This document shows, in pieces, positions 1 to 64,000 of a stretch of 64,000 nt of DNA. The translations under genes and the position numbers were made by a program. The number at the start of each line of letters is the position of its first letter. Position 1 is the first letter of the stretch. The notes under the pieces are model-generated. The model did not search any database. It was not told where the DNA came from and worked only from the letters and a program-made list of their open reading frames with translations. The DNA is from Thermoanaerobaculia bacterium (GTDB lineage Bacteria > Acidobacteriota > Thermoanaerobaculia > UBA5066 > Gp7-AA6), in contig DATKAE010000084.1 in NCBI GenBank assembly GCA_035498405.1, positions 90,544 through 154,543 of the forward strand, given 5' to 3'.

Positions 1-121
1 CCGCGATTCGGCGAGTCCTCCCCCCGACCGTCGAGGTCCGACTGGAGGTTCTGCCGGACGAGCGGCGGCGGATTGCGATTGATCGGTTGAGCGATGGATC
101 CGCCGCCGGCGCGGGTCCGAC

Positions 122-763
122 CTAGAACGCGATGAGGATCCCGCCGTCGACCGAGCCGTTGGTCAGCCAGCTCTCATTGCTGCAGCCGTAGGGATCGCAG
201 TTGTGGTACCGGGTTGTCCCGAGCGAGGTTGTGTAGGCGCGTCCATCGAAGCGCAGCCCGAAGTGCGGGTTGATGAACCACTTGATCCCGCCTCCGAAGC
301 TGGCGGTGAAGCGGGTATCCGAGGAGGCGTTCACACCCGCAACGGTTGGCCGGAGTGTCGCGGCTCCGGCGCCGATCGTGACGTAGGGCACCACGCGGCT
401 GTGGCCGAAGTTGAAAGTGGCGTAGCCGAGAAAGTACTGAATGGTGAGGTCCCCAAGATTGGTCGCCCCGGGGCCGAAGACTCCACCGCTGTTGGTCGTC
501 TCGAAGTTCGATGGAGTGTAGGAGTACTGGAACTCGGCCTCGAAGAGGCTCGTGGCGTTATACCCGACCCTTCCGCCGTAGATGGGAGCGTCGGCGACGT
601 CGACCCTTCCCTGAAAGAGCGTCGTCGTGCCACGGGCGAAGGTGCCGCCGAAGAGATAGCCCCCGAACGGTTCGAGTTCGACGGTGCCCTCGCGGATCTG
701 ACCGAAAAGGGACGAGGCGGCGAGGAGGGCGACGGCGGCGAGGGAGAGGGTGCGAAGCTTCAT
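122..763 (-). CDS. outer-membrane beta-barrel protein (porin/OmpA-like barrel family)
   Basis: 213-aa ORF. Signal peptide MKLRTLSLAAVALLAASSLFGQ. Gly/aromatic-rich alternating strand pattern. C-terminus ...GGILIAF ends in Phe, as in OMP beta-signals. Confidence 0.6.
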   Translation of the reverse strand: MKLRTLSLAAVALLAASSLFGQIREGTVELEPFGGYLFGGTFARGTTTLFQGRVDVADAPIYGGRVGYNATSLFEAEFQYSYTPSNFETTNSGGVFGPGATNLGDLTIQYFLGYATFNFGHSRVVPYVTIGAGAATLRPTVAGVNASSDTRFTASFGGGIKWFINPHFGLRFDGRAYTTSLGTTRYHNCDPYGCSNESWLTNGSVDGGILIAF

Positions 764-793
764 GAGAGAGCCTCCGAATAGAGAGGAGTGGGT

Positions 794-1291
794 CTAGTGC
801 GACGACCTGCGCGCTTTCAGGTGCTTCTCGATGGTGTGCTTCCAGTGTTCCTCGACGTCCGGCGAATATCCGACCGCCCGATCGATCAGCGACCGGTCGG
901 GCCCGAGGATGAAGGTGGACGGAATCCCCATCGACGTCATCGCCCCGGCTTCTTCGGGAGCGGCGTAGTAGATCGGCAAGGAGAGGTTGTAGCGTTTCAG
1001 GAAGGGCTCGATGCGCCGCCGGTCGGCGTCGATGTTCACCGCCAGAACGACGAAGTTCCGGTCGCTGTAGCGGTCATACATCTTTTGCACGATCGGCAGC
1101 TCCATCCGGCAGGGGCCGCACCAGGTCGCCCAGACGTTCAAGAGAATGACGTTGCCCTTCAGCTGCGAGAGGCGAATGGAGCCCCCGTCGGCGCCCGCCA
1201 GCTCGAGATCCGGGAACGTCGGCGGCGGTTCCTGGGCGGCGGCCACGGACGCAGCGACGGCAAGGGACAAGGCGAGCAGGGGGCCGCGCAT
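794..1291 (-). CDS. TlpA/ResA-family thiol:disulfide oxidoreductase (thioredoxin fold)
   Basis: 165-aa ORF with a signal peptide (MRGPLLALSLAVAASVAAA) and the redox motif WATWCGPC. Confidence 0.8.
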   Translation of the reverse strand: MRGPLLALSLAVAASVAAAQEPPPTFPDLELAGADGGSIRLSQLKGNVILLNVWATWCGPCRMELPIVQKMYDRYSDRNFVVLAVNIDADRRRIEPFLKRYNLSLPIYYAAPEEAGAMTSMGIPSTFILGPDRSLIDRAVGYSPDVEEHWKHTIEKHLKARRSSH

Positions 1292-1395
1292 CGTTTCACG
1301 GAACCATCCGTCCGGGGCGATTATTTCCGCCGTCGGGGGGGAGGGGCCCGGGCGGACCCAAAGGCTCGCCCGTAGCTTAGAATTCGGTACAGATC

Positions 1396-3594
1396 ATGAC
1401 GGTTCCGCCCGCCCCGACGCGCGTCGAGTCCGCGCCGATCCTCCCTTCCGAGCCCGCTGCCTTCTCGCTTCAAGTGGTCCTGTCCGACGCCGCGACCGAC
1501 GGCTCGGGACCCTTCATCGTCCTCTCGGAGGATGAGGACTTCGCGCGCGTCTATTTGGCCGTCTTCAAGGGGACCGCCGACTGCGTCGTGGATTTCGCCG
1601 CGCTGAAGCTTCCGCGCAATACCCATCCGATACCGGTGATTCCCGATGCTTCGCTCAACAACGAGTCGATCGAGGCGCGCTGGAGTCTGGAGTCGGACCG
1701 GCTTCGGGAGCTCTCGTTGGCGGGGCTGCCGGTGCCGCGTTGGCTCCGACCGGGCTCGGAAGGGACCGAGAGGCTTCCACCGCTCCTCTTCTGCCTGCCG
1801 GACCGGCGTTTCTTCTCCCCTCCCTGCCCCCGGTGCGGTGCGGCACTGACGGTTTGCCGAGACGACGCCGTGCTCGCGGCGGCGCGGCTGCCGCTCTTCC
1901 GATCCTCGCTCGAGAGATTTCTCCATTGCCCGCGGTGCGCGGCGGAAAATCCGCCCTCCGCCTTCTACAGCTTCGATGCCCCGGCCGAGACCCCCGAAGG
2001 AGAATTCCTGACGGCGGTGGATCTCTATCGCGACCTCGGGGAGGCTCTCGCCGGCGCGGAGGAATCCGGGGCAGTGGCGGCCTCCTTTCCCTGCTCCGGC
2101 TGCCGAGAGGCCGCTCAGAAGTTTCAGACCGCGTTCGCTTCGGGCACCCGGGCCGCCCCTTTTTGGGAAGGCCGGTGGCAGCCGCTGAACTTCTACGACT
2201 CGCCGTTCGTGCTGACGGGCCTCGGCCAGCTCTCCCTGGACGAGTTTGGAGACTGGTTGGGGGGCCGACCCCGGGATTCCTTCGCCGGGGAGAAGCCGTC
2301 GCCGCATGCGCTCGCGCTCGGAGCGCGGCTGCGCTACCCGGTCGAGTTGGCGAGCGAAGGGCGGCTGCTCTTCGGCGGCGACGGATCCGGCATGGACGCC
2401 GTCGAGATCTTCTTCCTCAAGCTCACGGCCTTCCGGCAGATCGTGGGAGGCCTGCTCGCGTACTGCCGGCATACCGCAAGGCCGCATCTCGATCTTCATC
2501 CGCGCCACGCCCTGTTCGATCTCTCGGCCGCGGGCGAAGGGCTTCCCTCCGCCTGGACGTTCCGGGCCCGGATCCACGGGCTCTCTTCGGCGGCCCGCTC
2601 CGAGCGCTTGGCCGGAGCGGCGGACGTCGTCGTTCCGCCGCGAAACGCCCTTGCCCCGTATGCGCCTCCGGAGGCGCTCGAGTTTCATCTGACCGCCTCG
2701 CGCCCGGCGCAGCTCGTCCTGTCGGAGCTCGAAGCGGTCTCTCCCGGTCGCGACGCCGCGGGCGGCTGGCGCCTTCACGGACGGCTTTCGGATCCCTACG
2801 GAATGTATCCGGAGCCGAGCAATCGCGACTGGATCCTGGTCACGCTCGACAACGAGGCGCTCGGCTTGTCGGCTCTGACCTTCGTGTCCCGCCGGGATCC
2901 TCGAGTGCAGGGGGATCCGCGCGAGGCGCAGTTCATCAGCGAGCCGGTCGCCCTGGAGGAGCTGGCCGCCCAGCGCCTTAGGAAGAGTTTCGGTGTCCGG
3001 ATTCCGGGCGCTCGTTACAAGATCTACGCGGACTTCGGTGCCCCGAGCGACCTCTATTCGCTGGGAATGATCTTGCTTCGGCTGCTGCTCGGCAACGACG
3101 CGCAAGACGCCCGTGGGATCCAGGCGGCGGTCGAGAGGGTCGGCAAGCGGCTGGGCGCCGCGGGAGAAACGACGCTGTCGAGCGTGCTCGCCGGACCCGG
3201 CGCGGCGGCCCTCCTCGAGCGCGATCCCGAGTTGGCGGCGGCTTTCCGCAAGGCCAATGTCTTCTACCAGGCGCTGGACCGCGAGTCCGAGCGGCCCAAC
3301 GCGATTCCCGACGTTCTTTGGAAGCGGGCGCTGCTGTTGGGTCTCCGATTGGCCACGCGGCTGCCCGGCTTCTCGGTGTGCGCCAGTCCAGCCGACTACG
3401 ACGACCTGCATCCGACCGAGAAGATCGAGCGGCTCGGCAACGAGGTCGAGCTTCTCGCGGCGGAGGCGCGAGGCCTCCTCTTCGGCCGGCAGGGAGCGAA
3501 TCTCGAGATCCAGCAGGTCCTCGCGGAGCTGCTGACGGAGAAGGTGATTGAGGAGACGCCCGCGCGACGCGAGGGCGCATCGCGAGTCCCCTAG
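1396..3594 (+). CDS. uncharacterised protein with Cys-pair zinc-ribbon motifs and a degenerate protein-kinase-like core
   Basis: 732-aa ORF with normal amino-acid composition; the antisense ORF 1321..3411 is Arg/Pro-rich junk. Cys pairs CPRCG...CPRC and CSGC. LLAYCRHTARPHLDLHPRHALFD resembles the kinase catalytic loop (HRDLKPxN). SDLYSLGMILLRLLLG resembles kinase subdomain IX. Confidence 0.5.
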   Translation: MTVPPAPTRVESAPILPSEPAAFSLQVVLSDAATDGSGPFIVLSEDEDFARVYLAVFKGTADCVVDFAALKLPRNTHPIPVIPDASLNNESIEARWSLESDRLRELSLAGLPVPRWLRPGSEGTERLPPLLFCLPDRRFFSPPCPRCGAALTVCRDDAVLAAARLPLFRSSLERFLHCPRCAAENPPSAFYSFDAPAETPEGEFLTAVDLYRDLGEALAGAEESGAVAASFPCSGCREAAQKFQTAFASGTRAAPFWEGRWQPLNFYDSPFVLTGLGQLSLDEFGDWLGGRPRDSFAGEKPSPHALALGARLRYPVELASEGRLLFGGDGSGMDAVEIFFLKLTAFRQIVGGLLAYCRHTARPHLDLHPRHALFDLSAAGEGLPSAWTFRARIHGLSSAARSERLAGAADVVVPPRNALAPYAPPEALEFHLTASRPAQLVLSELEAVSPGRDAAGGWRLHGRLSDPYGMYPEPSNRDWILVTLDNEALGLSALTFVSRRDPRVQGDPREAQFISEPVALEELAAQRLRKSFGVRIPGARYKIYADFGAPSDLYSLGMILLRLLLGNDAQDARGIQAAVERVGKRLGAAGETTLSSVLAGPGAAALLERDPELAAAFRKANVFYQALDRESERPNAIPDVLWKRALLLGLRLATRLPGFSVCASPADYDDLHPTEKIERLGNEVELLAAEARGLLFGRQGANLEIQQVLAELLTEKVIEETPARREGASRVP

Positions 3595-3779
3595 AGTGCC
3601 GACGAACGACGCTCGGCCGGACGCTGTTTATAATGCCCACAGAACTCCGAACAACGGGAGAACGGAGTGAGGGCAATCCTTCTCGTGCATCTTGATGGGG
3701 TGGCTGTCGGGTCGGCCCGCGGAGGGTTGTTGAGACAGCCGGCGCAACGAGCTCGCCGCTGGGTAGCCTGAGCGGCCGG

Positions 3780-5747
3780 ATGCCTGAACGCCTGGCTCGA
3801 TCCTCGGATCCCGCCCTCTGTCTGGAAGTTTGGCTCGGCCCGATCGAGGGGATGCGGCACGTGGAGCCGGTGCCCGCCTCGAAGGACGCCGTCGTTCGGA
3901 TCGGGCGACGCCGCGCCGACGAGAAACGCGGCCTCGAGAATCAGTTCGTCCTCGCCGAAGGGGAGGGCGTCTCCTCCTTCCACGCCGAGTTGCGTTGCTC
4001 GGGCGGCAAGCTCTTCCTCAAGGACCTGAAGAGCACCAACGGAACGTTTGCGCGGAACAAGCCGGTCACGGGCGAGATCCCCATCGAATCCGGCGAGATC
4101 TTCTTGCTCTCGACGACTCCGGTGCGGGCCGAGTTGGTCGTCGACCCTCGCACGGAGGTCTCGGCGACGGAGAGCCCGGCGGAGGACCCCGCGGTCTCCT
4201 CGACGCTCAAGAAAATGCTCAGCCTGGCGCGTGAAGCGGCGCGCCGGCGCGGGGAGGCATTCGTCGACAGCCGGCACCTGGCCGAGGCGGTTCTGCGCTC
4301 CGGAGACGCGATCGTCGAGAAGGGCTTCGCTCGGGCGAAACTCTCGCGCGAGGAGGCGCTGGCGGATCTCTGGCGGGGCGGGCTCTTCCACGGGGGCACG
4401 GCCTGGCTCCAGCGGTTTCTTTCCGCGCCCGTTCAGGCGCGCACGATCCCGGACTCACCGGCCCTCTCTCCGCGGGCCCGGCGCGTCATGTCCGCCGCCG
4501 CCATCCGTTTGGCCGCCTATCCGTCGACCGAGGCGGAATCGCTCGCGCCGGTTTTCGTGCTCGCCGCGCTCCTGGCGGCCGGGGAAGGGCCGGTGGGCGG
4601 CTGGTTGAGCGAGAACGGTGTGCGTGCGGAAACCCCTACGCCGCCGCGCCGATCCGCGGGAAGAAAGACGGTCGCCGCGGCGGTGGCGCCGTCGAAGGAG
4701 GGTCGCCTTTCGCGAATCGACGAAGAGACGGTGGTCGCGCCGGTCGCCCGCCGCGAGAAGGCGGCAGCCGAGGCTGCGCGGGCGGAAGAGGAGGGAGCTC
4801 CTGCCACCGCCCTCCTGAGCAAACCGGCTTCGACCGCGGCCCATCCGACGGTGCCGGCCTTCTCGACGACGGGAGACAGCGTCCTCGACCAACGGGCTCG
4901 CGCCATCGCGCTCGAGCTCGAGGAGACGGCCACCTTGTACCGGTTCTCCACACCCGAGGACCGACGCACCGTGATGAAGGCCGTCGTCAACCGCTCGCTC
5001 GCGGCGATCGCGCCCGAAAACCGGACTCGGATTCTTTCGCAGATTCGCGTGCAGTTTCCGGTCGTCGGCGCGCCGCCACCCGCCGAGGCCGACGAGGTTC
5101 CTCGACTATTGCAACGGATCCAGGAGCTCGAGCAGCGCCTGGAGCGTTTGAAAGCGGAGAAGGCGGAGGCGTCGTCGCCCGAAAGGCTCCCCGCGGGTGC
5201 CGTGCCCTGGAAGGCCCTCTTGGCCGAGCGGCCGCCCGAGCCGCCCGCGACGGAGGGAGCCGACTTGCCTGCCCTCCATGCGCTGCTGACCTTCGCCCGG
5301 CACATGGAGCGCTTTCTTCTCGGCCTCGTTCAGGGCGTGACGATGCCCGGCGACGCGACGATGAGTTTTCGGCTGCCCGGCCACCGGTATACGCTGGAGG
5401 GGCTTCTTTCCGGATTGGAGCAGGGGAAACCGGTGGATCCGAAGACGGTTTCGGAGTATCTGCGCGAGCTGGAGCGCTGGCAAGTGGCGATTCTCGCGGC
5501 GCACCACGAATCCGCGCGGCTTTGGTTTGACAAACTCTGGAAGCGCGCGAGCCCGGCGGCGATCGAAGCTTCGACGGCCAAGGGCGGGACCTGGAAGATT
5601 CGCGGGGAGGCCACGGAATGGTGGAGCCGATACAAGGAAACGGTCAAAGGCCTGACGCCGGATGTGGTGCAGGACCAGGTGCTGCAAACCACGTTTCGGC
5701 TCGCTCAGGAGGAGTTCGACAAGCTTTCGAAGCGGAGGCAGTCATGA
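3780..5747 (+). CDS. tagH: T6SS-associated FHA-domain protein (TagH/Fha-like) with an internal Clp_N-like double repeat
   Basis: N-terminal FHA signature VVRIGRRR...SSFHAELRCSGGKLFLKDLKSTNGTF. Two Clp_N-like repeats (LSLAREAARRRGEAFVDSRHLAEAVL... and LSPRARRVMSAAAIRLA...VFVLAALLAAGEG). Its stop overlaps the tssJ start (ATGA). Confidence 0.75.
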   Translation: MPERLARSSDPALCLEVWLGPIEGMRHVEPVPASKDAVVRIGRRRADEKRGLENQFVLAEGEGVSSFHAELRCSGGKLFLKDLKSTNGTFARNKPVTGEIPIESGEIFLLSTTPVRAELVVDPRTEVSATESPAEDPAVSSTLKKMLSLAREAARRRGEAFVDSRHLAEAVLRSGDAIVEKGFARAKLSREEALADLWRGGLFHGGTAWLQRFLSAPVQARTIPDSPALSPRARRVMSAAAIRLAAYPSTEAESLAPVFVLAALLAAGEGPVGGWLSENGVRAETPTPPRRSAGRKTVAAAVAPSKEGRLSRIDEETVVAPVARREKAAAEAARAEEEGAPATALLSKPASTAAHPTVPAFSTTGDSVLDQRARAIALELEETATLYRFSTPEDRRTVMKAVVNRSLAAIAPENRTRILSQIRVQFPVVGAPPPAEADEVPRLLQRIQELEQRLERLKAEKAEASSPERLPAGAVPWKALLAERPPEPPATEGADLPALHALLTFARHMERFLLGLVQGVTMPGDATMSFRLPGHRYTLEGLLSGLEQGKPVDPKTVSEYLRELERWQVAILAAHHESARLWFDKLWKRASPAAIEASTAKGGTWKIRGEATEWWSRYKETVKGLTPDVVQDQVLQTTFRLAQEEFDKLSKRRQS

Positions 5748-6217
5748 ACGACGAATCCTGGCCCTGTCGCCTGCCACGGGTTTTCGGCACGCTTCTGTTG
5801 CCGGCGCTCCTTCTTTCGGCATGGGGGTGCGCGAGCTCTTCCACGCTGGACTTTCGCTGCGACTCGCCGATCAACGGAGGGCTCCTGCTGACGGTGGACA
5901 TCGTTCGGGCCAACGAGGCCCAGGCCCGGCAAATCGAGGCCCTCGGGGAGAAGTGGTTCTACGATCCGATGCGCGACACACTACGTGATCACACGACGAC
6001 GGTCACGTTCCCGACGAAGGACACCTCGGGGCTCTGCGAGCGCCATCTCTCGATCAAGGCCGAGGGAAAGGACAAGTTCCTCGTCATCATCGCGGACTAC
6101 AAGTACCAGAGCCCGGATGCGAGCCGGCAGCTCGTGGCACTGCCCTCGGATCGCTGGAAGGGGAAGACCCTCGACATCGCGGTTCACGACCGCGAGCTCT
6201 CCGTCTCGACGCACTGA
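5744..6217 (+). CDS. tssJ: T6SS outer-membrane lipoprotein TssJ
   Basis: Internal ATG at 5744 overlaps the tagH stop. Signal/lipobox-like LLLPALLLSAWGCASS. About 157 aa, placed directly before tssK-L-M. Confidence 0.65.
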   Translation: MNDESWPCRLPRVFGTLLLPALLLSAWGCASSSTLDFRCDSPINGGLLLTVDIVRANEAQARQIEALGEKWFYDPMRDTLRDHTTTVTFPTKDTSGLCERHLSIKAEGKDKFLVIIADYKYQSPDASRQLVALPSDRWKGKTLDIAVHDRELSVSTH

Positions 6218-6255
6218 AGGGCCGGAGCAGCCATGGAACAGGGCGAGGAACGGGC

Positions 6256-7623
6256 ATGAGCAAGACGCCGGAGGTGCACTGGTCGGAGGGCATGTTCCTG
6301 CGGCCGCACCACCTTCAACTGGCGGAGCGCCATCGGGGCGAACAGTTGCGTCAGGAGGTTCGGCGGCTCCAGCCCTTCTTCTGGGGAATCCTGAAGATCG
6401 ACATCGCGGCCGACCAACTCGAGAACTTCACGTTCGAAGTCCGTGACGCCGAAATGAAGCTCAAGGACGGAACGTCGCTTTCGCTCGCCTCGAACCTGAA
6501 GCTTCCGTCGCGCAGTTTCAAGGCGGAGCTCGACCAGGCGGGCGGGCGCATGCCGGTGTACGTGGGCATCCCGTCCTGGCGGGAGCTGGACGCCAACACG
6601 ATCGAGCCCGGAGAGAAGGAGGGTGGCCAGAACCGACGATACAGTGTCGAGACCCTGTCGGTCTTGGACGAGAACTCCGGCGCCAATTCGCAGCCGATCG
6701 ATGTGCGCAGGGCCAACGGACGGTTCTTCTTCGGCGCCGAGAGCCGCGAGGGATACGAATGTCTGCCGATCGCGTTGGTCGAGCGCTCGGGACAGGGCAA
6801 GAACACGCCGGTACTGTCCGCGGAATTCATCCCACCGGTGACGGAGCTCGGCGCCTGGCCGGTGTTGGAAAACCTCTGCCAATCGGTGAACAATCGGCTG
6901 GAGGCCAAGCACCGCTTTCTCGCGGGGGAGATCGCCGAAGGCAAGCTCACGGTGGACTCCGAAGGCACCACCGGATGGCAGCCAATCCTGAAGCTCCAGA
7001 TTCTGGGGTCGTTCCTCTATCTCTTCCAGCAGCTGACGCGGATTCCGCGGATTCATCCCTTCACGGTGTACGTCGAGTTTTGCCGTCTGGTCGGCGAGCT
7101 TTCCATGTTCTCCGGCGAACGCCAGCCACCCCGCGTGCCGCTGTACGACCACGACAACCTGGGGCCGTGCTTCTTCGAGATCACCCACACGCTCGAGATG
7201 CTGGCCGAGAAGATCGTGGCTTCCCGGTACATCAAGGTGGACTTCAAGATTCGGGAGGATCTGCTGGTCGCGGAGCTCGCACCCGAGTGGCTCGCCCCCG
7301 AAACCGAGGTCTACCTGCTGATCGAGTCGGAGCTCGACGAGAAGGACGTCAAGGGCCGAATCGAGGTCATGAAGCTCGGAACGGTCGCCGATATCCCCCT
7401 CCTGAAGCAGCGACGGCTCTTCGGCCTCGACGTCGAGATGTTGAAACGGGTGCCCTCCGGTTTGCCGGCGCGGGAAGATTACTTCTACTTCTCCATCGAG
7501 AAGGACGGGCCGTACTTCGCCAACGTCGTGCGAGACCGCATCATCGCGATCGCCGGAGCGACCGACCCGAAGATGAAGTTCGCGCTCTACATCGTCTTGA
7601 AGCCCGGAGGCGCCCGTGGATAA
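6256..7623 (+). CDS. tssK: T6SS baseplate subunit TssK
   Basis: N-terminus VHWSEGMFLRPHHLQ is the typical TssK signature. 455 aa. GAGGAA RBS upstream. Confidence 0.9.
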   Translation: MSKTPEVHWSEGMFLRPHHLQLAERHRGEQLRQEVRRLQPFFWGILKIDIAADQLENFTFEVRDAEMKLKDGTSLSLASNLKLPSRSFKAELDQAGGRMPVYVGIPSWRELDANTIEPGEKEGGQNRRYSVETLSVLDENSGANSQPIDVRRANGRFFFGAESREGYECLPIALVERSGQGKNTPVLSAEFIPPVTELGAWPVLENLCQSVNNRLEAKHRFLAGEIAEGKLTVDSEGTTGWQPILKLQILGSFLYLFQQLTRIPRIHPFTVYVEFCRLVGELSMFSGERQPPRVPLYDHDNLGPCFFEITHTLEMLAEKIVASRYIKVDFKIREDLLVAELAPEWLAPETEVYLLIESELDEKDVKGRIEVMKLGTVADIPLLKQRRLFGLDVEMLKRVPSGLPAREDYFYFSIEKDGPYFANVVRDRIIAIAGATDPKMKFALYIVLKPGGARG

Positions 7624-8308
7624 GCCTCGCGACAACACCGCCGAGCTCTTTCGCGTGACCTCGAAGCTCTTTCTCTTCCTGACCGCCTTCCGCCGGAGGG
7701 TGCGCAAGGGACTGCGCGTCGAGCTGCGAGATGTGTCCGACCGGCTCGACGAGATCTTCTCCGAGCAGGCGCGCGAGTCTCGGGACGAGCCTCGGCTCGA
7801 GGCGCTCTACGAGAAGGCGCGATATCCGCTGGTCGTGTTGGCCGACGAGATCCTGCTGCATTCGGGTTGGGAGTATGCGCCGCAGTGGGAAAGGCAGCTT
7901 CTCGAGGAGAAATATTTCAACACGAACATCGGCGGTGAAAAGTACTTCTCGATCGCCAACGAGCTCGACCCGGCCAAGGACACGGAGCTCGCCGCGATTC
8001 TCTCGACGGGCATCGCTTTGGGGTTCGGTGGCAAGTACCGCGAGCGGCCGGAAAAGCTCGCCGAGGCCCGCAAACGCCTGGTTCGCATGAACGCCGAATG
8101 GCTCGCCACACTGGGCGACAAGATCACGCCCGAGGCCTACCACGTGCTGCCGCAGCCCGGGCGGAAGCTTTCGCCGCTGATCAATCTCTACCGCGTCCTG
8201 ATCGTGGCTTTCGGCGTCCTCGTCCTCTACTACATCTTGGCGTTCGCGCTTTGGGGCTCGTCGATGGGGGAGCTACGCAAAGTGGCGGCCGCCCTGGGGC
8301 TGTCCTAG
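7616..8308 (+). CDS. tssL: T6SS membrane-complex subunit TssL (DotU/IcmH family)
   Basis: 230 aa. Overlaps the tssK end by 8 nt. DotU-like core (YPLVVLADEILL) and a single C-terminal TM helix (LYRVLIVAFGVLVLYYILAFALW). No peptidoglycan-binding extension. Confidence 0.85.
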   Translation: MDKPRDNTAELFRVTSKLFLFLTAFRRRVRKGLRVELRDVSDRLDEIFSEQARESRDEPRLEALYEKARYPLVVLADEILLHSGWEYAPQWERQLLEEKYFNTNIGGEKYFSIANELDPAKDTELAAILSTGIALGFGGKYRERPEKLAEARKRLVRMNAEWLATLGDKITPEAYHVLPQPGRKLSPLINLYRVLIVAFGVLVLYYILAFALWGSSMGELRKVAAALGLS

Positions 8309-8309
8309 C

Positions 8310-11300
8310 ATGTACGAACTCCTCGATCTTCTGGGGCGGCTGCCGCGCCCGCTCAAGTACCTCGGCACGATCCTCCTGCTCATCCCGGTGGTCTACGTGA
8401 TCTCGCGTTGGTTGGGCGTCGAGAAGTACTGGTGGGTGTTCGTTCTCGGGATGCTCGTCATCGCCCTGGCGCTCGCTCTCTTCAACATGGCGCTGCGGGC
8501 GAGGGAGAAGCGGCAGGCGAGCGCATTCGAAGGAGAGCTGCGGCGCGACTCCCAAAAAGCGGGCGCCTCCAAGGAGGAGGTCCGTCAGGCCTTAGGCGAT
8601 CTGGCGGCCAAGTGGTCCGAGTCGGTCAACCAGCTGAAGCAGTCGGGCCTCTCCGTCTACTCACTGCCCTGGTACCTCCTGATCGGCGAGCCTCAGTCAG
8701 GAAAGTCGACCACCCTCAAGAACTCGGGACTGGAGTTCCCCGTCGGGACCGAAGGGCTATCCGGCGCTGGGGGCACGCGAAACTGCGACTGGTGGTTCGC
8801 CAACGAGGCGGTGATCCTCGACACGGCCGGCCGATTCACCTTTCAGGAGGAGGCCGCACCGGACCAGCAGGAGTGGAGCTCCTTCCTGAAGCTGCTGCGC
8901 CGATACCGGAAATACTGCCCCGTCAACGGCGTCATCGTCGTCATCCCGTGCACGTCGTTGCTCGAGGACCCGCCCGAGGAGCAGGAGCGAAAGGCCGCCA
9001 ACATCCGAGCCAAGCTCCTACACGTTCAGCGCGTCCTGCAGATCCGGTTTCCGGTCTTCATCATGGTGACGAAAGCCGACCGGATTCTCGGCTTCGCCGA
9101 GTTCTTCCTGAAGCTCGACCCCGTCGATCAGCAGCAGCTCTTCGGCTGGTCGAGTCCCGAGGGGCCGGGGAAGGCCTGGGATCCGGAAAGCTTCGACGGA
9201 GTCTACGACGCCATCGTGGAGCGGCTCTACAAGCTTCGCCTGAAGCTGCTCGGCGACGAAGAGAATCCCGCCCAGGCCGACAAGCTCTACGTCTTCCCCG
9301 AGGAGTTCCGTGCCATGCGGACTCCGCTCAAGGGGTACTTGAAGACGATCTTTCAGCAGACGCGCTTCGACGAGCCGTTCGCCTTCCGCGGCTTCTACGT
9401 CTCGAGCGGCGTGCAGCAGGGCCGCCCCATCGCTCAGGCGACACGGGACCTGCTCGAGGCTCCGGGAGGCGCGGCCGAGGGCGCCATCGAGAGCCTCGAG
9501 AGTATTTTCAAGAAGTCTCGGGCCTTCTTCATCCGTCACTTCTACGAAAAGAAGGTCTTTCCCGAGCAGGGTCTGATCACCCGAACGGCAGCAGCCGAGG
9601 TTCAGCAGCGGCGCACCCTTTGGCTGGTTCGCGGACTGGGTGTCCTGGTCCTGCTCCTGTTCCTGGGCGGCATGATCCCCGCTTACAACTCCCTTCAGAA
9701 GGTCTTGAATCCCATCCGGCGAGACGTGAAGACGGCACAGGAGTGCGCGCTGAAAGGCTGCACGGTCTCTCGCTCCTGGGAAGTCGCGAGGGGCCTCCAG
9801 GAGGATCGCGACCGAGTGCTGGCGCGCCGCTGGGTCTTCGCACTGTTCCTACGGGGCACCCGGTCCAACGAGCTGACCGACACGCTCGCCCGAATCCAGC
9901 AGAAGGTGTACCTCGGAGGCGTCGTCGCGCCGCTACTGGCCGAGACCGAGGGCCGGATGGCCGCTCTCGACTGGGAGACCTTCGGCGACTACCAGTCTTT
10001 CCGTGCGGCGCTCTCGGCCGAGCTCGACTGGGTGGCGTTCAAGAAGCCGCCCGAGACACCGATCGTGCGGGCCGAGGAGCTGCGCGCCTTGCCGCTAGTC
10101 GACTTCGTTCGCAAGACCAAGGGAATGAAGGGAAGCGAGAAGTCCGCGGAGATCGACGAATGGGTGAGCAAGCTGCCGGCGGCGGACCCGGCGCCCGACC
10201 ACGTCCTCGAGGGCTCCCGGCTGCATTCCCCACTCGCGATCGCGGTCCCCGACCCCGCCGGCGCGCTCGCCAAGTACGAGGAATTTTGGTCGGTCGGCAA
10301 CCTCGCCCGATGGGACGCGAAGCTGCAGGATGGTCTGGCGCGGTATGTGGCGCTCTACCAACAGATGACCTCGGTGCCGAAGACGGCGCCGCCGGCTTAT
10401 CTCGGCCAGGTGGCTGATCCCGGGAAGAAGTTCAAGGAGAACTTCGAGCGGCTCACACGGCACATGGGAACGCCGCGTCCGGGGGAGAAGGGGTTTCCCG
10501 GCGCCACTCTGGATCAGTGGAAGAAGTACTTGAACGAAGACTACGCGGCGCTGATCAAGTGGAATCCCATTGCCCCGGGTTGGATCTCCGAGTCTCGTCA
10601 CAACGCGCTCCTCGCGCGGCTCGACACGGACCACCAGACTCTGCGGACTCGAGAATCCGAGCTCGCGTACCTGATCGAAAAGGATCCGACCGGCAAGGTG
10701 AAGTGGTCGAAGCCGGCTGAGTCGCTGGGCGGCGTCTTGAACGATCTCGCGGGCTTCACCGACCTGACGGCCTACGCCGCCTCCGAGGACGGCCGCCTGC
10801 TCGAGACATTGCGAGCCGAGCCCTCCTGGACGGAGAAGCCCAAGAAGATCGACGCTTGGCGGATGCGTCAAGACTCGCTCGCCAAGGCGATTCTGACGAA
10901 GTCCTCGGACCTCTCGACAGCGAGTCCCGATCCGCGCTTCCAGTGGGCCGATCGCCGTCCCATCGTTGATCAGACGACACAGCTCGCTCTGGTCTGGCGA
11001 ACCCTCTCGGTCGCGCAGCCCTTCTTCGAGGAATCTCTGGTCACGCAATGTCCCGCCGGCAACTGCTTCCAGCCGGCCTTCGCGCGGGCGATGATCCCCT
11101 CGGCGAGCGCGATCGTCTCGGCGGCCTCGGCGCAGCTCGTGGCCCTTCGCTCCTTCGAGGGGGCCGCTCCGGCGGTGACCGCGCTGGCGGACACCGAGGC
11201 GACGTACCTCCGGCGATACATCGATCAGATGTCGGGCCATGCCGGGGGCGGCGGCTTTGCGTTCCCCGACGCGGCGGCCGGTGCGGGAACCTGGCCCGCA

Positions 11301-12521
11301 TTTCAGAGGGCGATCTCCTCCTGGCAACCATCGGGAGGAGGAGCATCGGCCGCGCCGGACGCGTCGGGACAACTCACGAGCGCGGACCTCGAGCAGTTCG
11401 CCGCCGCCAATCAGTATCTCGCCCCGGTGCTCGAGGAGTACCGCCGCCGCATCGAGCGGCCCCGACTGGCGGCGGCAGCCGAGAAGGCCGCGCCGGAGTT
11501 GATCGCTGCGGCCGAGTCGTTTCGCGGAGCCGTGACCGGAGTCTCGGATCAGCCGCTCAAGGCCTGGAGACAACTCTCGACGGGAGAGGGGGGTCAGTCG
11601 CTCAAGCAGTACAAGGCCTTCTCGGACAATCCCCGGCTGCGCAGCGACCCGACGGCGCTGCGCCTCAAGCGTTCGGTCGAAGACCACGGCGCGCATCTGC
11701 TGCGGGACGCCATTCGTCCACAGTTCGCTCCCAGGGCCGCGGAGGCCTACGGGCGAATCAGCGGATGCTGCCTCGGAAAGTTCCCGTTGATCAACGAGAT
11801 GCAGTTGCAAACCGAAAGGGCGCAGCTCGCCTCGGGCCAGGGATATTCCCGGGGCGGTCCGGCCGGGGCCGCGGTCTATCGCATCGAAGTACCGACGATC
11901 GGTCTCTCAGACCTTTCCGGACCCCTCTCGGAGTTCGGCGCGATCGCCTCCGAGTTCGCGATCGATCCCATCCTCCGCGGCGAGGCGAACGAGTTCGATT
12001 TCGTGGGGGCCGAGCGGCCCGTTCTGGCGGTTGCCCGCGCCTGGCAGCTCTTCATCTACGGCGTCAACGCACCGCCCGGCGCGACGGCCAAGCCGCACGC
12101 GATCGAAGTCCGGTCGATCGAGCGCACACCCTCGGCCGGCACGATCTTCCTCGGAGATCGGGTGGGCCAGGTGACTCTCTTCGATCGCGCGACGATCCTG
12201 CGTCCCTCGACCGACGTCAAGTCAGGGCGTACGCCGCCGCCTTACGTCTGGCGTCTCTCCTCGGCGGACTCGCCGCTCGAGATCATCGGCCGCAATGAGG
12301 ACGTGAAGGGCGGATGGACCGGGTCGCTGGTCATCGGGGGCGGCCCGTTGAAGCTGTTCGGCTACGTTCTCAGGGCGAGCGAGGACCGCCGGCCGGGCGC
12401 CGATCCTCGGGTCTGGGACATTCGAGTCGAGATTCCCGACGCTGAGAGACCGAGCAGTCGACTTCAGGGAGTCTTCGAGTTGAAGCTCGACGATCCGCTG
12501 CCCGGTGTGATCCCGCGATAG
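8310..12521 (+). CDS. tssM: T6SS membrane-complex subunit TssM (IcmF family)
   Basis: 1403 aa. N-terminal TM helices and Walker A GEPQSGKST. Follows tssL by 1 nt. Confidence 0.9.
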   Translation: MYELLDLLGRLPRPLKYLGTILLLIPVVYVISRWLGVEKYWWVFVLGMLVIALALALFNMALRAREKRQASAFEGELRRDSQKAGASKEEVRQALGDLAAKWSESVNQLKQSGLSVYSLPWYLLIGEPQSGKSTTLKNSGLEFPVGTEGLSGAGGTRNCDWWFANEAVILDTAGRFTFQEEAAPDQQEWSSFLKLLRRYRKYCPVNGVIVVIPCTSLLEDPPEEQERKAANIRAKLLHVQRVLQIRFPVFIMVTKADRILGFAEFFLKLDPVDQQQLFGWSSPEGPGKAWDPESFDGVYDAIVERLYKLRLKLLGDEENPAQADKLYVFPEEFRAMRTPLKGYLKTIFQQTRFDEPFAFRGFYVSSGVQQGRPIAQATRDLLEAPGGAAEGAIESLESIFKKSRAFFIRHFYEKKVFPEQGLITRTAAAEVQQRRTLWLVRGLGVLVLLLFLGGMIPAYNSLQKVLNPIRRDVKTAQECALKGCTVSRSWEVARGLQEDRDRVLARRWVFALFLRGTRSNELTDTLARIQQKVYLGGVVAPLLAETEGRMAALDWETFGDYQSFRAALSAELDWVAFKKPPETPIVRAEELRALPLVDFVRKTKGMKGSEKSAEIDEWVSKLPAADPAPDHVLEGSRLHSPLAIAVPDPAGALAKYEEFWSVGNLARWDAKLQDGLARYVALYQQMTSVPKTAPPAYLGQVADPGKKFKENFERLTRHMGTPRPGEKGFPGATLDQWKKYLNEDYAALIKWNPIAPGWISESRHNALLARLDTDHQTLRTRESELAYLIEKDPTGKVKWSKPAESLGGVLNDLAGFTDLTAYAASEDGRLLETLRAEPSWTEKPKKIDAWRMRQDSLAKAILTKSSDLSTASPDPRFQWADRRPIVDQTTQLALVWRTLSVAQPFFEESLVTQCPAGNCFQPAFARAMIPSASAIVSAASAQLVALRSFEGAAPAVTALADTEATYLRRYIDQMSGHAGGGGFAFPDAAAGAGTWPAFQRAISSWQPSGGGASAAPDASGQLTSADLEQFAAANQYLAPVLEEYRRRIERPRLAAAAEKAAPELIAAAESFRGAVTGVSDQPLKAWRQLSTGEGGQSLKQYKAFSDNPRLRSDPTALRLKRSVEDHGAHLLRDAIRPQFAPRAAEAYGRISGCCLGKFPLINEMQLQTERAQLASGQGYSRGGPAGAAVYRIEVPTIGLSDLSGPLSEFGAIASEFAIDPILRGEANEFDFVGAERPVLAVARAWQLFIYGVNAPPGATAKPHAIEVRSIERTPSAGTIFLGDRVGQVTLFDRATILRPSTDVKSGRTPPPYVWRLSSADSPLEIIGRNEDVKGGWTGSLVIGGGPLKLFGYVLRASEDRRPGADPRVWDIRVEIPDAERPSSRLQGVFELKLDDPLPGVIPR

Positions 12522-12528
12522 TGCGACG

Positions 12529-13542
12529 ATGGAGGACACGTCGGCGCGCCGGCCCGGGTTCCTGTCGCGGCTGAAAGACGGCTTGCGCGGCGCCCCCCGG
12601 GGCGAGGAGCCGGTGCCGACGGTTCGTGTCGCGCTGAACGCGTACGGGAAGCTGCCGATCTACAAGGACTTCATTTCGGCAGGTCTGACCGAGCCCGGAG
12701 CCCGCGAATTTCGCAACTGGATCGACCGGGGGTTCTCTCACCGGTGGTCGACCGATGAGGCGTACAGGGACATCGAAATCCCAAGGCACCTCTTTCTCCT
12801 GCGCCTTCCCGAGTCCGGCGTCTTCGTCATCGGGTGCCTGTGGGGGAGCCAGGACGAGGGAGGGCTGCGCCGATTTCCGTTCACCCTGTTCGCTACCATT
12901 CCCGGCGGTCATCGCGCCGCGGATCCTCTGACCGCGACCGAAAGCCTCGAAGCGATGAACCGCCAGGCGGACGCCGTCGGCAAGGACTTCGGGCCAGGCG
13001 GCTCGCTTGCGGGCTTCTACCGGGCATACCGCGGAGCGGAGCTCGACCTTCCCGTCAAGCCGCCCAAGCGAATTCGACGGGAGGCGCAGGGCGAGCTCGA
13101 GCGAGTCACGATCTCGTCCTTTGCTCACGTGCTCTATGGCGATGAGGCACCTGTCGAGTGGCCGGCCCTACTGGCGCGCCTCACGTCCTTCGCACGGGAG
13201 CCCCGAGAGGACGGTGTTCGCGCGGTGCGCTTGCCGCTTTCGGGGGCTCTGACGCGGGCGCGTGAAATGCAGTTCTGGCTGCTCTGGCTCGATGCGCGAG
13301 GGCCGCGCCACGAGGTTTCGGGGCTGCTGTACGCGCCGGGGAGCTCGCCCGCCCGCGTGGCGCTTCTCCAGCGCGACCTACGTCCGGAGGACTTCTTTCT
13401 ACTCCACCCGGCCCGGTTCGAGTATCCGTTCGCCGCGGACTTCTCGGCCCGACCCGCTCCTGCGCAGGAAGCTCCTGCACCTCAGGCGGCCTCCGTCCCG
13501 GCGGGGTGGGACCGGCCGCTCTCCTCGCTGCTCGAGACGTGA
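12529..13542 (+). CDS. tagF: T6SS accessory protein TagF (DUF2094)
   Basis: 337 aa. N-terminal YGKLPIYKDFIS matches the TagF GKLPxxGDF motif. Placed directly after tssM. Confidence 0.8.
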   Translation: MEDTSARRPGFLSRLKDGLRGAPRGEEPVPTVRVALNAYGKLPIYKDFISAGLTEPGAREFRNWIDRGFSHRWSTDEAYRDIEIPRHLFLLRLPESGVFVIGCLWGSQDEGGLRRFPFTLFATIPGGHRAADPLTATESLEAMNRQADAVGKDFGPGGSLAGFYRAYRGAELDLPVKPPKRIRREAQGELERVTISSFAHVLYGDEAPVEWPALLARLTSFAREPREDGVRAVRLPLSGALTRAREMQFWLLWLDARGPRHEVSGLLYAPGSSPARVALLQRDLRPEDFFLLHPARFEYPFAADFSARPAPAQEAPAPQAASVPAGWDRPLSSLLET

Positions 13543-13603
13543 GCCGCTGACCGGCTAGAATGAAGGCATCTCCACCGATTCGCTCGTTGTCGGGAGGGGC
13601 GCG

Positions 13604-13807
13604 ATGAACCCGAGGCATCCACAGGACTACCAGCTTCATGGGACGCTCACGATCGAGGCGGACCTGGCCCTGCGGGAGCTCGCACCGTTCGTCAACGACT
13701 ACGTCTTGAAGCGGGCCGACGAGCTGGCCAAGTACGGCGAGATCTTGCGCGAGCACATCGAGCAGGCCGTCCGCGAAGAGAAAGCCTCGGGCCGGCTGAG
13801 GCCTTAG
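13604..13807 (+). CDS. small hypothetical protein (67 aa)
   Basis: GGGAGG RBS about 6 nt upstream of the ATG. No recognisable motif. Confidence 0.3.
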   Translation: MNPRHPQDYQLHGTLTIEADLALRELAPFVNDYVLKRADELAKYGEILREHIEQAVREEKASGRLRP

Positions 13808-13819
13808 CCTGGGCCCCGC

Positions 13820-14581
13820 TCAGCTCGAGGCCGAGGACTCGAGCGCCGCGAGCAGCTTGTCTCGGAGCGGATCCTGGAGCCCGCGAACGGCGGCGACGTC
13901 CACGACCTCCTCGAAGGCGTCCGAGCCGGAGACCTCCGTCGACTCGATGATTGTCTCGTCCGGCGGCCGCAGGGTCGGAACGGCGGCCGAGATGACGGAA
14001 ACCGGCAGGTTCCCTAGGTCGGGGAAGTGATGGGTGGAGACCGGGAATCGGAGCGCCTCGAAGAGCGCGGCGACCCCCTTCTGCTGGAAGGCGACGTGCA
14101 GGACCACGTGATGGAGCACTTGCTCCAGGATCGTCGCTCCGGAGGTGTCGCCGGCCGCGAGAGCCTCGCGCAGGTGGTCGGTGCCGAAGCCCGAGTACGA
14201 AAGCACCCACCGGAGCGGAGAAGTCACGGTGATGTTCTTGCTCGCCTTGCGTCCCTTCGCGGCGTGGGAGTATTCGAACGGGGCGAACTCGAGGGCATGG
14301 CTGTCCACGGGAAGAGGCGGCTTCAAGTCCCGGGGCAGGCTGAAAGGCTTGGAGCCGGCGACCCCCTCGTAGGCGTTCAAGAGCTCCTTGAAGACGCGAT
14401 CCGCTCCTCGGACGGGCTCCTTGCCGGCGCCCTGAACGTAGTGGCCGAGCAGCGTCCGGGGCTGAAAAAGGGGCATGAGCGTAGACAGGCACTGCTTGAG
14501 ATCGCCCCTCATCAACTCGGCGATGTTTCGCGTAACCTTCCGAAGCTCTATGAGTTTCTGGGTATTCACGACCTCAGCCAT
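13820..14581 (-). CDS. hypothetical protein embedded in the T6SS cluster on the opposite strand
   Basis: 253-aa ORF with balanced composition and a purine-rich RBS (GAAGGGGG) upstream of the ATG. No signal peptide or TM helix. No family recognised. Confidence 0.5.
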   Translation of the reverse strand: MAEVVNTQKLIELRKVTRNIAELMRGDLKQCLSTLMPLFQPRTLLGHYVQGAGKEPVRGADRVFKELLNAYEGVAGSKPFSLPRDLKPPLPVDSHALEFAPFEYSHAAKGRKASKNITVTSPLRWVLSYSGFGTDHLREALAAGDTSGATILEQVLHHVVLHVAFQQKGVAALFEALRFPVSTHHFPDLGNLPVSVISAAVPTLRPPDETIIESTEVSGSDAFEEVVDVAAVRGLQDPLRDKLLAALESSASS

Positions 14582-14805
14582 GCCGGGCCCCCTTCCCGCC
14601 GACCGTCGGCCATAGGGATTCTGACATCACTCTACCAGCAGTGTGGAGCGGGTGCTGGCCTAGCCGAGATTAGGGGAACTTGACGGGGCGGCCTCGATAT
14701 ACTCCGGAATAACCGAAATGACCTAAGGAGGACGATGTGCGAACCGAAACCTATGCCAAACAAGATTGGGAAGAACTCGAGGAACCCGGCGAGTCGGAGG
14801 CCGTG

Positions 14806-15294
14806 ATGGGCTTCGACGCGTTCCTGAAGATCGAAGGGGTCGACGGCGAGAGCCAGGACGACAAGCACAAGAACGAGATCGAGGTTCTTCGCTGGAGCGG
14901 AAGGGTGGAGCAGCAGGGAAGCGCGCAGACGGGCGGAGGCATGGGATCCGGGAAGTCCTACCATCACGAATTCAAGATCGTCAAGACGGTCGACAAGGCC
15001 ACGCCCAAGCTGTTCGAGAGATGCTGCACCGGAGAACACTTCGACAAAGCGGTGCTGGTGGTCCGCAAGGCTGGAGGGGAACAGAGGGAGTTCCTGAAGT
15101 TCACGCTGTCGGATGTCTTGATCTCCTCGAATCGTCCGTTCCACGAACCCGACCCGAAGTCAGGACTGCCGAGGGAGGGAGTCGGCTTGAGCTACGGGAA
15201 GATCGAGATGGAATACATGCCGCAGACGAGCAAGGGCACTCTGGCCGGCACGATCAAGGCCGGCTGGAATGTGAAGGAGAACAAGCTCGTCTAG
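14806..15294 (+). CDS. hcp: T6SS tube protein Hcp (TssD), paralog 1
   Basis: MGFDAFLKIEGVDGESQDDKHKNEIEVLRWS is a classic Hcp N-terminus. ATG at 14806 preceded by GGAGG. The ORF-track GTG at 14737 adds an unlikely 23-aa extension. Confidence 0.9.
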   Translation: MGFDAFLKIEGVDGESQDDKHKNEIEVLRWSGRVEQQGSAQTGGGMGSGKSYHHEFKIVKTVDKATPKLFERCCTGEHFDKAVLVVRKAGGEQREFLKFTLSDVLISSNRPFHEPDPKSGLPREGVGLSYGKIEMEYMPQTSKGTLAGTIKAGWNVKENKLV

Positions 15295-15324
15295 TCGATC
15301 GATCGGAAACAGAAGGAGGTTGAC

Positions 15325-15855
15325 GTGGCTTTTGACAGTTTTCTGAAACTGGACAATATCGAAGGCGAGAGCATGGACTCCAAGCACAAGAATGAGATCG
15401 AAGTCTTGAGCTTCGGGATCGCAGCGACCGCGCCGGGAGATAAGGAACATGGTCCCGTCGGAGTTACAAACCCTGCAAGCCAGGACACAGGGGGAGGCGG
15501 AGGGTCGACGGTCAGCCAGCACGGGGACCTGATGGTTACAAAGGTGGTGGACAAGTCCACTCCCAAGCTCTTCGAAGCCTGCGCAGCCGGAATTCACATC
15601 CCAAAGGCGGTGCTGACATTTCGCAAGGCCGGCAAAGACCAGCAGGACTTCTTTGTTCGTACCTTTTCCGATGTCTTCATCTCGAGTATCCAGTATGGGC
15701 AGGGGGCCGATAAGTTTGGGACGAACCTTCCGGTCGAGCAGGTTCAGTTCAACTATGGGAAGGCGGAGATCGAGTACAAAGAACAGAAGTCGGATGGAAC
15801 GCTTGGCGGTTCGACAAAAGCGGGGTGGAACGTAAAGGCGAGGAAGAAGACCTAG
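15325..15855 (+). CDS. hcp: T6SS tube protein Hcp (TssD), paralog 2
   Basis: MAFDSFLKLDNIEGESMDSKHKNEIEVLSF...DKSTPKLFEACAAG. GTG start 5 nt after AAGGAGG. Confidence 0.9.
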   Translation: MAFDSFLKLDNIEGESMDSKHKNEIEVLSFGIAATAPGDKEHGPVGVTNPASQDTGGGGGSTVSQHGDLMVTKVVDKSTPKLFEACAAGIHIPKAVLTFRKAGKDQQDFFVRTFSDVFISSIQYGQGADKFGTNLPVEQVQFNYGKAEIEYKEQKSDGTLGGSTKAGWNVKARKKT

Positions 15856-16016
15856 GCGGCGCTGTGGCCGAGTCCCCCCGAGACGGTTCGCGGAGCACGG
15901 TGCGGACCGGCGTGCCCTAGTTTTGCGTTTCGACAAGGAGCGCGAGAATGGGTACGTTCGCTCCAGGAGATGGCAATGCCCCGCCAGGGGGGTGGTCGAG
16001 ACGTTGAGGAGAGCCG

Positions 16017-16487
16017 ATGGTTGTTAACGACATCCATCTTGACCTGAAGGGGTACAAGGGCGAGTCGAAGGACGCCAAGTACACAAACACGATTCAGGTC
16101 GAGAACTTTAGCTTCGGAGTCCGCTCGCCGTACGATGTAGCGACCGGGTTGTCGGCCGGGAAACGTCATTGGGACACCCTGACTATTGTCAAACGAACGG
16201 ACTCCGCCACGCCCCTCTTGATCAAGGCCCTGACCGAGAACGCACTGGTCTCCAAAGGTACGCTCACCGCCCGCAAGGCGGGAGGAGGTCAGCAGGACTA
16301 TTTCACGGTGGATCTGGAGAATGTCCGGGTGGTTTCATTTTCAATCAGTTCTCCGGACTCCGAGCTGCCCAAAGAGACCGTGCAGTTGTCATTCAGCAAG
16401 ATCACCGTTACCTACCAGGAGCAGACTCCGTCCGGTCCCACCGGCGGGCCGATCACGACCGTCGATGACCTGACCTCGCAAAAATGA
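16017..16487 (+). CDS. hcp: divergent Hcp-family protein, paralog 3
   Basis: DLKGYKGESKDAKYTNTIQVENFSFGV...TDSATPLLIKAL...ARKAGGGQQDYF follows the Hcp pattern but is much more diverged. GAGGAG RBS. Confidence 0.75.
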   Translation: MVVNDIHLDLKGYKGESKDAKYTNTIQVENFSFGVRSPYDVATGLSAGKRHWDTLTIVKRTDSATPLLIKALTENALVSKGTLTARKAGGGQQDYFTVDLENVRVVSFSISSPDSELPKETVQLSFSKITVTYQEQTPSGPTGGPITTVDDLTSQK

Positions 16488-16542
16488 GAAGCGGACCGGT
16501 CGGGGGGCCCTACTGGCCTGCACGCCCAAACACCAGAAGGGG

Positions 16543-17358
16543 TCAGCTCGGCGTCGCCTCCCCAGAATTGGCTCCAAACTCGATCTTGCGGAGTTCGAGC
16601 ACCGGCTCGTCGCTGTCGTCCACGAGAAAGAGGCGCTGTCCAACGCCCGCGTAGAGTCCCTCCCCGATCTCCTTCCAGTCCGTCATCCTGCCAAGTCGAG
16701 CGCTGTCGTTCTCGCCCTGGCTCGTGCCGGCGTAAAGGGCGGGGACGAAGACCTCGCCGATCGTTCCGTCCAGGGCCTCGATCCGCGTCGGGATCCAGAG
16801 CAAGTCGCGAAGCTTCGAAGGCGGGCGCATTTCGATGCTCCGGATCTGCTCGAAGGGGAGCCACGCGTACTTGTCCTTGACAATCAGCTCGAGCATGCCG
16901 CCGATCGCGTCGTCGTAGTCCCGAAAGTCGAGGAAGGCTTTTCCGTTCCACGTTCCGGCGACGGAGGGCCGCTCATCCTCGGCCCGATCGAAGAGCTCCC
17001 GCGCTGCGGCCGCGTCGCCCGACGCGAGCTTTCGGATTCCCTCGACCTGCATGTCCGCGTAAGCGGGCGGCTCATTCAAGAAGTGAGGTGCCGCACCCTC
17101 GCGGTAGAGCTTGACACGTTGCTTCTCGGCGGCCACGTTCGACTTGTAGACTTGTACCGCTAGGGAAGCCTGTGCGCTCTCGGAACCGAGCACGTCGATC
17201 TGCTTCTCGGCGCGGTCCCACTGTCCCGCAAAGCAGAGAAGCTCGAACAGGAAGATGCGCCGAGTGACGTCGGCAGGGTTGGCCTTGACCTCCTGTGTCA
17301 GAGCTTCGATGGCGGTGTCGAGGCGGCCCGCGTCCAGTAGCTCCTTCGGGGTCGGCAT
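16543..17358 (-). CDS. tagJ: T6SS accessory protein TagJ (ImpE/SciE family)
   Basis: TPR-like N-terminus LLDAGRLDTAIEALTQEVKANPADVTRRIFLFELLCFAGQWDRAEKQ is typical of ImpE. ATG at 17358 lies 5 nt after GGAGG; the ORF track extends to a GTG at 17364. Confidence 0.8.
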   Translation of the reverse strand: MPTPKELLDAGRLDTAIEALTQEVKANPADVTRRIFLFELLCFAGQWDRAEKQIDVLGSESAQASLAVQVYKSNVAAEKQRVKLYREGAAPHFLNEPPAYADMQVEGIRKLASGDAAAARELFDRAEDERPSVAGTWNGKAFLDFRDYDDAIGGMLELIVKDKYAWLPFEQIRSIEMRPPSKLRDLLWIPTRIEALDGTIGEVFVPALYAGTSQGENDSARLGRMTDWKEIGEGLYAGVGQRLFLVDDSDEPVLELRKIEFGANSGEATPS

Positions 17359-17438
17359 GTCCACCTCCGGTTGGGCTCAGTCTAACCGTGCTTCAGAGTT
17401 GCGCCCCCTTCTCGGGCTGTCAGGCGGCGAGGCCGGCC

Positions 17439-17467
17439 TTGACTCTTCAGATTCAGATAGTTATCCT
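17439..17467 (+). promoter_or_regulatory. candidate sigma-70-type promoter for tssA-tssBC
   Basis: TTGACT (17439..17444), 17-nt spacer, TATCCT (17462..17467). Sits in an unusually AT-rich patch of the tagJ/tssA divergent intergenic region. Confidence 0.25.
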
Positions 17468-17647
17468 CATCACATCTCCGGAGGAGAGCGAGACGATCAA
17501 CCTCTCGGTCCAAGGCACCGCCGATCAGTCCGCCATCAGTCGCCGCCGGACCGCGGGTCGGTTGAGCGACTCCGGGAGCGTGCTCGCTCCGTCCACACGC
17601 CAGGCAAATGGTAAAGTGCTCCGAGTTTTGCCGACAATGGAGCCCCG

Positions 17648-18766
17648 ATGCCCTCGGCCGCAGTGATCGACGTTGACGGGTTGCTGGCGCCCATCGCGGG
17701 CGAAAATCCAGCTGGGGAGAACCTTCAGTACTCGGGCCTTCACGACGAGATTCGGGAGACCCGCCGGGCCGACGAAGCGCTCGCCCAGGGAGACTGGCAG
17801 AGGGAACTGAAAACGGCCGACTGGGACCGTGTCATCACCCTCTGCCGCGACGCCTTGGCCCAAAAGACCAAGGACCTTCAGATCACGGCCTGGCTGACCG
17901 AGGCCCTGATCCGCACAGGCGGCTTTGCGGGTCTGCGGGATGGGTTGAAGGTCGTGCGGGGCCTGCACGAGAAGTTTTGGGACGGTGTCTATCCTACGGT
18001 CGAGGACGGGGACTTGGAAGCCCGCGCCAATTCGCTCGCATGGCTCGATCGGCAGGCCGCTGCGGCGATCCAGTCCGTTCCGGTCACGAAGGCGCCCGGC
18101 GCGGCGTACTCCTACCTTCAGATGGAGGATGCCAAGAAGCTCGACCTGCCGGCCAACGCGGCATCTCTGACCCCCGAGGCGCTCGCCGCTCTCAACCAGG
18201 AACGTGAGCGGGCTGCCGCCGAGGGACGTCCCACGACGGAAGCCTTCACGAAGGCCCGCAACGCGACCCGCCGGGCCTTCTACGAGGAGACTGCTGTTCT
18301 GCTCGGGGCGTGCCGAGAGGAGCTCAAGGCTCTCGATCGCGTTATGGATGAGAAGTTCGGGCGCGAAACGCCGGGCTTGGGCGAGTTGCAGAAGTCGCTC
18401 GAGAAGGTCGGAACCTGGATCGAAAAGACGGTCAAGGAAAAGCGCGCCGAGGAGCCGGATGCCACGGAGGCTGCCGGGGAGGCGGCCGGGGGCGGGGAGG
18501 TCGCGGCGGGAGGCCCCGGCGTCTTGGCGGGACCGATCAAGACGCGGCAGGATGCGCTGCGCCGTCTGGCGGAGGTGGCCGACTACTTCCGGCGCACGGA
18601 GCCGCACAGCCCGGTCTCCTACCTCGTGCAGCGAGCGATCACCTGGGGGCAAATGCCGCTGGACGCGTGGCTGACCGACGTGATCAAGGATGGCGCGCTT
18701 CTCGCGTCGATTCGCGAGACGCTTGGACTCAACACGGCCTTGGAAGGCGGGGGGTCGTCGGGGTAG
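17648..18766 (+). CDS. tssA: T6SS protein TssA (ImpA N-terminal domain)
   Basis: LLAPIAGENPAGENLQYSGLHDEIRETRRAD is an ImpA_N signature. 372 aa. GGAG RBS. Confidence 0.85.
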   Translation: MPSAAVIDVDGLLAPIAGENPAGENLQYSGLHDEIRETRRADEALAQGDWQRELKTADWDRVITLCRDALAQKTKDLQITAWLTEALIRTGGFAGLRDGLKVVRGLHEKFWDGVYPTVEDGDLEARANSLAWLDRQAAAAIQSVPVTKAPGAAYSYLQMEDAKKLDLPANAASLTPEALAALNQERERAAAEGRPTTEAFTKARNATRRAFYEETAVLLGACREELKALDRVMDEKFGRETPGLGELQKSLEKVGTWIEKTVKEKRAEEPDATEAAGEAAGGGEVAAGGPGVLAGPIKTRQDALRRLAEVADYFRRTEPHSPVSYLVQRAITWGQMPLDAWLTDVIKDGALLASIRETLGLNTALEGGGSSG

Positions 18767-18807
18767 CACCCCGCCGCCGAGAGGCCGGGGGCTGAGGAGA
18801 GAAAGAC

Positions 18808-19353
18808 ATGCCGAAGAAGGAAAGCATTCAGCAGAAACTGAAGCGGGTTCGGCCGCCGCGCGTGCAGATCACTTACGACGTCGAGATCGGCGGTGCGATC
18901 GAGATGAAGGAGCTGCCTTTCGTCCTGGGCGTCCTCGGAGACTTCTCCGGACAGCCCGCCCAGCAACTGCCTCGAGTCAAAGACCGCAAGTTGATCGAGA
19001 TCGACCGGGACAACTTCGATCAGGTCCTGGCCGGCATGGCGCCGCGCCTGGCGATGAAGGTCGAGAACAAGCTGACCAATGACGGCAGCAAGATCAACGC
19101 CGAGCTGCGCTTCAATAGCCTGCAGGATTTCGAGCCCGACAACGTCGTCCAGCAGGTCGAGCCTCTGCGCAAGCTCGTGGAGGCCCGCCAGAAACTGCGG
19201 GACCTGCTCTCCAAGACGGACGGCAACGACAAGCTCGAGCAGATGCTCCAGAACGTCATGCAGAACGCCAACGCCCAGAAGCAGCTCTCCGACGCGTTGG
19301 GCCTGGAAGGGGCCAAAGGCAAGGAAAAGACCGACGAGGGATCCAATGAGTAA
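18808..19353 (+). CDS. tssB: T6SS contractile sheath small subunit TssB (VipA)
   Basis: RVQITYDVEIGGAIEMKELPFVLGVLGDFSG is a canonical TssB motif. 181 aa. Confidence 0.95.
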   Translation: MPKKESIQQKLKRVRPPRVQITYDVEIGGAIEMKELPFVLGVLGDFSGQPAQQLPRVKDRKLIEIDRDNFDQVLAGMAPRLAMKVENKLTNDGSKINAELRFNSLQDFEPDNVVQQVEPLRKLVEARQKLRDLLSKTDGNDKLEQMLQNVMQNANAQKQLSDALGLEGAKGKEKTDEGSNE

Positions 19354-20839
19354 GAACCCCGAGAAGGGCAAGGCCGAAGTCGTCGTCCGCGAGGAGGCGG
19401 GGGAGCGCGACCTGCTCTCCCAGATCATCGAGGAAGGCCGCCTCGCCCGCAACGACAGTCAGGTCGAGCAGGCGAAGGACCTGATCGGTTCCTTCGTCCA
19501 GCAGGTCATGAGCGGCGAGATGGTCGTCTCGAGGGATCTCGAGGCCTCGATCAACGCCCGAGTCGCGGCGATCGACAAGCTGCTCTCGGCGCAGCTAAAC
19601 GAGGTCATGCACAACCCGGAGTTCCAGAAGCTCGAGGCCTCGTGGCGAGGGCTTCATCACCTCGTCTTCGAGTCGGAGACCAGCACGATGCTGAAGATCC
19701 GCGTCCTGAACGTCTCGAAGAAAGACCTTCTGAAGGACCTCGAGCGCGCCGCGGAATTCGACCAATCCGCGCTCTTCAAGAAGGTTTACGAGGAGGAGTA
19801 CGGGACGTTCGGTGGCGCGCCTTTCGGCGCCCTGATCGGCGACTACGAGTTCTCCAACCACCCTCAGGACATGGCGCTGCTCGAGAAGATCTCGCAGGTC
19901 GCTGCGGCGGCCAACGCGCCCTTCGTGGCCGCGTCCTCGCCCGAGCTCTTCGGCTGGGACACGTTCACGGAGCTCGCCGAAGTGCGGGACGTTGCGAAGA
20001 TCTTCGACCGCACGGAGTATGCGAAGTGGCGCTCGTTCAGAGATTCCGAAGACTCGCGCTACGTCGGGTTGACGCTTCCGCATACCCTGATGCGCCTGCC
20101 GTACGGCAAGGAAACGGTGCCGACCGAGACGTTCAACTTCGAGGAGGATGTCGACGGCCGGGACCACAAGAAATATCTCTGGGGCAATGCGGCATACTCC
20201 TTCGGGACCCGCCTGACCGAGGCGTTCGCCTTGTACCAGTGGACGGTCGCGATTCGGGGCGTCGAGGGCGGAGGCCTCGTCCAGGGGCTGCCGACGCACA
20301 CCTTCAAGACGGACGAAGGCGATGTGGCCTTGAAGTGCCCGACGGAGATCGCCATCACCGACCGGCGGGAGAAGGAGTTTTCGGACCTCGGGTTCATCCC
20401 TCTGGTTCACTGTAAGGGCACCGACTACGCCGCCTTTTTCGCGGCGCAGTCCTGCCAGAAGGCGAAGAAGTACGACCAGGACTTCGCGAACGCGAACGCC
20501 CGTCTGTCCTCGCAGCTTCCGTACATCTTCGCGGTTTCACGCTTCGCCCACTACTTGAAGGCGATCATGCGAGACAAGATCGGCAGCTTCATGTCGCGGA
20601 CTGACGTCGAGCGCTATCTGAACCAGTGGATCTCGAACTACGTCACGCCGGACGACACGGCGTCGCCGACCGTCAAGGCTCAATTTCCCCTGCGAGACGC
20701 CCGGATCGACGTGACGGAGATCGCCGGCAAGCCCGGAGCCTACAAGGCCGTGGCGTTTCTGCGGCCCCACTTCCAGCTGGACGAACTTCAGGTATCGCTG
20801 CGCCTGGTCACGGAGCTGCCCAAGCCCGCGACCGGGTAA
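19346..20839 (+). CDS. tssC: T6SS contractile sheath large subunit TssC (VipB)
   Basis: Start MSKNPEKG at ATG 19346 overlaps the tssB end. Motifs HNPEFQKLEASWRGLHHLV, AAANAPFVAA and LPHTLMRLPYG. 497 aa. The ORF-track start at 19079 is an out-of-context extension. Confidence 0.95.
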   Translation: MSKNPEKGKAEVVVREEAGERDLLSQIIEEGRLARNDSQVEQAKDLIGSFVQQVMSGEMVVSRDLEASINARVAAIDKLLSAQLNEVMHNPEFQKLEASWRGLHHLVFESETSTMLKIRVLNVSKKDLLKDLERAAEFDQSALFKKVYEEEYGTFGGAPFGALIGDYEFSNHPQDMALLEKISQVAAAANAPFVAASSPELFGWDTFTELAEVRDVAKIFDRTEYAKWRSFRDSEDSRYVGLTLPHTLMRLPYGKETVPTETFNFEEDVDGRDHKKYLWGNAAYSFGTRLTEAFALYQWTVAIRGVEGGGLVQGLPTHTFKTDEGDVALKCPTEIAITDRREKEFSDLGFIPLVHCKGTDYAAFFAAQSCQKAKKYDQDFANANARLSSQLPYIFAVSRFAHYLKAIMRDKIGSFMSRTDVERYLNQWISNYVTPDDTASPTVKAQFPLRDARIDVTEIAGKPGAYKAVAFLRPHFQLDELQVSLRLVTELPKPATG

Positions 20840-20997
20840 CCCGCTCGACAGATCCGGCGGTGCCGAGGCCGGGCCTCCGGTTGGCAGGGGACTTCTCATC
20901 CCGATCAAGAGCCTCGAATCTTGGCACTCTGGCGGGCACATTGACGCTGGGATCAGACGTTGCCGCGAAGTAAGATGTCGTCGCGCTCACGAATCCG

Positions 20998-21483
20998 ATG
21001 TCACGAATCGACAACGAGGTCCGCATCACGCCATCCGTCCTCGACCGATTGCTCGATGATCGGCCGGAGGAGACTCGTGAGGCGGTCGCCTCACGACAGA
21101 CGAGCCTGAGGCTCCTGAAGGACGCAGTTCGTCGCGACCTCGAGTGGCTTCTCAACACGCGACTGGAAGCCGACGAGAGGGTCGAGGAGCTGCCCGAGGT
21201 CTCACGCTCCCTCGCGATGTTCGGGTTACCGGATTTCACGAGTGCCGAGGTCTTCTCGACCGAGGGAGGCGAGCGCCTTCGCAAGCGCGTCGAGACCGCG
21301 GTGCGCGTCTTCGAACCTCGGCTCGAGCACGTTCGCGTCGCCCTCGGGAGCATGAGCCGAAGAGACCGGGCGGTGCGCTTCCAGATCGAGGCGCAGCTTC
21401 GGGTCGAGCCGTCGCCTGAGCCCGTCGTGTTCGACACGATGCTTCAGCTCGGGAGCGGGGAGGCCCGCGTCCAGGAGAAATGA
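20998..21483 (+). CDS. tssE: T6SS baseplate subunit TssE (gp25-like)
   Basis: 161 aa with the PSVLDRLLDD motif. Overlaps the tssF start. Confidence 0.9.
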   Translation: MSRIDNEVRITPSVLDRLLDDRPEETREAVASRQTSLRLLKDAVRRDLEWLLNTRLEADERVEELPEVSRSLAMFGLPDFTSAEVFSTEGGERLRKRVETAVRVFEPRLEHVRVALGSMSRRDRAVRFQIEAQLRVEPSPEPVVFDTMLQLGSGEARVQEK

Positions 21484-23339
21484 TGCGTGAGGAGCTCCTC
21501 GGTTATTACGAACGCGAGCTTTCCTTCCTGAGACAGTTGGGCGCCGAGTTCGCGCAAAAGTTCCCAAAGATCGCGGGCCGCCTCCTGCTGGAGCCCGAGC
21601 GCTGCGAGGACCCCCACGTCGAACGAATGATCGAGGCGGCGGCGTTCCTCGCCAGCCGAGTACACCTGAAGATCGACGACGAGTTCCCCGAGCTGACCGA
21701 GTCGCTCCTGAATGTGCTCTACCCCAATTTCCTGGCACCGGTTCCATCTCTCTCGATTGTGCAGTTTCAGCTGGACGCCGAGCAGGCCAACCTGAGGATG
21801 GGCCACACCATCCCTCGGGGTTCGATTGTGCGGTCGGAACCCGTGGACGGATCTCCTTGTCGGTTTCAAACCTGCTATCCGGTGACGATCTGGCCGCTCG
21901 AGGTGTCGGAGGTCCGTTTCGAGCTTCCGAGTCCGGGCGCCGTAACGGCGCCGGGGACCAAGAGTTTGCTGCGGATCGGCCTGCGGACGCTGGGCGGGGT
22001 TCCTCCGTCGGAGCTGAGGCAAAAGGGCTCCGGCGACGTCGCCTCGCGCGCGATCGAGTCTCTGCGCTTCTCGCTCCAGGGTGAGGGAAAGATCGTCTAT
22101 TCGCTGTACGAGCTCCTGATGAACGACGTCCTGCAGGTCGAGCTGCGTTCCGGCTCGGGCGCGGTCACAGCCGCGCCGACCGTGTTGCCGCCTGGTGCGC
22201 TTCGCCCGGTTGGGTTCGAGCGTGAGGAGAGCGTACTGCCCTATACCGACCGGTCCTTTCTGGGGTATCGCCTCCTCCAGGAGTACTTCGCCTTTCCCGA
22301 GAAGTATCTTTTTTTCGACGTGACCGGCCTTGAGCGGCTCGTGACCGGCTCCTTCGAGCAGAAGTTCGATCTTGTCTTCTCGCTACGGCGAGAGTTTCCC
22401 CTCGAGAAGGGTGTGATCGCGCAGAACTTCCGCCTGCACTGCACGCCGATCGTCAACCTCTTCTCCCACGTGGCCGAGCCGATCCGCGTGACGCATCTCC
22501 AATCCGAGTATCGCGTGATCCCCGACGTGGGAAGGCAAACCGCCATGGAGGTCTACTCTGTGGACGAAGTCTCTTCCACCCGAGCTGATCAGGAAAAGCC
22601 GATTGTCTACGAGCCTTTCTACTCGATCCGGCACGCGGCCCCGGGCGAGGAGGGGAAGACCTTCTGGAATGCGAGCCGGCGTCCGTCGGGGCGCGACGAC
22701 GGAACGGAGGTCTATCTAACTCTCGTGGACCTCGGCTTCCGACCCTCCGTGCCCGACGTTGAGACACTGACGGTGAGGGTCACCTGCTCGAATCGCGATC
22801 TTCCGGGTCGCCTTCCCTTTGCCAGCTCTACTCGGGGAGCCGACTTCGAGCTCGAGGGCGCCGGCGTCTTCACGGCGATTCGGTGCTTGCGCAAGCCCAC
22901 GAACAGCCTGCGCACGCCGCTGCGGCGCGGGACGCAGTGGCGGTTGATCTCTCATCTCTCGCTCAACTACCTCTCGCTGGTCGAGAATAGCGGCGGTAGC
23001 CCTGAGGCTCTCCAGGAGATTCTGAAGTTGTACGACTTTGCCGACTCCTCGGCCACCCGGCAACAGATTTCGGGCATCATGCAGCTCGGTGCGCGCCGCG
23101 TCCTGCGCCCCGTCGGGTCGGCGGCCGCCGGGTTCGTCCGCGGCATCGAAGTTTCGGCGGAGTTCGACGAGACTCAGTTCATCGGAGCGGGCGTGTATCT
23201 GTTCGCCGCGGTGCTCGAGCGGTTTCTCGCCCTCTATTCTTCGGTTAATTCCTTCTGCCAGCTCGTCGTCTCGACGCGGCAGCGTGAGGGGATCCTCAAG
23301 CGGTGGCCCCCTCGGGCAGGGGAGCAAATCGTCCTGTGA
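21480..23339 (+). CDS. tssF: T6SS baseplate subunit TssF
   Basis: LLGYYERELSFLRQLGAEFAQKFPKIAGRL is a typical TssF N-terminus. 619 aa. Confidence 0.9.
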   Translation: MMREELLGYYERELSFLRQLGAEFAQKFPKIAGRLLLEPERCEDPHVERMIEAAAFLASRVHLKIDDEFPELTESLLNVLYPNFLAPVPSLSIVQFQLDAEQANLRMGHTIPRGSIVRSEPVDGSPCRFQTCYPVTIWPLEVSEVRFELPSPGAVTAPGTKSLLRIGLRTLGGVPPSELRQKGSGDVASRAIESLRFSLQGEGKIVYSLYELLMNDVLQVELRSGSGAVTAAPTVLPPGALRPVGFEREESVLPYTDRSFLGYRLLQEYFAFPEKYLFFDVTGLERLVTGSFEQKFDLVFSLRREFPLEKGVIAQNFRLHCTPIVNLFSHVAEPIRVTHLQSEYRVIPDVGRQTAMEVYSVDEVSSTRADQEKPIVYEPFYSIRHAAPGEEGKTFWNASRRPSGRDDGTEVYLTLVDLGFRPSVPDVETLTVRVTCSNRDLPGRLPFASSTRGADFELEGAGVFTAIRCLRKPTNSLRTPLRRGTQWRLISHLSLNYLSLVENSGGSPEALQEILKLYDFADSSATRQQISGIMQLGARRVLRPVGSAAAGFVRGIEVSAEFDETQFIGAGVYLFAAVLERFLALYSSVNSFCQLVVSTRQREGILKRWPPRAGEQIVL

Positions 23340-24319
23340 GAACACTGCTACTGACGGAGAGCTATCGCTTCGAGTTCTTTCAGGCCGTTCGCCTGCTCGA
23401 GCGGCTCGAGCCGGAGCGCGAGCCGGTTGGCCGCGAAGGCCCTCCCTCGCGAGAGGTCGTACGTTTCCGCACGAGGGTATCCCTGGAGTTTCCAGCAAGC
23501 CAGATTCACGAGCTGCGGGACACCGACGGCGGCGTGCCGGAGATGACCGTAGCCTTTTTCGGAATGACCGGTCCCCTGGGGATCCTGCCCCACCCCTACA
23601 CGGAGCTGCTTCTCGAACGGACCCACCGGCGGGATCGGGCGCTCTGGGAGTTCCTCGACCTGTTCAACCACCGATTCCTTTCTTTCTTCTACCGAGCCTG
23701 GGAAAAGTACCGCTTTCCCGTAGGCTACGAGCGCGACCGGAAGGACCCTTTTACCGAATACCTCTTCGACCTGATCGGCATGGGTACATCGGGCCTCGCT
23801 GGCCGCACGAGCATGCCCGATCAGGGTTTGCTCCTTTACGCCGGACTGATCGCGCAGAAACCGCATTCGGCCACGGCGATCCAGTCGATCTTGCGCCACC
23901 ACTTCGGCGTTACCGTGAGACTTCTCCAGTTTTTTCATCAGTGGCTCGTCCTTGACCCGGAGTACCAGGCGCGGCTCGGGACGGCTAATAGCGAGCTCGG
24001 GGTCAGTCTCGTCTGCGGGGAGCGTGTCCGCAACACCCAGGCGAAATTTCGGGTCCGGCTCGGGCCGATGACTCTGGAGAAATACCTCTCCTTTCTCCCG
24101 GGCGGTAACTTGTTCCCGCAGGTCCGGGACCTGACGCGCCTTCTGGCTGGGATGGAGTTCGACTTCGATGTCCAGCTCGTGCTGGCTGCCGCGGAAGTGC
24201 CTTCCTGCGTCCTGTCCGCGGGGGCCAAGGCGCCGCCCTTGCTCGGTTGGACCTCGTGGCTGACGACGCGCGGCGTATCGGAAGACGCTTCGCCGGTGGT
24301 GTTGTCGATGGCAAACTAG
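23303..24319 (+). CDS. tssG: T6SS baseplate subunit TssG
   Basis: YRFEFFQAVRLLERL motif. The start is either GTG 23303 or GTG 23336; the latter overlaps the tssF stop as GTGA. Confidence 0.9.
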   Translation: MAPSGRGANRPVRTLLLTESYRFEFFQAVRLLERLEPEREPVGREGPPSREVVRFRTRVSLEFPASQIHELRDTDGGVPEMTVAFFGMTGPLGILPHPYTELLLERTHRRDRALWEFLDLFNHRFLSFFYRAWEKYRFPVGYERDRKDPFTEYLFDLIGMGTSGLAGRTSMPDQGLLLYAGLIAQKPHSATAIQSILRHHFGVTVRLLQFFHQWLVLDPEYQARLGTANSELGVSLVCGERVRNTQAKFRVRLGPMTLEKYLSFLPGGNLFPQVRDLTRLLAGMEFDFDVQLVLAAAEVPSCVLSAGAKAPPLLGWTSWLTTRGVSEDASPVVLSMAN

Positions 24320-24355
24320 GCCGGCCAACAGGCCTTTTGGAGAAAGGGCGATTCG

Positions 24356-27064
24356 ATGAGCGTGAACCTGAAGTCTCTGGTCGGGCGCCTGGACGCGACC
24401 TGCCGGGGTGCCCTGGAGGCTGCGGCCGGCCTCTGTCACTCGCGCGGCAACTACTCGGTCGAGATCGAGCACTTCCTCCTCAAGCTGGTCGAGCCGCCGG
24501 ACACGGATCTCGCACGGATCCTGCGCCACTATGAGGTGGACCCGGCTCGGCTCCTGAAGGACCTCACGGTGGCCGTCGGTCGCTTGAAGACGGGCAACAC
24601 CGGAGCCATCTCCATGTCGGATCGCATCCCGCAATGGGTCGAAAACGCCTGGCTGATCGGGTCGGTCGACTACAACGCGGCCCGCGTGCGCTCGGGCCAC
24701 TTGCTCCTCGCCCTTTTGACGCACAAGGAGCTCGAGCAGGTCGCGCGGGGGCTCTCGAAAGAGCTAAGCAACATTTCCGTCGAGTCGCTCGGCAAGAAGC
24801 TCGCTGACATCACGCACGGGTCCGCGGAGGAGAAGGAGGCACTTTCCCTTTCCGCGGCCCCCGCGCCCGGCTCCGTCGAGGGGGCCGCCGCAGGGGTGAC
24901 GCCCGGCACCAAGGCGCTCGACCAATACACGGAAAACCTCACGGCCAAAGCGCAGGCGGGCAAGATCGACCCGGTGTTGGGCAGGGACTTCGAGATCCGT
25001 CAGGTCATCGACATCCTGACGCGCCGCCGTCAGAACAATCCGATCCTGACGGGGGAGGCCGGAGTCGGCAAGACCGCGGTCGTCGAGGGCTTCGCGCTGC
25101 GGATCGCCAAGGGCGACGTTCCCGAGCCGCTGAAAAATGTCGCCTTGCGTACCCTCGACCTCGGTCTGCTGCAAGCGGGCGCGGGCATCAAAGGAGAGTT
25201 CGAGAACCGTCTCAAGTCCGTCATCGAGGAGGTCAAGAGCTCCCCCCAGCCGATCATTCTCTTTATCGATGAGGCGCACACGATGATTGGCGCCGGCGGC
25301 CAGGCGGGGCAGAACGACGCGGCCAACCTGTTGAAGCCCGCCCTCGCGCGGGGGGAGCTGCGGACGATCGCGGCGACGACCTGGGCGGAATACAAGAAGT
25401 ATTTCGAGAAGGACGCCGCTCTGGCCAGGCGGTTCCAGGTTGTCAAGGTGGAGGAGCCCGACGAGGAAAAAGGCATCGCAATGATGCGGGGAGTGGCCGA
25501 GAAGTTCGAGAAGCATCACGGCGTACGGATCCTGGACGAAGCAGTCGAAGACTGCGTGCGGCTGTCGCACCGCTATATCTCGGGCCGGCAGCTTCCGGAC
25601 AAGTCCGTCTCGGTGCTCGACACCGCCTGCGCCCGCGTTGCGATCGGCCAGGCTTCTACACCCCCCGCCGTCGAAGACGCGCAGAAGCGCCTGGTTCAGA
25701 TCGAGCTCGAGATCGACGCTCGGGAGCGCGAGGCGATGACCGGGGCGGATCACGGGGAGCGCCTGGGAGAGCTCCGGGTGGAGAAGGGCGAGATCCAAGC
25801 CCGCCTCGACGCTCTTCTGGCGCAATGGGACCGAGAGAAGGAGCTCGTCACGCGGATCCGGGAGGTGCGTGGCAAGCTCGAGGCTCTGGCTCCCGGGTCA
25901 GGCCGCGCGGAGGGCGGAACGCGCAAGACAGGCTCCGTTCCCAAGCCCGCGGCGGGGACAGTGCCCGCCGACGTCTCGAAGCTTCGCGAGGAACTCACCT
26001 CGCTCTCGGAGGAGCTCGCGAAGTTACAGGGGGAGACGCCGCTCTTACAGCCGGTCGTCAACTCCCAGACGATCGCGGAAGTCATCTCGGGCTGGACCGG
26101 CATTCCCGTCGGCAAGATGCTGACTGACGAGATCCGCACCGTGTTGCAGTTGAAGGACCGCCTGGAGGCCCGAGTCATCGGGCAGAGCCACGCCCTGGAG
26201 GCGATCAGTCAGCGCATTCGAACGGCACGGGCGAACCTGACGGATCCGCGCCGACCGATCGGGGTGTTTCTGCTGGTTGGGCCGTCGGGTGTGGGCAAGA
26301 CCGAAACCGCCCTGACGCTCGCCGATACGCTTTACGGCGGGGAGCGCAACCTGGTCACCATCAACATGAGCGAGTATCAGGAGGCGCACACCGTTTCGTC
26401 CCTCAAGGGTTCGCCGCCTGGTTACGTGGGTTACGGCGAAGGGGGCATCCTGACCGAGGCGGTCCGCCGCAAGCCCTACTCGGTCGTTCTCCTCGACGAA
26501 GTGGAGAAGGCCCATCCCGACGTCATGGAGCTCTTCTACCAGGTCTTCGACAAGGGAATGCTCGAGGACGGCGAGGGCCGCGAGATCGACTTCAAGAACA
26601 CGGTGATCCTCCTGACCTCCAACGCCGCGACCGACACGATGATGAAACTCTGTGCGGATCCCGAGACGGCTCCGGAGCCGGAGAAGCTCGTTGAGGCGAT
26701 CCGCCCGGAGCTGATCAAGATCTTCAAGCCGGCCCTGCTCGGCCGCATGGTCGTCGTTCCCTACTACCCGATCTCCGACAAGGTGATGCGGGAGATCATC
26801 CGGCTGCAGCTCTCCCGAATCGGAAAGCGCCTGAACGAAAATCATGGAACGAGCTTCTCCTGGGACGATACTGTGATCGCCGAAATCGCCAACCGATGCA
26901 AGGAGGTCGAGAGCGGCGCGCGCAACGTGGACCACATCCTGACGCGCACGGTCCTGCCCGAGATGTCGGGGGAGTTTCTGTCACGTATGGCCGAGGGGCA
27001 GAGCGTCGCCCGCGTGCATGTTTCAGTGGGTGATGGGGGCAAGTTTCAGTATCAAGTCTCCTGA
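24356..27064 (+). CDS. clpV: T6SS AAA+ ATPase ClpV (TssH)
   Basis: 902 aa. Clp_N domain. Two AAA+ modules with Walker A GEAGVGKT and GPSGVGKT, and Walker B LFIDEAH and VVLLDEVEKA. Confidence 0.95.
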   Translation: MSVNLKSLVGRLDATCRGALEAAAGLCHSRGNYSVEIEHFLLKLVEPPDTDLARILRHYEVDPARLLKDLTVAVGRLKTGNTGAISMSDRIPQWVENAWLIGSVDYNAARVRSGHLLLALLTHKELEQVARGLSKELSNISVESLGKKLADITHGSAEEKEALSLSAAPAPGSVEGAAAGVTPGTKALDQYTENLTAKAQAGKIDPVLGRDFEIRQVIDILTRRRQNNPILTGEAGVGKTAVVEGFALRIAKGDVPEPLKNVALRTLDLGLLQAGAGIKGEFENRLKSVIEEVKSSPQPIILFIDEAHTMIGAGGQAGQNDAANLLKPALARGELRTIAATTWAEYKKYFEKDAALARRFQVVKVEEPDEEKGIAMMRGVAEKFEKHHGVRILDEAVEDCVRLSHRYISGRQLPDKSVSVLDTACARVAIGQASTPPAVEDAQKRLVQIELEIDAREREAMTGADHGERLGELRVEKGEIQARLDALLAQWDREKELVTRIREVRGKLEALAPGSGRAEGGTRKTGSVPKPAAGTVPADVSKLREELTSLSEELAKLQGETPLLQPVVNSQTIAEVISGWTGIPVGKMLTDEIRTVLQLKDRLEARVIGQSHALEAISQRIRTARANLTDPRRPIGVFLLVGPSGVGKTETALTLADTLYGGERNLVTINMSEYQEAHTVSSLKGSPPGYVGYGEGGILTEAVRRKPYSVVLLDEVEKAHPDVMELFYQVFDKGMLEDGEGREIDFKNTVILLTSNAATDTMMKLCADPETAPEPEKLVEAIRPELIKIFKPALLGRMVVVPYYPISDKVMREIIRLQLSRIGKRLNENHGTSFSWDDTVIAEIANRCKEVESGARNVDHILTRTVLPEMSGEFLSRMAEGQSVARVHVSVGDGGKFQYQVS

Positions 27065-27097
27065 GGCGGGGGGAGTAGCGGAATGAGGAGGTGAGCG

Positions 27098-29218
27098 ATG
27101 GCGTCTTATGCGCAGGCGGAGCGCGTGCTCTCCGTCGACACACCCCTCGGCACGGATGCCGTGCTCCTGGTCGGGTTTCGAGGAGTCGACGCCATCTCGC
27201 AGCTCTTTCGATATCGGTTGGACTTGATCGCCGAGAATGCCAAGGACGTCGCTTTCGACAAGGTTCTCGGCCAGAAATGCACGGTAACGTTCCGATGGGG
27301 TGACAAGAACGCGAAGAAGCGCTACTTCAACGGTATCTGCTCCCGGATTTCGCAGGGGGAGCGAGACGCCGTTTTCACCAGCTACCATATCGAGCTCGTC
27401 CCGCAGGCGTGGCTGCTGACCCGGAAGGCCCAGAGTCGCATCTTCCAGAGGATGACAATTCCGGACATCTTGAAGAAGGTTCTCACGGGGTTCGACGTGT
27501 CCTACAAGATCCAAGGCTCCTTCGAGCCCCGCGACTTCTGTGTTCAGTATCGAGAGACCGACTTCAACTTCGCCAGTCGCCTGATGGAAGAGGAGGGAAT
27601 CTACTACTTCTTCAAGCACGAGGATGGCAATCACACGATGGTCCTCGGCAATACGCCGCAAACGCACGAGGATGTGCCCGTGCAGAACACGGTCCCCTAC
27701 GAAGAGAAGTTGGGAGGCCAGCGCGACGAGCTGCGAATCAGCTCGTGGGAGAAGGCGCAGCAGCTTCGATCCGGAAAGGTGACGCTGTGGGATCACTGTT
27801 TCGAGCTGCCGCACAAGCACCTCGAGACCGAGAAGATCATTCAGGACAGTGTCAGCGTCGGTAGCGTGACACACAAGCTCAAGGTCGCGAACAACGACAA
27901 ACTCGAGATATACGACTTCCCCGGCGAGTACGCGCAGCGCTTCGACGGTATCGACAAGGGGGGCGGCGAGCAATCCGGCGACCTCCAGAAGATCTTCCAG
28001 GACAACAAGCGAACGGTTGAGATTCGGATGCAGCAGGAAGCGGTCGCGAGCCTTGAGATCGATGGCCGAGGTAATTGCCGCCAGTTCGTTTCGGGCCACA
28101 AGTTCACCCTGCAGCGCCACTTCAACGCGGACGGCGACTACGTGCTGACGAGCGTCGGTCACACCATGACGTCGGGCGGCGACTATCGATCGGGACAGGG
28201 GCAGACGACATACGTGAACACCTTCAGTTGTATCCCGCTGGCCCTGCCGTTTCGGCCTCAGCGCCTGACACCCAAGCCATTCGTGCAGGGAACCCAGTCG
28301 GCGGTTGTGGTGGGACCTTCAGGCGAGGAGATCTTCACGGACAAGTACGGTCGCGTCAAGGTTCAGTTTCACTGGGACCGCCAAGGCAAATTCAACGCCG
28401 AGAGCTCCTGCTGGATCAGGGTTGCGAGTGCCTGGGCCGGGAAACAATGGGGAATGATCAACCTCCCTCGGATCGGCCAGGAGGTGCTGGTCGACTTCAT
28501 CGAGGGAGATCCAGATCAGCCGGTCGTCGTCGGTAGCCTTTACAACGCCGACATGATGCCGCCGTACGGACTCCCGGCTAACAAGACGCAGAGCGGCATC
28601 CAGAGCCGCAGTACGCTCCAGGGCGGCCCGCCGCACTACAACGAGTTCAAGTTCGAGGACAAGAAGGGGCAGGAGGTCGTCCATCTCCACGCCGAGAGGA
28701 ACCTGGACACATCGGTCGAGGTCGACGAAACGCACTCGGTCGGCGTCGATCGCCGGAAGACGATCAATCGCAACGAGACGACGGACGTCGGCGGTCGGCG
28801 CACGGAAACGGTCGGGAAGGACGAAGCCATCACGATTGGGGAGAGCCGGACGGAGTCGGTCGGCAAGAACGAGACGATCACGATCGGCGAGGACAGGACG
28901 GAGTCGGTCGGCAAGAACGAGACGATCACGATCTCGAAGGACCGGGACGTGTCGGTCGGCGGCAACGAATCGATCCAGATTTCGGGGTTGCGCTCCGTCT
29001 CGATCGGAAAGGATGACACCCTGAAGGTCGCGAAGACGCTCCGGGTCGAGGTCGGCGACAAGCTCGTCTTGACCTGCGGCAGTTCCGGAATCGCGCTCAC
29101 CAAAGATGGCACAATCGAAATCACGGGAAAGGACGTCTCGATCAAGGGTTCCGGCAAGGTCAAGGTTCAGGCGTCGTCGGATCTGACTTTGAAGGGCAGC
29201 AAGATCGCCGAGAACTGA
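27098..29218 (+). CDS. vgrG: T6SS spike protein VgrG (TssI)
   Basis: 706 aa. gp27/gp5-like regions (RYFNGICSRISQGE, WAGKQWGMINLPRIGQEVLVDFIEGDPDQPVVVGSLYN). C-terminal beta-helix repeats. AGGAGG RBS. Confidence 0.95.
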   Translation: MASYAQAERVLSVDTPLGTDAVLLVGFRGVDAISQLFRYRLDLIAENAKDVAFDKVLGQKCTVTFRWGDKNAKKRYFNGICSRISQGERDAVFTSYHIELVPQAWLLTRKAQSRIFQRMTIPDILKKVLTGFDVSYKIQGSFEPRDFCVQYRETDFNFASRLMEEEGIYYFFKHEDGNHTMVLGNTPQTHEDVPVQNTVPYEEKLGGQRDELRISSWEKAQQLRSGKVTLWDHCFELPHKHLETEKIIQDSVSVGSVTHKLKVANNDKLEIYDFPGEYAQRFDGIDKGGGEQSGDLQKIFQDNKRTVEIRMQQEAVASLEIDGRGNCRQFVSGHKFTLQRHFNADGDYVLTSVGHTMTSGGDYRSGQGQTTYVNTFSCIPLALPFRPQRLTPKPFVQGTQSAVVVGPSGEEIFTDKYGRVKVQFHWDRQGKFNAESSCWIRVASAWAGKQWGMINLPRIGQEVLVDFIEGDPDQPVVVGSLYNADMMPPYGLPANKTQSGIQSRSTLQGGPPHYNEFKFEDKKGQEVVHLHAERNLDTSVEVDETHSVGVDRRKTINRNETTDVGGRRTETVGKDEAITIGESRTESVGKNETITIGEDRTESVGKNETITISKDRDVSVGGNESIQISGLRSVSIGKDDTLKVAKTLRVEVGDKLVLTCGSSGIALTKDGTIEITGKDVSIKGSGKVKVQASSDLTLKGSKIAEN
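28851..28933 (+). repeat. 48-nt-period direct repeat inside vgrG, encoding beta-helix repeats
   Basis: The 35-nt string cggagtcggtcggcaagaacgagacgatcacgatc occurs identically at 28851..28885 and 28899..28933. It encodes TESVGKNETITI twice. Confidence 0.9.
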
Positions 29219-29226
29219 CGCCACCG

Positions 29227-30246
29227 ATGCTGCAGCTCCGAAACCGATCGCGATTCGCCGCGACGCTCCTTCCTCTTCCCGACGCAGCCGGCCTCGATTC
29301 CTTGTTCGTCGTTGTCAAGGGCACTTTCACCCTCGGCGCCAGGCCGGCACCTGTGCAGAACCAGGTCCCGGTTTGTCTTCGGGACGAGTACCTGGGAAAC
29401 CCCGGGCAAAGCAGCGTGACTCAACCCTCGGACGTAAGTCTTGCGAAGCCGGCCACCGATGTGCTGCTTCGAGGGCACGCCTACGCGCCCGGCGGTCAAC
29501 CTGCCTCCCGAGTGCCGGTCGCGCTGGTAGTCGGGTCGATCCGAAAGCGGGCCGAAGTCTTTGGCGACCGGGTCTGGGAAGGGGGACTCGTTTCAGCGAG
29601 GGCTTCCGCCCCGAAGCCCTTCGAGCGAGTGCCCCTCCTCTGGGAACGGTCCTTCGGAGGCGCGAGCCTGTCGGACGGGCAGCTGGGCACCGTCGAAGCG
29701 GAAGAGCGCAATCCGGTCGGCGCGGGATTCCGCGGCCGGAAGACCGCCCAACCGATCGAGGGCACTCGATTGCCCAACGTCGAGGACCCGCAGAATCTGA
29801 TGACCTCACCCCGAGACCGACCGGCTCCCGTTGGCTTCGGTCCGATCGCTCCGCACTGGCAGCCCCGGCGGTCTTACGCCGGAACCTACGACGAGCGATG
29901 GCAGAGGGAGCGGGCGCCTTTCCTGCCAAAGGACTTCGACCCGCGTTTTCTTCAAGTCGCGCCGCCGGACCAGACCGTGCCCGGCTACCTCAAGGGTGGC
30001 GAAGAGATCCACATTTCTGGCGTGACGCCCTTGGGGTCTCTGGCCTCGACAGTCCCCGGCGTTAGGATCCAGATCCTCTTCCGGTTGGACGAAACCAATC
30101 AAGCGCGGGCGGCAAGTCTCGACACGCTCATGATCGAGCCCGACGAAGGACGGATGGTGTTGGTCTGGAGGGCCGTCCTCACCGCGGACAAGAGGATCCT
30201 GCGGGTCCGAGAGGTGGAGGTTTCGGCAAAGGGGGAGGAGGCGTAG
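29227..30246 (+). CDS. DUF2169-family protein (VgrG-associated adaptor candidate)
   Basis: 339 aa directly after vgrG. N-terminus RFAATLLPLPDAAGLDSLFVVVKGTFTL resembles DUF2169 proteins as I remember them. The context (vgrG upstream, PAAR-like downstream) fits. Confidence 0.7.
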   Translation: MLQLRNRSRFAATLLPLPDAAGLDSLFVVVKGTFTLGARPAPVQNQVPVCLRDEYLGNPGQSSVTQPSDVSLAKPATDVLLRGHAYAPGGQPASRVPVALVVGSIRKRAEVFGDRVWEGGLVSARASAPKPFERVPLLWERSFGGASLSDGQLGTVEAEERNPVGAGFRGRKTAQPIEGTRLPNVEDPQNLMTSPRDRPAPVGFGPIAPHWQPRRSYAGTYDERWQRERAPFLPKDFDPRFLQVAPPDQTVPGYLKGGEEIHISGVTPLGSLASTVPGVRIQILFRLDETNQARAASLDTLMIEPDEGRMVLVWRAVLTADKRILRVREVEVSAKGEEA

Positions 30247-30248
30247 CC

Positions 30249-31325
30249 GTGGCGGCCGAAGACGTCGTCGTCGGAGGTACCGGCCTGCTAACCGCTGTCG
30301 GGTTGAGCGCGCCCGAGACAGCCGGCTCAGTGGAAAGTGGTGTCATGCGCTTCGAAGAGATCGACTGGTTGGATCGGGGATTCGAGCCCTTCACGTTGGC
30401 GACCGTGGCAGAGGAGAATCTGCCCCCACTGGCCGAGGCACTTCATGCAGAATTCGGGCTGACGACTCGTGAGACGCGCCTGCTCCGGCTGGCTGCGCCC
30501 GCACTGGCAGAGTGTCTGGAACCGCTGGCCCAACGGTCAGGACTGCTCTCCGTGATAATGGCTCTCCCGGATGCTGCGGGCTCGGTCCCAATCGATCCGA
30601 AGCGGTTTCTGGGATGGCTGCAGATCCAAAGCGGCGTCGGCCTCGACCTGGCCGGAAGCACGGTTGTGACGAAGGGCCGAGCCGGCGGACTGATTGCGCT
30701 TGAGCTGGCGAGACGCCAACTCTCCTCGGGAGGGCGCCACGTCCTCGCGGTCGGGGGCGTCGATTCCTATCTCGACCCCTATCTGCTCGGCACGCTCGAC
30801 CTGGAGGGGCGTATCAAGTCCGAGCGGCATCTCGATGGCTTCATCCCTGGAGAAGGCGCGGCATTTCTATTTCTCACGAGTCGACGCGGCGCCGAGGCGG
30901 CGAGCTTGAAGGCTCTCGCGACGCTTGCGCCCGGAGGGGAGAGCTTCGAGAAGGGGCACTTCTATTCTCCGGAACCCTACCTGGGAGACGGACTGGCGGC
31001 CGCTCTTCAGGGGTTGTTCGATGCGGCGCGACTCACATCTCCCGTTCAGGAGGTGTACTCCTCGATGAACGGCGAGAGCCACTGGGCCAAGGAGTGGGGC
31101 GTCGCGCTGCTCCGGAACAAGGACGCCATCGCGGAAGCGCACGCGATCCATCATCCCGCCGACTGCTATGGTGACCTGGGAGCCGCGGCCGGTCCAGCGA
31201 TGACGATTCTCGCCGCGCTAGGCCTGCGCGATCGGTCCCGGCGGAGCCCAACACTGGTCTACGCCTCCTCAGATCGCGGCGAGCGCGCCGCGATCGCTCT
31301 GATGGAGATTGCGGGCGGAACCTAG
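30249..31325 (+). CDS. thiolase/ketoacyl-synthase-fold protein with a degenerate active site
   Basis: 358 aa. KAS-like blocks TKGRAGGLIALELARRQLSSGGRHVLAVGGVDS, YSSMNGES and CYGDLGAAAG. The catalytic Cys/His/His positions appear substituted. Confidence 0.6.
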   Translation: MAAEDVVVGGTGLLTAVGLSAPETAGSVESGVMRFEEIDWLDRGFEPFTLATVAEENLPPLAEALHAEFGLTTRETRLLRLAAPALAECLEPLAQRSGLLSVIMALPDAAGSVPIDPKRFLGWLQIQSGVGLDLAGSTVVTKGRAGGLIALELARRQLSSGGRHVLAVGGVDSYLDPYLLGTLDLEGRIKSERHLDGFIPGEGAAFLFLTSRRGAEAASLKALATLAPGGESFEKGHFYSPEPYLGDGLAAALQGLFDAARLTSPVQEVYSSMNGESHWAKEWGVALLRNKDAIAEAHAIHHPADCYGDLGAAAGPAMTILAALGLRDRSRRSPTLVYASSDRGERAAIALMEIAGGT

Positions 31326-31712
31326 ATGCCCCAAACAACCTTTGCGAACATGCGAGGTGTCGTCCACAAGGGAAGTGGCGGGCAGAACATCGCTTTCCCA
31401 GATGTCTGCAAGACACCCGCGCCGCCGGCGCCGAGCCCGGTCCCGGTTCCCTATCCAAACCTCGGCACGTCCTCCGACACGTCCCAGGGCCCGCCGACCG
31501 TCACCACGGACGGCCAGATGCCGATGGTCAAGGGCGCACAGTACATGAAGTCTTCCGGAGACGAAGCCGGCGTGGCGGGGGGCGTCCTGTCCAGCGTCAA
31601 CATGAGCGTCTGCGAGTTCATGGTCTATTCGTTCGACGTCAAGTTCGAGGGGAACAACGTGTGCCGCTTGGGCGACCCGCTGTTCCACAACAAGAAGAAC
31701 ATCATGTTCTGA
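31326..31712 (+). CDS. PAAR-like DUF4150-domain protein
   Basis: 128 aa. FPDVCKTPAPPAPSPVPVPYPN and NNVCRLGD are DUF4150/PAAR-like signatures. The ATG abuts the previous stop. Confidence 0.85.
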   Translation: MPQTTFANMRGVVHKGSGGQNIAFPDVCKTPAPPAPSPVPVPYPNLGTSSDTSQGPPTVTTDGQMPMVKGAQYMKSSGDEAGVAGGVLSSVNMSVCEFMVYSFDVKFEGNNVCRLGDPLFHNKKNIMF

Positions 31713-31727
31713 ACCGGGAGCAAGCGG

Positions 31728-32642
31728 ATGCACTTTGGCGAGAGCGTTAAGCCACCGAGCAGCGGGCGTCACAACAAGACCTGCCCGTTCTGCGAGGGCG
31801 ACGAGCCGGAACTGCTTGGTTACAAGACGAAGAAGGGCGACCTGAAGGACGAGAGGGTTCTCGGCAGGAACCTGGCGACTAACGAGGTGGTCTCCTCCGA
31901 CGGCGCCGTCGGCCCGGTCTACCCGTTAGACGGCGGCGACCAGCCTCACAATGGATGGGAGGTCGAGCCCGGATACATCAACGAGATCGACATCCCGGTG
32001 ATCATCAAGCCGACGCCCCATCACTTGATTCCGGGGAATGCGGCGATGGCGGAATCCCATCTCGAGGTTTGGACGTGCAAGAGCTTCGGCGAAATCAAGG
32101 AAGACATCGGCTACAACATCGACTGTGCTCAGAACGGCATCTGGCTGCCTCACCTTCCACACGTGTACTGGACGAGCTTTCGGAACAAGAGGACTCGACA
32201 ACGATTCTGCGACTACTATGACCGCTGGTCGGACTTGAGCGACGATGAGCAGATGCAGGTCGGTGTGTTCGTTATGAGCGAGTTGAAGCTTCAGATGCAC
32301 TATACGGACCACGACGATCCCTACGCGCATGTCGATGACGATACGACCTACGACGGTGAAGCGAAGGAACGTTGCAATTTGCTCGCCGACCTGATACTTG
32401 AGTTCTGGGCGGATAAGTGTCCAGAGAGCTCCGACAAGGAAGAGCCGTACTACTATCCCCCGTACGGGTTGGTCGAAAGGATCAATCTGCAGTCGGATTA
32501 CATGCGAAAACGGATTACGGGTAATCCCCGGCTCTGGAAGTCGTGGGTTTCCCCGCTGGCTCAAGAAGTGTCGGCCGAGCTGAAGAGAAAGAAGAAGGTG
32601 AAGGCCAATCCGCGGGGGGCGATCAAGCGCATCCAAGTCTAG
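31728..32642 (+). CDS. putative T6SS nuclease effector, HNH/EndoVII fold (AHH/GHH-like xHH family)
   Basis: 304 aa. TPHHLIPGN ... NGIWLP ... HYTDH fits the xHH-N-H pattern of polymorphic-toxin nucleases. GGGAG RBS 7 nt upstream. Visibly lower G+C than the flanking core genes. Confidence 0.6.
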   Translation: MHFGESVKPPSSGRHNKTCPFCEGDEPELLGYKTKKGDLKDERVLGRNLATNEVVSSDGAVGPVYPLDGGDQPHNGWEVEPGYINEIDIPVIIKPTPHHLIPGNAAMAESHLEVWTCKSFGEIKEDIGYNIDCAQNGIWLPHLPHVYWTSFRNKRTRQRFCDYYDRWSDLSDDEQMQVGVFVMSELKLQMHYTDHDDPYAHVDDDTTYDGEAKERCNLLADLILEFWADKCPESSDKEEPYYYPPYGLVERINLQSDYMRKRITGNPRLWKSWVSPLAQEVSAELKRKKKVKANPRGAIKRIQV

Positions 32643-32661
32643 GGATCCCGGCGAGGACACT

Positions 32662-33234
32662 ATGGTGTTCTATCAGTTGGACTGGAAGGTCAATCAGCGA
32701 GCCCTGGGCATCAAGCTCGCCGTCATCGGGAAAGAGCCGAATCTGCGTGTGCCCTGGCTCATGGGTCGACGGTTCGAGAAGGAGGTTCCCCAGCCTATCG
32801 CTCTTAGCCTTAGCCCGCGGGGCGGCCCGGACATGCCGGACGTGTTCCTGACGGGAATCCCCCTCTTTTCCGACCGTCTGCTCGAAGCCATGCGCAAGGC
32901 AGGAGCCGACAACTTCGATGTCTACTCGACGGAGCTCGCCGATCCCGCAAAGGGGACAATCGTTCGGCACTACAAGGCGGTCAACATCATCGGGAAGATC
33001 GAGGCGGCGGATCTGAAGAAGTCGACATTCGATCCTCGGTCGGAACCGAATCTGATGGAGTTCGACGTACTCGTGATCGACGAGCGCAAAGTGAGGGGGG
33101 CCAACCTCTTTCGCCTCGCGGAAAATCCGCTGCGGATCGTGATTTCCGAACGGATACAAAGGGCCCTGGTGACGATGCCACTTGTCGGCGTTCTCCTGGT
33201 TCCGCTCGACGGGCGCGAAGAGGAAGGGGCGTAG
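32662..33234 (+). CDS. candidate cognate immunity protein (possibly Imm11/DUF1629-like)
   Basis: 190 aa immediately after the toxin gene. No signal peptide, which fits a cytoplasmic nuclease target. The family assignment is from memory only. Confidence 0.45.
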   Translation: MVFYQLDWKVNQRALGIKLAVIGKEPNLRVPWLMGRRFEKEVPQPIALSLSPRGGPDMPDVFLTGIPLFSDRLLEAMRKAGADNFDVYSTELADPAKGTIVRHYKAVNIIGKIEAADLKKSTFDPRSEPNLMEFDVLVIDERKVRGANLFRLAENPLRIVISERIQRALVTMPLVGVLLVPLDGREEEGA

Positions 33235-33249
33235 AAGAGGAGGTATCTC

Positions 33250-33687
33250 ATGGGGAAGAAGGTCGAAGAGGGCATAGCGGGCGTCCAGCAGGGACGCGTT
33301 CTTCGCGGGAGGGTCCGGACCGTGCGCGCCGATGGCCTGGTCGTGATCTTCGCCGACGCCGAGAGCAAGGACGTTGCGTGCGAGATCCTTCAAGTCTCCG
33401 GCCCGCCGAACTGTCTCGCACGCGGCGATGACGTCCTCGTCTGGCGGCCGGGCCCTGGAGAGCAGGGCGTTGTTCTGGGCCGCATCGGGGTCGACGCCAA
33501 CCCGGGCGATAGTCCTCGTCTCCCGGACGAGCTCCTCCTGGAGGCCAAGAACGGTTTGACGCTCCGCGTCGGCGACGGCTCCATCACTCTCCGCGCCGAC
33601 GGGAAGATCCTCATCAAGGGCAAGGACCTCGTGTCCCACGCCAAGCGCCTGAACCGGATCAAGGGCGGAGCGGTCTCGATCAACTGA
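33250..33687 (+). CDS. small spike-like protein (OB-fold-like N-terminus plus gp5/VgrG-type C-terminal beta-helix segment)
   Basis: 145 aa with a strong AGGAGG RBS. Its C-terminus LTLRVGDGSITLRADGKILIKGKDLVS aligns by eye with the VgrG C-terminus LVLTCGSSGIALTKDGTIEITGKDVSI in this window. Confidence 0.5.
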   Translation: MGKKVEEGIAGVQQGRVLRGRVRTVRADGLVVIFADAESKDVACEILQVSGPPNCLARGDDVLVWRPGPGEQGVVLGRIGVDANPGDSPRLPDELLLEAKNGLTLRVGDGSITLRADGKILIKGKDLVSHAKRLNRIKGGAVSIN

Positions 33688-33693
33688 GGCCGG

Positions 33694-34932
33694 ATGCCCG
33701 CCGCGAAGCTGCGCTTTTTGCCGGACATCCTCGACGAGCACTTCGAGGAGCTGGCGTTTCTGTGGAGCCAGCGTCGGGCAGCTCTCTGCTCACCGATCTA
33801 CACATGGCGCGCTTTTCTACAACTCGAGGGACGCATCGAGGCCCACGTCCAGGGAATTCTCGTCGTTGGCGAAGGCGCCCTTCCGCTGCTTGAAGAGGGG
33901 CTTCGCGCTGAGGACCCGGACGTCCTGTTCGCCGCGGCGTATGCGCTGCTGCGATCGGGTGGCGGGAGGGGCACCCAGCTCGTGGGCGAGGCATTCTTCG
34001 GGTCGGAGGGCGAGAAGCTCGAATCCCTGCGGGAGGCTCTTGCCCATGGTCTCCTGGGGAACCTCGAGGCTCGCCTACAGGAAGAGTCGGCTGCTGGGTC
34101 GCCGCGGCCTATGTCGGCAGCCGCTGCGCATGCCCTCGCTTTTCATGGGAAGCTGAACCTGAACGCGGAGCAGTTCAACCGGCTACTCCGCAGTGAGAAC
34201 ATCGAGGTTCGCCGCGGGGGGTGGCGAGCGGCCTCGGTCGACGTCGTTGCCCGGCGCTCCGAGGTCTATCGCGAAGGAATCGGCGACCCGGACGCCGACA
34301 TCCGGCGGCACGCCCTGGTCGGCGCGGCCTGGGCGCGCGAAGCTTGGCTGCTCGATGCTTGCCGTGAGCGGGTGCGCGGGTCGAAGGGCGAGGACCACGA
34401 CGCGGCGTACTTGCTTGCCATCCTCGGGCGCCCGGAGGATTCCCGCGAGATCCTGGCGCTCGGGCGGAACGCCTCGCTCGGTCCGCGGAGATTTAGGCTG
34501 CTCGGGTCATTCGGGCATCCACTCGTGGTGGAGGATCTGCTGTCCGAGCTTACGAGCGCCGACGCCGCGACGGCAGCAGCTGCCGGCGCGGCCTTCACCA
34601 AGATCACGGGCTGCGACATCGCTTCCGGAAGCCGGGTTGCCCTCGCTCCCGAGGACGGGCACGAGCCAGACGAGTTTGAGAAGGACTTTTTGGACGAAGT
34701 GGTGCTGCCAGATCCCGAAAAGGCCCGTGCCCACTGGAAGAAGATTCAGCCCCAGTTCACGAAGGGGACGCGGTGGTGCCGCGGGCGGGACTTGAGCCGC
34801 GGTTGCAGCCCCGAGGATCTCGACCAGCTCGACATGGAATCCCGCTGGGAGGCCTGTCTCCGCGGAAACTTCGACCGGACTTGGAAGGGCTCCGCTCTCG
34901 ATCTCGAAGTCTTTCCGCAGCGCTCTGCCTGA
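33694..34932 (+). CDS. HEAT-repeat protein, TIGR02270-like
   Basis: 412 aa. N-terminal DILDEHFEELAFLWSQRRAAL is the hallmark I recall for TIGR02270. Helical-repeat composition. Last gene of the + strand cargo module. Confidence 0.65.
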   Translation: MPAAKLRFLPDILDEHFEELAFLWSQRRAALCSPIYTWRAFLQLEGRIEAHVQGILVVGEGALPLLEEGLRAEDPDVLFAAAYALLRSGGGRGTQLVGEAFFGSEGEKLESLREALAHGLLGNLEARLQEESAAGSPRPMSAAAAHALAFHGKLNLNAEQFNRLLRSENIEVRRGGWRAASVDVVARRSEVYREGIGDPDADIRRHALVGAAWAREAWLLDACRERVRGSKGEDHDAAYLLAILGRPEDSREILALGRNASLGPRRFRLLGSFGHPLVVEDLLSELTSADAATAAAAGAAFTKITGCDIASGSRVALAPEDGHEPDEFEKDFLDEVVLPDPEKARAHWKKIQPQFTKGTRWCRGRDLSRGCSPEDLDQLDMESRWEACLRGNFDRTWKGSALDLEVFPQRSA

Positions 34933-34999
34933 TCCACGCCGCTGGCAAGTCGGCGCTCGATGCCGGCGAGCCTCGCCGCAATGTCCCTCGCTCGTGCTT

Positions 35000-35848
35000 C
35001 TAAGGGAACTTGTGCCAGCCGCCGTAGTCGACCACGACCGGGAGGTCGTCTTCGGTTGCGACGGGTTCCCAGATAGGTGCCGCCACGGCCGCCCGGAATT
35101 CGTATCCGATCTCGTTGAAAGAAAACCCGGTCGGAAACCAGGTGCTCCACTGATCGGCGTTGAATCGCTTCTCCTTGTGCATTGAGACGCGGAAGGCGTC
35201 CGGCGTTTCGTCTATGACCACGTTGAAGTAGAGACCACCGGCGTCGGGTCGGTCCGCCACACCGACGAAGAATTCGATGAGGTGCCGCTGGTTCTTTCGC
35301 TGGGACCGGTCACGAGGCATCGCTTGTCCTGGGACATCGGCCCAGCTTTGTTTCAGGGAGCCGTCATTGCTAAAGTACTGGTTGGCTTCCCCACCCTTGG
35401 TGTAAGCGCCCGTCCGGGAGCGGCCGTCAAGCCCGAGCGGAGCTTCCCAGACTCTCCAGACCCTGTAGATTGCCAAAGGGGACATACCCCAGGAGTCCGT
35501 CGTGTCTTTTCCGTCGCACCAGACCTCGATGCGGTTGTTTCCGTGTACGAAGAAGTTGTCGCCGTCGCGAGCGAGGATGTGCGAGCCATCGATTGGAGTC
35601 GAATCCTTGATCGTGAAGCCGAGCATGTCGGATCTCTGGGGCGAGTAGCGGAGCTGAATCCTGGAGGGTTTGTGGCGCAACGGCTTCGGCGCGTGCTGGA
35701 CCTTGACCCGGGCCTTCGTCACGATCTCGCCCTGCGGCGGAATGACTGTCCACGCGGCCGACGGGTCGTGCGCGTCGTTGTGACCCAGGGGGCCGGGCGT
35801 TCTCGGTGGCAACCTGTTTCCGTCGGTCATCGTGCGTCGTCCATCCAA
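35000..35848 (-). CDS. hypothetical protein (no family recognised)
   Basis: 282-aa ORF, Trp/aromatic-rich, with no signal peptide. The start is TTG 35848 or ATG 35830. Lies downstream of the tssBC-like gene on the same strand. Confidence 0.5.
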   Translation of the reverse strand: MDGRRTMTDGNRLPPRTPGPLGHNDAHDPSAAWTVIPPQGEIVTKARVKVQHAPKPLRHKPSRIQLRYSPQRSDMLGFTIKDSTPIDGSHILARDGDNFFVHGNNRIEVWCDGKDTTDSWGMSPLAIYRVWRVWEAPLGLDGRSRTGAYTKGGEANQYFSNDGSLKQSWADVPGQAMPRDRSQRKNQRHLIEFFVGVADRPDAGGLYFNVVIDETPDAFRVSMHKEKRFNADQWSTWFPTGFSFNEIGYEFRAAVAAPIWEPVATEDDLPVVVDYGGWHKFP

Positions 35849-35927
35849 TCCTGAAGGAATCTCTTCGGGAGAATCGAGGGTCCTCGATTAGTTTACCGAA
35901 TCCGGTGCCCCCCGTCACAAGAGACGG

Positions 35928-37418
35928 TCAACCTTCGAACGTCCCGAGCCGTGATGGGGGGTCGGCCACCGATTGGAGCCGCGCCATGCGGACGACATCT
36001 CGATCCGGCAGTGCCATGACCGCCATGACGCCTCGTTCGAGCATCGCTTCGGCGACCGAGAGCGGCAGGGACGTCTCGGCGCACGGCTGCAGTCGGCTCT
36101 CGCCGTCGTCCTCGTAGACGTGCAGGGGAAGTCCTGTTAGGGTCCCGGGGGACTCGAGGAGGGCGAGGCAGAGCAGAGCAGGATTTCCCCAGAGGTAGCT
36201 GTCGTGGTCCGGAGTACCTTCGAACTCCTCGAAGGCGAAGTGCTCGGCCGGGTCGGTCCGCCCACCGTAGGGCAGGCGGAGCAGGAAGCGCGGCGCGGCA
36301 AGCCCCAGGTATCGCGCCTCGGGCAGGTGGCGAAGGGCCGCCCAGAGCTCCTCGACGGGCTCGCCCTGCGACTTCAGCCACCGCCGGGGATCCGGAGCGG
36401 ACGCGAAGGAGTCGCAGGCGAGAAGCGAGGGAGCCGCGGCGGAGAGAAACGGAGCATTGGCGGCGGCGGCCACCTTTCCGACGCGGGCGAGTAGGGCGAC
36501 GTCTTCGACCGTCGGACCGAATTCGTAGAGCCCTGCCACGGCGCTCCACGGTGACGCTCCCGGTGTGTCGCGCACCGAGCCGACGAGGATGCGGTAGAGG
36601 CCGGAGTCGGAGAGCTCGCTGGCGCCCTTTGCGTCGAGGGCGAGCTCTTCCTTTGTGGCGTCGAGAATCTCGACGCGCAGGTCTTCGCCGGTCTCCACAT
36701 GCCGGAGCAGGAAGACGAGACCCCGCCAGGCGGCCTCGATCCCCTGGAAGGCCGGGTCGTGCAGGACGCGGCGCATCCGGGCACCGATCTCCTGGTCGGC
36801 CCGAATGATTAGCCGTTCCTTCTCGCCGCCCCCGGCTCGCTCGAGGTGGGGCGTCACGATCTGCTCAACGAAGGCCTCGAAGTCGCCGCTCTTAGACTTG
36901 GGAGACGGGGTTGCTCCGCTGGTCGCGAGGATCTCCTCCAGAAGGCCCGGTGCCTCCGGTCCGTCACTCGGGGTCCCCGGCGGCGGCTCGCGACGGGCCG
37001 CCGTCTGCTGCGCCGACCACGCCCGGACCGCGGCGGCGGCCTCGTCGAACCGCTCGGGATCCTCGAGCCCTTGACGGATTCGCCGAAGATCGTGGAATGC
37101 GGGCTCCCGCAACAGGAGTCGGTCGGGATGAAGGTCGTCGAGGCTCCGAGGGCGAAATAAAGGGCCGGTCCCCTCCGCCGAAGCGAGTCGGATCTCGACG
37201 GAAAGGCGTGCAAAGAGAGCGTCCAAGTTATCGATATCCACGGCAATCGGGCGGCGCTCGGGGCCGAGCGGCTCTCGGACGAGACGGCTGGCCCGGTCGG
37301 AGAAGTCGCCGATGACGAGGAGGCGTCGCCGCTCCTCCGGATCGATGCGGGGCTCTTCTTCCTCCCGAGAGGAGACGAGAAAGGCCTCGGCTCGGTCCGG
37401 ATGTGCAAAGGTCGGCAT
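35928..37418 (-). CDS. fused TssB-like/TssC-like sheath paralog, truncated at both ends relative to canonical TssB+TssC
   Basis: 496 aa. The N-terminal part LLVIGDFSD...IAVDIDNLDALFARLSVEI...SLDDLHPDRL parallels TssB (VLGVLGDFSG...IEIDRDNFDQVLAGMAPRL...SLQDFEPDNV). The rest, HDPAFQGIEAAWRGLVFLL, AAANAPFLSAAAPSLL, RYLGLAAPRFLLRLPYG and YLWGNPA, parallels TssC. Confidence 0.7.
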   Translation of the reverse strand: MPTFAHPDRAEAFLVSSREEEEPRIDPEERRRLLVIGDFSDRASRLVREPLGPERRPIAVDIDNLDALFARLSVEIRLASAEGTGPLFRPRSLDDLHPDRLLLREPAFHDLRRIRQGLEDPERFDEAAAAVRAWSAQQTAARREPPPGTPSDGPEAPGLLEEILATSGATPSPKSKSGDFEAFVEQIVTPHLERAGGGEKERLIIRADQEIGARMRRVLHDPAFQGIEAAWRGLVFLLRHVETGEDLRVEILDATKEELALDAKGASELSDSGLYRILVGSVRDTPGASPWSAVAGLYEFGPTVEDVALLARVGKVAAAANAPFLSAAAPSLLACDSFASAPDPRRWLKSQGEPVEELWAALRHLPEARYLGLAAPRFLLRLPYGGRTDPAEHFAFEEFEGTPDHDSYLWGNPALLCLALLESPGTLTGLPLHVYEDDGESRLQPCAETSLPLSVAEAMLERGVMAVMALPDRDVVRMARLQSVADPPSRLGTFEG

Positions 37419-37476
37419 GTCTCGTGGAGCTCTGCGGTCCTTATACTCTGGGCGCCGTGTCTCGGCAACCGAACTA

Positions 37477-38553
37477 GTGAAACGGCCGATCGGAGAGGAT
37501 TACGAGTCGGCGGCGGCGGCCCCACCCGCGATTGCTCGGGTGTGGCGCGGGAGCCGGCTCGAATCGACACATCGCGGCGACGCGGCGGTCGTGGACGCCG
37601 ACGGGCGCGCGATCTTCGGTCTCGGTGACTCCCGGCACGGCATCTTCATCCGTTCCGCGGGCAAGCCTTTTCAGGTGCTCCCCTTGCTCGAGGCCGGCGG
37701 AGAACGTGCGTTCCGTCTGGGCGACGACGAGATCGGTCTCATTTGTGCCTCCCACGGGGGCGAGCCGCGGCACGTTCGGGTGGCAGAGCGGCTGCTCAAA
37801 CGGGGAGGATTCACGGTGCGAGACCTCGTGTGCGGTGCGCACTGGCCGATGCACGAGCCGTCGGCTCGCGCGATGGCACGGCGCGGCGCGAGTCCGAGCG
37901 CGCTTCACAACAACTGCTCCGGCAAGCACGCGGGTCTTCTGCTGGCCTGCCGGCTTTACGGATTTTCGGCTCGGGGCTACGAGGAGCCGAACCATCCAAT
38001 CCAGAAGGAGGTTCTGCGGCGAATCTCCGATTTCGGCGGCGTGCCGGCTGGCGAAATTCCGATCGCCGTGGATGGTTGCAATCTCCCGGTCTTCTTCCTT
38101 CCGCTCTCGAGCCTGGCGCGCGGGTATGCGAGGCTACTCGCAGCCCGCCTGGAGGGCGAGTCCCGGCCAATCGCCCAGGCGCGTCGGCGGGCCGTTGGCG
38201 CCATGACCGCGAGCCCCGAGATGGTCGCCGGGCGTGGCCGCTTCACGACCGCTTTTCTCCGCGCCGGCGCCGGGCGTTGGATCGGCAAAGAGGGGGCGGA
38301 GGGCGTCTACGCGGTGGGCGTGCGGGGGTCGACCCGGACCGGCGGTCGGTCGGTCGGAATCGCCTTGAAGATAGAAGACGGGGCGGCGCGCCCGAGGGAT
38401 GCCGTCACGCTGGCAATACTCGACCGCCTGGGGCTCCTTTCGTCACGAGCCGGGTCTCTGCTCTCCGAGTACCGACGCCCGGCCATCCGCAACGTGCGGG
38501 GTGACATTGTCGGCGCGCTGGAGGCGGAGGTCCACCTGGGAGCTGGGCCATAA
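37477..38553 (+). CDS. asparaginase-II family protein (PF06089-like)
   Basis: Motifs ESTHRGDAAVVDADG, ICASHGGEPRH and HNNCSGKHAGLL. GTG 37477 gives a typical N-terminal length. ATG 37417 would overlap the divergent gene's start codon. Confidence 0.7.
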   Translation: MKRPIGEDYESAAAAPPAIARVWRGSRLESTHRGDAAVVDADGRAIFGLGDSRHGIFIRSAGKPFQVLPLLEAGGERAFRLGDDEIGLICASHGGEPRHVRVAERLLKRGGFTVRDLVCGAHWPMHEPSARAMARRGASPSALHNNCSGKHAGLLLACRLYGFSARGYEEPNHPIQKEVLRRISDFGGVPAGEIPIAVDGCNLPVFFLPLSSLARGYARLLAARLEGESRPIAQARRRAVGAMTASPEMVAGRGRFTTAFLRAGAGRWIGKEGAEGVYAVGVRGSTRTGGRSVGIALKIEDGAARPRDAVTLAILDRLGLLSSRAGSLLSEYRRPAIRNVRGDIVGALEAEVHLGAGP

Positions 38554-38569
38554 TCCCGGACGACAATCG

Positions 38570-40033
38570 ATGGCCTACAAGGACCTCGGCTCGTTTCTGG
38601 CGGCCCTGGAGAAGGACGGAGAACTCGTCCGCGTGCGAGAGGAGGTGTCTCGGCATCTCGAGATCACGGAGATCGCCGATCGGGCCGTGAAGGGAGGCGG
38701 ACCCGCGCTGCTCTTCGAGAAGGTTCGCGGCTCGACGATGCCGGTCGCGATCAACGTCTTCGCGTCGCGCCGGCGCATGCTGAAGGCCCTGGAGATCTCC
38801 TCCTACGCCGAGTGGGACGACCGGCTCGACTTCTTCCTCGACCCGAAGCCCCCGGAAGGGATCCTGGAGAAGCTCAAGGCGCTGCCGCGCGTCACGGAGC
38901 TCGCGGCGGTCTTCCCAAAGACGGTTCGATCGGCCCCAAGCCAGGAGGTCGTCGAGGCCGGCGAGGCCGTGGATCTCGGCAAGCTGCCGATTCTCACGTG
39001 CTGGCCAGAAGACGCGGGCCCTTTCATCACGATGCCGCTCGTGATCACGAAAGACGCGGCGTCCGGGAAGACGAACGTCGGTATGTACCGCATGCAGGTC
39101 TTCGACCGGAGGACGACCGGCATGCATTGGCAAAAGCACAAGGACGGGGCGGGCCAGGCGCGAGGCTACGAGCGGGAGGGTCGCCGAATGGAGGTGGCCG
39201 TCGCCATCGGGTGCGATCCGGCGACGGTCTTCTCCGCGATCGCTCCGCTGCCGCCGGGACTCTCGGAGTTTCTCTTTGCCGGGTTCGTCCGGGGCGAGGC
39301 GGTGCCGCTCGTGGCCGGCAGGACCGTCGACTTGCTGGTCCCGGCCGAGGCGGAGATCGTGCTGGAGGGATTCGTCGAGCCCGGAGAGCGCCGAGTCGAG
39401 GGTCCCTTCGGGGACCATACGGGCTTTTACTCCTTGGAGGACGAGTTTCCCGTCTTCCACATCACGGCGATCACGCGCCGGCGGGACCCGGTCTACATGA
39501 CGACGATCGTCGGCCGTCCTCCCATGGAGGACGGATTCATGGGAGAAGCGGTCGAGCGGCTCTTTCTTCCTCTCGTCAAGAAGACGATCCCGGAAATCGT
39601 CGACATGTGGCTCCCGGTCGAGGGGATCTTTCACAATCTGATCATCGTCGCGATCGACAAGCGATTTCCGGGCCACGCGCGCAAGACGATGAACGCCATC
39701 TGGGGCAGCGGCCAGATGATGTTCAGCAAGACGATCGTGGTCGTCGACGCGGACGTCGAGCTGCGGAAGGCGCCGGAGCTGCTCTGGCGGGTCCTGACGG
39801 CGATCGATCCGGAGCGGGATATCGAATTTGTCCGGGGGCCGGTCGATGAGCTGGACTTCTCGTCGCGCCTGCCGTGCTACGGAAGCAAGATGGGAATCGA
39901 CGCGACCCGGAAGTGGAAGTCCGAGGGATTCCACCGGCCCTGGCCTCCCGAGATCGTCATGAGCGTCGAGGTCAAGAAGAGGGTCGACGACCTCTGGCCC
40001 TCGCTCGGAATCTCGCCCCGGAACAAGAGTTGA
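38570..40033 (+). CDS. UbiD-family (prenyl-FMN-dependent) decarboxylase
   Basis: MAYKDLGSFLAALEKDGELVRVREEV...GGPALLFEKVRGS is a typical UbiD N-terminus. 487 aa from ATG 38570. Confidence 0.85.
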   Translation: MAYKDLGSFLAALEKDGELVRVREEVSRHLEITEIADRAVKGGGPALLFEKVRGSTMPVAINVFASRRRMLKALEISSYAEWDDRLDFFLDPKPPEGILEKLKALPRVTELAAVFPKTVRSAPSQEVVEAGEAVDLGKLPILTCWPEDAGPFITMPLVITKDAASGKTNVGMYRMQVFDRRTTGMHWQKHKDGAGQARGYEREGRRMEVAVAIGCDPATVFSAIAPLPPGLSEFLFAGFVRGEAVPLVAGRTVDLLVPAEAEIVLEGFVEPGERRVEGPFGDHTGFYSLEDEFPVFHITAITRRRDPVYMTTIVGRPPMEDGFMGEAVERLFLPLVKKTIPEIVDMWLPVEGIFHNLIIVAIDKRFPGHARKTMNAIWGSGQMMFSKTIVVVDADVELRKAPELLWRVLTAIDPERDIEFVRGPVDELDFSSRLPCYGSKMGIDATRKWKSEGFHRPWPPEIVMSVEVKKRVDDLWPSLGISPRNKS

Positions 40034-40069
40034 GGGCCGCGGTGCTAGAATCACGAGTTCGGTAAACGC

Positions 40070-41308
40070 ATGAGAGTGTTGATCGTCGATCCGGAGACCC
40101 AGTCGCGGGACACGCTTCGCCGCGTTTTCGCGGCCGCCGGGGATCAGGTTCGCGGCGTCGTTACCGCCGGCGAGGCCGAGCGGCACCTGCTCGACTTTGC
40201 GCCGGAGGCCGTTGTCGTCGACTGGGGCGCAAGCGAGCGGGATGGGGACTTTCTCGGTCGGGCGCGGTCGACGGACCCTAGCCGCGGAGTCTTCGCTTTG
40301 ATCGACGCCTCGGATCTCCCGAACGGCATCCGCGCCATGGAACAGGGCGCCAACGACTTCCTCTGGCGGCCGATCGAGGAGGCGCGGGTTGCGCTGTTGC
40401 GTTCCCGCTTCCTCGCCTGGCGCGAGCGAGAGGCGTGGATCGAGCAGCTGCGTCTGCGGCTGGTCCGGAGCGACATCTCGACAGCCTTGCCGGGCCGCTC
40501 GCCGCGGTGGAGGGAGGCGCTGGTTTCCCTGGAGCGCGAGGCTCGCCTGGAGTCGCCCGTTCTTCTGACCGGCGAGGCGGGCACGGAGAAGGAACCGGCG
40601 GCACGGGCACTGCACCGGCTCTCGCGTCGAGGCTCGGAACCCTTCCTGGTCGCCGCCGACTGGAACGGTCTCGAACCGGCGATGACCGCCGGAGGGACGC
40701 TGTTCCTCCCGGGAATCGAGGCCGCTCCCTCGACCGTGCAAGCGGCGCTGCTGGCCGAGGTCGAGAGCCCGCGAAGTCGGCGGCTGGTTCTCTCGATCGA
40801 CCTGGATCCACGCGAGGCGACCGGAAGCGGGCGACTGTCGACGGATCTGGCCGCGAGCATGTCGGAGCACGTCGTTCATCTGCCCCCCTTGCGCGAACGG
40901 CGCGAGGACATCGAACTACTGGCCCGCCAGTTCCTGCAGGAGCTCGAGCCGGAGCTCTCTTTCGACGTGCGCGCGATCGACGCCCTGGTGGCGCACGACT
41001 GGCCGGGAAATGTCCGCGAGCTGAAAGAGGTCGTCCGCCGCGCCGCTCGTTTGACGGAGGGACCGGCGATCGGGCCGACGGTCGTGACCTCCGTGCTCGG
41101 CCGCCCCCTCGCTTCCCGCCGTTCGCGCCGCAAGAAGACGCCGGTCGTGCGCATCGCCGTGGGAGACTCGCTGGCCGACGTCGAGCGTCGTCTGATTCAG
41201 AAGACCCTGGAATTCGCGCGGGGAAACAAGAGGAAGACCGCCGAGCTGCTGAAGCTGTCGCTCAAGACGATCTACAACAAGATCAAGGAATACGGGCTGG
41301 AGCACTGA
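40070..41308 (+). CDS. NtrC-family response-regulator-like protein with degenerate REC and AAA+ modules and an intact Fis-type HTH
   Basis: REC-like N-terminus (MRVLIVDPE...VVVDW). Walker A GEAGTEKE (consensus GESGTGKE). Walker B LFLPGI (consensus LFLDEI). No GAFTGA loop seen. HDWPGNVRELKEV is present. C-terminal HTH KRKTAELLKLSLKTIYNKIKEYGL. Confidence 0.8.
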   Translation: MRVLIVDPETQSRDTLRRVFAAAGDQVRGVVTAGEAERHLLDFAPEAVVVDWGASERDGDFLGRARSTDPSRGVFALIDASDLPNGIRAMEQGANDFLWRPIEEARVALLRSRFLAWREREAWIEQLRLRLVRSDISTALPGRSPRWREALVSLEREARLESPVLLTGEAGTEKEPAARALHRLSRRGSEPFLVAADWNGLEPAMTAGGTLFLPGIEAAPSTVQAALLAEVESPRSRRLVLSIDLDPREATGSGRLSTDLAASMSEHVVHLPPLRERREDIELLARQFLQELEPELSFDVRAIDALVAHDWPGNVRELKEVVRRAARLTEGPAIGPTVVTSVLGRPLASRRSRRKKTPVVRIAVGDSLADVERRLIQKTLEFARGNKRKTAELLKLSLKTIYNKIKEYGLEH

Positions 41309-41373
41309 GGCCGACAGAGCGGCCCGAAGCCCGGCCGGCACCGTCGTCCCGGTAATATGGGCTAGGCAAGCTT

Positions 41374-41460
41374 GCCGGAGTGGCGGAATGGCAGACGCAG
41401 GGGACTCAAAATCCCCCGCTCCTCGCGGGCATGAGGGTTCGACTCCCTCCTCCGGCACCA
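41374..41460 (+). tRNA. tRNA-Leu (anticodon CAA), class II with long variable arm, CCA encoded
   Basis: Acceptor GCCGGAG/CTCCGGC. Anticodon stem-loop GGGGA-CTCAAAA-TCCCC. T arm GAGGG-TTCGACT-CCCTC. 3' ACCA. Confidence 0.9.
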
Positions 41461-41500
41461 TTTGCTCTATGCTCGGACACACCGTAGCAGGGAGGGTGGC

Positions 41501-41913
41501 ATGTCGATCTACATGCACGATCCGGGCATCGACGGTGAGGCGCGGGGCATCTACAACGGGTGGATCGAGCTCACGAGTGTCCAGCGGCCGCAAGGCAGGA
41601 GCTCTCACGAACTCGTTGCACGAAATCCGTGGACAGCAGCTCCACGAAGCTCGCCAGGGAGGCGTTGGAGGGCAAGCAAGTAGAGGTCGAGATCGTCTTC
41701 ACCTCGGGGCTCAAGCCGGGTGAAATGATGTATATGAAGCTGACTCTGTCGGGCACGTTGATTTCGAGCTACCAGACTTCAGGGTCGGCTCGTTCCGACG
41801 ACGTGATCGAGACGTTCACGCTGAATTTCGCGGACGTCAAATTTGAAACCTTTGGGAACGCCGAGGGCGACAGTGCGGAAGGGATTTCCGTGTATGACCT
41901 CGGCGGCTCCTGA
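41501..41913 (+). pseudogene. hcp: orphan Hcp-like gene interrupted by a single frameshift
   Basis: GGAGGG RBS, then MSIYMHDPGIDGEARGIYNGWIELTSVQ (Hcp-like N-terminus) in frame 1. Frame 3 (offset +2) continues with TKSVDSSSTKLAREALEGKQVEVEIVF...LTLSGTLISSYQ (Hcp-like core). The span is 413 nt = 3x137+2, consistent with loss of one base. Confidence 0.6.
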
Positions 41914-42132
41914 TTCCCTGAGATCCTTCGGTGCGGCTGGCGCTGCGACGATCGATGGCGTTCGGGGCCTGCCGTAAAGTGGCCCTCCGAAAGAGGTTGA
42001 TGTCGAGAGCGTGGCTCCCCCAAGACGGGGGTCGAGCCTCCTAACTCCCTCTCCCGGTTGCCTTTTTGGCCCTTTTCGCCTAAAATTCGGGGTTCTGCGG
42101 ATTGGCTTCGTTACTTTTTTTAGGAGGATTGA

Positions 42133-42675
42133 GTGAGTTTCAGAGTGGGTGAGAAGGTGGTGTACCCCAACCACGGTGTGTCGGTTGTCGAGAAGATCGG
42201 CGAAGGCTTCGGAACAGAACCGGTTTCTCCTCGCAGCTTCTATCACCTCCGCCTCCTGGCCAACAACTCCAAGGTGATGGTTCCCATCGGCAACACGGAT
42301 CTGATCGGGTTGCGCCGTCTGACGCAGCGCAAGGACATCACCGGACTGATGAAGATGCTGGCGGACGGCCGGTTCTCGGCCACCGGCGACTGGAAGGGGC
42401 GCTACAAGCAGAATCTCGACAAGATGAAGAGCGGCCGCCTCCAGGACATCGCCGACGTCTTGAAGACGCTCAACTACATCTCGGCCCGCAAGACGCTGTC
42501 TTTCCGGGAAAAGAAGATGTACGAGCGGGCCCGGTACCTGATCATCTCGGAGATCGCGGTGATCAACGGCATGGACGAGGGGGAGGTCGAGCGTCAGGTC
42601 GACCGCGCGCTGGCCAAGTCGGCCCAAATGCGAAACGCGACGATCCGCACGCCGGAGCTTCGCGCATCGCATTGA
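42133..42675 (+). CDS. carD: CarD/CdnL-family RNA-polymerase-binding transcription regulator
   Basis: FRVGEKVVYPNHGVSVVEKI N-terminus. 180 aa. AGGAGG RBS. Confidence 0.9.
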   Translation: MSFRVGEKVVYPNHGVSVVEKIGEGFGTEPVSPRSFYHLRLLANNSKVMVPIGNTDLIGLRRLTQRKDITGLMKMLADGRFSATGDWKGRYKQNLDKMKSGRLQDIADVLKTLNYISARKTLSFREKKMYERARYLIISEIAVINGMDEGEVERQVDRALAKSAQMRNATIRTPELRASH

Positions 42676-42694
42676 GCGCAAGGGGCTGAGTATC

Positions 42695-42729
42695 GGGAAG
42701 GGAGGCGCCGAGCCTCCCTTCTTTTTTTG
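42695..42729 (+). terminator. Rho-independent terminator after carD
   Basis: Stem GGGAAGGGAGGC / GCCTCCCTTC around loop GCCGA, followed by a T8 run. Confidence 0.75.
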
Positions 42730-42787
42730 CCCGCGTCTTGTGCCGCTGGCCGATCCCGTCTCGGGACGGGACTAGAATCTCGATAGC

Positions 42788-43501
42788 GTGAGACGCCCGG
42801 GGTTGTTGGCGGTGGTGGGTCTGCTGGCAGCGAGTCTGCTCGGGGCCGATGCCTCGACCGAAGCGGCCCGCTCGGAGCTCGCCCGTGAGCGACGCTTGCT
42901 GGCCGCCGACGCGATACGCCTAGCCGATTTGACACACCGCCTGGAGGCGGCGCTGTCGGATCTGGGCGGCGCGAGCCACGCCGTTGCCGAGGCCGTCGGG
43001 CGTTCCGAATCCGTCGATGAGGTCACGCGGCGAGAGGACGCGCTTGCTTCAGTGGAGCAAGACGTCCGCTCGTTGCTCGATCGCCGACGGCTGTTGTCGG
43101 AGCGTGTGGTGGATCGCCGGCGCCATGTCGCGCTCCTCGAGCTCGAGATCCAGGCGAAGAGACCCGGTGACGTCCTGAATGGCCGGTGGGCCGTGGTCGT
43201 GGATCCCGGGGAGCAGCGCGGGTTGTTCCGGCTGTCGCTGCAGGGGACGATCGTCTCCGGCGAGTACCAGCTCGAGGGCGGCTACTCGGGCTCCCTGCGG
43301 GGTACGCTCGTCAACGACCGCGTGCGGCTCGAAAGCGTGGATTCCAAGCTCGGGTTCAACGCGATCTACTATGGCCGGCTCTCCCAGGACGGCCGGGAGC
43401 TGTCCGGGACGTGGGAAGCCACCAACCTGGGTGGGACGGGCGAGGTCGGCGGTGGCCGCTGGAAGGCCTCGCGAGAAGAGGAGAGGGAGGAGTCGCCGTG
43501 A
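42788..43501 (+). CDS. secreted coiled-coil hypothetical protein
   Basis: 237 aa. Signal peptide MRRPGLLAVVGLLAASLLGADAS. Heptad-like Leu/Arg/Glu-rich N-terminal half. Confidence 0.5.
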   Translation: MRRPGLLAVVGLLAASLLGADASTEAARSELARERRLLAADAIRLADLTHRLEAALSDLGGASHAVAEAVGRSESVDEVTRREDALASVEQDVRSLLDRRRLLSERVVDRRRHVALLELEIQAKRPGDVLNGRWAVVVDPGEQRGLFRLSLQGTIVSGEYQLEGGYSGSLRGTLVNDRVRLESVDSKLGFNAIYYGRLSQDGRELSGTWEATNLGGTGEVGGGRWKASREEEREESP

Positions 43502-44055
43502 CGGCCGCGCAAGGGTCCCGCCGATCCGCTCTGGTTTCGCTTGCCGTCGGGGTGCTGCTCGGTTTCATTGGCGGCTACTTCGCCGGCGGCGGTGGCCGGC
43601 CGGACGGCGCCGCCGGTGGGGCGGCGCGGCCCGCCGGGGGAACCGACCGGATAGCAGACCTCCGGCGCTCGCTCGAACGAGACCCGGAGAATCCGCGCCT
43701 CTGGACCGCTCTGGGCAACTCGTACTACGACCGCGCGGACTGGGGCCACGCCATCGGGGCTTACGAGAAGGCGCTGCGCAAGGCGGGCAACGACCCGAAC
43801 GTCCTCTCCGATCTCGGCGCCGCTTACCGCAATCGCGGGGAGTTTCGCCGGGCCGTTTCGTCCTTTACGAAGGCCCGCGCCGCCGATCCGGACCACTGGC
43901 AATCGCTCCTGAACCTGGTGCTGGTCTACACCTATGATCTGCGCGATCCGACAGCCGCCCTCCGCGTGTTTCAGGAATTGAAGCGCCGCTACCCCGAGAT
44001 TCCAAACCTGGACCGCCTTGAGAAGCAGATCACCGACCTGAAACCGAAAGCATGA
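43498..44055 (+). CDS. membrane-anchored TPR-repeat protein
   Basis: GTG 43498 overlaps the upstream stop (GTGA). TM segment LVSLAVGVLLGFIGGYFAG. TPR-like WTALGNSYYDRADWGHAIGAYEKALRKAGNDPNVLSDLGAAYRNRGEF. Confidence 0.6.
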   Translation: MTAAQGSRRSALVSLAVGVLLGFIGGYFAGGGGRPDGAAGGAARPAGGTDRIADLRRSLERDPENPRLWTALGNSYYDRADWGHAIGAYEKALRKAGNDPNVLSDLGAAYRNRGEFRRAVSSFTKARAADPDHWQSLLNLVLVYTYDLRDPTAALRVFQELKRRYPEIPNLDRLEKQITDLKPKA

Positions 44056-44058
44056 GTC

Positions 44059-44313
44059 GTGGCGCGCGCCGTCCTCATCCTGCTCTTGGTGTTTCTGGTG
44101 TTGATGATCCTGCGTGCGCTTCGCCAACTCGTGTCCGCGTGGGCAAGCCGCTCGGGAATTGCGCGACGGTCGGCACCGAAGGAAGCGCAGATGCTGCGCG
44201 ATCCGGTCTGCGGAGCCTGGTTCGACCGGCGGCTGGCGGTGAGCGTCCGGCGGGGTAATCAAACGGTGGAGGTCTGCTCGGACGGATGCCGGCGGAGACT
44301 CGAGGCCGGATGA
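44059..44313 (+). CDS. small membrane protein with a TRASH/YHS-like Cys motif
   Basis: 84 aa. N-terminal TM helix. DPVCGAWFD...VCSDGC. Confidence 0.4.
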   Translation: MARAVLILLLVFLVLMILRALRQLVSAWASRSGIARRSAPKEAQMLRDPVCGAWFDRRLAVSVRRGNQTVEVCSDGCRRRLEAG

Positions 44314-45671
44314 GCGAGCTTTTCGACTCGGAGCGGCCGCAGCCGAGCGCCGGGACGCCCGCCCCCGACACACCGCTGGCGGACCGGATGCGTCCGCGCT
44401 CGCTCGACGAGGTGGAAGGGCCCGAGGAGGTGGTGGGCGGTAACGGCTTCCTCCGCCGTGCGATCGCCGAGGACCGGGTGCCGTCCCTCGTGCTCTGGGG
44501 CCCTCCGGGTGTGGGGAAGACCACCCTCGCCCGGCTGATTGCGTCGCAGACCTCGTCGACATTTCTCTCTTATTCGGCGGTGGCCACGGGCGTCAAGGAG
44601 ATGCGGGAGGTCCTGGAGGGCGCCAAGCGTCAGCGGGGCCGGTCAGGCAAGCGCACGATCCTCTTTCTGGACGAGATCCATCGGTTCAACCGCTCGCAGC
44701 AGGACGTCTTCTTGCCATACATGGAGGCGGGCGACATCGTCTTGATCGGCGCCACGACGGAGAACCCGTCCTTCGAGCTGAACGGGGCGTTGCTTTCTCG
44801 CTGCAAGGTCGTCGTTCTCGAGCCCTTGAAGCCCGAGGCCATCGCTCGGATCGTTCGGCGTTCCCTCCAGGACATCTCGCGCGGGCTCGGCGCGCGCGAC
44901 TTCCGCCTGGACGACGAGGCCCTGTCCTTCATCGCTCAGACATCGGGAGGGGATGCCCGCCGCGCCCTGAACCTGCTGGAGGCGGCCGCAGCCGACGCGG
45001 AGGCCGACAAGACCAAGCGCATCCAGGTTTCCCGGCTGCGAGACCTCCTGCAGCGAAAGGTCCTGCTGTACGACAAGGCGGGGGAGGAGCACTACAATCT
45101 GATCTCGGCCCTCCACAAGTCGATGCGCGAGTCGGATCCCGACGCCACGGTGTACTGGCTCGTGCGGATGCTCGAGGCGGGGGAAGACCCCCTCTACGTC
45201 GCGCGCCGGATCGTCCGATTCGCTTCGGAGGACGTCGGATTGGCGGACCCCCGGGCGCTCTCGGTCGCCCTCGACGCGAAGGAGGCGTTCGACTTCCTCG
45301 GCCTTCCCGAGGGGTCGCTCGCCCTCGCGCAGGCGGCCGTGTACTGTGCGCTCGCGCCCAAGTCGAACGCCCTCTACGTGGCCGAGGCGGAGGCAAAGAC
45401 CGACGTCGCCGAGAAGCCGGCGGAGCCGGTTCCTCCGGTGATCCGAAACGCCGTGACGCGGCTCATGAAGGAAGTGGGGTACGGGGCCGGATATCGGTAC
45501 GCCCACGCCGAGCCGGAAGGCGTCGGCGGCATCGAGTGCCTGCCCGAGTCGCTGTCCGGGCGCCGCTACTACCGCCCGCGCGCGGCAGGAGAAGAGGCGG
45601 AGCTCTCCCGGAGGCTCGAGGCGATTCTTCGCAAGCGCCGGGAGAAGTGGGAGCGGGAAGAGAAGAAATGA
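44310..45671 (+). CDS. rarA: replication-associated recombination protein A (RarA/MgsA AAA+ ATPase)
   Basis: PLADRMRPRSLDEV, Walker A GPPGVGKTT, FLDEIHRFN. ATG 44310 overlaps the upstream stop (ATGA). Confidence 0.9.
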   Translation: MSELFDSERPQPSAGTPAPDTPLADRMRPRSLDEVEGPEEVVGGNGFLRRAIAEDRVPSLVLWGPPGVGKTTLARLIASQTSSTFLSYSAVATGVKEMREVLEGAKRQRGRSGKRTILFLDEIHRFNRSQQDVFLPYMEAGDIVLIGATTENPSFELNGALLSRCKVVVLEPLKPEAIARIVRRSLQDISRGLGARDFRLDDEALSFIAQTSGGDARRALNLLEAAAADAEADKTKRIQVSRLRDLLQRKVLLYDKAGEEHYNLISALHKSMRESDPDATVYWLVRMLEAGEDPLYVARRIVRFASEDVGLADPRALSVALDAKEAFDFLGLPEGSLALAQAAVYCALAPKSNALYVAEAEAKTDVAEKPAEPVPPVIRNAVTRLMKEVGYGAGYRYAHAEPEGVGGIECLPESLSGRRYYRPRAAGEEAELSRRLEAILRKRREKWEREEKK

Positions 45672-45674
45672 CAC

Positions 45675-45752
45675 GGGATGCGAGATACGAGATGCGGGAT
45701 CTCGTATCCCGTATCCCGTATCCCGTATCCCGGATCCCGTATCTCGGATCCG
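45675..45752. repeat. heptanucleotide tandem-repeat palindrome between convergent rarA and guaB (probable bidirectional terminator)
   Basis: Four GGGATAC-like heptamers (GGGATGC GAGATAC GAGATGC GGGATCT). These are followed by seven complementary GTATCCC-like heptamers: 4 perfect GTATCCC at 45704..45731, then GGATCCC, GTATCTC, GGATCCG. Confidence 0.8.
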
Positions 45753-45758
45753 TCCCTC

Positions 45759-50041
<4,283 letters not shown>

Positions 50042-50185
50042 TTAGGCCGTAAACACCCTCCGGGCGATAGTTTATTCAAGATTCTTTGGCGAAGGAGAGG
50101 GGTTCGGGGCGAGGGGCGAGGGCTTTAGGGTACTGGACAGCGGGGCTTGGTCCCTCGTGCCTGGCCCCTCACTCCTAGACCCTGC

Positions 50186-51019
50186 TCAACGGCCGTCGAG
50201 AATGTACTCGAGGGGGTTGACCGCCCGATTGGCGAGACGGATCTCGTAGTGCAAGTGCGGTCCCGTGGAGCGCCCGGTCGACCCGACCAGGCCGATCTGG
50301 TCCCCTCGCTTCACCGCCTGCCCCTTTCGGGCCAGGATGACGTCGAGGTGCCCGTAGACCGTCTGGTATCCGGCTGGATGGTCGATCTCGACCACGTTGC
50401 CGTAGTCCCCGGACCAGCCGCTGCGAATCACCGTGCCCGCGGCCGTCGCCAGAACGGGCTCGCGCCAACGCGTGGAAATGTCGACACCTGTGTGGAAGGC
50501 AGGCGAGCCGGTGAACGGATCCGAGCGAGGCCCGAATCCGGAGTTCAGCAGGCCTTGGACCGGCGACACGGTCGGGGTGGAGGCCGTCACGGCCTCGCGC
50601 CGAGCCATCTGGCTTTCCAGGGCGTCCAGGCGCGCCCCGATGGCCTTCTGACGCTCCGGCGAGGTCGGATCGGCCGAGCTCTCGAACGGGCCACCGAGAC
50701 CCGCCTCGCGCGGGAGTCCGGCGACGATCGCCAGACGCCTCGTCCGATCTTCAAACTGCTCGATCTGCCGAGAGGTTTCGGCCAGACGCTGCTCGAGCGT
50801 GTGCGCCGAGGAGCGCAGGCGGGCGTTCTCGGCCATGGCCTCTCGGAATTTCCGATCCTGGCGCGTGGTCGAAAGGTAGGCCCACCCGAAGGCAACGGCA
50901 CAAATCAAGAGCGCCAGGACGCCGGCGCCAACGGCGGCGAGCGCGCGGGTCGAGATGGTGAGCTTGCGGAATCGGGCGCGAGTGTGGGGAACGAAGATGA
51001 TCGTGCTGTACCGGCTCAT
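50186..51019 (-). CDS. M23-family metallopeptidase (membrane-anchored, coiled-coil)
   Basis: HTGVDIS and GPHLHYEIR motifs. ATG 51019 preceded by GAGGAGAG; the ORF track extends to 51049. Confidence 0.85.
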   Translation of the reverse strand: MSRYSTIIFVPHTRARFRKLTISTRALAAVGAGVLALLICAVAFGWAYLSTTRQDRKFREAMAENARLRSSAHTLEQRLAETSRQIEQFEDRTRRLAIVAGLPREAGLGGPFESSADPTSPERQKAIGARLDALESQMARREAVTASTPTVSPVQGLLNSGFGPRSDPFTGSPAFHTGVDISTRWREPVLATAAGTVIRSGWSGDYGNVVEIDHPAGYQTVYGHLDVILARKGQAVKRGDQIGLVGSTGRSTGPHLHYEIRLANRAVNPLEYILDGR

Positions 51020-51124
51020 CCGTCTCTCCTCACCGGGGCCGGGGCGCACCTCTCCCGGTACGCCACAGTGCCGTGTCTTGTCGCCCCGCGCTGCGGGGAT
51101 GCCCGATCGGAGTGCTGAGGCATC

Positions 51125-52681
51125 CTATGGAGCAGCCGAGACCCTGTCAAGCCTGCCCAAAGGGTCAGGGATGGCGCGGACCCGATAGGCGATCGCCTCG
51201 GCGAGGTGAGCGGCGGTGACCCGCTCGCTACCCTCCAGATCCGCGATCGTGCGGCCGACGCGAAGCGCCCGGTGGACGCCCCGAACCGAGAGTGTCAGCC
51301 GGGCGACCGCGGTCTCGATCAAGCGTCTCGCCTTCGCGTCGGGCGCCGCCACGCGCTCGAGGTCTGAGATCGGGAGATCCGCGTTGCGAAATCCCGGAGG
51401 GCCGAGCGCCCGTCGTGCGGCGAGGGCGCGCGCTCGGGTGACACGCTGGCGGATCGCGTCCGAGCCTTCGGGGTCGCCCGGGCGGGCGAGCTCCCGCCAG
51501 GGCACGGCAGGAACGGACACGTGCAGATCGATGCGGTCGATCAAGGGTCCCGATACCTTCCCGGCGTAGCGCCGCTTGGATGCTTCGTCGCAGGCGCAGA
51601 GCCGGTTTGGATCTCCCGCGTAGCCGCAAGGGCATGGGTTCATCGCGGCGACCAGGAGAAAATCGCACGGGAAGACGCAGGCTCCGCCGACGCGAACGAC
51701 CGCGATCCGCCGCTCTTCGAGCGGCTGGCGGATCGCCTCGAGCACATCGCGTCGAAACTCGGGCAGCTCGTCTAAGAACAGGACGCCGCAGTGAGCCAGC
51801 GAGATCTCGCCGGGAGTCGGTCGGATGCCCCCGCCGACGAGCCCGGCAGCGGAGGTTCCGTGGTGGGGCGCGCGAAACGGCGGCGTCTCGACGAGGCCCG
51901 CACCCGCAATCAAATTGCCCGCGGCGGACTGAATCTTCGTGACCTCGATCGCCTCGGAGCGGCAGAGCGGCGGGAGAATCGTCGGAATTCGGCGGGCCAG
52001 CATCGTCTTGCCGGCGCCGGGCGGTCCGACGAGAAGGACATGGTGACCCCCTGCGGCCGCGATCTCGAGGGCCCGCCGCGCCACCGTCTGGCCGCGCACG
52101 TCGGCGAAATCCGCGGCGCCGCCGACGGCACCACCACGGTCGAGCGTGGCGGCCGGGATAGGCGGGACGGGCCGGCTGCCCGAGAGGCACGCGACGGCCT
52201 CGCAGATGGAGCCGACGGCGACGACCTCGAGGCCCTCGACACAGGCGGCTTCGCGGGCGTTGGCCGCGGGAAGGACGACCTGCTGGAAGCCCGCCTCGCG
52301 GGCGGCCCAGGCAAGCGAGAGGGCCCCGCGCACCGGCCGAACCTCGCCCGATAAGCCGAGCTCGCCGATGAAGACGCGGCGTTTCGGTTCGGCGGGCTTC
52401 CAACCGCCGATCGCGAGGAGAGCGACGGCGACAGGGAGATCGAGGGCGGCGCCAACCTTGCGCCATTCCGCTGGCGCGAGGTTTACGGTAATCGAGCCGA
52501 CCGGGAAGGGGAAGCCGCTGTTCTTGAGCGCGGACCGGACGCGCTCGCGCGCCTCGCGGACGGAGGCGTCCGGCAACCCGACGATCGTAAACGAGGGAAG
52601 ACCGTTGCCGACATCGACCTCGACGTCGAGCACCCGGGCGTCGATACCGAGAAGAGCGGCGGAGTGGACACGGGCGAGCAT
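51125..52681 (-). CDS. YifB/ComM-family Mg-chelatase-like AAA+ ATPase
   Basis: MLARVHSAALLGIDARVLDVEVDV N-terminus, Walker A GPPGAGKT, LFLDELPEF. Confidence 0.9.
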   Translation of the reverse strand: MLARVHSAALLGIDARVLDVEVDVGNGLPSFTIVGLPDASVREARERVRSALKNSGFPFPVGSITVNLAPAEWRKVGAALDLPVAVALLAIGGWKPAEPKRRVFIGELGLSGEVRPVRGALSLAWAAREAGFQQVVLPAANAREAACVEGLEVVAVGSICEAVACLSGSRPVPPIPAATLDRGGAVGGAADFADVRGQTVARRALEIAAAGGHHVLLVGPPGAGKTMLARRIPTILPPLCRSEAIEVTKIQSAAGNLIAGAGLVETPPFRAPHHGTSAAGLVGGGIRPTPGEISLAHCGVLFLDELPEFRRDVLEAIRQPLEERRIAVVRVGGACVFPCDFLLVAAMNPCPCGYAGDPNRLCACDEASKRRYAGKVSGPLIDRIDLHVSVPAVPWRELARPGDPEGSDAIRQRVTRARALAARRALGPPGFRNADLPISDLERVAAPDAKARRLIETAVARLTLSVRGVHRALRVGRTIADLEGSERVTAAHLAEAIAYRVRAIPDPLGRLDRVSAAP

Positions 52682-52795
52682 TTGGCCTCCTCGAGGGTCG
52701 AGGAGACGCCTTCGGGGGTGAGGACGTCGGAAGTCTAGGGCGAAAGCCCCGGGGTTTCAAGCGGCGCGACCGGAGGCGCCGGGCAACCGGGTCGC

Positions 52796-54406
52796 TTATC
52801 GAGCCCGCGCGGGAATGACCAGCCGGTCCCCCGGCTTGATGCTCTCCGGAGATTCGAGGCTGTTGGCGGCCATCAGGGAATCGACGGTCGTGCCGGTCCG
52901 CCGCGCAATTCGATAGAGCGTGTCGCCCCCTTTGACGCGGTAGCGGCGTGTCTCGGGAGCGGTCTTTGGCGAGCTGCCCTTGGAAGACCTGGCCGCGACC
53001 TTCATCGGCTCCCGCGCCGGAATGACCAGAACCTCACCTCGGGAAACCTTCGACCAGGGGAAGAGCCCGTTGGAAGCGGCGAGCCGGGAAGCCGAGACGT
53101 GGTAACCGCGCGAGATCGAGGCGAGCGTCTCGCCTCGGCGCACGGTGTGTCGGCGCGATCCGGGCATCGAAGCGGTCGGCGCCGCCTCGAACGCCGCAAC
53201 GGCAGCTTCCCGCGACCCCACGGGGATCTTGAGCTCGTATTCCTCGGCTTGGCGGGGGGTCACTCCGGTTCGCAGCTCCGGGTTCAGCTCCTCGAGCTGC
53301 TCGAGGCTGAGGGTCGGGGCGACGGCGAGGTCCCTCAAGCGAACCGGCCGGTTGAGCTTGACGATCTCATACTGGAGCGGCGGCTCGTACTCGACCTGAA
53401 AGCCGTAGTGCTCCGGATTCTTGATGATCAGTGTGGCCGCAATGACGGCGGGCACGTAGCTCTGGGTCTGTGCGCGCAGCATTCCGGAAGCGGCAAGCTG
53501 CCAGAAGTCGTTCAAGCCCGTGCGCTCCTGGGCGCGCAGGACCTTTCCTTCTCCGGCGTTGTAGGCCGCCAGAGCGAGGAACCAGTCGTGGAAGAGCTCG
53601 TGCAGGTAGGCGAGGTGCTTGGCGGCCGCGCGGGTCGCCTTCTCGGGGTCGTTTCTCTCGTCCACGACTCCGTTGGAGGTCAGGCCGTACTGGCGGCCGG
53701 TGCGAGGCATGAACTGCCAGATGCCGTGAGCCGCGCGGGGAGATCGGGCGCGGGGCAGAAAGGAGGATTCGATCAACGCGACCTGCGCGAGGTCGGTAGG
53801 GATGCCCTCCTCCCGAAAGACCTCTTGAATCATCGGGACGTATCGCCCCGAGCGGGCGAGTCCCCGGGCGATGATGTCGTGCAGCGGGCCCTGGAAGGTC
53901 GCCAATACCTTCAGGACGGCGTCGTTGACGACGATCGGGATGTCGTAGGTGACGCTCGATTGATCGGAGGCGACGGCTTCGCGGGCGCTCGAGATCGCCT
54001 CGGGGCTCGCGGCCAGCGTCTCCGCCAGGGGCAGGTCCGGCCCCGGTGTCTCCTCGCCCGAGGCGAGGTCTTCGGGCGGGGATGCGATGGCTTCGTATCG
54101 GAGGACCCCCTCGTAGATCTCGAGCGAAAAGGCGAGCATTTCCGGCGACGGGGCGGACCAGGAGCCCTCGGGTCGGAGGGTCTCGATCGCGCGGTCGAAC
54201 TGGTCGTGGGCGCAGGCGAAATCGCCCGAGAGTGCCGCCTCGCGGCCGGCGGAGAATTCTTCGGTCGCCTGGCTCATCGCTCTCTGTTCGGGCGAAGGAG
54301 GTGTCTTGGCCTTTTGAGCCGGCGCCGTCGCACAGGCCGCGGCGAGCAGGGCGAGACCGAAAAACAGACAGTCCCTCCCCGTCACTCGAGGGGCTCGATT
54401 GACCAT
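52796..54406 (-). CDS. lytic transglycosylase (SLT domain) with two C-terminal LysM domains (MltD-like)
   Basis: Signal peptide. SLT motif ESSFLPRARSPRAAHGIWQFMP. LysM repeats HTVRRGETLASISRGY and YRVKGGDTLYRIARRTG. Confidence 0.85.
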   Translation of the reverse strand: MVNRAPRVTGRDCLFFGLALLAAACATAPAQKAKTPPSPEQRAMSQATEEFSAGREAALSGDFACAHDQFDRAIETLRPEGSWSAPSPEMLAFSLEIYEGVLRYEAIASPPEDLASGEETPGPDLPLAETLAASPEAISSAREAVASDQSSVTYDIPIVVNDAVLKVLATFQGPLHDIIARGLARSGRYVPMIQEVFREEGIPTDLAQVALIESSFLPRARSPRAAHGIWQFMPRTGRQYGLTSNGVVDERNDPEKATRAAAKHLAYLHELFHDWFLALAAYNAGEGKVLRAQERTGLNDFWQLAASGMLRAQTQSYVPAVIAATLIIKNPEHYGFQVEYEPPLQYEIVKLNRPVRLRDLAVAPTLSLEQLEELNPELRTGVTPRQAEEYELKIPVGSREAAVAAFEAAPTASMPGSRRHTVRRGETLASISRGYHVSASRLAASNGLFPWSKVSRGEVLVIPAREPMKVAARSSKGSSPKTAPETRRYRVKGGDTLYRIARRTGTTVDSLMAANSLESPESIKPGDRLVIPARAR

Positions 54407-54489
54407 GGAAAAAGGTTAACCCCGAGCCCTCAGGGAATCAAAGGCTTTCTGGGACGAGGGGGGTGTCCCTCGGCGAGGACAACGCGGGC

Positions 54490-55833
54490 TTACTTGGCGA
54501 AGATGTGGAACTTAAGCGACAGGAGCAGCTTCTCCAGGTCCGGCCGGGTATGAAGCTCGATCGCGAAGGTCTTCTCTTCACCGACCGGGTTGTGCTCCTG
54601 GTCCTCGATGCGCAGGCCCACCTTGACCTGGTGTCCGCCGGAGAGCTCCTGGCGGGGCACTTGCACCTCGAAGATCCGATTGATCTCCTTGCGGTGATTC
54701 AGGCTCGACGCCAGCAGGTCGTCGATCGAGATCCCCGGACTCTTCTGCTTGGCGGGCCGCTCAGCGACGGGAGCCGCGGTGGCGTCCTTGCGAAGCTTCT
54801 CGAGCTCCGCGAGGATGTCGATGTTCGACCGCACCTTCACGTGCTTGACGTCCTCGACAGAGACCGGTTCGGGCTCGGGCGCCTGCGCGAACGAGACCTC
54901 CGCGATCTCCGGTTCCCCCACGGGGACCTCGGTTTCCGGCAGCGGGGAGTCGAGTGAATTCAACGCATCCTCGAACTCCTGGACCGTCTCGACCGAGGAA
55001 ACGTCGAACCCCCCGGTCTCGCTCGGGGCGGGAGCGGGAGGCGGCGCTTCGATCACCTCTTGGTTGAGCGCGGCGAGCTCTTCCTGGGTCGGCGGGGCGA
55101 AGGCTTCGAGCTCGTCGGGCGTCGACCGCAGCTCCTGGAGAATCTCGGGGATCGCGGCGGCCGTGGGCTCGGGCGGCGGGGGCGGAGCCGTTTTTTCCGC
55201 GATCGTCGCGACCATCGCGGGCCGGGCCGGGCGCTCTTCGCCGAGCATGCGCTTCTTCAAGGACCGCAGCGTGAGCCGCGAGATCGCCTTGAGGGTCTCG
55301 AAGACTCCCTGACCCAGGACCGCGCAGGCCTCGTAGCTCTCGTAGGTGCGGGCGGGGTTGAGGGTCTCTTCGAGCTCGTCGAGCGAAAGGATGCTCGCGA
55401 GGTCTCGCTTGTTGTACTGGAGGACCAACGGCAGCTCTTCGAGCTTGACGCCGATCTCGGCCAGGTTCGAGCGCAGGTTCTGGTAGCTCTCGATGTTGGC
55501 CTCTTTCATCGCCCTCTGCGAGTCGGCGACGAAGACGATGCCATCGACGCCCTTCAAGACGAGCTTGCGGGTCGTGTTGTAGAAGACTTGGCCGGGGACC
55601 GTGTAGAGCTGGACCCGGGTCTTGAAGCCGCCGATGACGCCGACGTCGAGCGGCAGCAGGTCGAAGAAGAGGGTGCGATCGGTCTCGGTTTCCAAGGAGA
55701 CCATCTCACCCCGGGAGCCGGGGGCGGTCCGGCCATAAATGTGGTGCAGGTTGGTGGTCTTCCCGCACAGACCAGGACCGTAGTACACGATCTTGGCCGC
55801 CATCTGCATCGTGGCGTAGTTGAAGAACACCAT
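54490..55833 (-). CDS. MglA-family Ras-like GTPase with a roughly 250-aa C-terminal extension
   Basis: KIVYYGPGLCGKTTNL, TVPGQ and NKRD motifs are near-identical to the MglA pattern. These are followed by a Pro/Glu-rich linker and a C-terminal domain. Confidence 0.8.
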   Translation of the reverse strand: MVFFNYATMQMAAKIVYYGPGLCGKTTNLHHIYGRTAPGSRGEMVSLETETDRTLFFDLLPLDVGVIGGFKTRVQLYTVPGQVFYNTTRKLVLKGVDGIVFVADSQRAMKEANIESYQNLRSNLAEIGVKLEELPLVLQYNKRDLASILSLDELEETLNPARTYESYEACAVLGQGVFETLKAISRLTLRSLKKRMLGEERPARPAMVATIAEKTAPPPPPEPTAAAIPEILQELRSTPDELEAFAPPTQEELAALNQEVIEAPPPAPAPSETGGFDVSSVETVQEFEDALNSLDSPLPETEVPVGEPEIAEVSFAQAPEPEPVSVEDVKHVKVRSNIDILAELEKLRKDATAAPVAERPAKQKSPGISIDDLLASSLNHRKEINRIFEVQVPRQELSGGHQVKVGLRIEDQEHNPVGEEKTFAIELHTRPDLEKLLLSLKFHIFAK

Positions 55834-55927
55834 GACCTGATTATGCGCCCGCGACCCGGGAAATCCCTCGAAATTGTAGCATCGGAGGCCGCCGCGCCCC
55901 GGGCCGAGAGGCCGCGCGCTGCGGCCC

Positions 55928-56800
55928 CTACGGCCTTCTCATCGGTTGCGGCTCGTCGAGAATCGAGCCGATCTCCTCCTCGGCGCCGCGGCCGGCTGTC
56001 GCGAGCAGCGTCTCCCTCGCGAGCCGGCGATAGAGGTCCCAGAAATCGGGGCGGCCGGCCAGGACGGCGCGGTGCGCGCGCACGGTTCGCGCGTCGCGGC
56101 GCGCGACCGGGCCCGTGAAAGTTTCGCGAAGGGGCCGAAGGGCGGCCGCGGCCAGCGCGTCAGAAGCCAGCCGAGCGAGCGCGGGACGCGCCTCCGCCTC
56201 CGGAAGGCCCGCGTCGGCGGCGGCTCTCACCGCGATCGAGAGCAGCGCCATCGAGCCTCCGGCCACGAGCGTCGCCGCCGCGTGATAAAGCGGCTTCGAC
56301 TCGGATGCAATTCGATGCCCGAGGCCTCCGAGCGCGGCCGTCAGCCGCTCGCCGGCTTCGACGGCGTCGGGTTCCCCTTCGATCGCGACGAGGGCATCTC
56401 GCCAGGTCTCCCGAGGATCTCCCGTGAAGGCGCGCAGCGGATGAAGAGACCCGAGGGAGACTCCCTGCCGGGACAGCGGCGCGAGGATCGCGGCCGGCAG
56501 CGCTCCCGAGAGGTGGAAGGCGAACCGGCAATTCGTGCGCCTTGCCAACTCGGCCGCCACGGAGGCAATCCGATCGTCCGGCACGGCGAGAACCAGGAGG
56601 TCGCAGGCGGGATCGACCGTCTCGAGCGACTGAGGCGAGGTTCCGAGCTCCGTCGCCGCAGACGATGCGGTCTCGCGAGTGCGGGCCACGATCCCCGAAA
56701 GTCTTCCGCCCGCGCGGACCCAGGAACGGGCAAGGGCCATGCCCGCTCTTCCCGGGCCGACGAGAAGCAGGGAAGACTGAAGAATGCGGTCCCCGGCCAC
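55928..56800 (-). CDS. Rossmann-fold protein (DUF2520-like, predicted NAD(P)-binding)
   Basis: N-terminal LLLVGPGRAGMALA dinucleotide-binding motif. 290 aa. Confidence 0.55.
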   Translation of the reverse strand: MAGDRILQSSLLLVGPGRAGMALARSWVRAGGRLSGIVARTRETASSAATELGTSPQSLETVDPACDLLVLAVPDDRIASVAAELARRTNCRFAFHLSGALPAAILAPLSRQGVSLGSLHPLRAFTGDPRETWRDALVAIEGEPDAVEAGERLTAALGGLGHRIASESKPLYHAAATLVAGGSMALLSIAVRAAADAGLPEAEARPALARLASDALAAAALRPLRETFTGPVARRDARTVRAHRAVLAGRPDFWDLYRRLARETLLATAGRGAEEEIGSILDEPQPMRRP

Positions 56801-56986
56801 GCGGTCAGTCTATAGGCGCCGGTTCTCGGAAGGCGCGAGCGGGAATTCCACTCCGGCCTCGAGCAGGCCCGCTTCCGTCGTCTGCGGTCCGGTTGGCTCC
56901 GTTTGCTCCCGTGCGGCCGTTCGGTTGCAACCGGCGAGCCTGCCGAGGGTTGGCGGCCCAACCCGGAGGGCGCCGTCCGTTGCCTG

Positions 56987-57015
56987 TTGACTACCCGCCC
57001 CGGGGCCGCTACCGT
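56987..57015 (+). promoter_or_regulatory. candidate promoter of the hrcA-grpE-dnaK-dnaJ operon
   Basis: TTGACT (56987..56992), 17 nt, TACCGT (57010..57015), immediately upstream of the CIRCE element. Confidence 0.35.
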
Positions 57016-57020
57016 GAGTC

Positions 57021-57047
57021 TTGGCACTCGAGGTCCGAGAGTGCCAG
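57021..57047 (+). promoter_or_regulatory. CIRCE operator (HrcA binding site)
   Basis: TTGGCACTC-N9-GAGTGCCAG is a perfect 9-bp inverted repeat matching the CIRCE consensus TTAGCACTC-N9-GAGTGCTAA at 7 of 9 positions in each arm. Confidence 0.85.
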
Positions 57048-57062
57048 AGATCCCGAGAGATC

Positions 57063-58130
57063 GTGAACAAGACCCTCGACACTCGAGCCCGAGCCATCCT
57101 CCGGGAAATCATCCGGGTCCACGTGGACACGGGGTTGCCGGTGTCTTCGCGGACGCTCTTCAAGTCGAGCCGCTTCGGGCTCTCTCCCGCTTCGATCCGC
57201 AACATCATGGCCGACCTGACCGACGGCGGCTTCTTGACGCAGCCGCACACGTCGGCGGGGAGGGTACCCACCGACCGGGCCTACCGCTTCTACATCGACG
57301 AGCTGATGCGTCACCGCAAGGTGGCCTTCGACCTGCGCGAGCAGGTGGACTCGGATCTGGCCTCCGCCGGAGGCGACATCACACGGCTCTTCCAGGCAGC
57401 CTCGAGGCTGCTCGCAGAGCTTGCGGGGGAAGTCGGCTTCGTCGTGGCGCCCGACGCGCTCCACACGGTCTTGAAGAGCCTGAGATTCCTTTCGGTCGCC
57501 CCGCACAAGATCCTCGTCGTTCAGGTCAACGAGCCGGACGTCGTCATCTCACGGGTCCTCGAGACCGACGTCGAGTACTCGCAGACGGAACTCGAAGCGG
57601 CCAGCGCGCAGCTGACCCGCGACTACGGAGGACTCACGCTCGAGCAAGTGCGGCGCAAGCTGCTCGAGGACCTGGCCGAAGAACGCGCGGCTTGCGACCG
57701 GATGTTCGAGCGCGCCCGCGGCCTCGCGCAACGGGCGCTCGAACGGCACGAACCGGAGGAAAGGATCTACGTCGAGGGCACGGCTCAATTGCTGGACAAG
57801 CCGGAGTTCTCCGACGTCGAGACTCTGCGCAAGGTGCTCCACAGTTTCGACGAGAAGGCGCGACTGCTTTCGCTCTTCGCGCGCTACCTGGAGGCGCCGG
57901 GGACCTGTGTCGTCCTGGGGTCCGAGCACGCGGTGACGGAGGATCCGCGCCTGTCTGCGGTCTTGACGTCTTACCGCTCGGGAGAGACACTGACGGGAAT
58001 GCTCGGAGTCATTGGGCCTGCGCGGCGGGAGTATCCCCGCGTCATCCCGGTCGTGGAGCTCTTGGGCCGGGCGCTCTCGGACCGCCTCGAGGGGCGCGAG
58101 GCGCCGGTGTCCAAGACGGACGAAGAATGA
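57063..58130 (+). CDS. hrcA: heat-inducible transcription repressor HrcA
   Basis: LDTRARAILREIIRVHVDTGLPVSSRTL...HTSAGRVPTDRAYRFY. GTG 57063 is chosen because the ORF-track start 57021 lies inside the CIRCE operator. Confidence 0.9.
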   Translation: MNKTLDTRARAILREIIRVHVDTGLPVSSRTLFKSSRFGLSPASIRNIMADLTDGGFLTQPHTSAGRVPTDRAYRFYIDELMRHRKVAFDLREQVDSDLASAGGDITRLFQAASRLLAELAGEVGFVVAPDALHTVLKSLRFLSVAPHKILVVQVNEPDVVISRVLETDVEYSQTELEAASAQLTRDYGGLTLEQVRRKLLEDLAEERAACDRMFERARGLAQRALERHEPEERIYVEGTAQLLDKPEFSDVETLRKVLHSFDEKARLLSLFARYLEAPGTCVVLGSEHAVTEDPRLSAVLTSYRSGETLTGMLGVIGPARREYPRVIPVVELLGRALSDRLEGREAPVSKTDEE

Positions 58131-58747
58131 GAGACCGCGAGAATCCCCCCGACCGGCTGGCACCCGACACCGATGACGGCACTCTCGAATTGCAAGACTC
58201 GGGGCAGAGCCTCGAGGAGGCCCTGGCCGAGGAGGAGCGCTCCGCGATCCTGGCGGCCGAGGAGAAGCTCCGGTCGGTGGAGAAGGACCTGGAGGAGCTC
58301 AAGGACCGCCATCTTCGAAAGCTCGCGGAGTTCGACAACATCCGCAAACGCACCGAGCGGGAGAAGCGGGAGCACTTCCGCTCGGCCCTGATGGACCTGG
58401 CCCGCGACTTCCTGCCCATCCTGGACAATCTCGAGCGGGCGATGGCTCACGCCTCGCCCGAGGAGCGCAAGAGCAATTTCGGGCAGGGCATCGGGCTGAT
58501 TCGGCGGCAGTTGATGGACCTCTGGAGGCGCTACGGCCTGGAGGAGGTGGAAACCACGGGCCCGTTCGACCCGAATCGGCACGAGGCGGTGGCGACACAG
58601 GCCACCAAGGAGATCGTGCCCAACAGCATCGTCGAGGTGCTCCAGAAGGGATACGTTTTGAACGACCGGCTCGTGCGGCCGGCTGCGGTGAAGGTATCCG
58701 TTCGCGAGCGGGAATCGGCGGTGGAGAATCCCGACGAGACCTCGTGA
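58127..58747 (+). CDS. grpE: nucleotide exchange factor GrpE
   Basis: LRKLAEFDNIRKRTEREK and FDPNRHEAV motifs. The ATG overlaps the hrcA stop (ATGA). Confidence 0.9.
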   Translation: MRDRENPPDRLAPDTDDGTLELQDSGQSLEEALAEEERSAILAAEEKLRSVEKDLEELKDRHLRKLAEFDNIRKRTEREKREHFRSALMDLARDFLPILDNLERAMAHASPEERKSNFGQGIGLIRRQLMDLWRRYGLEEVETTGPFDPNRHEAVATQATKEIVPNSIVEVLQKGYVLNDRLVRPAAVKVSVRERESAVENPDETS

Positions 58748-58882
58748 GGTCTCCTTGGTGGACCGGTCGGCCCCGTCCTTCGTCGGGCGCCGGCCCGGAA
58801 CCGGGGTAAAATAGCTCCGTAACAGCAACGCCGGACAGAGTTTCTCTCCGGCCCCCTCGTTGGGTGTCTGTCAGGAGGCTTT

Positions 58883-60727
58883 TTGGGCAGGATCCTCGGC
58901 ATCGATCTCGGGACCACGAACTGCTGTGCGGCCGTCGTCGAGGGCGTGACCCCGCAGGTCTTGACGAACCGCGAGGGGAGCCGCACGACCCCGTCGATCG
59001 TCGGATTCACCGAGGACGGCGAGCGGCTCGTCGGCCAGATCGCCAAACGCCAGGCGATCACCAATCCCATGAACACGGTTTTCGCCGTCAAGCGGCTGGT
59101 CGGGCGGAAGTTCGAATCCGAAGAGACGCAACACGCCCGGGAGGTCCTTCCCTACGAGATCGTTCGGGCGGTCAACGGCGACGTGAAGATCCGCGCCCGG
59201 GGGCGCGAGTACAGCCCGGAGGAGATCTCCGCCTTCATCCTGAAGGAGATCAAGGAGTTTTCCGAGGAGATCCTCGGCGAGGAAATCACCGAGGCGATCA
59301 TCACGGTGCCCGCCTACTTCGACGACGCCCAGCGGCAAGCGACGCGCGACGCCGGGAGGATCGCCGGGCTCGAGGTGCTTCGCATCATCAACGAGCCCAC
59401 GGCCGCATCGCTCGCCTACGGTTTGGAGCGGAAGGGAAGCGAGGTCGTCGCCGTCTACGACCTCGGAGGCGGAACGTTCGATATCTCGATCCTGCAGCTG
59501 GGCGAAGGGATCTACGAGGTCAAGGCCACGGCCGGCGACACGTACCTGGGCGGCGAGGACTTCGACAAGAAGATCATGGACTGGCTCCTCGACGACTTCA
59601 AGAAGGCGACGGGCATCGACCTGCGGCAGGACCGCATGGCGCTGCAGCGCCTGAAGGAAGCCGCCGAGAAGGCCAAGTGCGAGCTGTCGACCGCGACGGA
59701 AACCACGATCACCCTGCCGTTCATCTCCGCCGACGCCTCGGGGCCCAAGCACATCAACCGGACGCTGACACGGGATCGGTTGGAAGCGTTGGTCGCCGAC
59801 CTGATCGATCGCACGGCGGCGCCCTGTCTGGATGCCCTGCAATCGGCGGGGCTGAAGCCTTCCGACGTGGATCAGGTCATCCTGGTGGGCGGCCAGACCC
59901 GAACGCCCAAGGTGCAGCGCATGGTCGCCGAGCTCTTCGGTCGGGAGCCCAACCGGGAGATCAACCCGGACGAAGTCGTCGCGATCGGCGCCGCGATCCA
60001 GGGAGGAGTGCTCAAGGGCGAGATCAAGGACGTGGTGCTCTTGGACGTCACGCCCCTGTCGCTCGGCATCGAGACGCACGGCGGCCTGTTCGAAAAGCTG
60101 ATCGAGCGCAACTCGACGATCCCGACCAAGAACACCAAGGTCTTCACGACCGTCGCCGACAACCAGTCCGTCGTCGAGATCCATGTCCTCCAGGGAGAGC
60201 GGGAGGTGGCCAAGGAGAACAAGTCGCTCGGGCGTTTCGAGCTGCTCGGCATCCCGAACGCTCCTCGCGGCATTCCCCAGATCGAGGTCACCTTCGCCAT
60301 CGACTCCAACGGAATCGTCAACGTGTCGGCGCGAGATCTCGCGACCGGGAAGGCGCAGGGAATCCAGATCAACCCGGCGGGCGGGCTGTCGCAGGGCGAG
60401 ATCGATCGAATCATCCGAGAGGCCTCCGCCTTCGCGGAGGCGGACCACCAGCGCCGGGAGCTCGCCCAGGTGCGCAATCGCTTGGAGGGGATGCTCGCTT
60501 CCAACGAGCGCGTCCTGGCCGAGTTCGGGGAAGCGCTGGCCCCGGACGAGCGAGAGCGGATCGAGGAGACGCTGAAGCGCTCCCGGGAGATCGCCACGGG
60601 CGATTCCCGCGAGGCGTTGAACGAGGCGATCTTCGACATGCAGGGGGTCTCGAAGGTCCTGACGCGGATCATGCTTCAACGGGTCAGCGGCGGCGCCGCG
60701 CCCGCGACCCCGCCGACGTCCTCCTAG
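58883..60727 (+). CDS. dnaK: molecular chaperone DnaK (Hsp70)
   Basis: [23 protein letters not shown] and [13 protein letters not shown] motifs. TTG start 4 nt after AGGAGG. Confidence 0.97.
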
Positions 60728-60878
60728 CCCGGTCTCGATGATCGACCGCGCGGGAATCGCCTTGCTCCTGCCGATTGCGCCCCCGATGCTCCGCCAGCCG
60801 CGCGGCCGCGGCCGAGAGAATGTCGAGGGCGCCCCCGTCTGTTTCGAGAGGGCGACGATGGGAGATTCAGACTAGATC

Positions 60879-61985
60879 ATGGCGGAGCGGCGGGACTACT
60901 ACGAGGTCCTCGGGGTCTCTCGCGAGGCGGAGGCCGGCGAGTTGAAGTCGGCCTACCGACGCCTCGCGATGGACTCGCACCCGGACCGAAACCCGAACGA
61001 TCCGGAGGCCGCGGAGCGTTTCAAGGAGGCTTCGGAGGCCTATGCGGTGCTCTCCGATCCCGAGAAGCGGGCCCGGTACGACCGCTTCGGCCACGCGGGC
61101 GTCTCGGGCGCAGCCGGGCCAGGGTTTGCGGGCTTCGACCCTTCGGTTTTCGGCGACTTTTCGGACCTCTTCGGCGAGCTCTTCGGGTTTGGGTCCGCCG
61201 GCGGTACCACCCGGCAAACGGCGGGAAGCGACCTCGTTTATCGCATCGAGATCTCCCTGCGGGAGGCGGCATTCGGGGCGGAGGCGCCTCTGGTGGTCTC
61301 GCGCCTGGAGCGCTGCGGGACCTGTTCCGGATCGGGCGCGGCGTCCGGGTCTCGGCCGCGAGTCTGTCCGGCGTGCGGCGGGCGCGGACGGCAGCGTTTC
61401 TCGCAGGGCTTTCTCTCGGTCACGCGTCCTTGTGCTCCCTGCCGCGGAGAAGGTCAGCTGATCGAGCGTCCGTGCGGGGACTGCCACGGTGACGGCCGGC
61501 GGCGCGCCTCGCACAAGCTGGAGATCAGGATTCCCGCCGGAGTCGAGACGGGTTCTCGCTTGCGCCTGGCGGGGGAGGGAGACGCGGGTCCCAAGGGAGG
61601 CCCTCCAGGCGACCTCTACGTCATCCTGACCGTCGCCGAGGACGAGATCTTCCAGAGAGAGGACGACGACGCGATTCTGTATTTGGACCTGCCGTTTCCG
61701 ACCCTCGTGCTCGGTGGGGAGGTCGAGATCCCGACCCTCGAAGAGCCGGAAAAGATCCAGATCGCGGCGGGGACGGCGGCCGGCTCGGAGATTCGACTGC
61801 GCGGAAGGGGCCTCGGGCGGCTCGACCGACGGGGCCGGGGCGACCTGGTCTTGCGCGCGGGCGTGGTCGTTCCGAAGAGCCCGACGGCGCCGGAGAAGGA
61901 GTTACTGCGCCAGTACGCCGAGTTGACGAAGGCTCCCATCGGCCAGAAGGGCGTCCTACGAAAGGCGAAAAAGATCTTCTCCTAG
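60879..61985 (+). CDS. dnaJ: co-chaperone DnaJ (Hsp40)
   Basis: J domain DYYEVLGVSREA...HPDRNP, G/F region, four CxxCxGxG-type zinc motifs. Confidence 0.95.
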   Translation: MAERRDYYEVLGVSREAEAGELKSAYRRLAMDSHPDRNPNDPEAAERFKEASEAYAVLSDPEKRARYDRFGHAGVSGAAGPGFAGFDPSVFGDFSDLFGELFGFGSAGGTTRQTAGSDLVYRIEISLREAAFGAEAPLVVSRLERCGTCSGSGAASGSRPRVCPACGGRGRQRFSQGFLSVTRPCAPCRGEGQLIERPCGDCHGDGRRRASHKLEIRIPAGVETGSRLRLAGEGDAGPKGGPPGDLYVILTVAEDEIFQREDDDAILYLDLPFPTLVLGGEVEIPTLEEPEKIQIAAGTAAGSEIRLRGRGLGRLDRRGRGDLVLRAGVVVPKSPTAPEKELLRQYAELTKAPIGQKGVLRKAKKIFS

Positions 61986-61994
61986 GTCGATCCG

Positions 61995-62882
61995 TTGCGT
62001 CCCGAGCTCTCCCGACCTCGGAACGGGCAGCGGACTCCTGAAAACCGCTTGGCTGTCACGAGGTACTCCCGCCTTCTCGTCGCCCGCAAGGCCAAGGACG
62101 ACGCTCTGATCGGGCTGCTTTCGCTTCACGCGCCTCTCGGACTGCTCGAGCAGGGGCGGGACCTGGTGGCTTGCTTTCGGACGGCCGCCGCGGCGCGAGA
62201 GGCGAAGACGGCCGTCGCGCAGCATGGATACCATGCCACACTCGCGACCGATCTGCCCGAGGGGGATCCCCTGGAGGTGTTTCGAGCTCGCTCGCGTCCC
62301 TTCCCGGTCGGCGAGCGTCTCTGGATCGACCCCGGGGATCCCGGCGAAGGCCTGCCTCCGACCGCAAGAATCGCGCTGCGGCTTCCGGCTTCCCGCGCCT
62401 TCGGAACCGGGAGCCACGAGTCGACACGACTCGCGCTCGCGGCGCTCGAAGAGGAGGTGCGTCCCGGGGCTTCCGTGCTCGACGCGGGAACGGGATCCGG
62501 GATCCTGGCGCTGGCCGCGGTAGCACTGGGCGCCCGCTTCGCGGTCGGCTTCGACACGGATCTGGACGCGGTCTTCGTGGCTCGCGAGAATGCGCGGCGG
62601 CATTCCTTTGGGCCCCGGGTCGCCTTTTTCGCAGGCCCGGCCGCGGCCACGGCGTCGAAGTTTGCGATCGTCGTGGCCAACTTGCTGCCCGGGGAGTTGC
62701 TTCCGCTGTTGTCCGCCTTGAGCGCGCGCCTCGAGCCCGGAGGACGCCTGATCCTGTCGGGAATTCCGTCGGATCGCGAGCGAGAGATCCTGGCGCGATC
62801 CCGGACGCGGCGCCTCCTGCTGGCCGCGCTTTACCGCGAAAGCGGCTGGAGCTGTCTCTGTCTTTCGCGCGCTTCTTCGTAG
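61995..62882 (+). CDS. prmA: ribosomal protein L11 methyltransferase PrmA
   Basis: FGTGSHESTRLALAALE and SAM motif VLDAGTGSGILALAA. Confidence 0.85.
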   Translation: MRPELSRPRNGQRTPENRLAVTRYSRLLVARKAKDDALIGLLSLHAPLGLLEQGRDLVACFRTAAAAREAKTAVAQHGYHATLATDLPEGDPLEVFRARSRPFPVGERLWIDPGDPGEGLPPTARIALRLPASRAFGTGSHESTRLALAALEEEVRPGASVLDAGTGSGILALAAVALGARFAVGFDTDLDAVFVARENARRHSFGPRVAFFAGPAAATASKFAIVVANLLPGELLPLLSALSARLEPGGRLILSGIPSDREREILARSRTRRLLLAALYRESGWSCLCLSRASS

Positions 62883-63568
62883 AACGCCTGCCGAAGACGG
62901 GCGAGAGCCTCCGGCTCTCCGCCGAAGAATCCGCGCACGCGCGGGCCCGCCGGCTGGGTACCGGAGATTCGGTCGTCCTCTTCGACGGCAGCGGCCAGGA
63001 GGCGCTCGCCCGCGTGTCGGTGCGCTCGCGCGGGCAATTCGAGGTCGTCGCCCTGCGGGCTCTCGAAACGGGCCGCGTCGCGCCGCCTTTGACCCTCTAC
63101 GTCGCCGGGGTGCGCCCGGATCGGCTGGCCTGGATCGCCGAGAAGGCGACCGAGCTCGCGGCCTCGCGCATCGTGCTGCTGCGCACGGAGCGGACACAAG
63201 CCTTTCGAGCGGGAGAGGATCTGCGGGATCGCCTCGAGCGTGTCGCGAGGGCCGCGGCCAAGCAATGCGGAGCGGCGCGCTGGCCTCCCATCGACGGCCC
63301 GCTCTCGACTTCCGAGGTGCTCGCGCAGGAGACGGCCGCGCACCGGCTCCTGCTCGATCCCGAGGGCGGCCCGTTTCCTCCGGCGCTCTCGGACGGCGCA
63401 TTGGCTTTGGCCGTCGGGCCGGAAGGAGGCTGGACGGCCGCCGAGATTCGCGCCGCGCAGGCCTCGGGCTGGACGCCCACCTCTCTTCCCGCTGGCCCGC
63501 TTCGCACGGAGACCGCCGCGGTCGCGGGTCTGGTGCTGGCGCGGGCGGCGCGCGAGCGCCTCGGATGA
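62846..63568 (+). CDS. rsmE: 16S rRNA (uracil1498-N3)-methyltransferase RsmE; start codon uncertain
   Basis: ARFFVE N-terminal signature and LAVGPEGGWTAAEI C-terminal motif. No ATG/GTG/TTG occurs in frame near the expected N-terminus. CTG 62846, 62852 and 62858 are the only candidates. Confidence 0.7.
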   Translation: MELSLSFARFFVERLPKTGESLRLSAEESAHARARRLGTGDSVVLFDGSGQEALARVSVRSRGQFEVVALRALETGRVAPPLTLYVAGVRPDRLAWIAEKATELAASRIVLLRTERTQAFRAGEDLRDRLERVARAAAKQCGAARWPPIDGPLSTSEVLAQETAAHRLLLDPEGGPFPPALSDGALALAVGPEGGWTAAEIRAAQASGWTPTSLPAGPLRTETAAVAGLVLARAARERLG

Positions 63569-63700
63569 GGCGCCGAACCGAGACGGCCCACGCTCGTCGC
63601 GAGCGCGGCGCCCACCTTTGTGTGATTGACACCGCCTTTGGCCGCGGAGGATACTGCCGCGTGCCCACCACGCGCCCCGATTCCCTTCGGAGGTGACGCG

Positions 63701-64000
63701 ATGTCCTACGAGGACGTCAAGAAAGTCTGGATGAACGGTCGACTCGTGGACTTCGCCGACGCGAAGATTCACGCGTTCTCGCACGTCTTTCACTACGGGT
63801 CGGCGATGTTCGAGGGGGCGCGCGTCTACAAGACGCGCCGAGGCCCCGCCGCCTTTCGTCTGGACGAGCACATCAAGCGCCTCTACGACTCCTGCCGCGT
63901 CTACCGCATGGAGATTCCCTACACGCGCGAGGAGATTCAGTCGGCCATCTTCGAGACCGTCCGCGCCAACGGCTTCGAGGACTGCTACATCCGCCCGGTG
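63701..64000 (+). CDS. ilvE: branched-chain amino-acid aminotransferase (5' partial, runs off the window)
   Basis: GGAGGTG RBS. VWMNGRLVDFADAKIHAFSHVFHYGSAMFEGARVY is a typical class IV aminotransferase N-terminus. Confidence 0.85.
   Translation, partial: MSYEDVKKVWMNGRLVDFADAKIHAFSHVFHYGSAMFEGARVYKTRRGPAAFRLDEHIKRLYDSCRVYRMEIPYTREEIQSAIFETVRANGFEDCYIRPV

Follow-up and report, generated by a model that had tools for sequence, protein, structure and literature searches.

[quoted passage not shown] In this threonine-phosphorylation pathway, described in P. aeruginosa H1, Serratia, Agrobacterium and Acidovorax, PpkA (TagE) is the Hanks-type kinase that acts with Fha1/TagH, PppA and TagF. Fha is an assembly scaffold (PMC12607579) and is bound by TagF (PMC5995506). 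A 2023 review explicitly leaves open how TagH functions where PpkA is absent (PMC10482370), and a 2026 review of accessory factors foresees that further accessory genes remain to be discovered beyond the model organisms (PMC13584744). Outside the T6SS, the YukC pseudokinase binds the FHA domains of YukB (bioRxiv 10.1101/2020.05.09.085852), and in Mycobacterium the pseudokinase domain of MviN recruits FhaA once a true Hanks kinase has phosphorylated it in trans (Gee et al. 2012, as cited in PMC3953482).

In this work we analysed a window of 64,000 nucleotides (the whole stretch of DNA considered), in which a T6SS membrane-complex operon starts with a kinase-like (KL) gene (1396..3594, + strand) that translates without stops into 732 aa. 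The gene is regarded as the first of the operon because a divergent AhpC/TSA-redoxin gene (794..1291, - strand; PF00578, E 3.8e-18) marks the upstream boundary. An ORF at 788-1375 on the + strand, also upstream of KL, was discarded as an antisense shadow of the redoxin gene. Downstream, a TagH-like FHA protein of 655 aa (3780..5747, + strand; PF00498, E 3.5e-11, with a weak T6SS_FHA_C match) is encoded after a gap of 185 nt, in agreement with the first-pass annotation of this DNA, which had given 186 bp. It is followed on the same strand by a TssJ-like lipoprotein (5744..6217, lipobox ..LSAWGC), TssK (6256-7623), TssL (7616-8308), TssM (8310-12521) and TagF (12529-13542), the last of which had already been recognised in the cluster. 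The TssJ-like ORF had no Pfam match; its start codon and the stop codon of tagH overlap, and its position is conserved in relatives. Like PpkA, KL is thus a kinase-fold protein beside TagH in a T6SS cluster that also encodes TagF. We propose, with moderate confidence and from sequence comparisons, that KL is a non-canonical pseudokinase partner of TagH, lacking canonical Mg-ATP phosphotransfer.

The arrangement of the locus is well conserved. The gene order KL-TagH(FHA)-TssJ-TssK-TssL-TssM-TagF was present in all the close loci whose sequence extends downstream (29/29), so that the co-occurrence with tagH and tagF, which the first-pass annotation had suggested examining in related genomes, is that of a conserved block. 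Among distant metagenome loci, T6SS genes (TssK onward) came after KL in all 13 with enough flank, and an FHA ORF lay directly after KL in the eight examined among those 13 (8/8). It must be noted that related loci were retrieved with alignment A3, which is narrower than the very diverse A2. In addition, KL was fused to FHA plus T6SS_FHA_C in six representative clusters. There were two kinds of exception: in one KL clade, at about 33% identity, a TssBC paralogue is the partner and an FHA gene is absent, and no T6SS gene lies closer than 10 kb to the relative P0210. A TssB-TssC fusion paralogue is also encoded in the window (35928..37418, - strand; PF05943), and in the relatives' loci L041-L047, L051 and L055-L065 it is found directly beside KL. 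The proposal that KL is a partner of the FHA protein, already made in the first-pass annotation, is supported by this adjacency over deep divergence together with the six FHA fusions.

These observations also bear on whether KL, instead of regulating assembly, is an effector secreted by the T6SS, or a cargo adaptor, built on a kinase-like fold. Kinase-fold effectors exist in other secretion systems, and the KL gene does lie within a T6SS cluster. However, it heads the tssJKLM operon and is outside the cargo module (vgrG/PAAR/DUF2169), which is located away from it at 27-35 kb of the window; its position is the same over deep divergence, its fused forms join it to TagH, a cytoplasmic assembly factor, and no immunity-like gene was seen beside it. 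We therefore consider a role as effector or adaptor very improbable.

KL descends from a Hanks-type Ser/Thr kinase and has kept the bilobal core. Searches of Pfam, NCBIfam and PDB sequences with the KL protein alone gave nothing useful: Pfam PF00069 did not match it at E up to 0.1, and an NCBIfam match to DnaX (15 bits) was dismissed as noise. Nor does any Pfam or NCBIfam model cover the KL family. The first-pass annotation had pointed out the kinase resemblance of the 732-aa ORF and had recommended remote-homology searches and structure prediction. Profile-profile comparison recovered the kinase fold: hhalign of the KL family against 30 kinase domains of the same genome gave a probability of 96.3% (E 1.8e-9) over KL Q43-620 and kinase positions 17-266, with the N-lobe part aligning KL Q43-122 to positions 17-85. 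The close KL clade alone gave 92.4%, and the reversed-sequence control 0.3%. In a profile search of the PDB nearly all matches were kinases, the best being a LAMMER-like kinase (E 0.005). The order of motifs is collinear with that of kinases (VAIK-Lys, alphaC-Glu, HxD, DxG, APE, alphaF Asp), and in the AF2 models the order of secondary structure matches beta1-3, alphaC, beta4-5, alphaE, beta7-8 and alphaF. With the whole KL model, the top Foldseek matches were weak beta-barrels, Haspin at rank 41 was the sole kinase and none was significant. Given that beta-barrel matches dominated this search, residues 1-435 were folded separately, and with this barrel-free fragment 46 of the best 50 matches were kinase-like folds, each with E > 0.1; structure prediction thus yields a list dominated by kinase-like folds whose single E-values are non-significant.

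Additionally, distant relatives form a series graded up to canonical motifs. The catalytic loop reads HLDLKPEN in P0111, P0163, P0188, P0210 and P0211, the DLG motif is also present in distant relatives with the canonical loop, and P0163 and P0188 scored 24-26 bits with Pfam Pkinase, below the cut-off of 31.7. The possibility that the resemblance is convergent or due to chance, the KL fold being unrelated, draws on the absence of any Pfam, NCBIfam or PDB sequence match for KL itself and on the non-significant, barrel-led result of the whole-model search. It is contradicted by the hhalign result and its control, the collinear motifs, the graded series with its sub-threshold Pkinase scores and the fragment matches, and we hold it to be extremely improbable.

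KL is predicted to be a soluble protein of the cytoplasm and is encoded by a single gene copy in the genome. A transmembrane segment is not expected, since the maximum 19-residue Kyte-Doolittle mean is only 1.39. In this regard it differs from PpkA, whose N-terminal canonical Pkinase domain, single TM segment and periplasmic vWA-type domain all have no counterpart in KL (Pfam; Kyte-Doolittle). Unlike PpkA, moreover, the KL core carries two inserts, a putative zinc module and a beta-barrel. All parts described below are on the + strand. The kinase N-lobe (aa 36-140, 1501..1815), delimited with hhalign and DSSP of the AF2 models, comprises beta1-beta3 with AALK (Lys71), alphaC (89-108, with Glu99) and beta4, without GxGxxG. 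A predicted double Cys4 zinc module (aa 133-255, 1792..2160) is inserted between beta4 and beta5, and is followed by beta5, the hinge and an alphaD equivalent (aa 256-292, 2161..2271, from hhalign) bearing an LGG motif at G289-G290, two residues almost invariant in the family alignments. The next segment (aa 331-435, 2386..2700) holds alphaE, the catalytic loop, the DFG-equivalent, the activation segment and an APE-like motif (PYAPPE, 421-426). The beta-barrel domain (aa 436-545, 2701..3030; AF2 strands 436-544) lies between APE/alphaEF and alphaF, and the rest (aa 546-720, 3031..3555) consists of alphaF (PSDLYSLG, Asp552), the helical remainder of the C-lobe and a C-terminal helical extension. 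The match to kinase subdomain IX seen in the first-pass annotation, SDLYSLGMILLRLLLG at aa 551-566, contains the alphaF Asp552, which is kept in 187/191 sampled family members. Residues E337, K342, P369, D552, G557 and W642 are invariant in the family (alignments A1 and A2), whose typical member has about 650-760 aa and the same composition of kinase-like core, Cys-rich insert and beta-barrel insert.

The Cys motifs quoted in the first-pass annotation are all present, as CPRCG (144-148), CPRC (178-181) and CSGC (233-236). Site A is formed by C144, C147, C178 and C181 (CCCC in 151/191 members) and a candidate site B by C133, C154, C233 and C236 (CCCC in 124/191); the CxxC pair 233/236 was never found without C133 in the 191 members. 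Both Cys4 sites would be expected to bind metal. These Cys pairs had been described as standing in place of the N-lobe, and that description was right as to the missing Gly loop and wrong as to the replacement: a recognisable N-lobe (beta1-3 with Lys71, alphaC with Glu99) precedes the Cys-rich module, and the Gly-rich loop is the only one of its features really missing. The beta-barrel is placed at the mouth of the substrate groove. Its motif SDPYG..P.P..D478W is conserved, with G469, P472, P474 and D478 invariant, and Foldseek matched part of it, without significance, to barrels of the FNR/SIP and UPF1-1B types.

The active site combines losses and retentions. The GxGxxG loop is absent, the aligned segment being LSEDEDFARV, while the VAIK Lys71 and the alphaC Glu99 are kept and almost invariant in the close clade. 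The catalytic loop H364-L-D366-L-H368-P-R-H371 (2485..2508, canonical HxDLKPxN) retains Asp366 and has His368 in place of Lys and His371 in place of Asn; the first-pass annotation had read this loop, which lies within LLAYCRHTARPHLDLHPRHALFD (aa 353-375), in the same way. The column of the DFG Asp holds Gly395, where relatives read (L/V)IDLG(S/A). The motif H394-G395-L396-S397 (2575..2586) was accordingly aligned with G395-L396-S397 as the DFG-equivalent and His394 as DFG-1, so that the earlier assignment of IHG (393-395) was correct about the loss of the Asp and one residue off in register. Both the APE motif and the alphaF Asp552 (SDLYSLG) are kept. The Mg-binding residues are lost in KL (catalytic-loop Asn = His371; DFG Asp = Gly395), and with both Mg ligands and the Gly loop missing the active site fits the pseudokinase or atypical kinase suggested at first pass. 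By contrast with PpkA, KL lacks the Gly loop, the catalytic-loop Lys and Asn and the DFG Asp.

The signature K-E-D-H-H-G is invariant in the close clade, Lys71, Glu99 and Asp366 are almost invariant across a clade of 38-80% identity, and His368, His371 and His394 are conserved there as strongly as the catalytic residues. A pure scaffold need not keep Lys71, Glu99 and Asp366, which indicates retained nucleotide binding or residual catalysis, and the conserved histidines suggest that the site has not simply decayed and serves a specific chemistry (the binding of metal or phosphate). CASK is an atypical kinase without the catalytic-loop Asn and the DFG Asp, for which Mg-independent catalysis is reported; KL misses the same two Mg ligands and likewise keeps the VAIK Lys and the catalytic Asp. 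PknG, a non-RD kinase, has a rubredoxin-type Cys4 domain and the FHA protein GarA as its substrate, and KL would share with it a Cys4 metal module and an FHA-protein partner, with the difference that the rubredoxin domain of PknG precedes the kinase domain and the Cys module of KL is inserted within it, between beta4 and beta5. Neither CASK nor PknG was among the PDB profile matches of KL, and no specific sequence relationship to them was found.

KL could accordingly be thought of as an atypical active kinase, a soluble replacement of PpkA that phosphorylates TagH or TssL without canonical Mg ligands, either by Mg-independent (CASK-like) chemistry or with a transition metal coordinated by His368, His371 and His394. 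The near-invariance of the three catalytic residues and the equal conservation of the three histidines agree with this, as does the neighbouring FHA domain, which keeps the residues for binding phosphothreonine in a cluster that encodes no kinase; some family members, furthermore, have the full canonical catalytic set, and one KL cluster member is labelled Ser/Thr kinase by IMG. Against it, the Gly-rich loop is absent, other residues occupy the positions of both Mg ligands and of the catalytic-loop Lys, and no cognate phosphatase is encoded in the cluster. The family as a whole also argues against it: Lys, Asp, Asn and Asp were all kept in only 10/191 sampled members, and catalytic residues have been lost repeatedly and in differing combinations (with the catalytic columns left out of the tree, a minimum of 14 changes is counted for the catalytic Asp, 12 for the DFG Asp and 14 for the Asn). 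All six FHA-fused representative clusters are without the catalytic Asp. Given these repeated losses and the TagH fusions, phosphotransfer is unlikely to be the function conserved across the family, and we regard an active kinase at this locus as rather unlikely.

In this lineage a transition-metal or phosphate site might be formed by His368, His371, His394, Asp366 and Lys71, which together with the two Cys4 sites would make KL a metal- or redox-gated or nucleotide-gated switch, or a Mg-independent kinase, licensing TagH-dependent T6SS assembly; the cleft would then be rebuilt and not merely broken. We consider this doubtful. If true, the firing pathway would begin with a kinase-fold sensor whose catalytic or ligand chemistry is new.

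The first-pass annotation had seen neither PpkA nor PppA in the cluster, and no match to Pkinase (PF00069) or to PP2C (PF13672, PF00481) was found inside the window; outside it, the genome contains 91 Pkinase matches. The idea of a conserved canonical kinase encoded in cis was rejected, as one occurred within 10 kb in only 4/65 related loci, no more than expected from the density of kinases in the genome. KL also differs from PpkA in having no PppA partner and in being fused to TagH in some lineages.

In the reading that we prefer, KL would no longer carry out canonical Mg-ATP phosphotransfer and would serve the FHA protein TagH as a pseudokinase adaptor, perhaps as a sensor or scaffold. Its binding would decide whether TagH nucleates TssJLM/TssK membrane-baseplate assembly, and its action would oppose TagF, whose gene closes the block that KL opens. 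Its expected point of action would be, as for PpkA, the assembly checkpoint that depends on TagH (PMC3953482, PMC10482370, PMC12607579). Two modes of binding to TagH can be envisaged, because its FHA domain, read directly in the sequence, keeps the GR, SxxH and NG residues that bind phosphothreonine. In the first, of the MviN-FhaA type, one of the 91 Hanks kinases would phosphorylate KL or TssL in trans and TagH would dock on the phosphothreonine. MviN-FhaA serves here as a model by analogy only, given those 91 kinases; unlike KL, MviN takes part in cell-wall synthesis and not in secretion, and there the pseudokinase forms one domain of a flippase-like membrane protein. KL was searched for a conserved, exposed Thr to which FHA could dock and none was found, only the hinge-strand T274 being almost invariant. 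In the second mode, of the YukC-YukB type, the contact between FHA and KL would be phospho-independent. YukC/EssB of type VIIb systems is a dead kinase fold used as a central secretion-machine adaptor that binds the FHA domains of its partner (YukB/EssC), and a similar role is proposed for KL. However, YukC is a membrane protein from another secretion system and phylum, the FHA domains of YukB are without the phosphothreonine-binding residues that TagH keeps at the KL locus, and YukC and KL have no detectable specific sequence relationship.

Counting against the reading of KL as a pseudokinase adaptor are the near-invariant Lys71, Glu99 and Asp366, the conserved His trio, the lack of a docking Thr and the non-significant Foldseek E-values.

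The T6SS literature searched, reviews included, contained no description of a T6SS pseudokinase or of a kinase-like partner of TagH. KL is probably an undescribed control part of the T6SS, as its family adjoins or is fused to the phosphothreonine-reading TagH, and the family is a concrete candidate for the missing TagH partner. It also offers a natural series, from canonical through variously degenerate to TagH-fused forms, in which the conversion of a signalling kinase into a scaffold within a molecular machine could be studied. The long unfused members P0163 and P0188 have C-terminal tails of about 350 aa, in which a phmmer search with TagH found no TagH-like domain. There are 84 close homologues of KL, and the whole family comprises 899 representative clusters at 50% identity (E up to 1e-3), with members in Acidobacteriota, Planctomycetota and unclassified environmental metagenome contigs. 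In a census of 401 Acidobacteriota genomes, the family was present in 4/44 of those with TssK and in 0/357 of those without it.

The kinase-like protein KL is encoded by an open reading frame of 732 aa at 1396-3594 (+), present in one copy in the source genome (3.98 Mb, 139 contigs), and all the strings quoted in the first-pass annotation were found at the positions assigned to them. No transmembrane segment was found in KL, which indicates a soluble protein. The upstream neighbour is a divergent gene for a 165-aa AhpC/TSA-redoxin (794-1291, −; PF00578, E = 3.8e-18) and, therefore, KL is the first gene of its operon. In the 104-nt divergent intergenic region a sigma-70-like promoter was sought and none was found. 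The 195-aa ORF at 788-1375 (+), just 5' of KL, was discarded as an antisense shadow of the redoxin gene. Downstream of KL lie the genes for the TagH-like FHA protein (3780-5747, +; PF00498, E = 3.5e-11), a TssJ-like lipoprotein (5744-6217, +), TssK, TssL, TssM and TagF and, beyond these, three Hcp genes, TagJ, TssA, TssB/C, TssE/F/G, ClpV, VgrG and a DUF2169 cargo module, a complete T6SS gene set around KL. For the ORF listed as 5618-6217, the most likely start is the ATG at 5744 (M43), from which the product bears a lipoprotein signal (...LLLPALLLSAWGC) in the TssJ position and gave no Pfam match; the overlap of this ATG with the stop codon of tagH points to translational coupling. TagF (12529-13542, +; 337 aa), already reported for this cluster, is present, its TagF_N domain covering only residues 39-142; the C-terminal ~190 residues had no Pfam match and no PP2C signal was detected at this gene. 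In Agrobacterium, a TagF-PppA fusion occupies the TagF position. The absence from the cluster of PpkA and PppA, the Hanks-type kinase and phosphatase of the known T6SS threonine-phosphorylation pathway, was borne out: all 91 Pkinase matches and both PP2C loci of the genome lie outside the window.

Searched directly, the KL protein gave no Pfam and no PDB match, and its sole NCBIfam match was rejected as noise. Its 84 close homologues, all from Acidobacteriota/Thermoanaerobaculia MAGs, are without exception labelled 'hypothetical', while the wider family comprises 899 representative clusters (50% identity, E up to 1e-3), 567 of which reach 1e-10. In five distant representatives (P0111, P0163, P0188, P0210 and P0211), the catalytic loop has the canonical sequence HLDLKPEN and the DFG position after it reads (L/V)IDL(G/A); P0163 and P0188 score 24-26 bits against Pfam Pkinase (profile positions 102-153), and a cluster mate of P0111 bears the IMG label 'serine/threonine protein kinase'. 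When 33 diverse family members were compared, profile against profile, with 30 Pkinase domains of the source genome, a probability of 96.3% was obtained (E = 1.8e-9), with KL residues 43-620 collinear with kinase positions 17-266; the close clade by itself reached 92.4% (E = 5e-7), and the reversed alignment used as control only 0.3%. Against PDB sequences, nearly all matches of the family profile were kinases, the best being a LAMMER-like kinase (E = 0.005) with catalytic loop, DFG and alphaF aligned. KL descends from a kinase.

The AlphaFold2 model of KL (pLDDT 81.8, pTM 0.82) presents the kinase elements in the correct order, namely beta1-3, alphaC (89-108), beta4/5, alphaE (333-360), beta7 (372-376), beta8 (389-393) and alphaF (549-565), and Foldseek searches with the whole model were dominated by weak beta-barrel matches. 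When residues 1-435 were modelled on their own (pLDDT 79.5), 46 of the top 50 matches were protein-kinase-like folds (RIO kinases, PRPK/Bud32, PERK, DDR1, EGFR, DYRK, Wee1, ULK1, APH(3') and a lanthipeptide-synthetase kinase domain), each with E >0.1 over ~80-100 aligned columns. We regard the kinase fold as settled by the profile comparisons, with qualitative support from the structural models.

Cys pairs had been proposed to stand in place of an N-lobe. Instead, the N-lobe is recognisable (aa 36-140; AALK with Lys71, alphaC Glu99, Gly-rich loop absent), and the Cys-rich segment (aa 133-255) is an insertion between beta4 and beta5. It likely holds two sites, as judged from residue conservation: a predicted Cys4 site A (C144/C147/C178/C181; CCCC in 151 of 191 full-length members) and a candidate site B (C133/C154/C233/C236; CCCC in 124), the pair 233/236 never occurring without C133 among these members. 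There follow beta5, hinge and alphaD (aa 256-292, with an LGG motif), a low-confidence loop (aa 293-330), and a segment (aa 331-435) with alphaE, the catalytic loop H364-L-D366-L-H368-P-R-H371, beta7/8, the activation segment, the DFG-equivalent stretch H394-G395-L396-S397 and PYAPPE. A beta-barrel (aa 436-545; conserved SDPYG..P.P..DW) is inserted between alphaEF and alphaF, and alphaF (SDLYSLG; Asp552 in 187/191 members) opens the helical remainder (aa 546-720). The loss of the DFG Asp in the proposed 'IHG' equivalent stands, with the register shifted by one residue: the Asp column is Gly395 and His394 corresponds to DFG-1.

In KL the Gly loop is gone, as are the two Mg ligands. Six positions (VAIK-Lys, alphaC-Glu, HRD-Asp, catalytic-loop Lys and Asn, DFG-Asp) were scored in the 191 members, 75 of which show the K-E-D-H-H-G type of the window, a type over-sampled because the set takes in close homologues. 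Lys, Asp, Asn and Asp are all kept together in only 10 members, five of them fully canonical. On a FastTree tree of 114 representatives, built with the catalytic columns removed, the catalytic Asp, the DFG Asp and the catalytic-loop Asn underwent at least 14, 12 and 14 state changes, respectively, and the complete sets are scattered (at least seven changes needed). Therefore, phosphotransfer is not what unites the family. In the FHA-adjacent clade of the window (38-80% identity), K71, E99, H364, D366, H368, H371, H394 and G395 are essentially invariant, and therefore the cleft is under constraint in that lineage; K71, E99 and H394 drift in the sister clade, which has no FHA neighbour. Such a cleft would be compatible with nucleotide or metal binding or even with atypical catalysis. 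The main rival reading, in which KL would be an active kinase of an atypical kind that works without Mg or depends on His/metal, draws on this conservation of Lys71, Glu99, Asp366 and the His cluster; given also the lost Mg ligands and the scattered catalytic sets, we consider it rather improbable.

The expected co-occurrence with tagH and tagF in relatives was found. Among 40 close-relative loci, all from Acidobacteriota MAGs except one labelled Acidithiobacillales, the order KL-FHA-TssJ-TssK-TssL-TssM-TagF is kept in 29/29 with downstream sequence (at least 38% identity), the KL-FHA spacer being often just 15-50 nt or the genes overlapping. At 25-31% identity to the window KL, TssK-L-M(-TagF-TssA) lies 3' of KL in all 13 metagenome loci with enough flank, and in 8/8 distant loci with a translated KL-TssK gap the ORF right after KL bears the FHA motifs IGR, SSxHA and GSTNGT. 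Both proteins form one chain in P0139 (Planctomycetota, MCA8951005.1; immediately 5' of TssJ?-K-L-M-TagF), P0148, P0165, P0170, P0178 and P0195, with T6SS_FHA_C also present in all except P0165; these six fusions read K-E-(G/A)-x-N-D, the catalytic Asp being lost and both Mg ligands kept. The exceptions are a ~33%-identity clade lying directly 3' of a TssB-TssC fusion paralogue with no FHA gene, and P0210, with no T6SS gene within 10 kb. KL and TagH are obligate genomic partners, occasionally fused, and open the membrane-complex operon. In a census of 401 Acidobacteriota genomes, the family occurred in 4 of 44 TssK-positive and 0 of 357 TssK-negative genomes (hypergeometric probability ~1.3e-4, overstated since relatives are not independent). 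The four carriers have a lower-scoring TssK type and, therefore, the family marks one T6SS lineage.

KL is not PpkA, from which it differs in having no Pfam kinase match, transmembrane segment, vWA domain or PppA partner. The window TagH keeps its pThr-binding residues, and TagF is present. We propose that KL is a pseudokinase adaptor that would bind TagH, gate the TagH-dependent nucleation of the TssJLM/TssK complex and act opposite TagF, which sequesters Fha in studied systems (PMC5995506). Docking might depend on trans-phosphorylation, with one of the 91 Hanks kinases of the cell supplying the pThr, by analogy with MviN-FhaA (cited in PMC3953482), or on a phospho-independent pseudokinase-FHA contact such as that of YukC-YukB (bioRxiv 10.1101/2020.05.09.085852). 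According to recent work, PpkA of Acidovorax serves in part as a scaffold and builds condensates with Fha (PMC12607579), which makes a non-catalytic version plausible. In its mode of action KL would most resemble the pairs of pseudokinase and FHA protein known from T7SSb and from the control of the mycobacterial cell wall, here set in the PpkA/TagH slot of a T6SS. The family has no Pfam or NCBIfam model, targeted literature searches gave no match for it, and two reviews, one on T6SS regulation (2023) and one on T6SS accessory factors (2026), mention no pseudokinase.

Only 4 of 65 related loci have a canonical kinase within 10 kb, which does not exceed the genomic density. In L020, from the MAG labelled Acidithiobacillales, KL (5146) is immediately preceded on the same strand by an open frame of 946 aa (2242-5080, +) that contains a canonical Hanks kinase domain; a kinase also occurs within 10 kb of KL in L018, L041 and L047. 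The pattern is sporadic, and these kinases could be natural trans-acting partners. The long, unfused and canonical-looking P0163 (L049) and P0188 (L052), of 1070-1112 aa, are divergent from tssJKLM in T6SS clusters without a separate FHA gene; their ~350-aa C-terminal tails, with no Pfam domain or detectable TagH similarity, may replace TagH. In G256, a genome of the same class with KL-family match and TssK on different contigs, the match (C26:1924-4017) lies inside a 1060-aa open frame with one in-frame TGA, which might reflect read-through or fusion between KL and TagH, a pseudogene or an artefact of assembly. Finally, the TssB-TssC fusion paralogue of the window (35928-37418, −) is 32 kb from KL and its counterparts are directly beside KL in L041-L047, L051 and L055-L065, same-strand upstream in the ~33%-identity FHA-less clade and divergent upstream in soil metagenome loci; the two accessory genes appear to accompany each other and this T6SS lineage.

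What the first reader, a model, noticed from the sequence alone, without database searches (positions are those of the whole stretch)
27098..34932. VgrG-linked cargo module resembling the P. aeruginosa vgrG1b/Tse7 cluster, with differences
**Gene order**
- vgrG, DUF2169, thiolase-like, DUF4150 PAAR-like, xHH nuclease, small cytoplasmic protein, mini-spike, TIGR02270-like HEAT protein.
- All are tightly packed on one strand.
- From memory, PA0095-PA0101 contains the same domain set (DUF2169, thiolase-like, DUF4150-toxin, immunity, TIGR02270).

**Differences here**
- The toxin is a separate ORF with a different xHH nuclease.
- A small spike-like gene precedes the HEAT protein.

**Why it matters**
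- The roles of the DUF2169, thiolase-like and HEAT components in effector loading are still poorly defined.
- A distantly related, split version is therefore informative.
Basis: partly seen in the sequence, partly recalled or inferred. Interest (0 to 1): 0.6.

Follow-up and report, generated by a model that had tools for sequence, protein, structure and literature searches.

The report
T6SS spike-tip loading module, split-toxin variant
These eight genes are a known kind of helper kit that caps the spike of a bacterial type VI secretion system and loads a DNA-cutting antibacterial toxin, here in a lineage-typical version where the cap and the toxin are separate proteins.

Summary
Eight tightly packed + strand genes (27098-34932) follow tssF-tssG-clpV at the end of a T6SS cluster:
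- VgrG
- DUF2169
- a thiolase-like protein
- a stand-alone DUF4150 ("PIPY") cap
- an AHH-type nuclease
- an Imm11 immunity protein
- a 145-aa mini-spike
- a TIGR02270-like HEAT protein

This is the already described "Tvp class II" / "DUF2169 synteny type A" module (P. aeruginosa PA0095-PA0101; EMBO J 2026, JBC 2025).

The mini-spike is not an extra part. It is a divergent TvpC, the PA0096/DUF6484 equivalent (profile-profile E 1e-23), placed after the immunity gene.

The real difference is a small, effector-less cap followed by a separately encoded cargo toxin.
- Cap and cargo are likewise separate in 23 of 25 related loci from Gemmatimonadota, Acidobacteriota, Planctomycetota and Verrucomicrobiota. 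The cultured Gemmatirosa kalamazoonensis has the same gene order.
- The shared reading frame across the TGA is not conserved, so read-through is not the design.
- The cargo proteins share a short N-terminal motif, also in unrelated toxins.
- tvpC is followed by the HEAT gene in 49 of 71 loci.

This scan has met the same module repeatedly on other DNA. I rate it a new variant of a known kind, of modest interest.

The parts
24356..27064 (+). clpV/tssH, last core gene before the module (context)
   Evidence: TIGR03345 score 1309 bits, above the cut-off. Upstream lie tssK, tssM, tagF, tssA, tssC, tssF and tssG.
27098..29218 (+). vgrG (706 aa) with an extended beta-prism. It is the only VgrG found in the ~90 % complete genome.
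   Evidence: TIGR03361 2e-171, Phage_GPD, Gp5_trimer_C. Single genomic copy. Its C-terminal tip aligns with the TvpC tail.
29227..30246 (+). tvpA: single-domain DUF2169 chaperone of the PIPY cap
   Evidence: PF09937 4e-102, residues 23-315, with no pentapeptide-repeat extension. Single copy.
30249..31325 (+). tvpD: PRK06147 thiolase/ketosynthase-fold pseudoenzyme
   Evidence: NF004798 1.4e-58, full length but below the cut-off. The two KAS active-site His align to Asn and Asp. The nucleophile position reads Gly in 40 of 43 family members and is never Cys.
31326..31712 (+). stand-alone PIPY/DUF4150 PAAR-like spike cap (128 aa)
   Evidence: PF13665 4.5e-39 covering residues 21-127, with a PVPY motif. 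It ends at the domain boundary, as in 23 of 25 related loci. It is 70-86 % identical across phyla.
31710..31727 (+). junction: TGA stop, five in-frame codons, and GGGAG 7 nt before the ATG of the toxin gene
   Evidence: The cap-cargo gap is a multiple of 3 in only 7 of 20 cases listed (window included), and the stop codons vary.
31728..32642 (+). cargo effector: AHH-type His-Me-finger nuclease (304 aa) with a flexible N-terminal MHFGES motif and a CPFC motif
   Evidence: 76 relatives, mostly ~300 aa and stand-alone, some passing PF14412. Invariant H98, H99, N136, H191. AF2 pLDDT 91.7, with residues 1-10 at low confidence.
32662..33234 (+). Imm11 immunity protein
   Evidence: PF07791 6.8e-11, 42.3 bits against the 22.1 cut-off. 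Single copy in the genome.
33250..33687 (+). tvpC-like mini-spike: OB fold plus a short beta-prism whose tail mimics the VgrG tip
   Evidence: 883 relatives. AF2 model with an OB barrel at pLDDT ~90. Foldseek hits to the R2 pyocin, AlgoCIS, VgrS and phage spikes. BLASTP against the VgrG C-terminus gives 8e-5. hhalign against DUF6484 proteins gives E 1.2e-23.
33694..34932 (+). TIGR02270-like HEAT/armadillo-repeat protein, last gene of the operon
   Evidence: TIGR02270 9.8e-37 over 4-378 of 410 model positions, below the cut-off. It follows tvpC in 49 of 71 loci. The next gene is convergent.

Best explanation
The region is the spike-tip assembly and effector-loading operon of the genome's only detected T6SS. 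It is a Tvp class II (DUF2169 synteny type A) module.

Proposed mechanism:
1. The 145-aa TvpC-like protein is a trimeric stand-in for the VgrG tip. The small PIPY cap is first assembled on it, shielded by the DUF2169 chaperone (TvpA) and the catalytically dead thiolase-fold protein (TvpD).
2. The capped assembly is then transferred to the long VgrG beta-prism.
3. Unlike P. aeruginosa Tse7, the toxin is not fused to the cap. A separately translated AHH-type DNase rides as non-covalent cargo. It is most likely held through its N-terminal region on the PIPY/VgrG tip.
4. Imm11 neutralises the DNase in the producer.
5. The HEAT-repeat protein, genetically coupled to tvpC, most likely acts at the pre-complex or hand-over step.

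Shown here: the identity and homology of all eight parts, loss of the thiolase catalytic residues, the VgrG-tip mimicry, and the clade-wide split architecture.

Taken from the literature: the DUF2169-PIPY chaperoning, the TvpC pre-complex model, and the need for the cognate single-domain PAAR and the toxin N-terminus in homologous Myxococcus systems.

Inferred: the docking site of the cargo and the role of the HEAT protein.
For: TvpC:
- AF2 model with an OB fold plus beta strands.
- Spike-protein fold matches.
- Tail aligned to the VgrG tip.
- Full-length profile match to DUF6484 TvpC proteins.

TvpD: the catalytic Cys/His/His positions read Gly/Asn/Asp family-wide.

Split architecture:
- The PIPY ORF ends at the domain boundary in 23 of 25 loci, with TGA, TAG or TAA stops.
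- The same order, ClpV-VgrG-DUF2169-thiolase-PIPY-toxin-Imm11-TvpC-HEAT, occurs in about 25 loci of four phyla and in the Gemmatirosa kalamazoonensis plasmid CP007129.1.
- Toxin relatives are stand-alone proteins of about 300 aa.
- The toxin and immunity proteins are the variable parts (23-51 % and 27-44 % identity), whereas PIPY is 70-86 % identical.

Cargo N-terminus:
- The motif M-x(1-3)-[GLVM]-E occurs in 20 of 22 cargo ORFs against 4 % of background ORFs.
- It is also present in cargo with no Pfam match (L004, L017, L024).
- It lies in the only low-confidence segment of the toxin model.

Literature:
- Tvp classes and the pre-complex model: PMC13373197.
- DUF2169 chaperones PIPY: PMC11883445.
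- pefF and pefG, downstream of the immunity gene, are required in P. mirabilis: PMC5714391.
- M. xanthus loci with a single-domain PAAR, an AHH toxin and Imm11 need the cognate PAAR and the toxin's N-terminal 40-70 aa for delivery, while the truncated toxin remains a DNase: PMC12077131.
Against: - No protein-protein contact was tested here. Multimer modelling was not available.
- The window toxin itself is below the Pfam AHH threshold. Its model has no structural neighbour in the PDB, so 'nuclease' rests on motifs, family members and Imm11 linkage.
- The N-terminal motif was defined post hoc on related sequences, so its p-value is inflated.
- The motif was not seen downstream of short PIPY genes in other phyla.
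- The Myxococcus paper describes the N-terminal regions as highly varied. I did not determine whether those PAARs are DUF4150-type.
- TIGR02270 and PRK06147 scores are below the curated cut-offs.
- The HEAT role is inferred from gene adjacency alone. Published fusions link TIGR02270 to PRK06147 rather than to TvpC (PMC7714669).
Confidence: 0.75

Rival explanations
1. Programmed TGA read-through (or a recent nonsense mutation) makes the real product a 438-aa PIPY-nuclease fusion like Tse7. The two ORFs would then be one specialised effector.
For: The two ORFs share a frame and are separated only by TGA and five sense codons. UGA followed by A is a comparatively weak terminator in E. coli; this comes from my own knowledge and was not tested. 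Fused PIPY-toxins exist in L027, L028 and in Proteobacteria.
Against: - The PIPY ORF stops 1-2 residues after the domain in 23 of 25 relatives, using TGA, TAG or TAA.
- The cap-cargo gap is a multiple of 3 in only 7 of 20 cases listed (window included), which is about chance.
- A GGGAG box lies 7 nt before the toxin ATG.
- The C-terminus ...HNKKNIMG/F is conserved as an end.
Confidence: 0.05
2. The nuclease is not carried on the PIPY/VgrG tip. It is exported another way, for example inside one of the three Hcp paralogues, or bound along the VgrG beta-prism through the HEAT protein acting as adaptor. The Tvp proteins would then serve only spike assembly.
For: The HEAT protein has no assigned function and is conserved in the operon. 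In S. marcescens the Tvp-dependent VgrG1-Paar1 spike carries no separate spike-bound effector (PMC13373197).
Against: - At 304 aa (about 35 kDa) and as one compact domain, the toxin is larger than typical Hcp-lumen cargo. This is established knowledge of Hcp cargo size, not tested here.
- The toxin gene always sits directly after the PIPY gene, with gaps of 2-68 nt.
- In M. xanthus the cognate single-domain PAAR is specifically required for each homologous AHH toxin (PMC12077131).
- HEAT proteins are equally present in loci with fused PIPY-toxins, which need no cargo adaptor.
Confidence: 0.12
3. The conserved cargo N-terminus is not a loading signal. It is a recombination or translation-coupling junction that lets toxin-immunity cassettes be swapped behind a constant PIPY gene.
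For: PIPY is the most conserved component while the toxin and immunity proteins are the most variable. Unrelated toxins share only the first ~8 residues. Polymorphic toxin loci diversify by cassette recombination (PMC3482391, listed but not read).
Against: Conservation is at the amino-acid level, with varied codons and varied gaps of 2-68 nt. The two ideas do not exclude each other. Deleting the N-terminal region abolishes delivery in the Myxococcus homologues.
Confidence: 0.08

Closest known systems
Tvp class II accessory system / DUF2169 synteny type A: P. aeruginosa H1-T6SS vgrG1b cluster PA0095-PA0101 (VgrG1b, PA0096 TvpC/DUF6484, PA0097 TvpA/DUF2169, PA0098 TvpD/PRK06147, Tse7, Tsi7, PA0101) and the P. 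mirabilis pef operon
   Same: - It has the same set of protein families: VgrG of 700-800 aa, single-domain DUF2169, dead thiolase-fold protein, DUF4150/PIPY cap, short OB-plus-beta-prism VgrG mimic, and a HEAT/armadillo protein.
- The payload is a His-Me-finger nuclease.
- The genes form one operon on one strand.
   Different: - The cap is a 128-aa stand-alone protein and the toxin a separate cargo ORF (AHH rather than Tox-GHH2). The EMBO J paper found class I/II caps fused to effector domains in its representative strains.
- tvpC lies after the immunity gene and directly before the HEAT gene, instead of directly after vgrG.
- The TvpC family is not recognised by PF20093.
- This VgrG is the only one detected in the genome, not one of several.
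Myxococcus xanthus DK1622 T6SS kin-discrimination loci: single-domain PAAR + AHH nuclease (Toxin1 = MXAN_0050) + Imm11 (MXAN_0049)
   Same: - The order is small cap gene, then a separately encoded AHH toxin, then Imm11.
- Toxin relatives include a Myxococcus stipitatus protein at 48 % identity.
- Experiments show the cognate PAAR and the toxin N-terminal region are needed for delivery, and that the toxin is a DNase.
   Different: - The Myxococcus loci are orphan cassettes far from the T6SS cluster, and no Tvp genes are reported beside them.
- I did not verify whether their PAARs are DUF4150-type.
- Their N-terminal regions are described as highly varied, whereas the clade studied here shares a short motif.
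Tvp class III (Serratia marcescens VgrG1-TvpAB-TvpB-TvpC-Paar1)
   Same: It has a small, effector-less DUF4150 cap. A TvpC pre-complex has been shown experimentally to precede the VgrG complex.
   Different: Class III uses a long DUF3540 TvpC and pentapeptide-repeat TvpB/TvpAB, and has no thiolase-like TvpD. None of these class III features is present here.

Membership tests
Tvp class II / DUF2169 synteny type A | vgrG-linked single-domain DUF2169 (TvpA) without a pentapeptide-repeat extension | tested here: met
   PF09937 4e-102 over residues 23-315 of 339, with no other Pfam domain. It lies directly after vgrG.
Tvp class II / DUF2169 synteny type A | PRK06147 thiolase-like protein (TvpD) between the DUF2169 and DUF4150 genes | tested here: met
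   NF004798 E 1.4e-58 over 3-342 of 349 positions, but 198.8 bits is below the equivalog cut-off of 342. The position is as expected. The catalytic residues are replaced.
Tvp class II / DUF2169 synteny type A | DUF4150/PIPY PAAR-like domain with a P(I/V)P(Y/F) motif | tested here: met
   PF13665 4.5e-39. The sequence ...PVPVPYPN... is present.
Tvp class II / DUF2169 synteny type A | short TvpC of the DUF6484 family (OB fold plus a very short beta-prism) | tested here: inconclusive
   The Pfam PF20093 model does not hit the window protein even at E<=10, and hits only 2 of 34 relatives weakly. However, hhalign against nine proteins that do match PF20093 gives 99.6 % probability and E 1.2e-23 over 130 columns. 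The AF2 model and Foldseek agree with an OB fold plus spike. It is a homologue outside the curated family boundary.
Tvp class II / DUF2169 synteny type A | armadillo/HEAT-repeat protein (TIGR02270-like) in the operon | tested here: inconclusive
   TIGR02270 E 9.8e-37 over 4-378 of 410 positions, but 126.9 bits is below the cut-off of 206.8. There are weak HEAT_2 and HEAT hits.
Tvp class II / DUF2169 synteny type A | PAAR-like domain carries a specialised effector domain (as in all class II representatives of the defining paper) | tested here: not met
   The PIPY protein ends one residue after the domain. The same holds in 23 of 25 related loci. The paper presents this as an observation on its strain set, not as a formal criterion.
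Tvp class II / DUF2169 synteny type A | formation of a TvpC-TvpA-TvpD-PAAR pre-complex that is replaced by VgrG, and a requirement for T6SS activity | not testable with these tools
   This needs co-purification and genetics, or multimer modelling, which was not available.
AHH nuclease (PF14412) with Imm11 (PF07791) toxin-immunity pair | sequence match to the AHH model above the gathering score | tested here: not met
   The window protein scores 18.9 bits against the 22.3 cut-off, E 0.0016. Twelve of its 76 relatives carry a precomputed PF14412 hit. The cargo of L003 and L023 passes the cut-off.
AHH nuclease (PF14412) with Imm11 (PF07791) toxin-immunity pair | conserved xHH ... N ... H His-Me-finger residues | tested here: met
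   H98, H99, P102, G103, N136, G137 and H191 are invariant in 44 aligned relatives.
AHH nuclease (PF14412) with Imm11 (PF07791) toxin-immunity pair | Imm11 gene immediately downstream | tested here: met
   PF07791 scores 42.3 bits against the 22.1 cut-off, 19 nt downstream. Imm11 directly precedes tvpC in 20 of the 27 group-A loci.
AHH nuclease (PF14412) with Imm11 (PF07791) toxin-immunity pair | DNase activity neutralised by the cognate immunity protein | not testable with these tools
   This has been shown only for M. xanthus homologues (PMC12077131).

The most novel reading that the evidence does not exclude
In this clade (Gemmatimonadota, Acidobacteriota, Planctomycetota, Verrucomicrobiota) the class II Tvp kit has become a general cargo-loading platform.
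- A nearly invariant stand-alone PIPY cap accepts interchangeable, unrelated toxins through a short shared N-terminal peptide (M-T-x-hydrophobic-G-E).
- The uncharacterised TIGR02270 HEAT protein is the dedicated partner of the TvpC mimic at the pre-complex or hand-over step.
- The kit builds the only spike of the machine rather than an alternative one.
Probability: 0.3. Interest if true: 0.55.

Novelty: new variant of a known kind. Interest (0 to 1): 0.35.

Why it matters
The module itself is known, so the locus does not open a new field. It does add three testable points to a young model (Tvp pre-complexes, 2026).
1. A class II system with a small cap and a non-covalent cargo toxin contradicts the tentative rule that class I/II caps carry their own toxin. 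It separates 'cap assembly' from 'toxin attachment', so each can be studied alone.
2. A short N-terminal motif shared by unrelated cargo proteins is a candidate loading tag for PIPY-tipped spikes.
3. The tvpC-HEAT gene pair is the most conserved adjacency across seven or more phyla. This gives the first concrete lead for the function of the TIGR02270 protein, which neither key paper addresses.

Gemmatirosa kalamazoonensis, a cultured soil bacterium, carries the same operon and could serve as a test organism. The toxin is an ordinary antibacterial nuclease.

Tried and rejected
- **Read-through fusion of PIPY and toxin: rejected as a design feature.** Frames are at chance level (7 of 20 gaps are a multiple of 3), stop codons are mixed, the toxin gene has its own Shine-Dalgarno box, and all toxin relatives are stand-alone.
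- **Direct Pfam placement of the mini-spike in DUF6484: failed**. It was resolved by profile-profile comparison.
- **Foldseek/PDB search with the high-confidence toxin model:** no hit with E<1. A profile search of PDB sequences gave only spurious apolipoprotein hits. A PDB sequence search with the HEAT protein gave only weak AlphaRep repeats.
- **Search for the cargo N-terminal motif after short PIPY genes in Proteobacteria and Myxococcota loci:** not found. Those genes are followed by other Tvp genes.
- **Look-up of the Myxococcus stipitatus homologue's genomic context:** not on record.
- **Liu et al. AEM 2021 (PMC8091009):** not held, so I could not establish whether the M. xanthus PAARs are DUF4150-type.
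- **Presence of the module in congeners:** DUF2169 was not found in 24 same-family genomes searched, including five congeners that have TssF. In at least three of these (G003, G004, G005) the TssF match lies within a few kb of a contig end, so absence cannot be concluded.
- **Multimer structure prediction:** not available. I did not try to force one with artificial fusions.


Full report
**1. What is there**

The region 27098-34932 holds eight + strand ORFs separated by 0-19 nt. It follows tssK, tssM, tagF, tssA, tssC, tssF, tssG and clpV. It ends opposite a convergent gene. It is therefore the 3' end of a T6SS main cluster.

Profile searches give:
- VgrG: 706 aa, TIGR03361 2e-171.
- DUF2169: PF09937 4e-102.
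- PRK06147-type thiolase-like protein: NF004798 1.4e-58, full length, below the equivalog cut-off.
- Stand-alone Tox-PAAR-like/DUF4150 protein of 128 aa: PF13665 4.5e-39, with a PVPY motif.
- A 304-aa protein with a weak AHH match: E 0.0016, below the cut-off.
- Imm11: PF07791 6.8e-11.
- A 145-aa protein without any Pfam or NCBIfam hit.
- A 412-aa HEAT-repeat protein homologous to TIGR02270: 9.8e-37 over nearly the whole model, below the cut-off.

**2. The mini-spike is a TvpC**

- The 145-aa protein has 883 relatives of the same length, all unannotated. Their C-terminal 50 residues are nearly invariant (alignment A1).
- That tail aligns with the last ~60 residues of the window's own VgrG (BLASTP 8e-5).
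- An AlphaFold2 model built on A1 shows a confident OB barrel (pLDDT about 90) followed by short beta strands. The C-terminus has low confidence, as expected for a strand-swapped trimer modelled as a monomer.
- Foldseek finds IF1-type OB folds. Over the full length it finds central spike proteins: R2 pyocin, AlgoCIS, Salmonella VgrS, and phage P1, phi92 and Mu (E about 1e-3).
- Proteins found in proteobacterial and myxobacterial loci through the shared tail match Pfam DUF6484 at 1e-11 to 1e-24. A profile of them aligns with A1 over 130 columns, OB domain included (hhalign 99.6 %, E 1.2e-23).

So the gene is a divergent member of the TvpC (PA0096) lineage that lies outside the current Pfam model. 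It is not an additional component.

**3. The thiolase-like protein is a pseudoenzyme**

In alignments with solved KAS II enzymes, the two active-site histidines (the HGT and GH motifs) face Asn and Asp. By register, the nucleophile position reads Gly. Across 43 homologues from the related loci the three positions read G / N (or S, T, P) / D (or E). The nucleophile position never carries a cysteine. This fits the proposed co-chaperone role, TvpD.

**4. Match to the literature**

- Sachar et al. (JBC 2025, PMC11883445) define DUF2169 'synteny type A' as vgrG, DUF6484, DUF2169, thiolase-like, DUF4150 and an armadillo-like repeat gene. They show that DUF2169 chaperones the PIPY cap.
- Monlezun et al. 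(EMBO J 2026, PMC13373197) name the proteins TvpA, TvpC and TvpD. They show experimentally in Serratia that a TvpC pre-complex precedes the VgrG complex. They place the P. aeruginosa PA0095-PA0099 set in 'class II'.
- Neither 'PA0101' nor 'TIGR02270' occurs in the EMBO paper. TIGR02270 occurs in only one paper of the library. That paper notes fusions of TIGR02270 to PRK06147 proteins.
- In P. mirabilis the genes downstream of the immunity gene (pefF, pefG) are required for killing.

The window is thus a member of a known kind of system.

**5. What differs, and is it real**

I fetched 71 loci through the TvpC family and annotated them with the window's proteins. Twenty-seven loci (L002-L028) form one group. 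They come from Gemmatimonadota, Acidobacteriota, Planctomycetota and Verrucomicrobiota MAGs.
- Most of this group share the window's order: ClpV-VgrG-DUF2169-thiolase-PIPY-toxin-Imm11-TvpC-HEAT.
- In 23 of the 25 that hold both genes, the PIPY ORF ends 1-2 residues after the domain, at a conserved ...HNKKNIMG end, with TGA, TAG or TAA stops.
- Only two planctomycete loci have fused toxins.
- The same order is present on the 1.1-Mb plasmid CP007129.1 of the cultured Gemmatirosa kalamazoonensis.
- Proteobacterial and myxobacterial loci instead show VgrG-TvpC-DUF2169-thiolase-PIPY(fused)...HEAT, or VgrG-TvpC-HEAT.

The EMBO paper noted that, in its strain set, class I/II caps carry effector domains and only class III caps are small. 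This clade is a counter-example.

In the window the PIPY and toxin ORFs share a frame across a single TGA. This is not conserved: the gap is a multiple of 3 in 7 of 20 cases. The toxin gene also has its own GGGAG box. All 76 toxin relatives are stand-alone. Read-through is therefore not the design.

**6. The cargo**

- The toxin family has invariant H98-H99, N136 and H191, plus C19 and nearly invariant C22 and C231.
- Some members pass the AHH model.
- The AF2 model is one compact domain (pLDDT 91.7, pTM 0.90). Only the first ~10 residues are flexible.
- No PDB structure resembles the model.
- AHH-Imm11 pairs delivered by the T6SS are experimentally characterised in Myxococcus xanthus. There the single-domain PAAR gene next to each toxin is specifically required. 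Deleting the toxin's N-terminal 40-70 residues abolishes the phenotype but leaves DNase activity (PMC12077131; PMC12077181).
- Across the related loci the toxin and immunity proteins are the variable parts (23-51 % and 27-44 % identity). PIPY is 70-86 % identical.
- Three loci (L004, L017, L024) carry cargo with no Pfam match.
- Nevertheless 20 of 22 cargo ORFs begin with M-x(1-3)-[GLVM]-E, typically MTDFGE. Background ORFs match at 4 %. The pattern was defined after seeing the data and the sequences are related, so the nominal p-value overstates the case.
- The motif was not found after short PIPY genes in other phyla.

**7. HEAT protein**

The gene directly after tvpC is the HEAT gene in 49 of 71 loci, from seven or more phyla. 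vgrG directly precedes tvpC in only about 27. This is the most conserved adjacency of the module. It suggests the HEAT protein acts with TvpC. This rests on gene order only.

**8. Genome context**

The assembly (3.98 Mb, 139 contigs, about 90 % complete) has one VgrG, one DUF2169, one PIPY and one Imm11. No canonical PAAR_motif protein was detected. The module therefore appears to build the only spike of this T6SS, not an alternative one.

The closest loci by ClpV, VgrG and PIPY identity are Acidobacteriota MAGs. The organism's name is not given to me. DUF2169 was not found in 24 same-family genomes searched. Several of these have a near-identical TssF, but on contigs that break close to it. 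No conclusion on gain or loss is drawn.

**9. Verdict**

This is a real, intact operon and a new variant of a known kind. The variant has a stand-alone cap plus cargo toxin, tvpC relocated next to the HEAT gene, and a TvpC subfamily outside Pfam. The same scan has already reported this module in several other genomes. Interest is modest. The most useful leads are the candidate cargo tag and the TvpC-HEAT coupling.

Noticed in passing
window 35000-37418 (- strand): Convergent to the module lie a 282-aa protein with no family match and a 496-aa protein with VipA-like and partial VipB/TssC matches (TIGR03355 9.7e-58, below the cut-off). This looks like a TssB-TssC fusion paralogue. It is already the subject of another report of this scan.
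   Followed up: no
window 31728-32642: The toxin model is very confident (pLDDT 91.7, pTM 0.90), yet it has no Foldseek neighbour in the PDB (best E 2.8) and no sequence-profile hit. This AHH subfamily has no solved structure. C19, C22 and C231 are (nearly) invariant and may form a structural metal site.
   Followed up: partly
L004:6934-8921 and L017:4781-6806; L024:7994-8896: In these related loci the AHH/Imm11 pair is replaced by cargo with no Pfam match (381 aa, or 183 aa), followed by small unannotated ORFs (111, 114 and 109 aa). These are candidate new toxin-immunity pairs that keep the N-terminal MTDxGE-type start.
   Followed up: partly
L073 (Gemmatirosa kalamazoonensis plasmid CP007129.1, 946850-963749): A cultured type strain carries the same nine-gene order, tssG-clpV-vgrG-DUF2169-thiolase-PIPY-toxin-Imm11-144 aa-403 aa, on a 1.1-Mb replicon. 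The last two genes have no precomputed Pfam hits.
   Followed up: partly
window 31707-31709: The window's PIPY protein ends ...NIMF, whereas 21 of the related stand-alone PIPY proteins end ...(I/M)(M/L)G. The significance is unknown.
   Followed up: no
L015:7886-9411: In one Gemmatimonadota chromosome (CP070815.1) the PIPY gene sits directly before tvpC, with the Imm11 gene upstream of it. This is a rearranged order within the same clade.
   Followed up: no
L023, L026, L029: vgrG and DUF2169 appear as several overlapping partial frames in these MAG contigs. This is probably due to indel errors or pseudogenes. I did not distinguish the two.
   Followed up: no
G003, G004, G005 (same-genus genomes): These congeners have a near-identical TssF, but on contigs that end within a few kb of it. 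The assemblies seem to break at or near the vgrG module.
   Followed up: no
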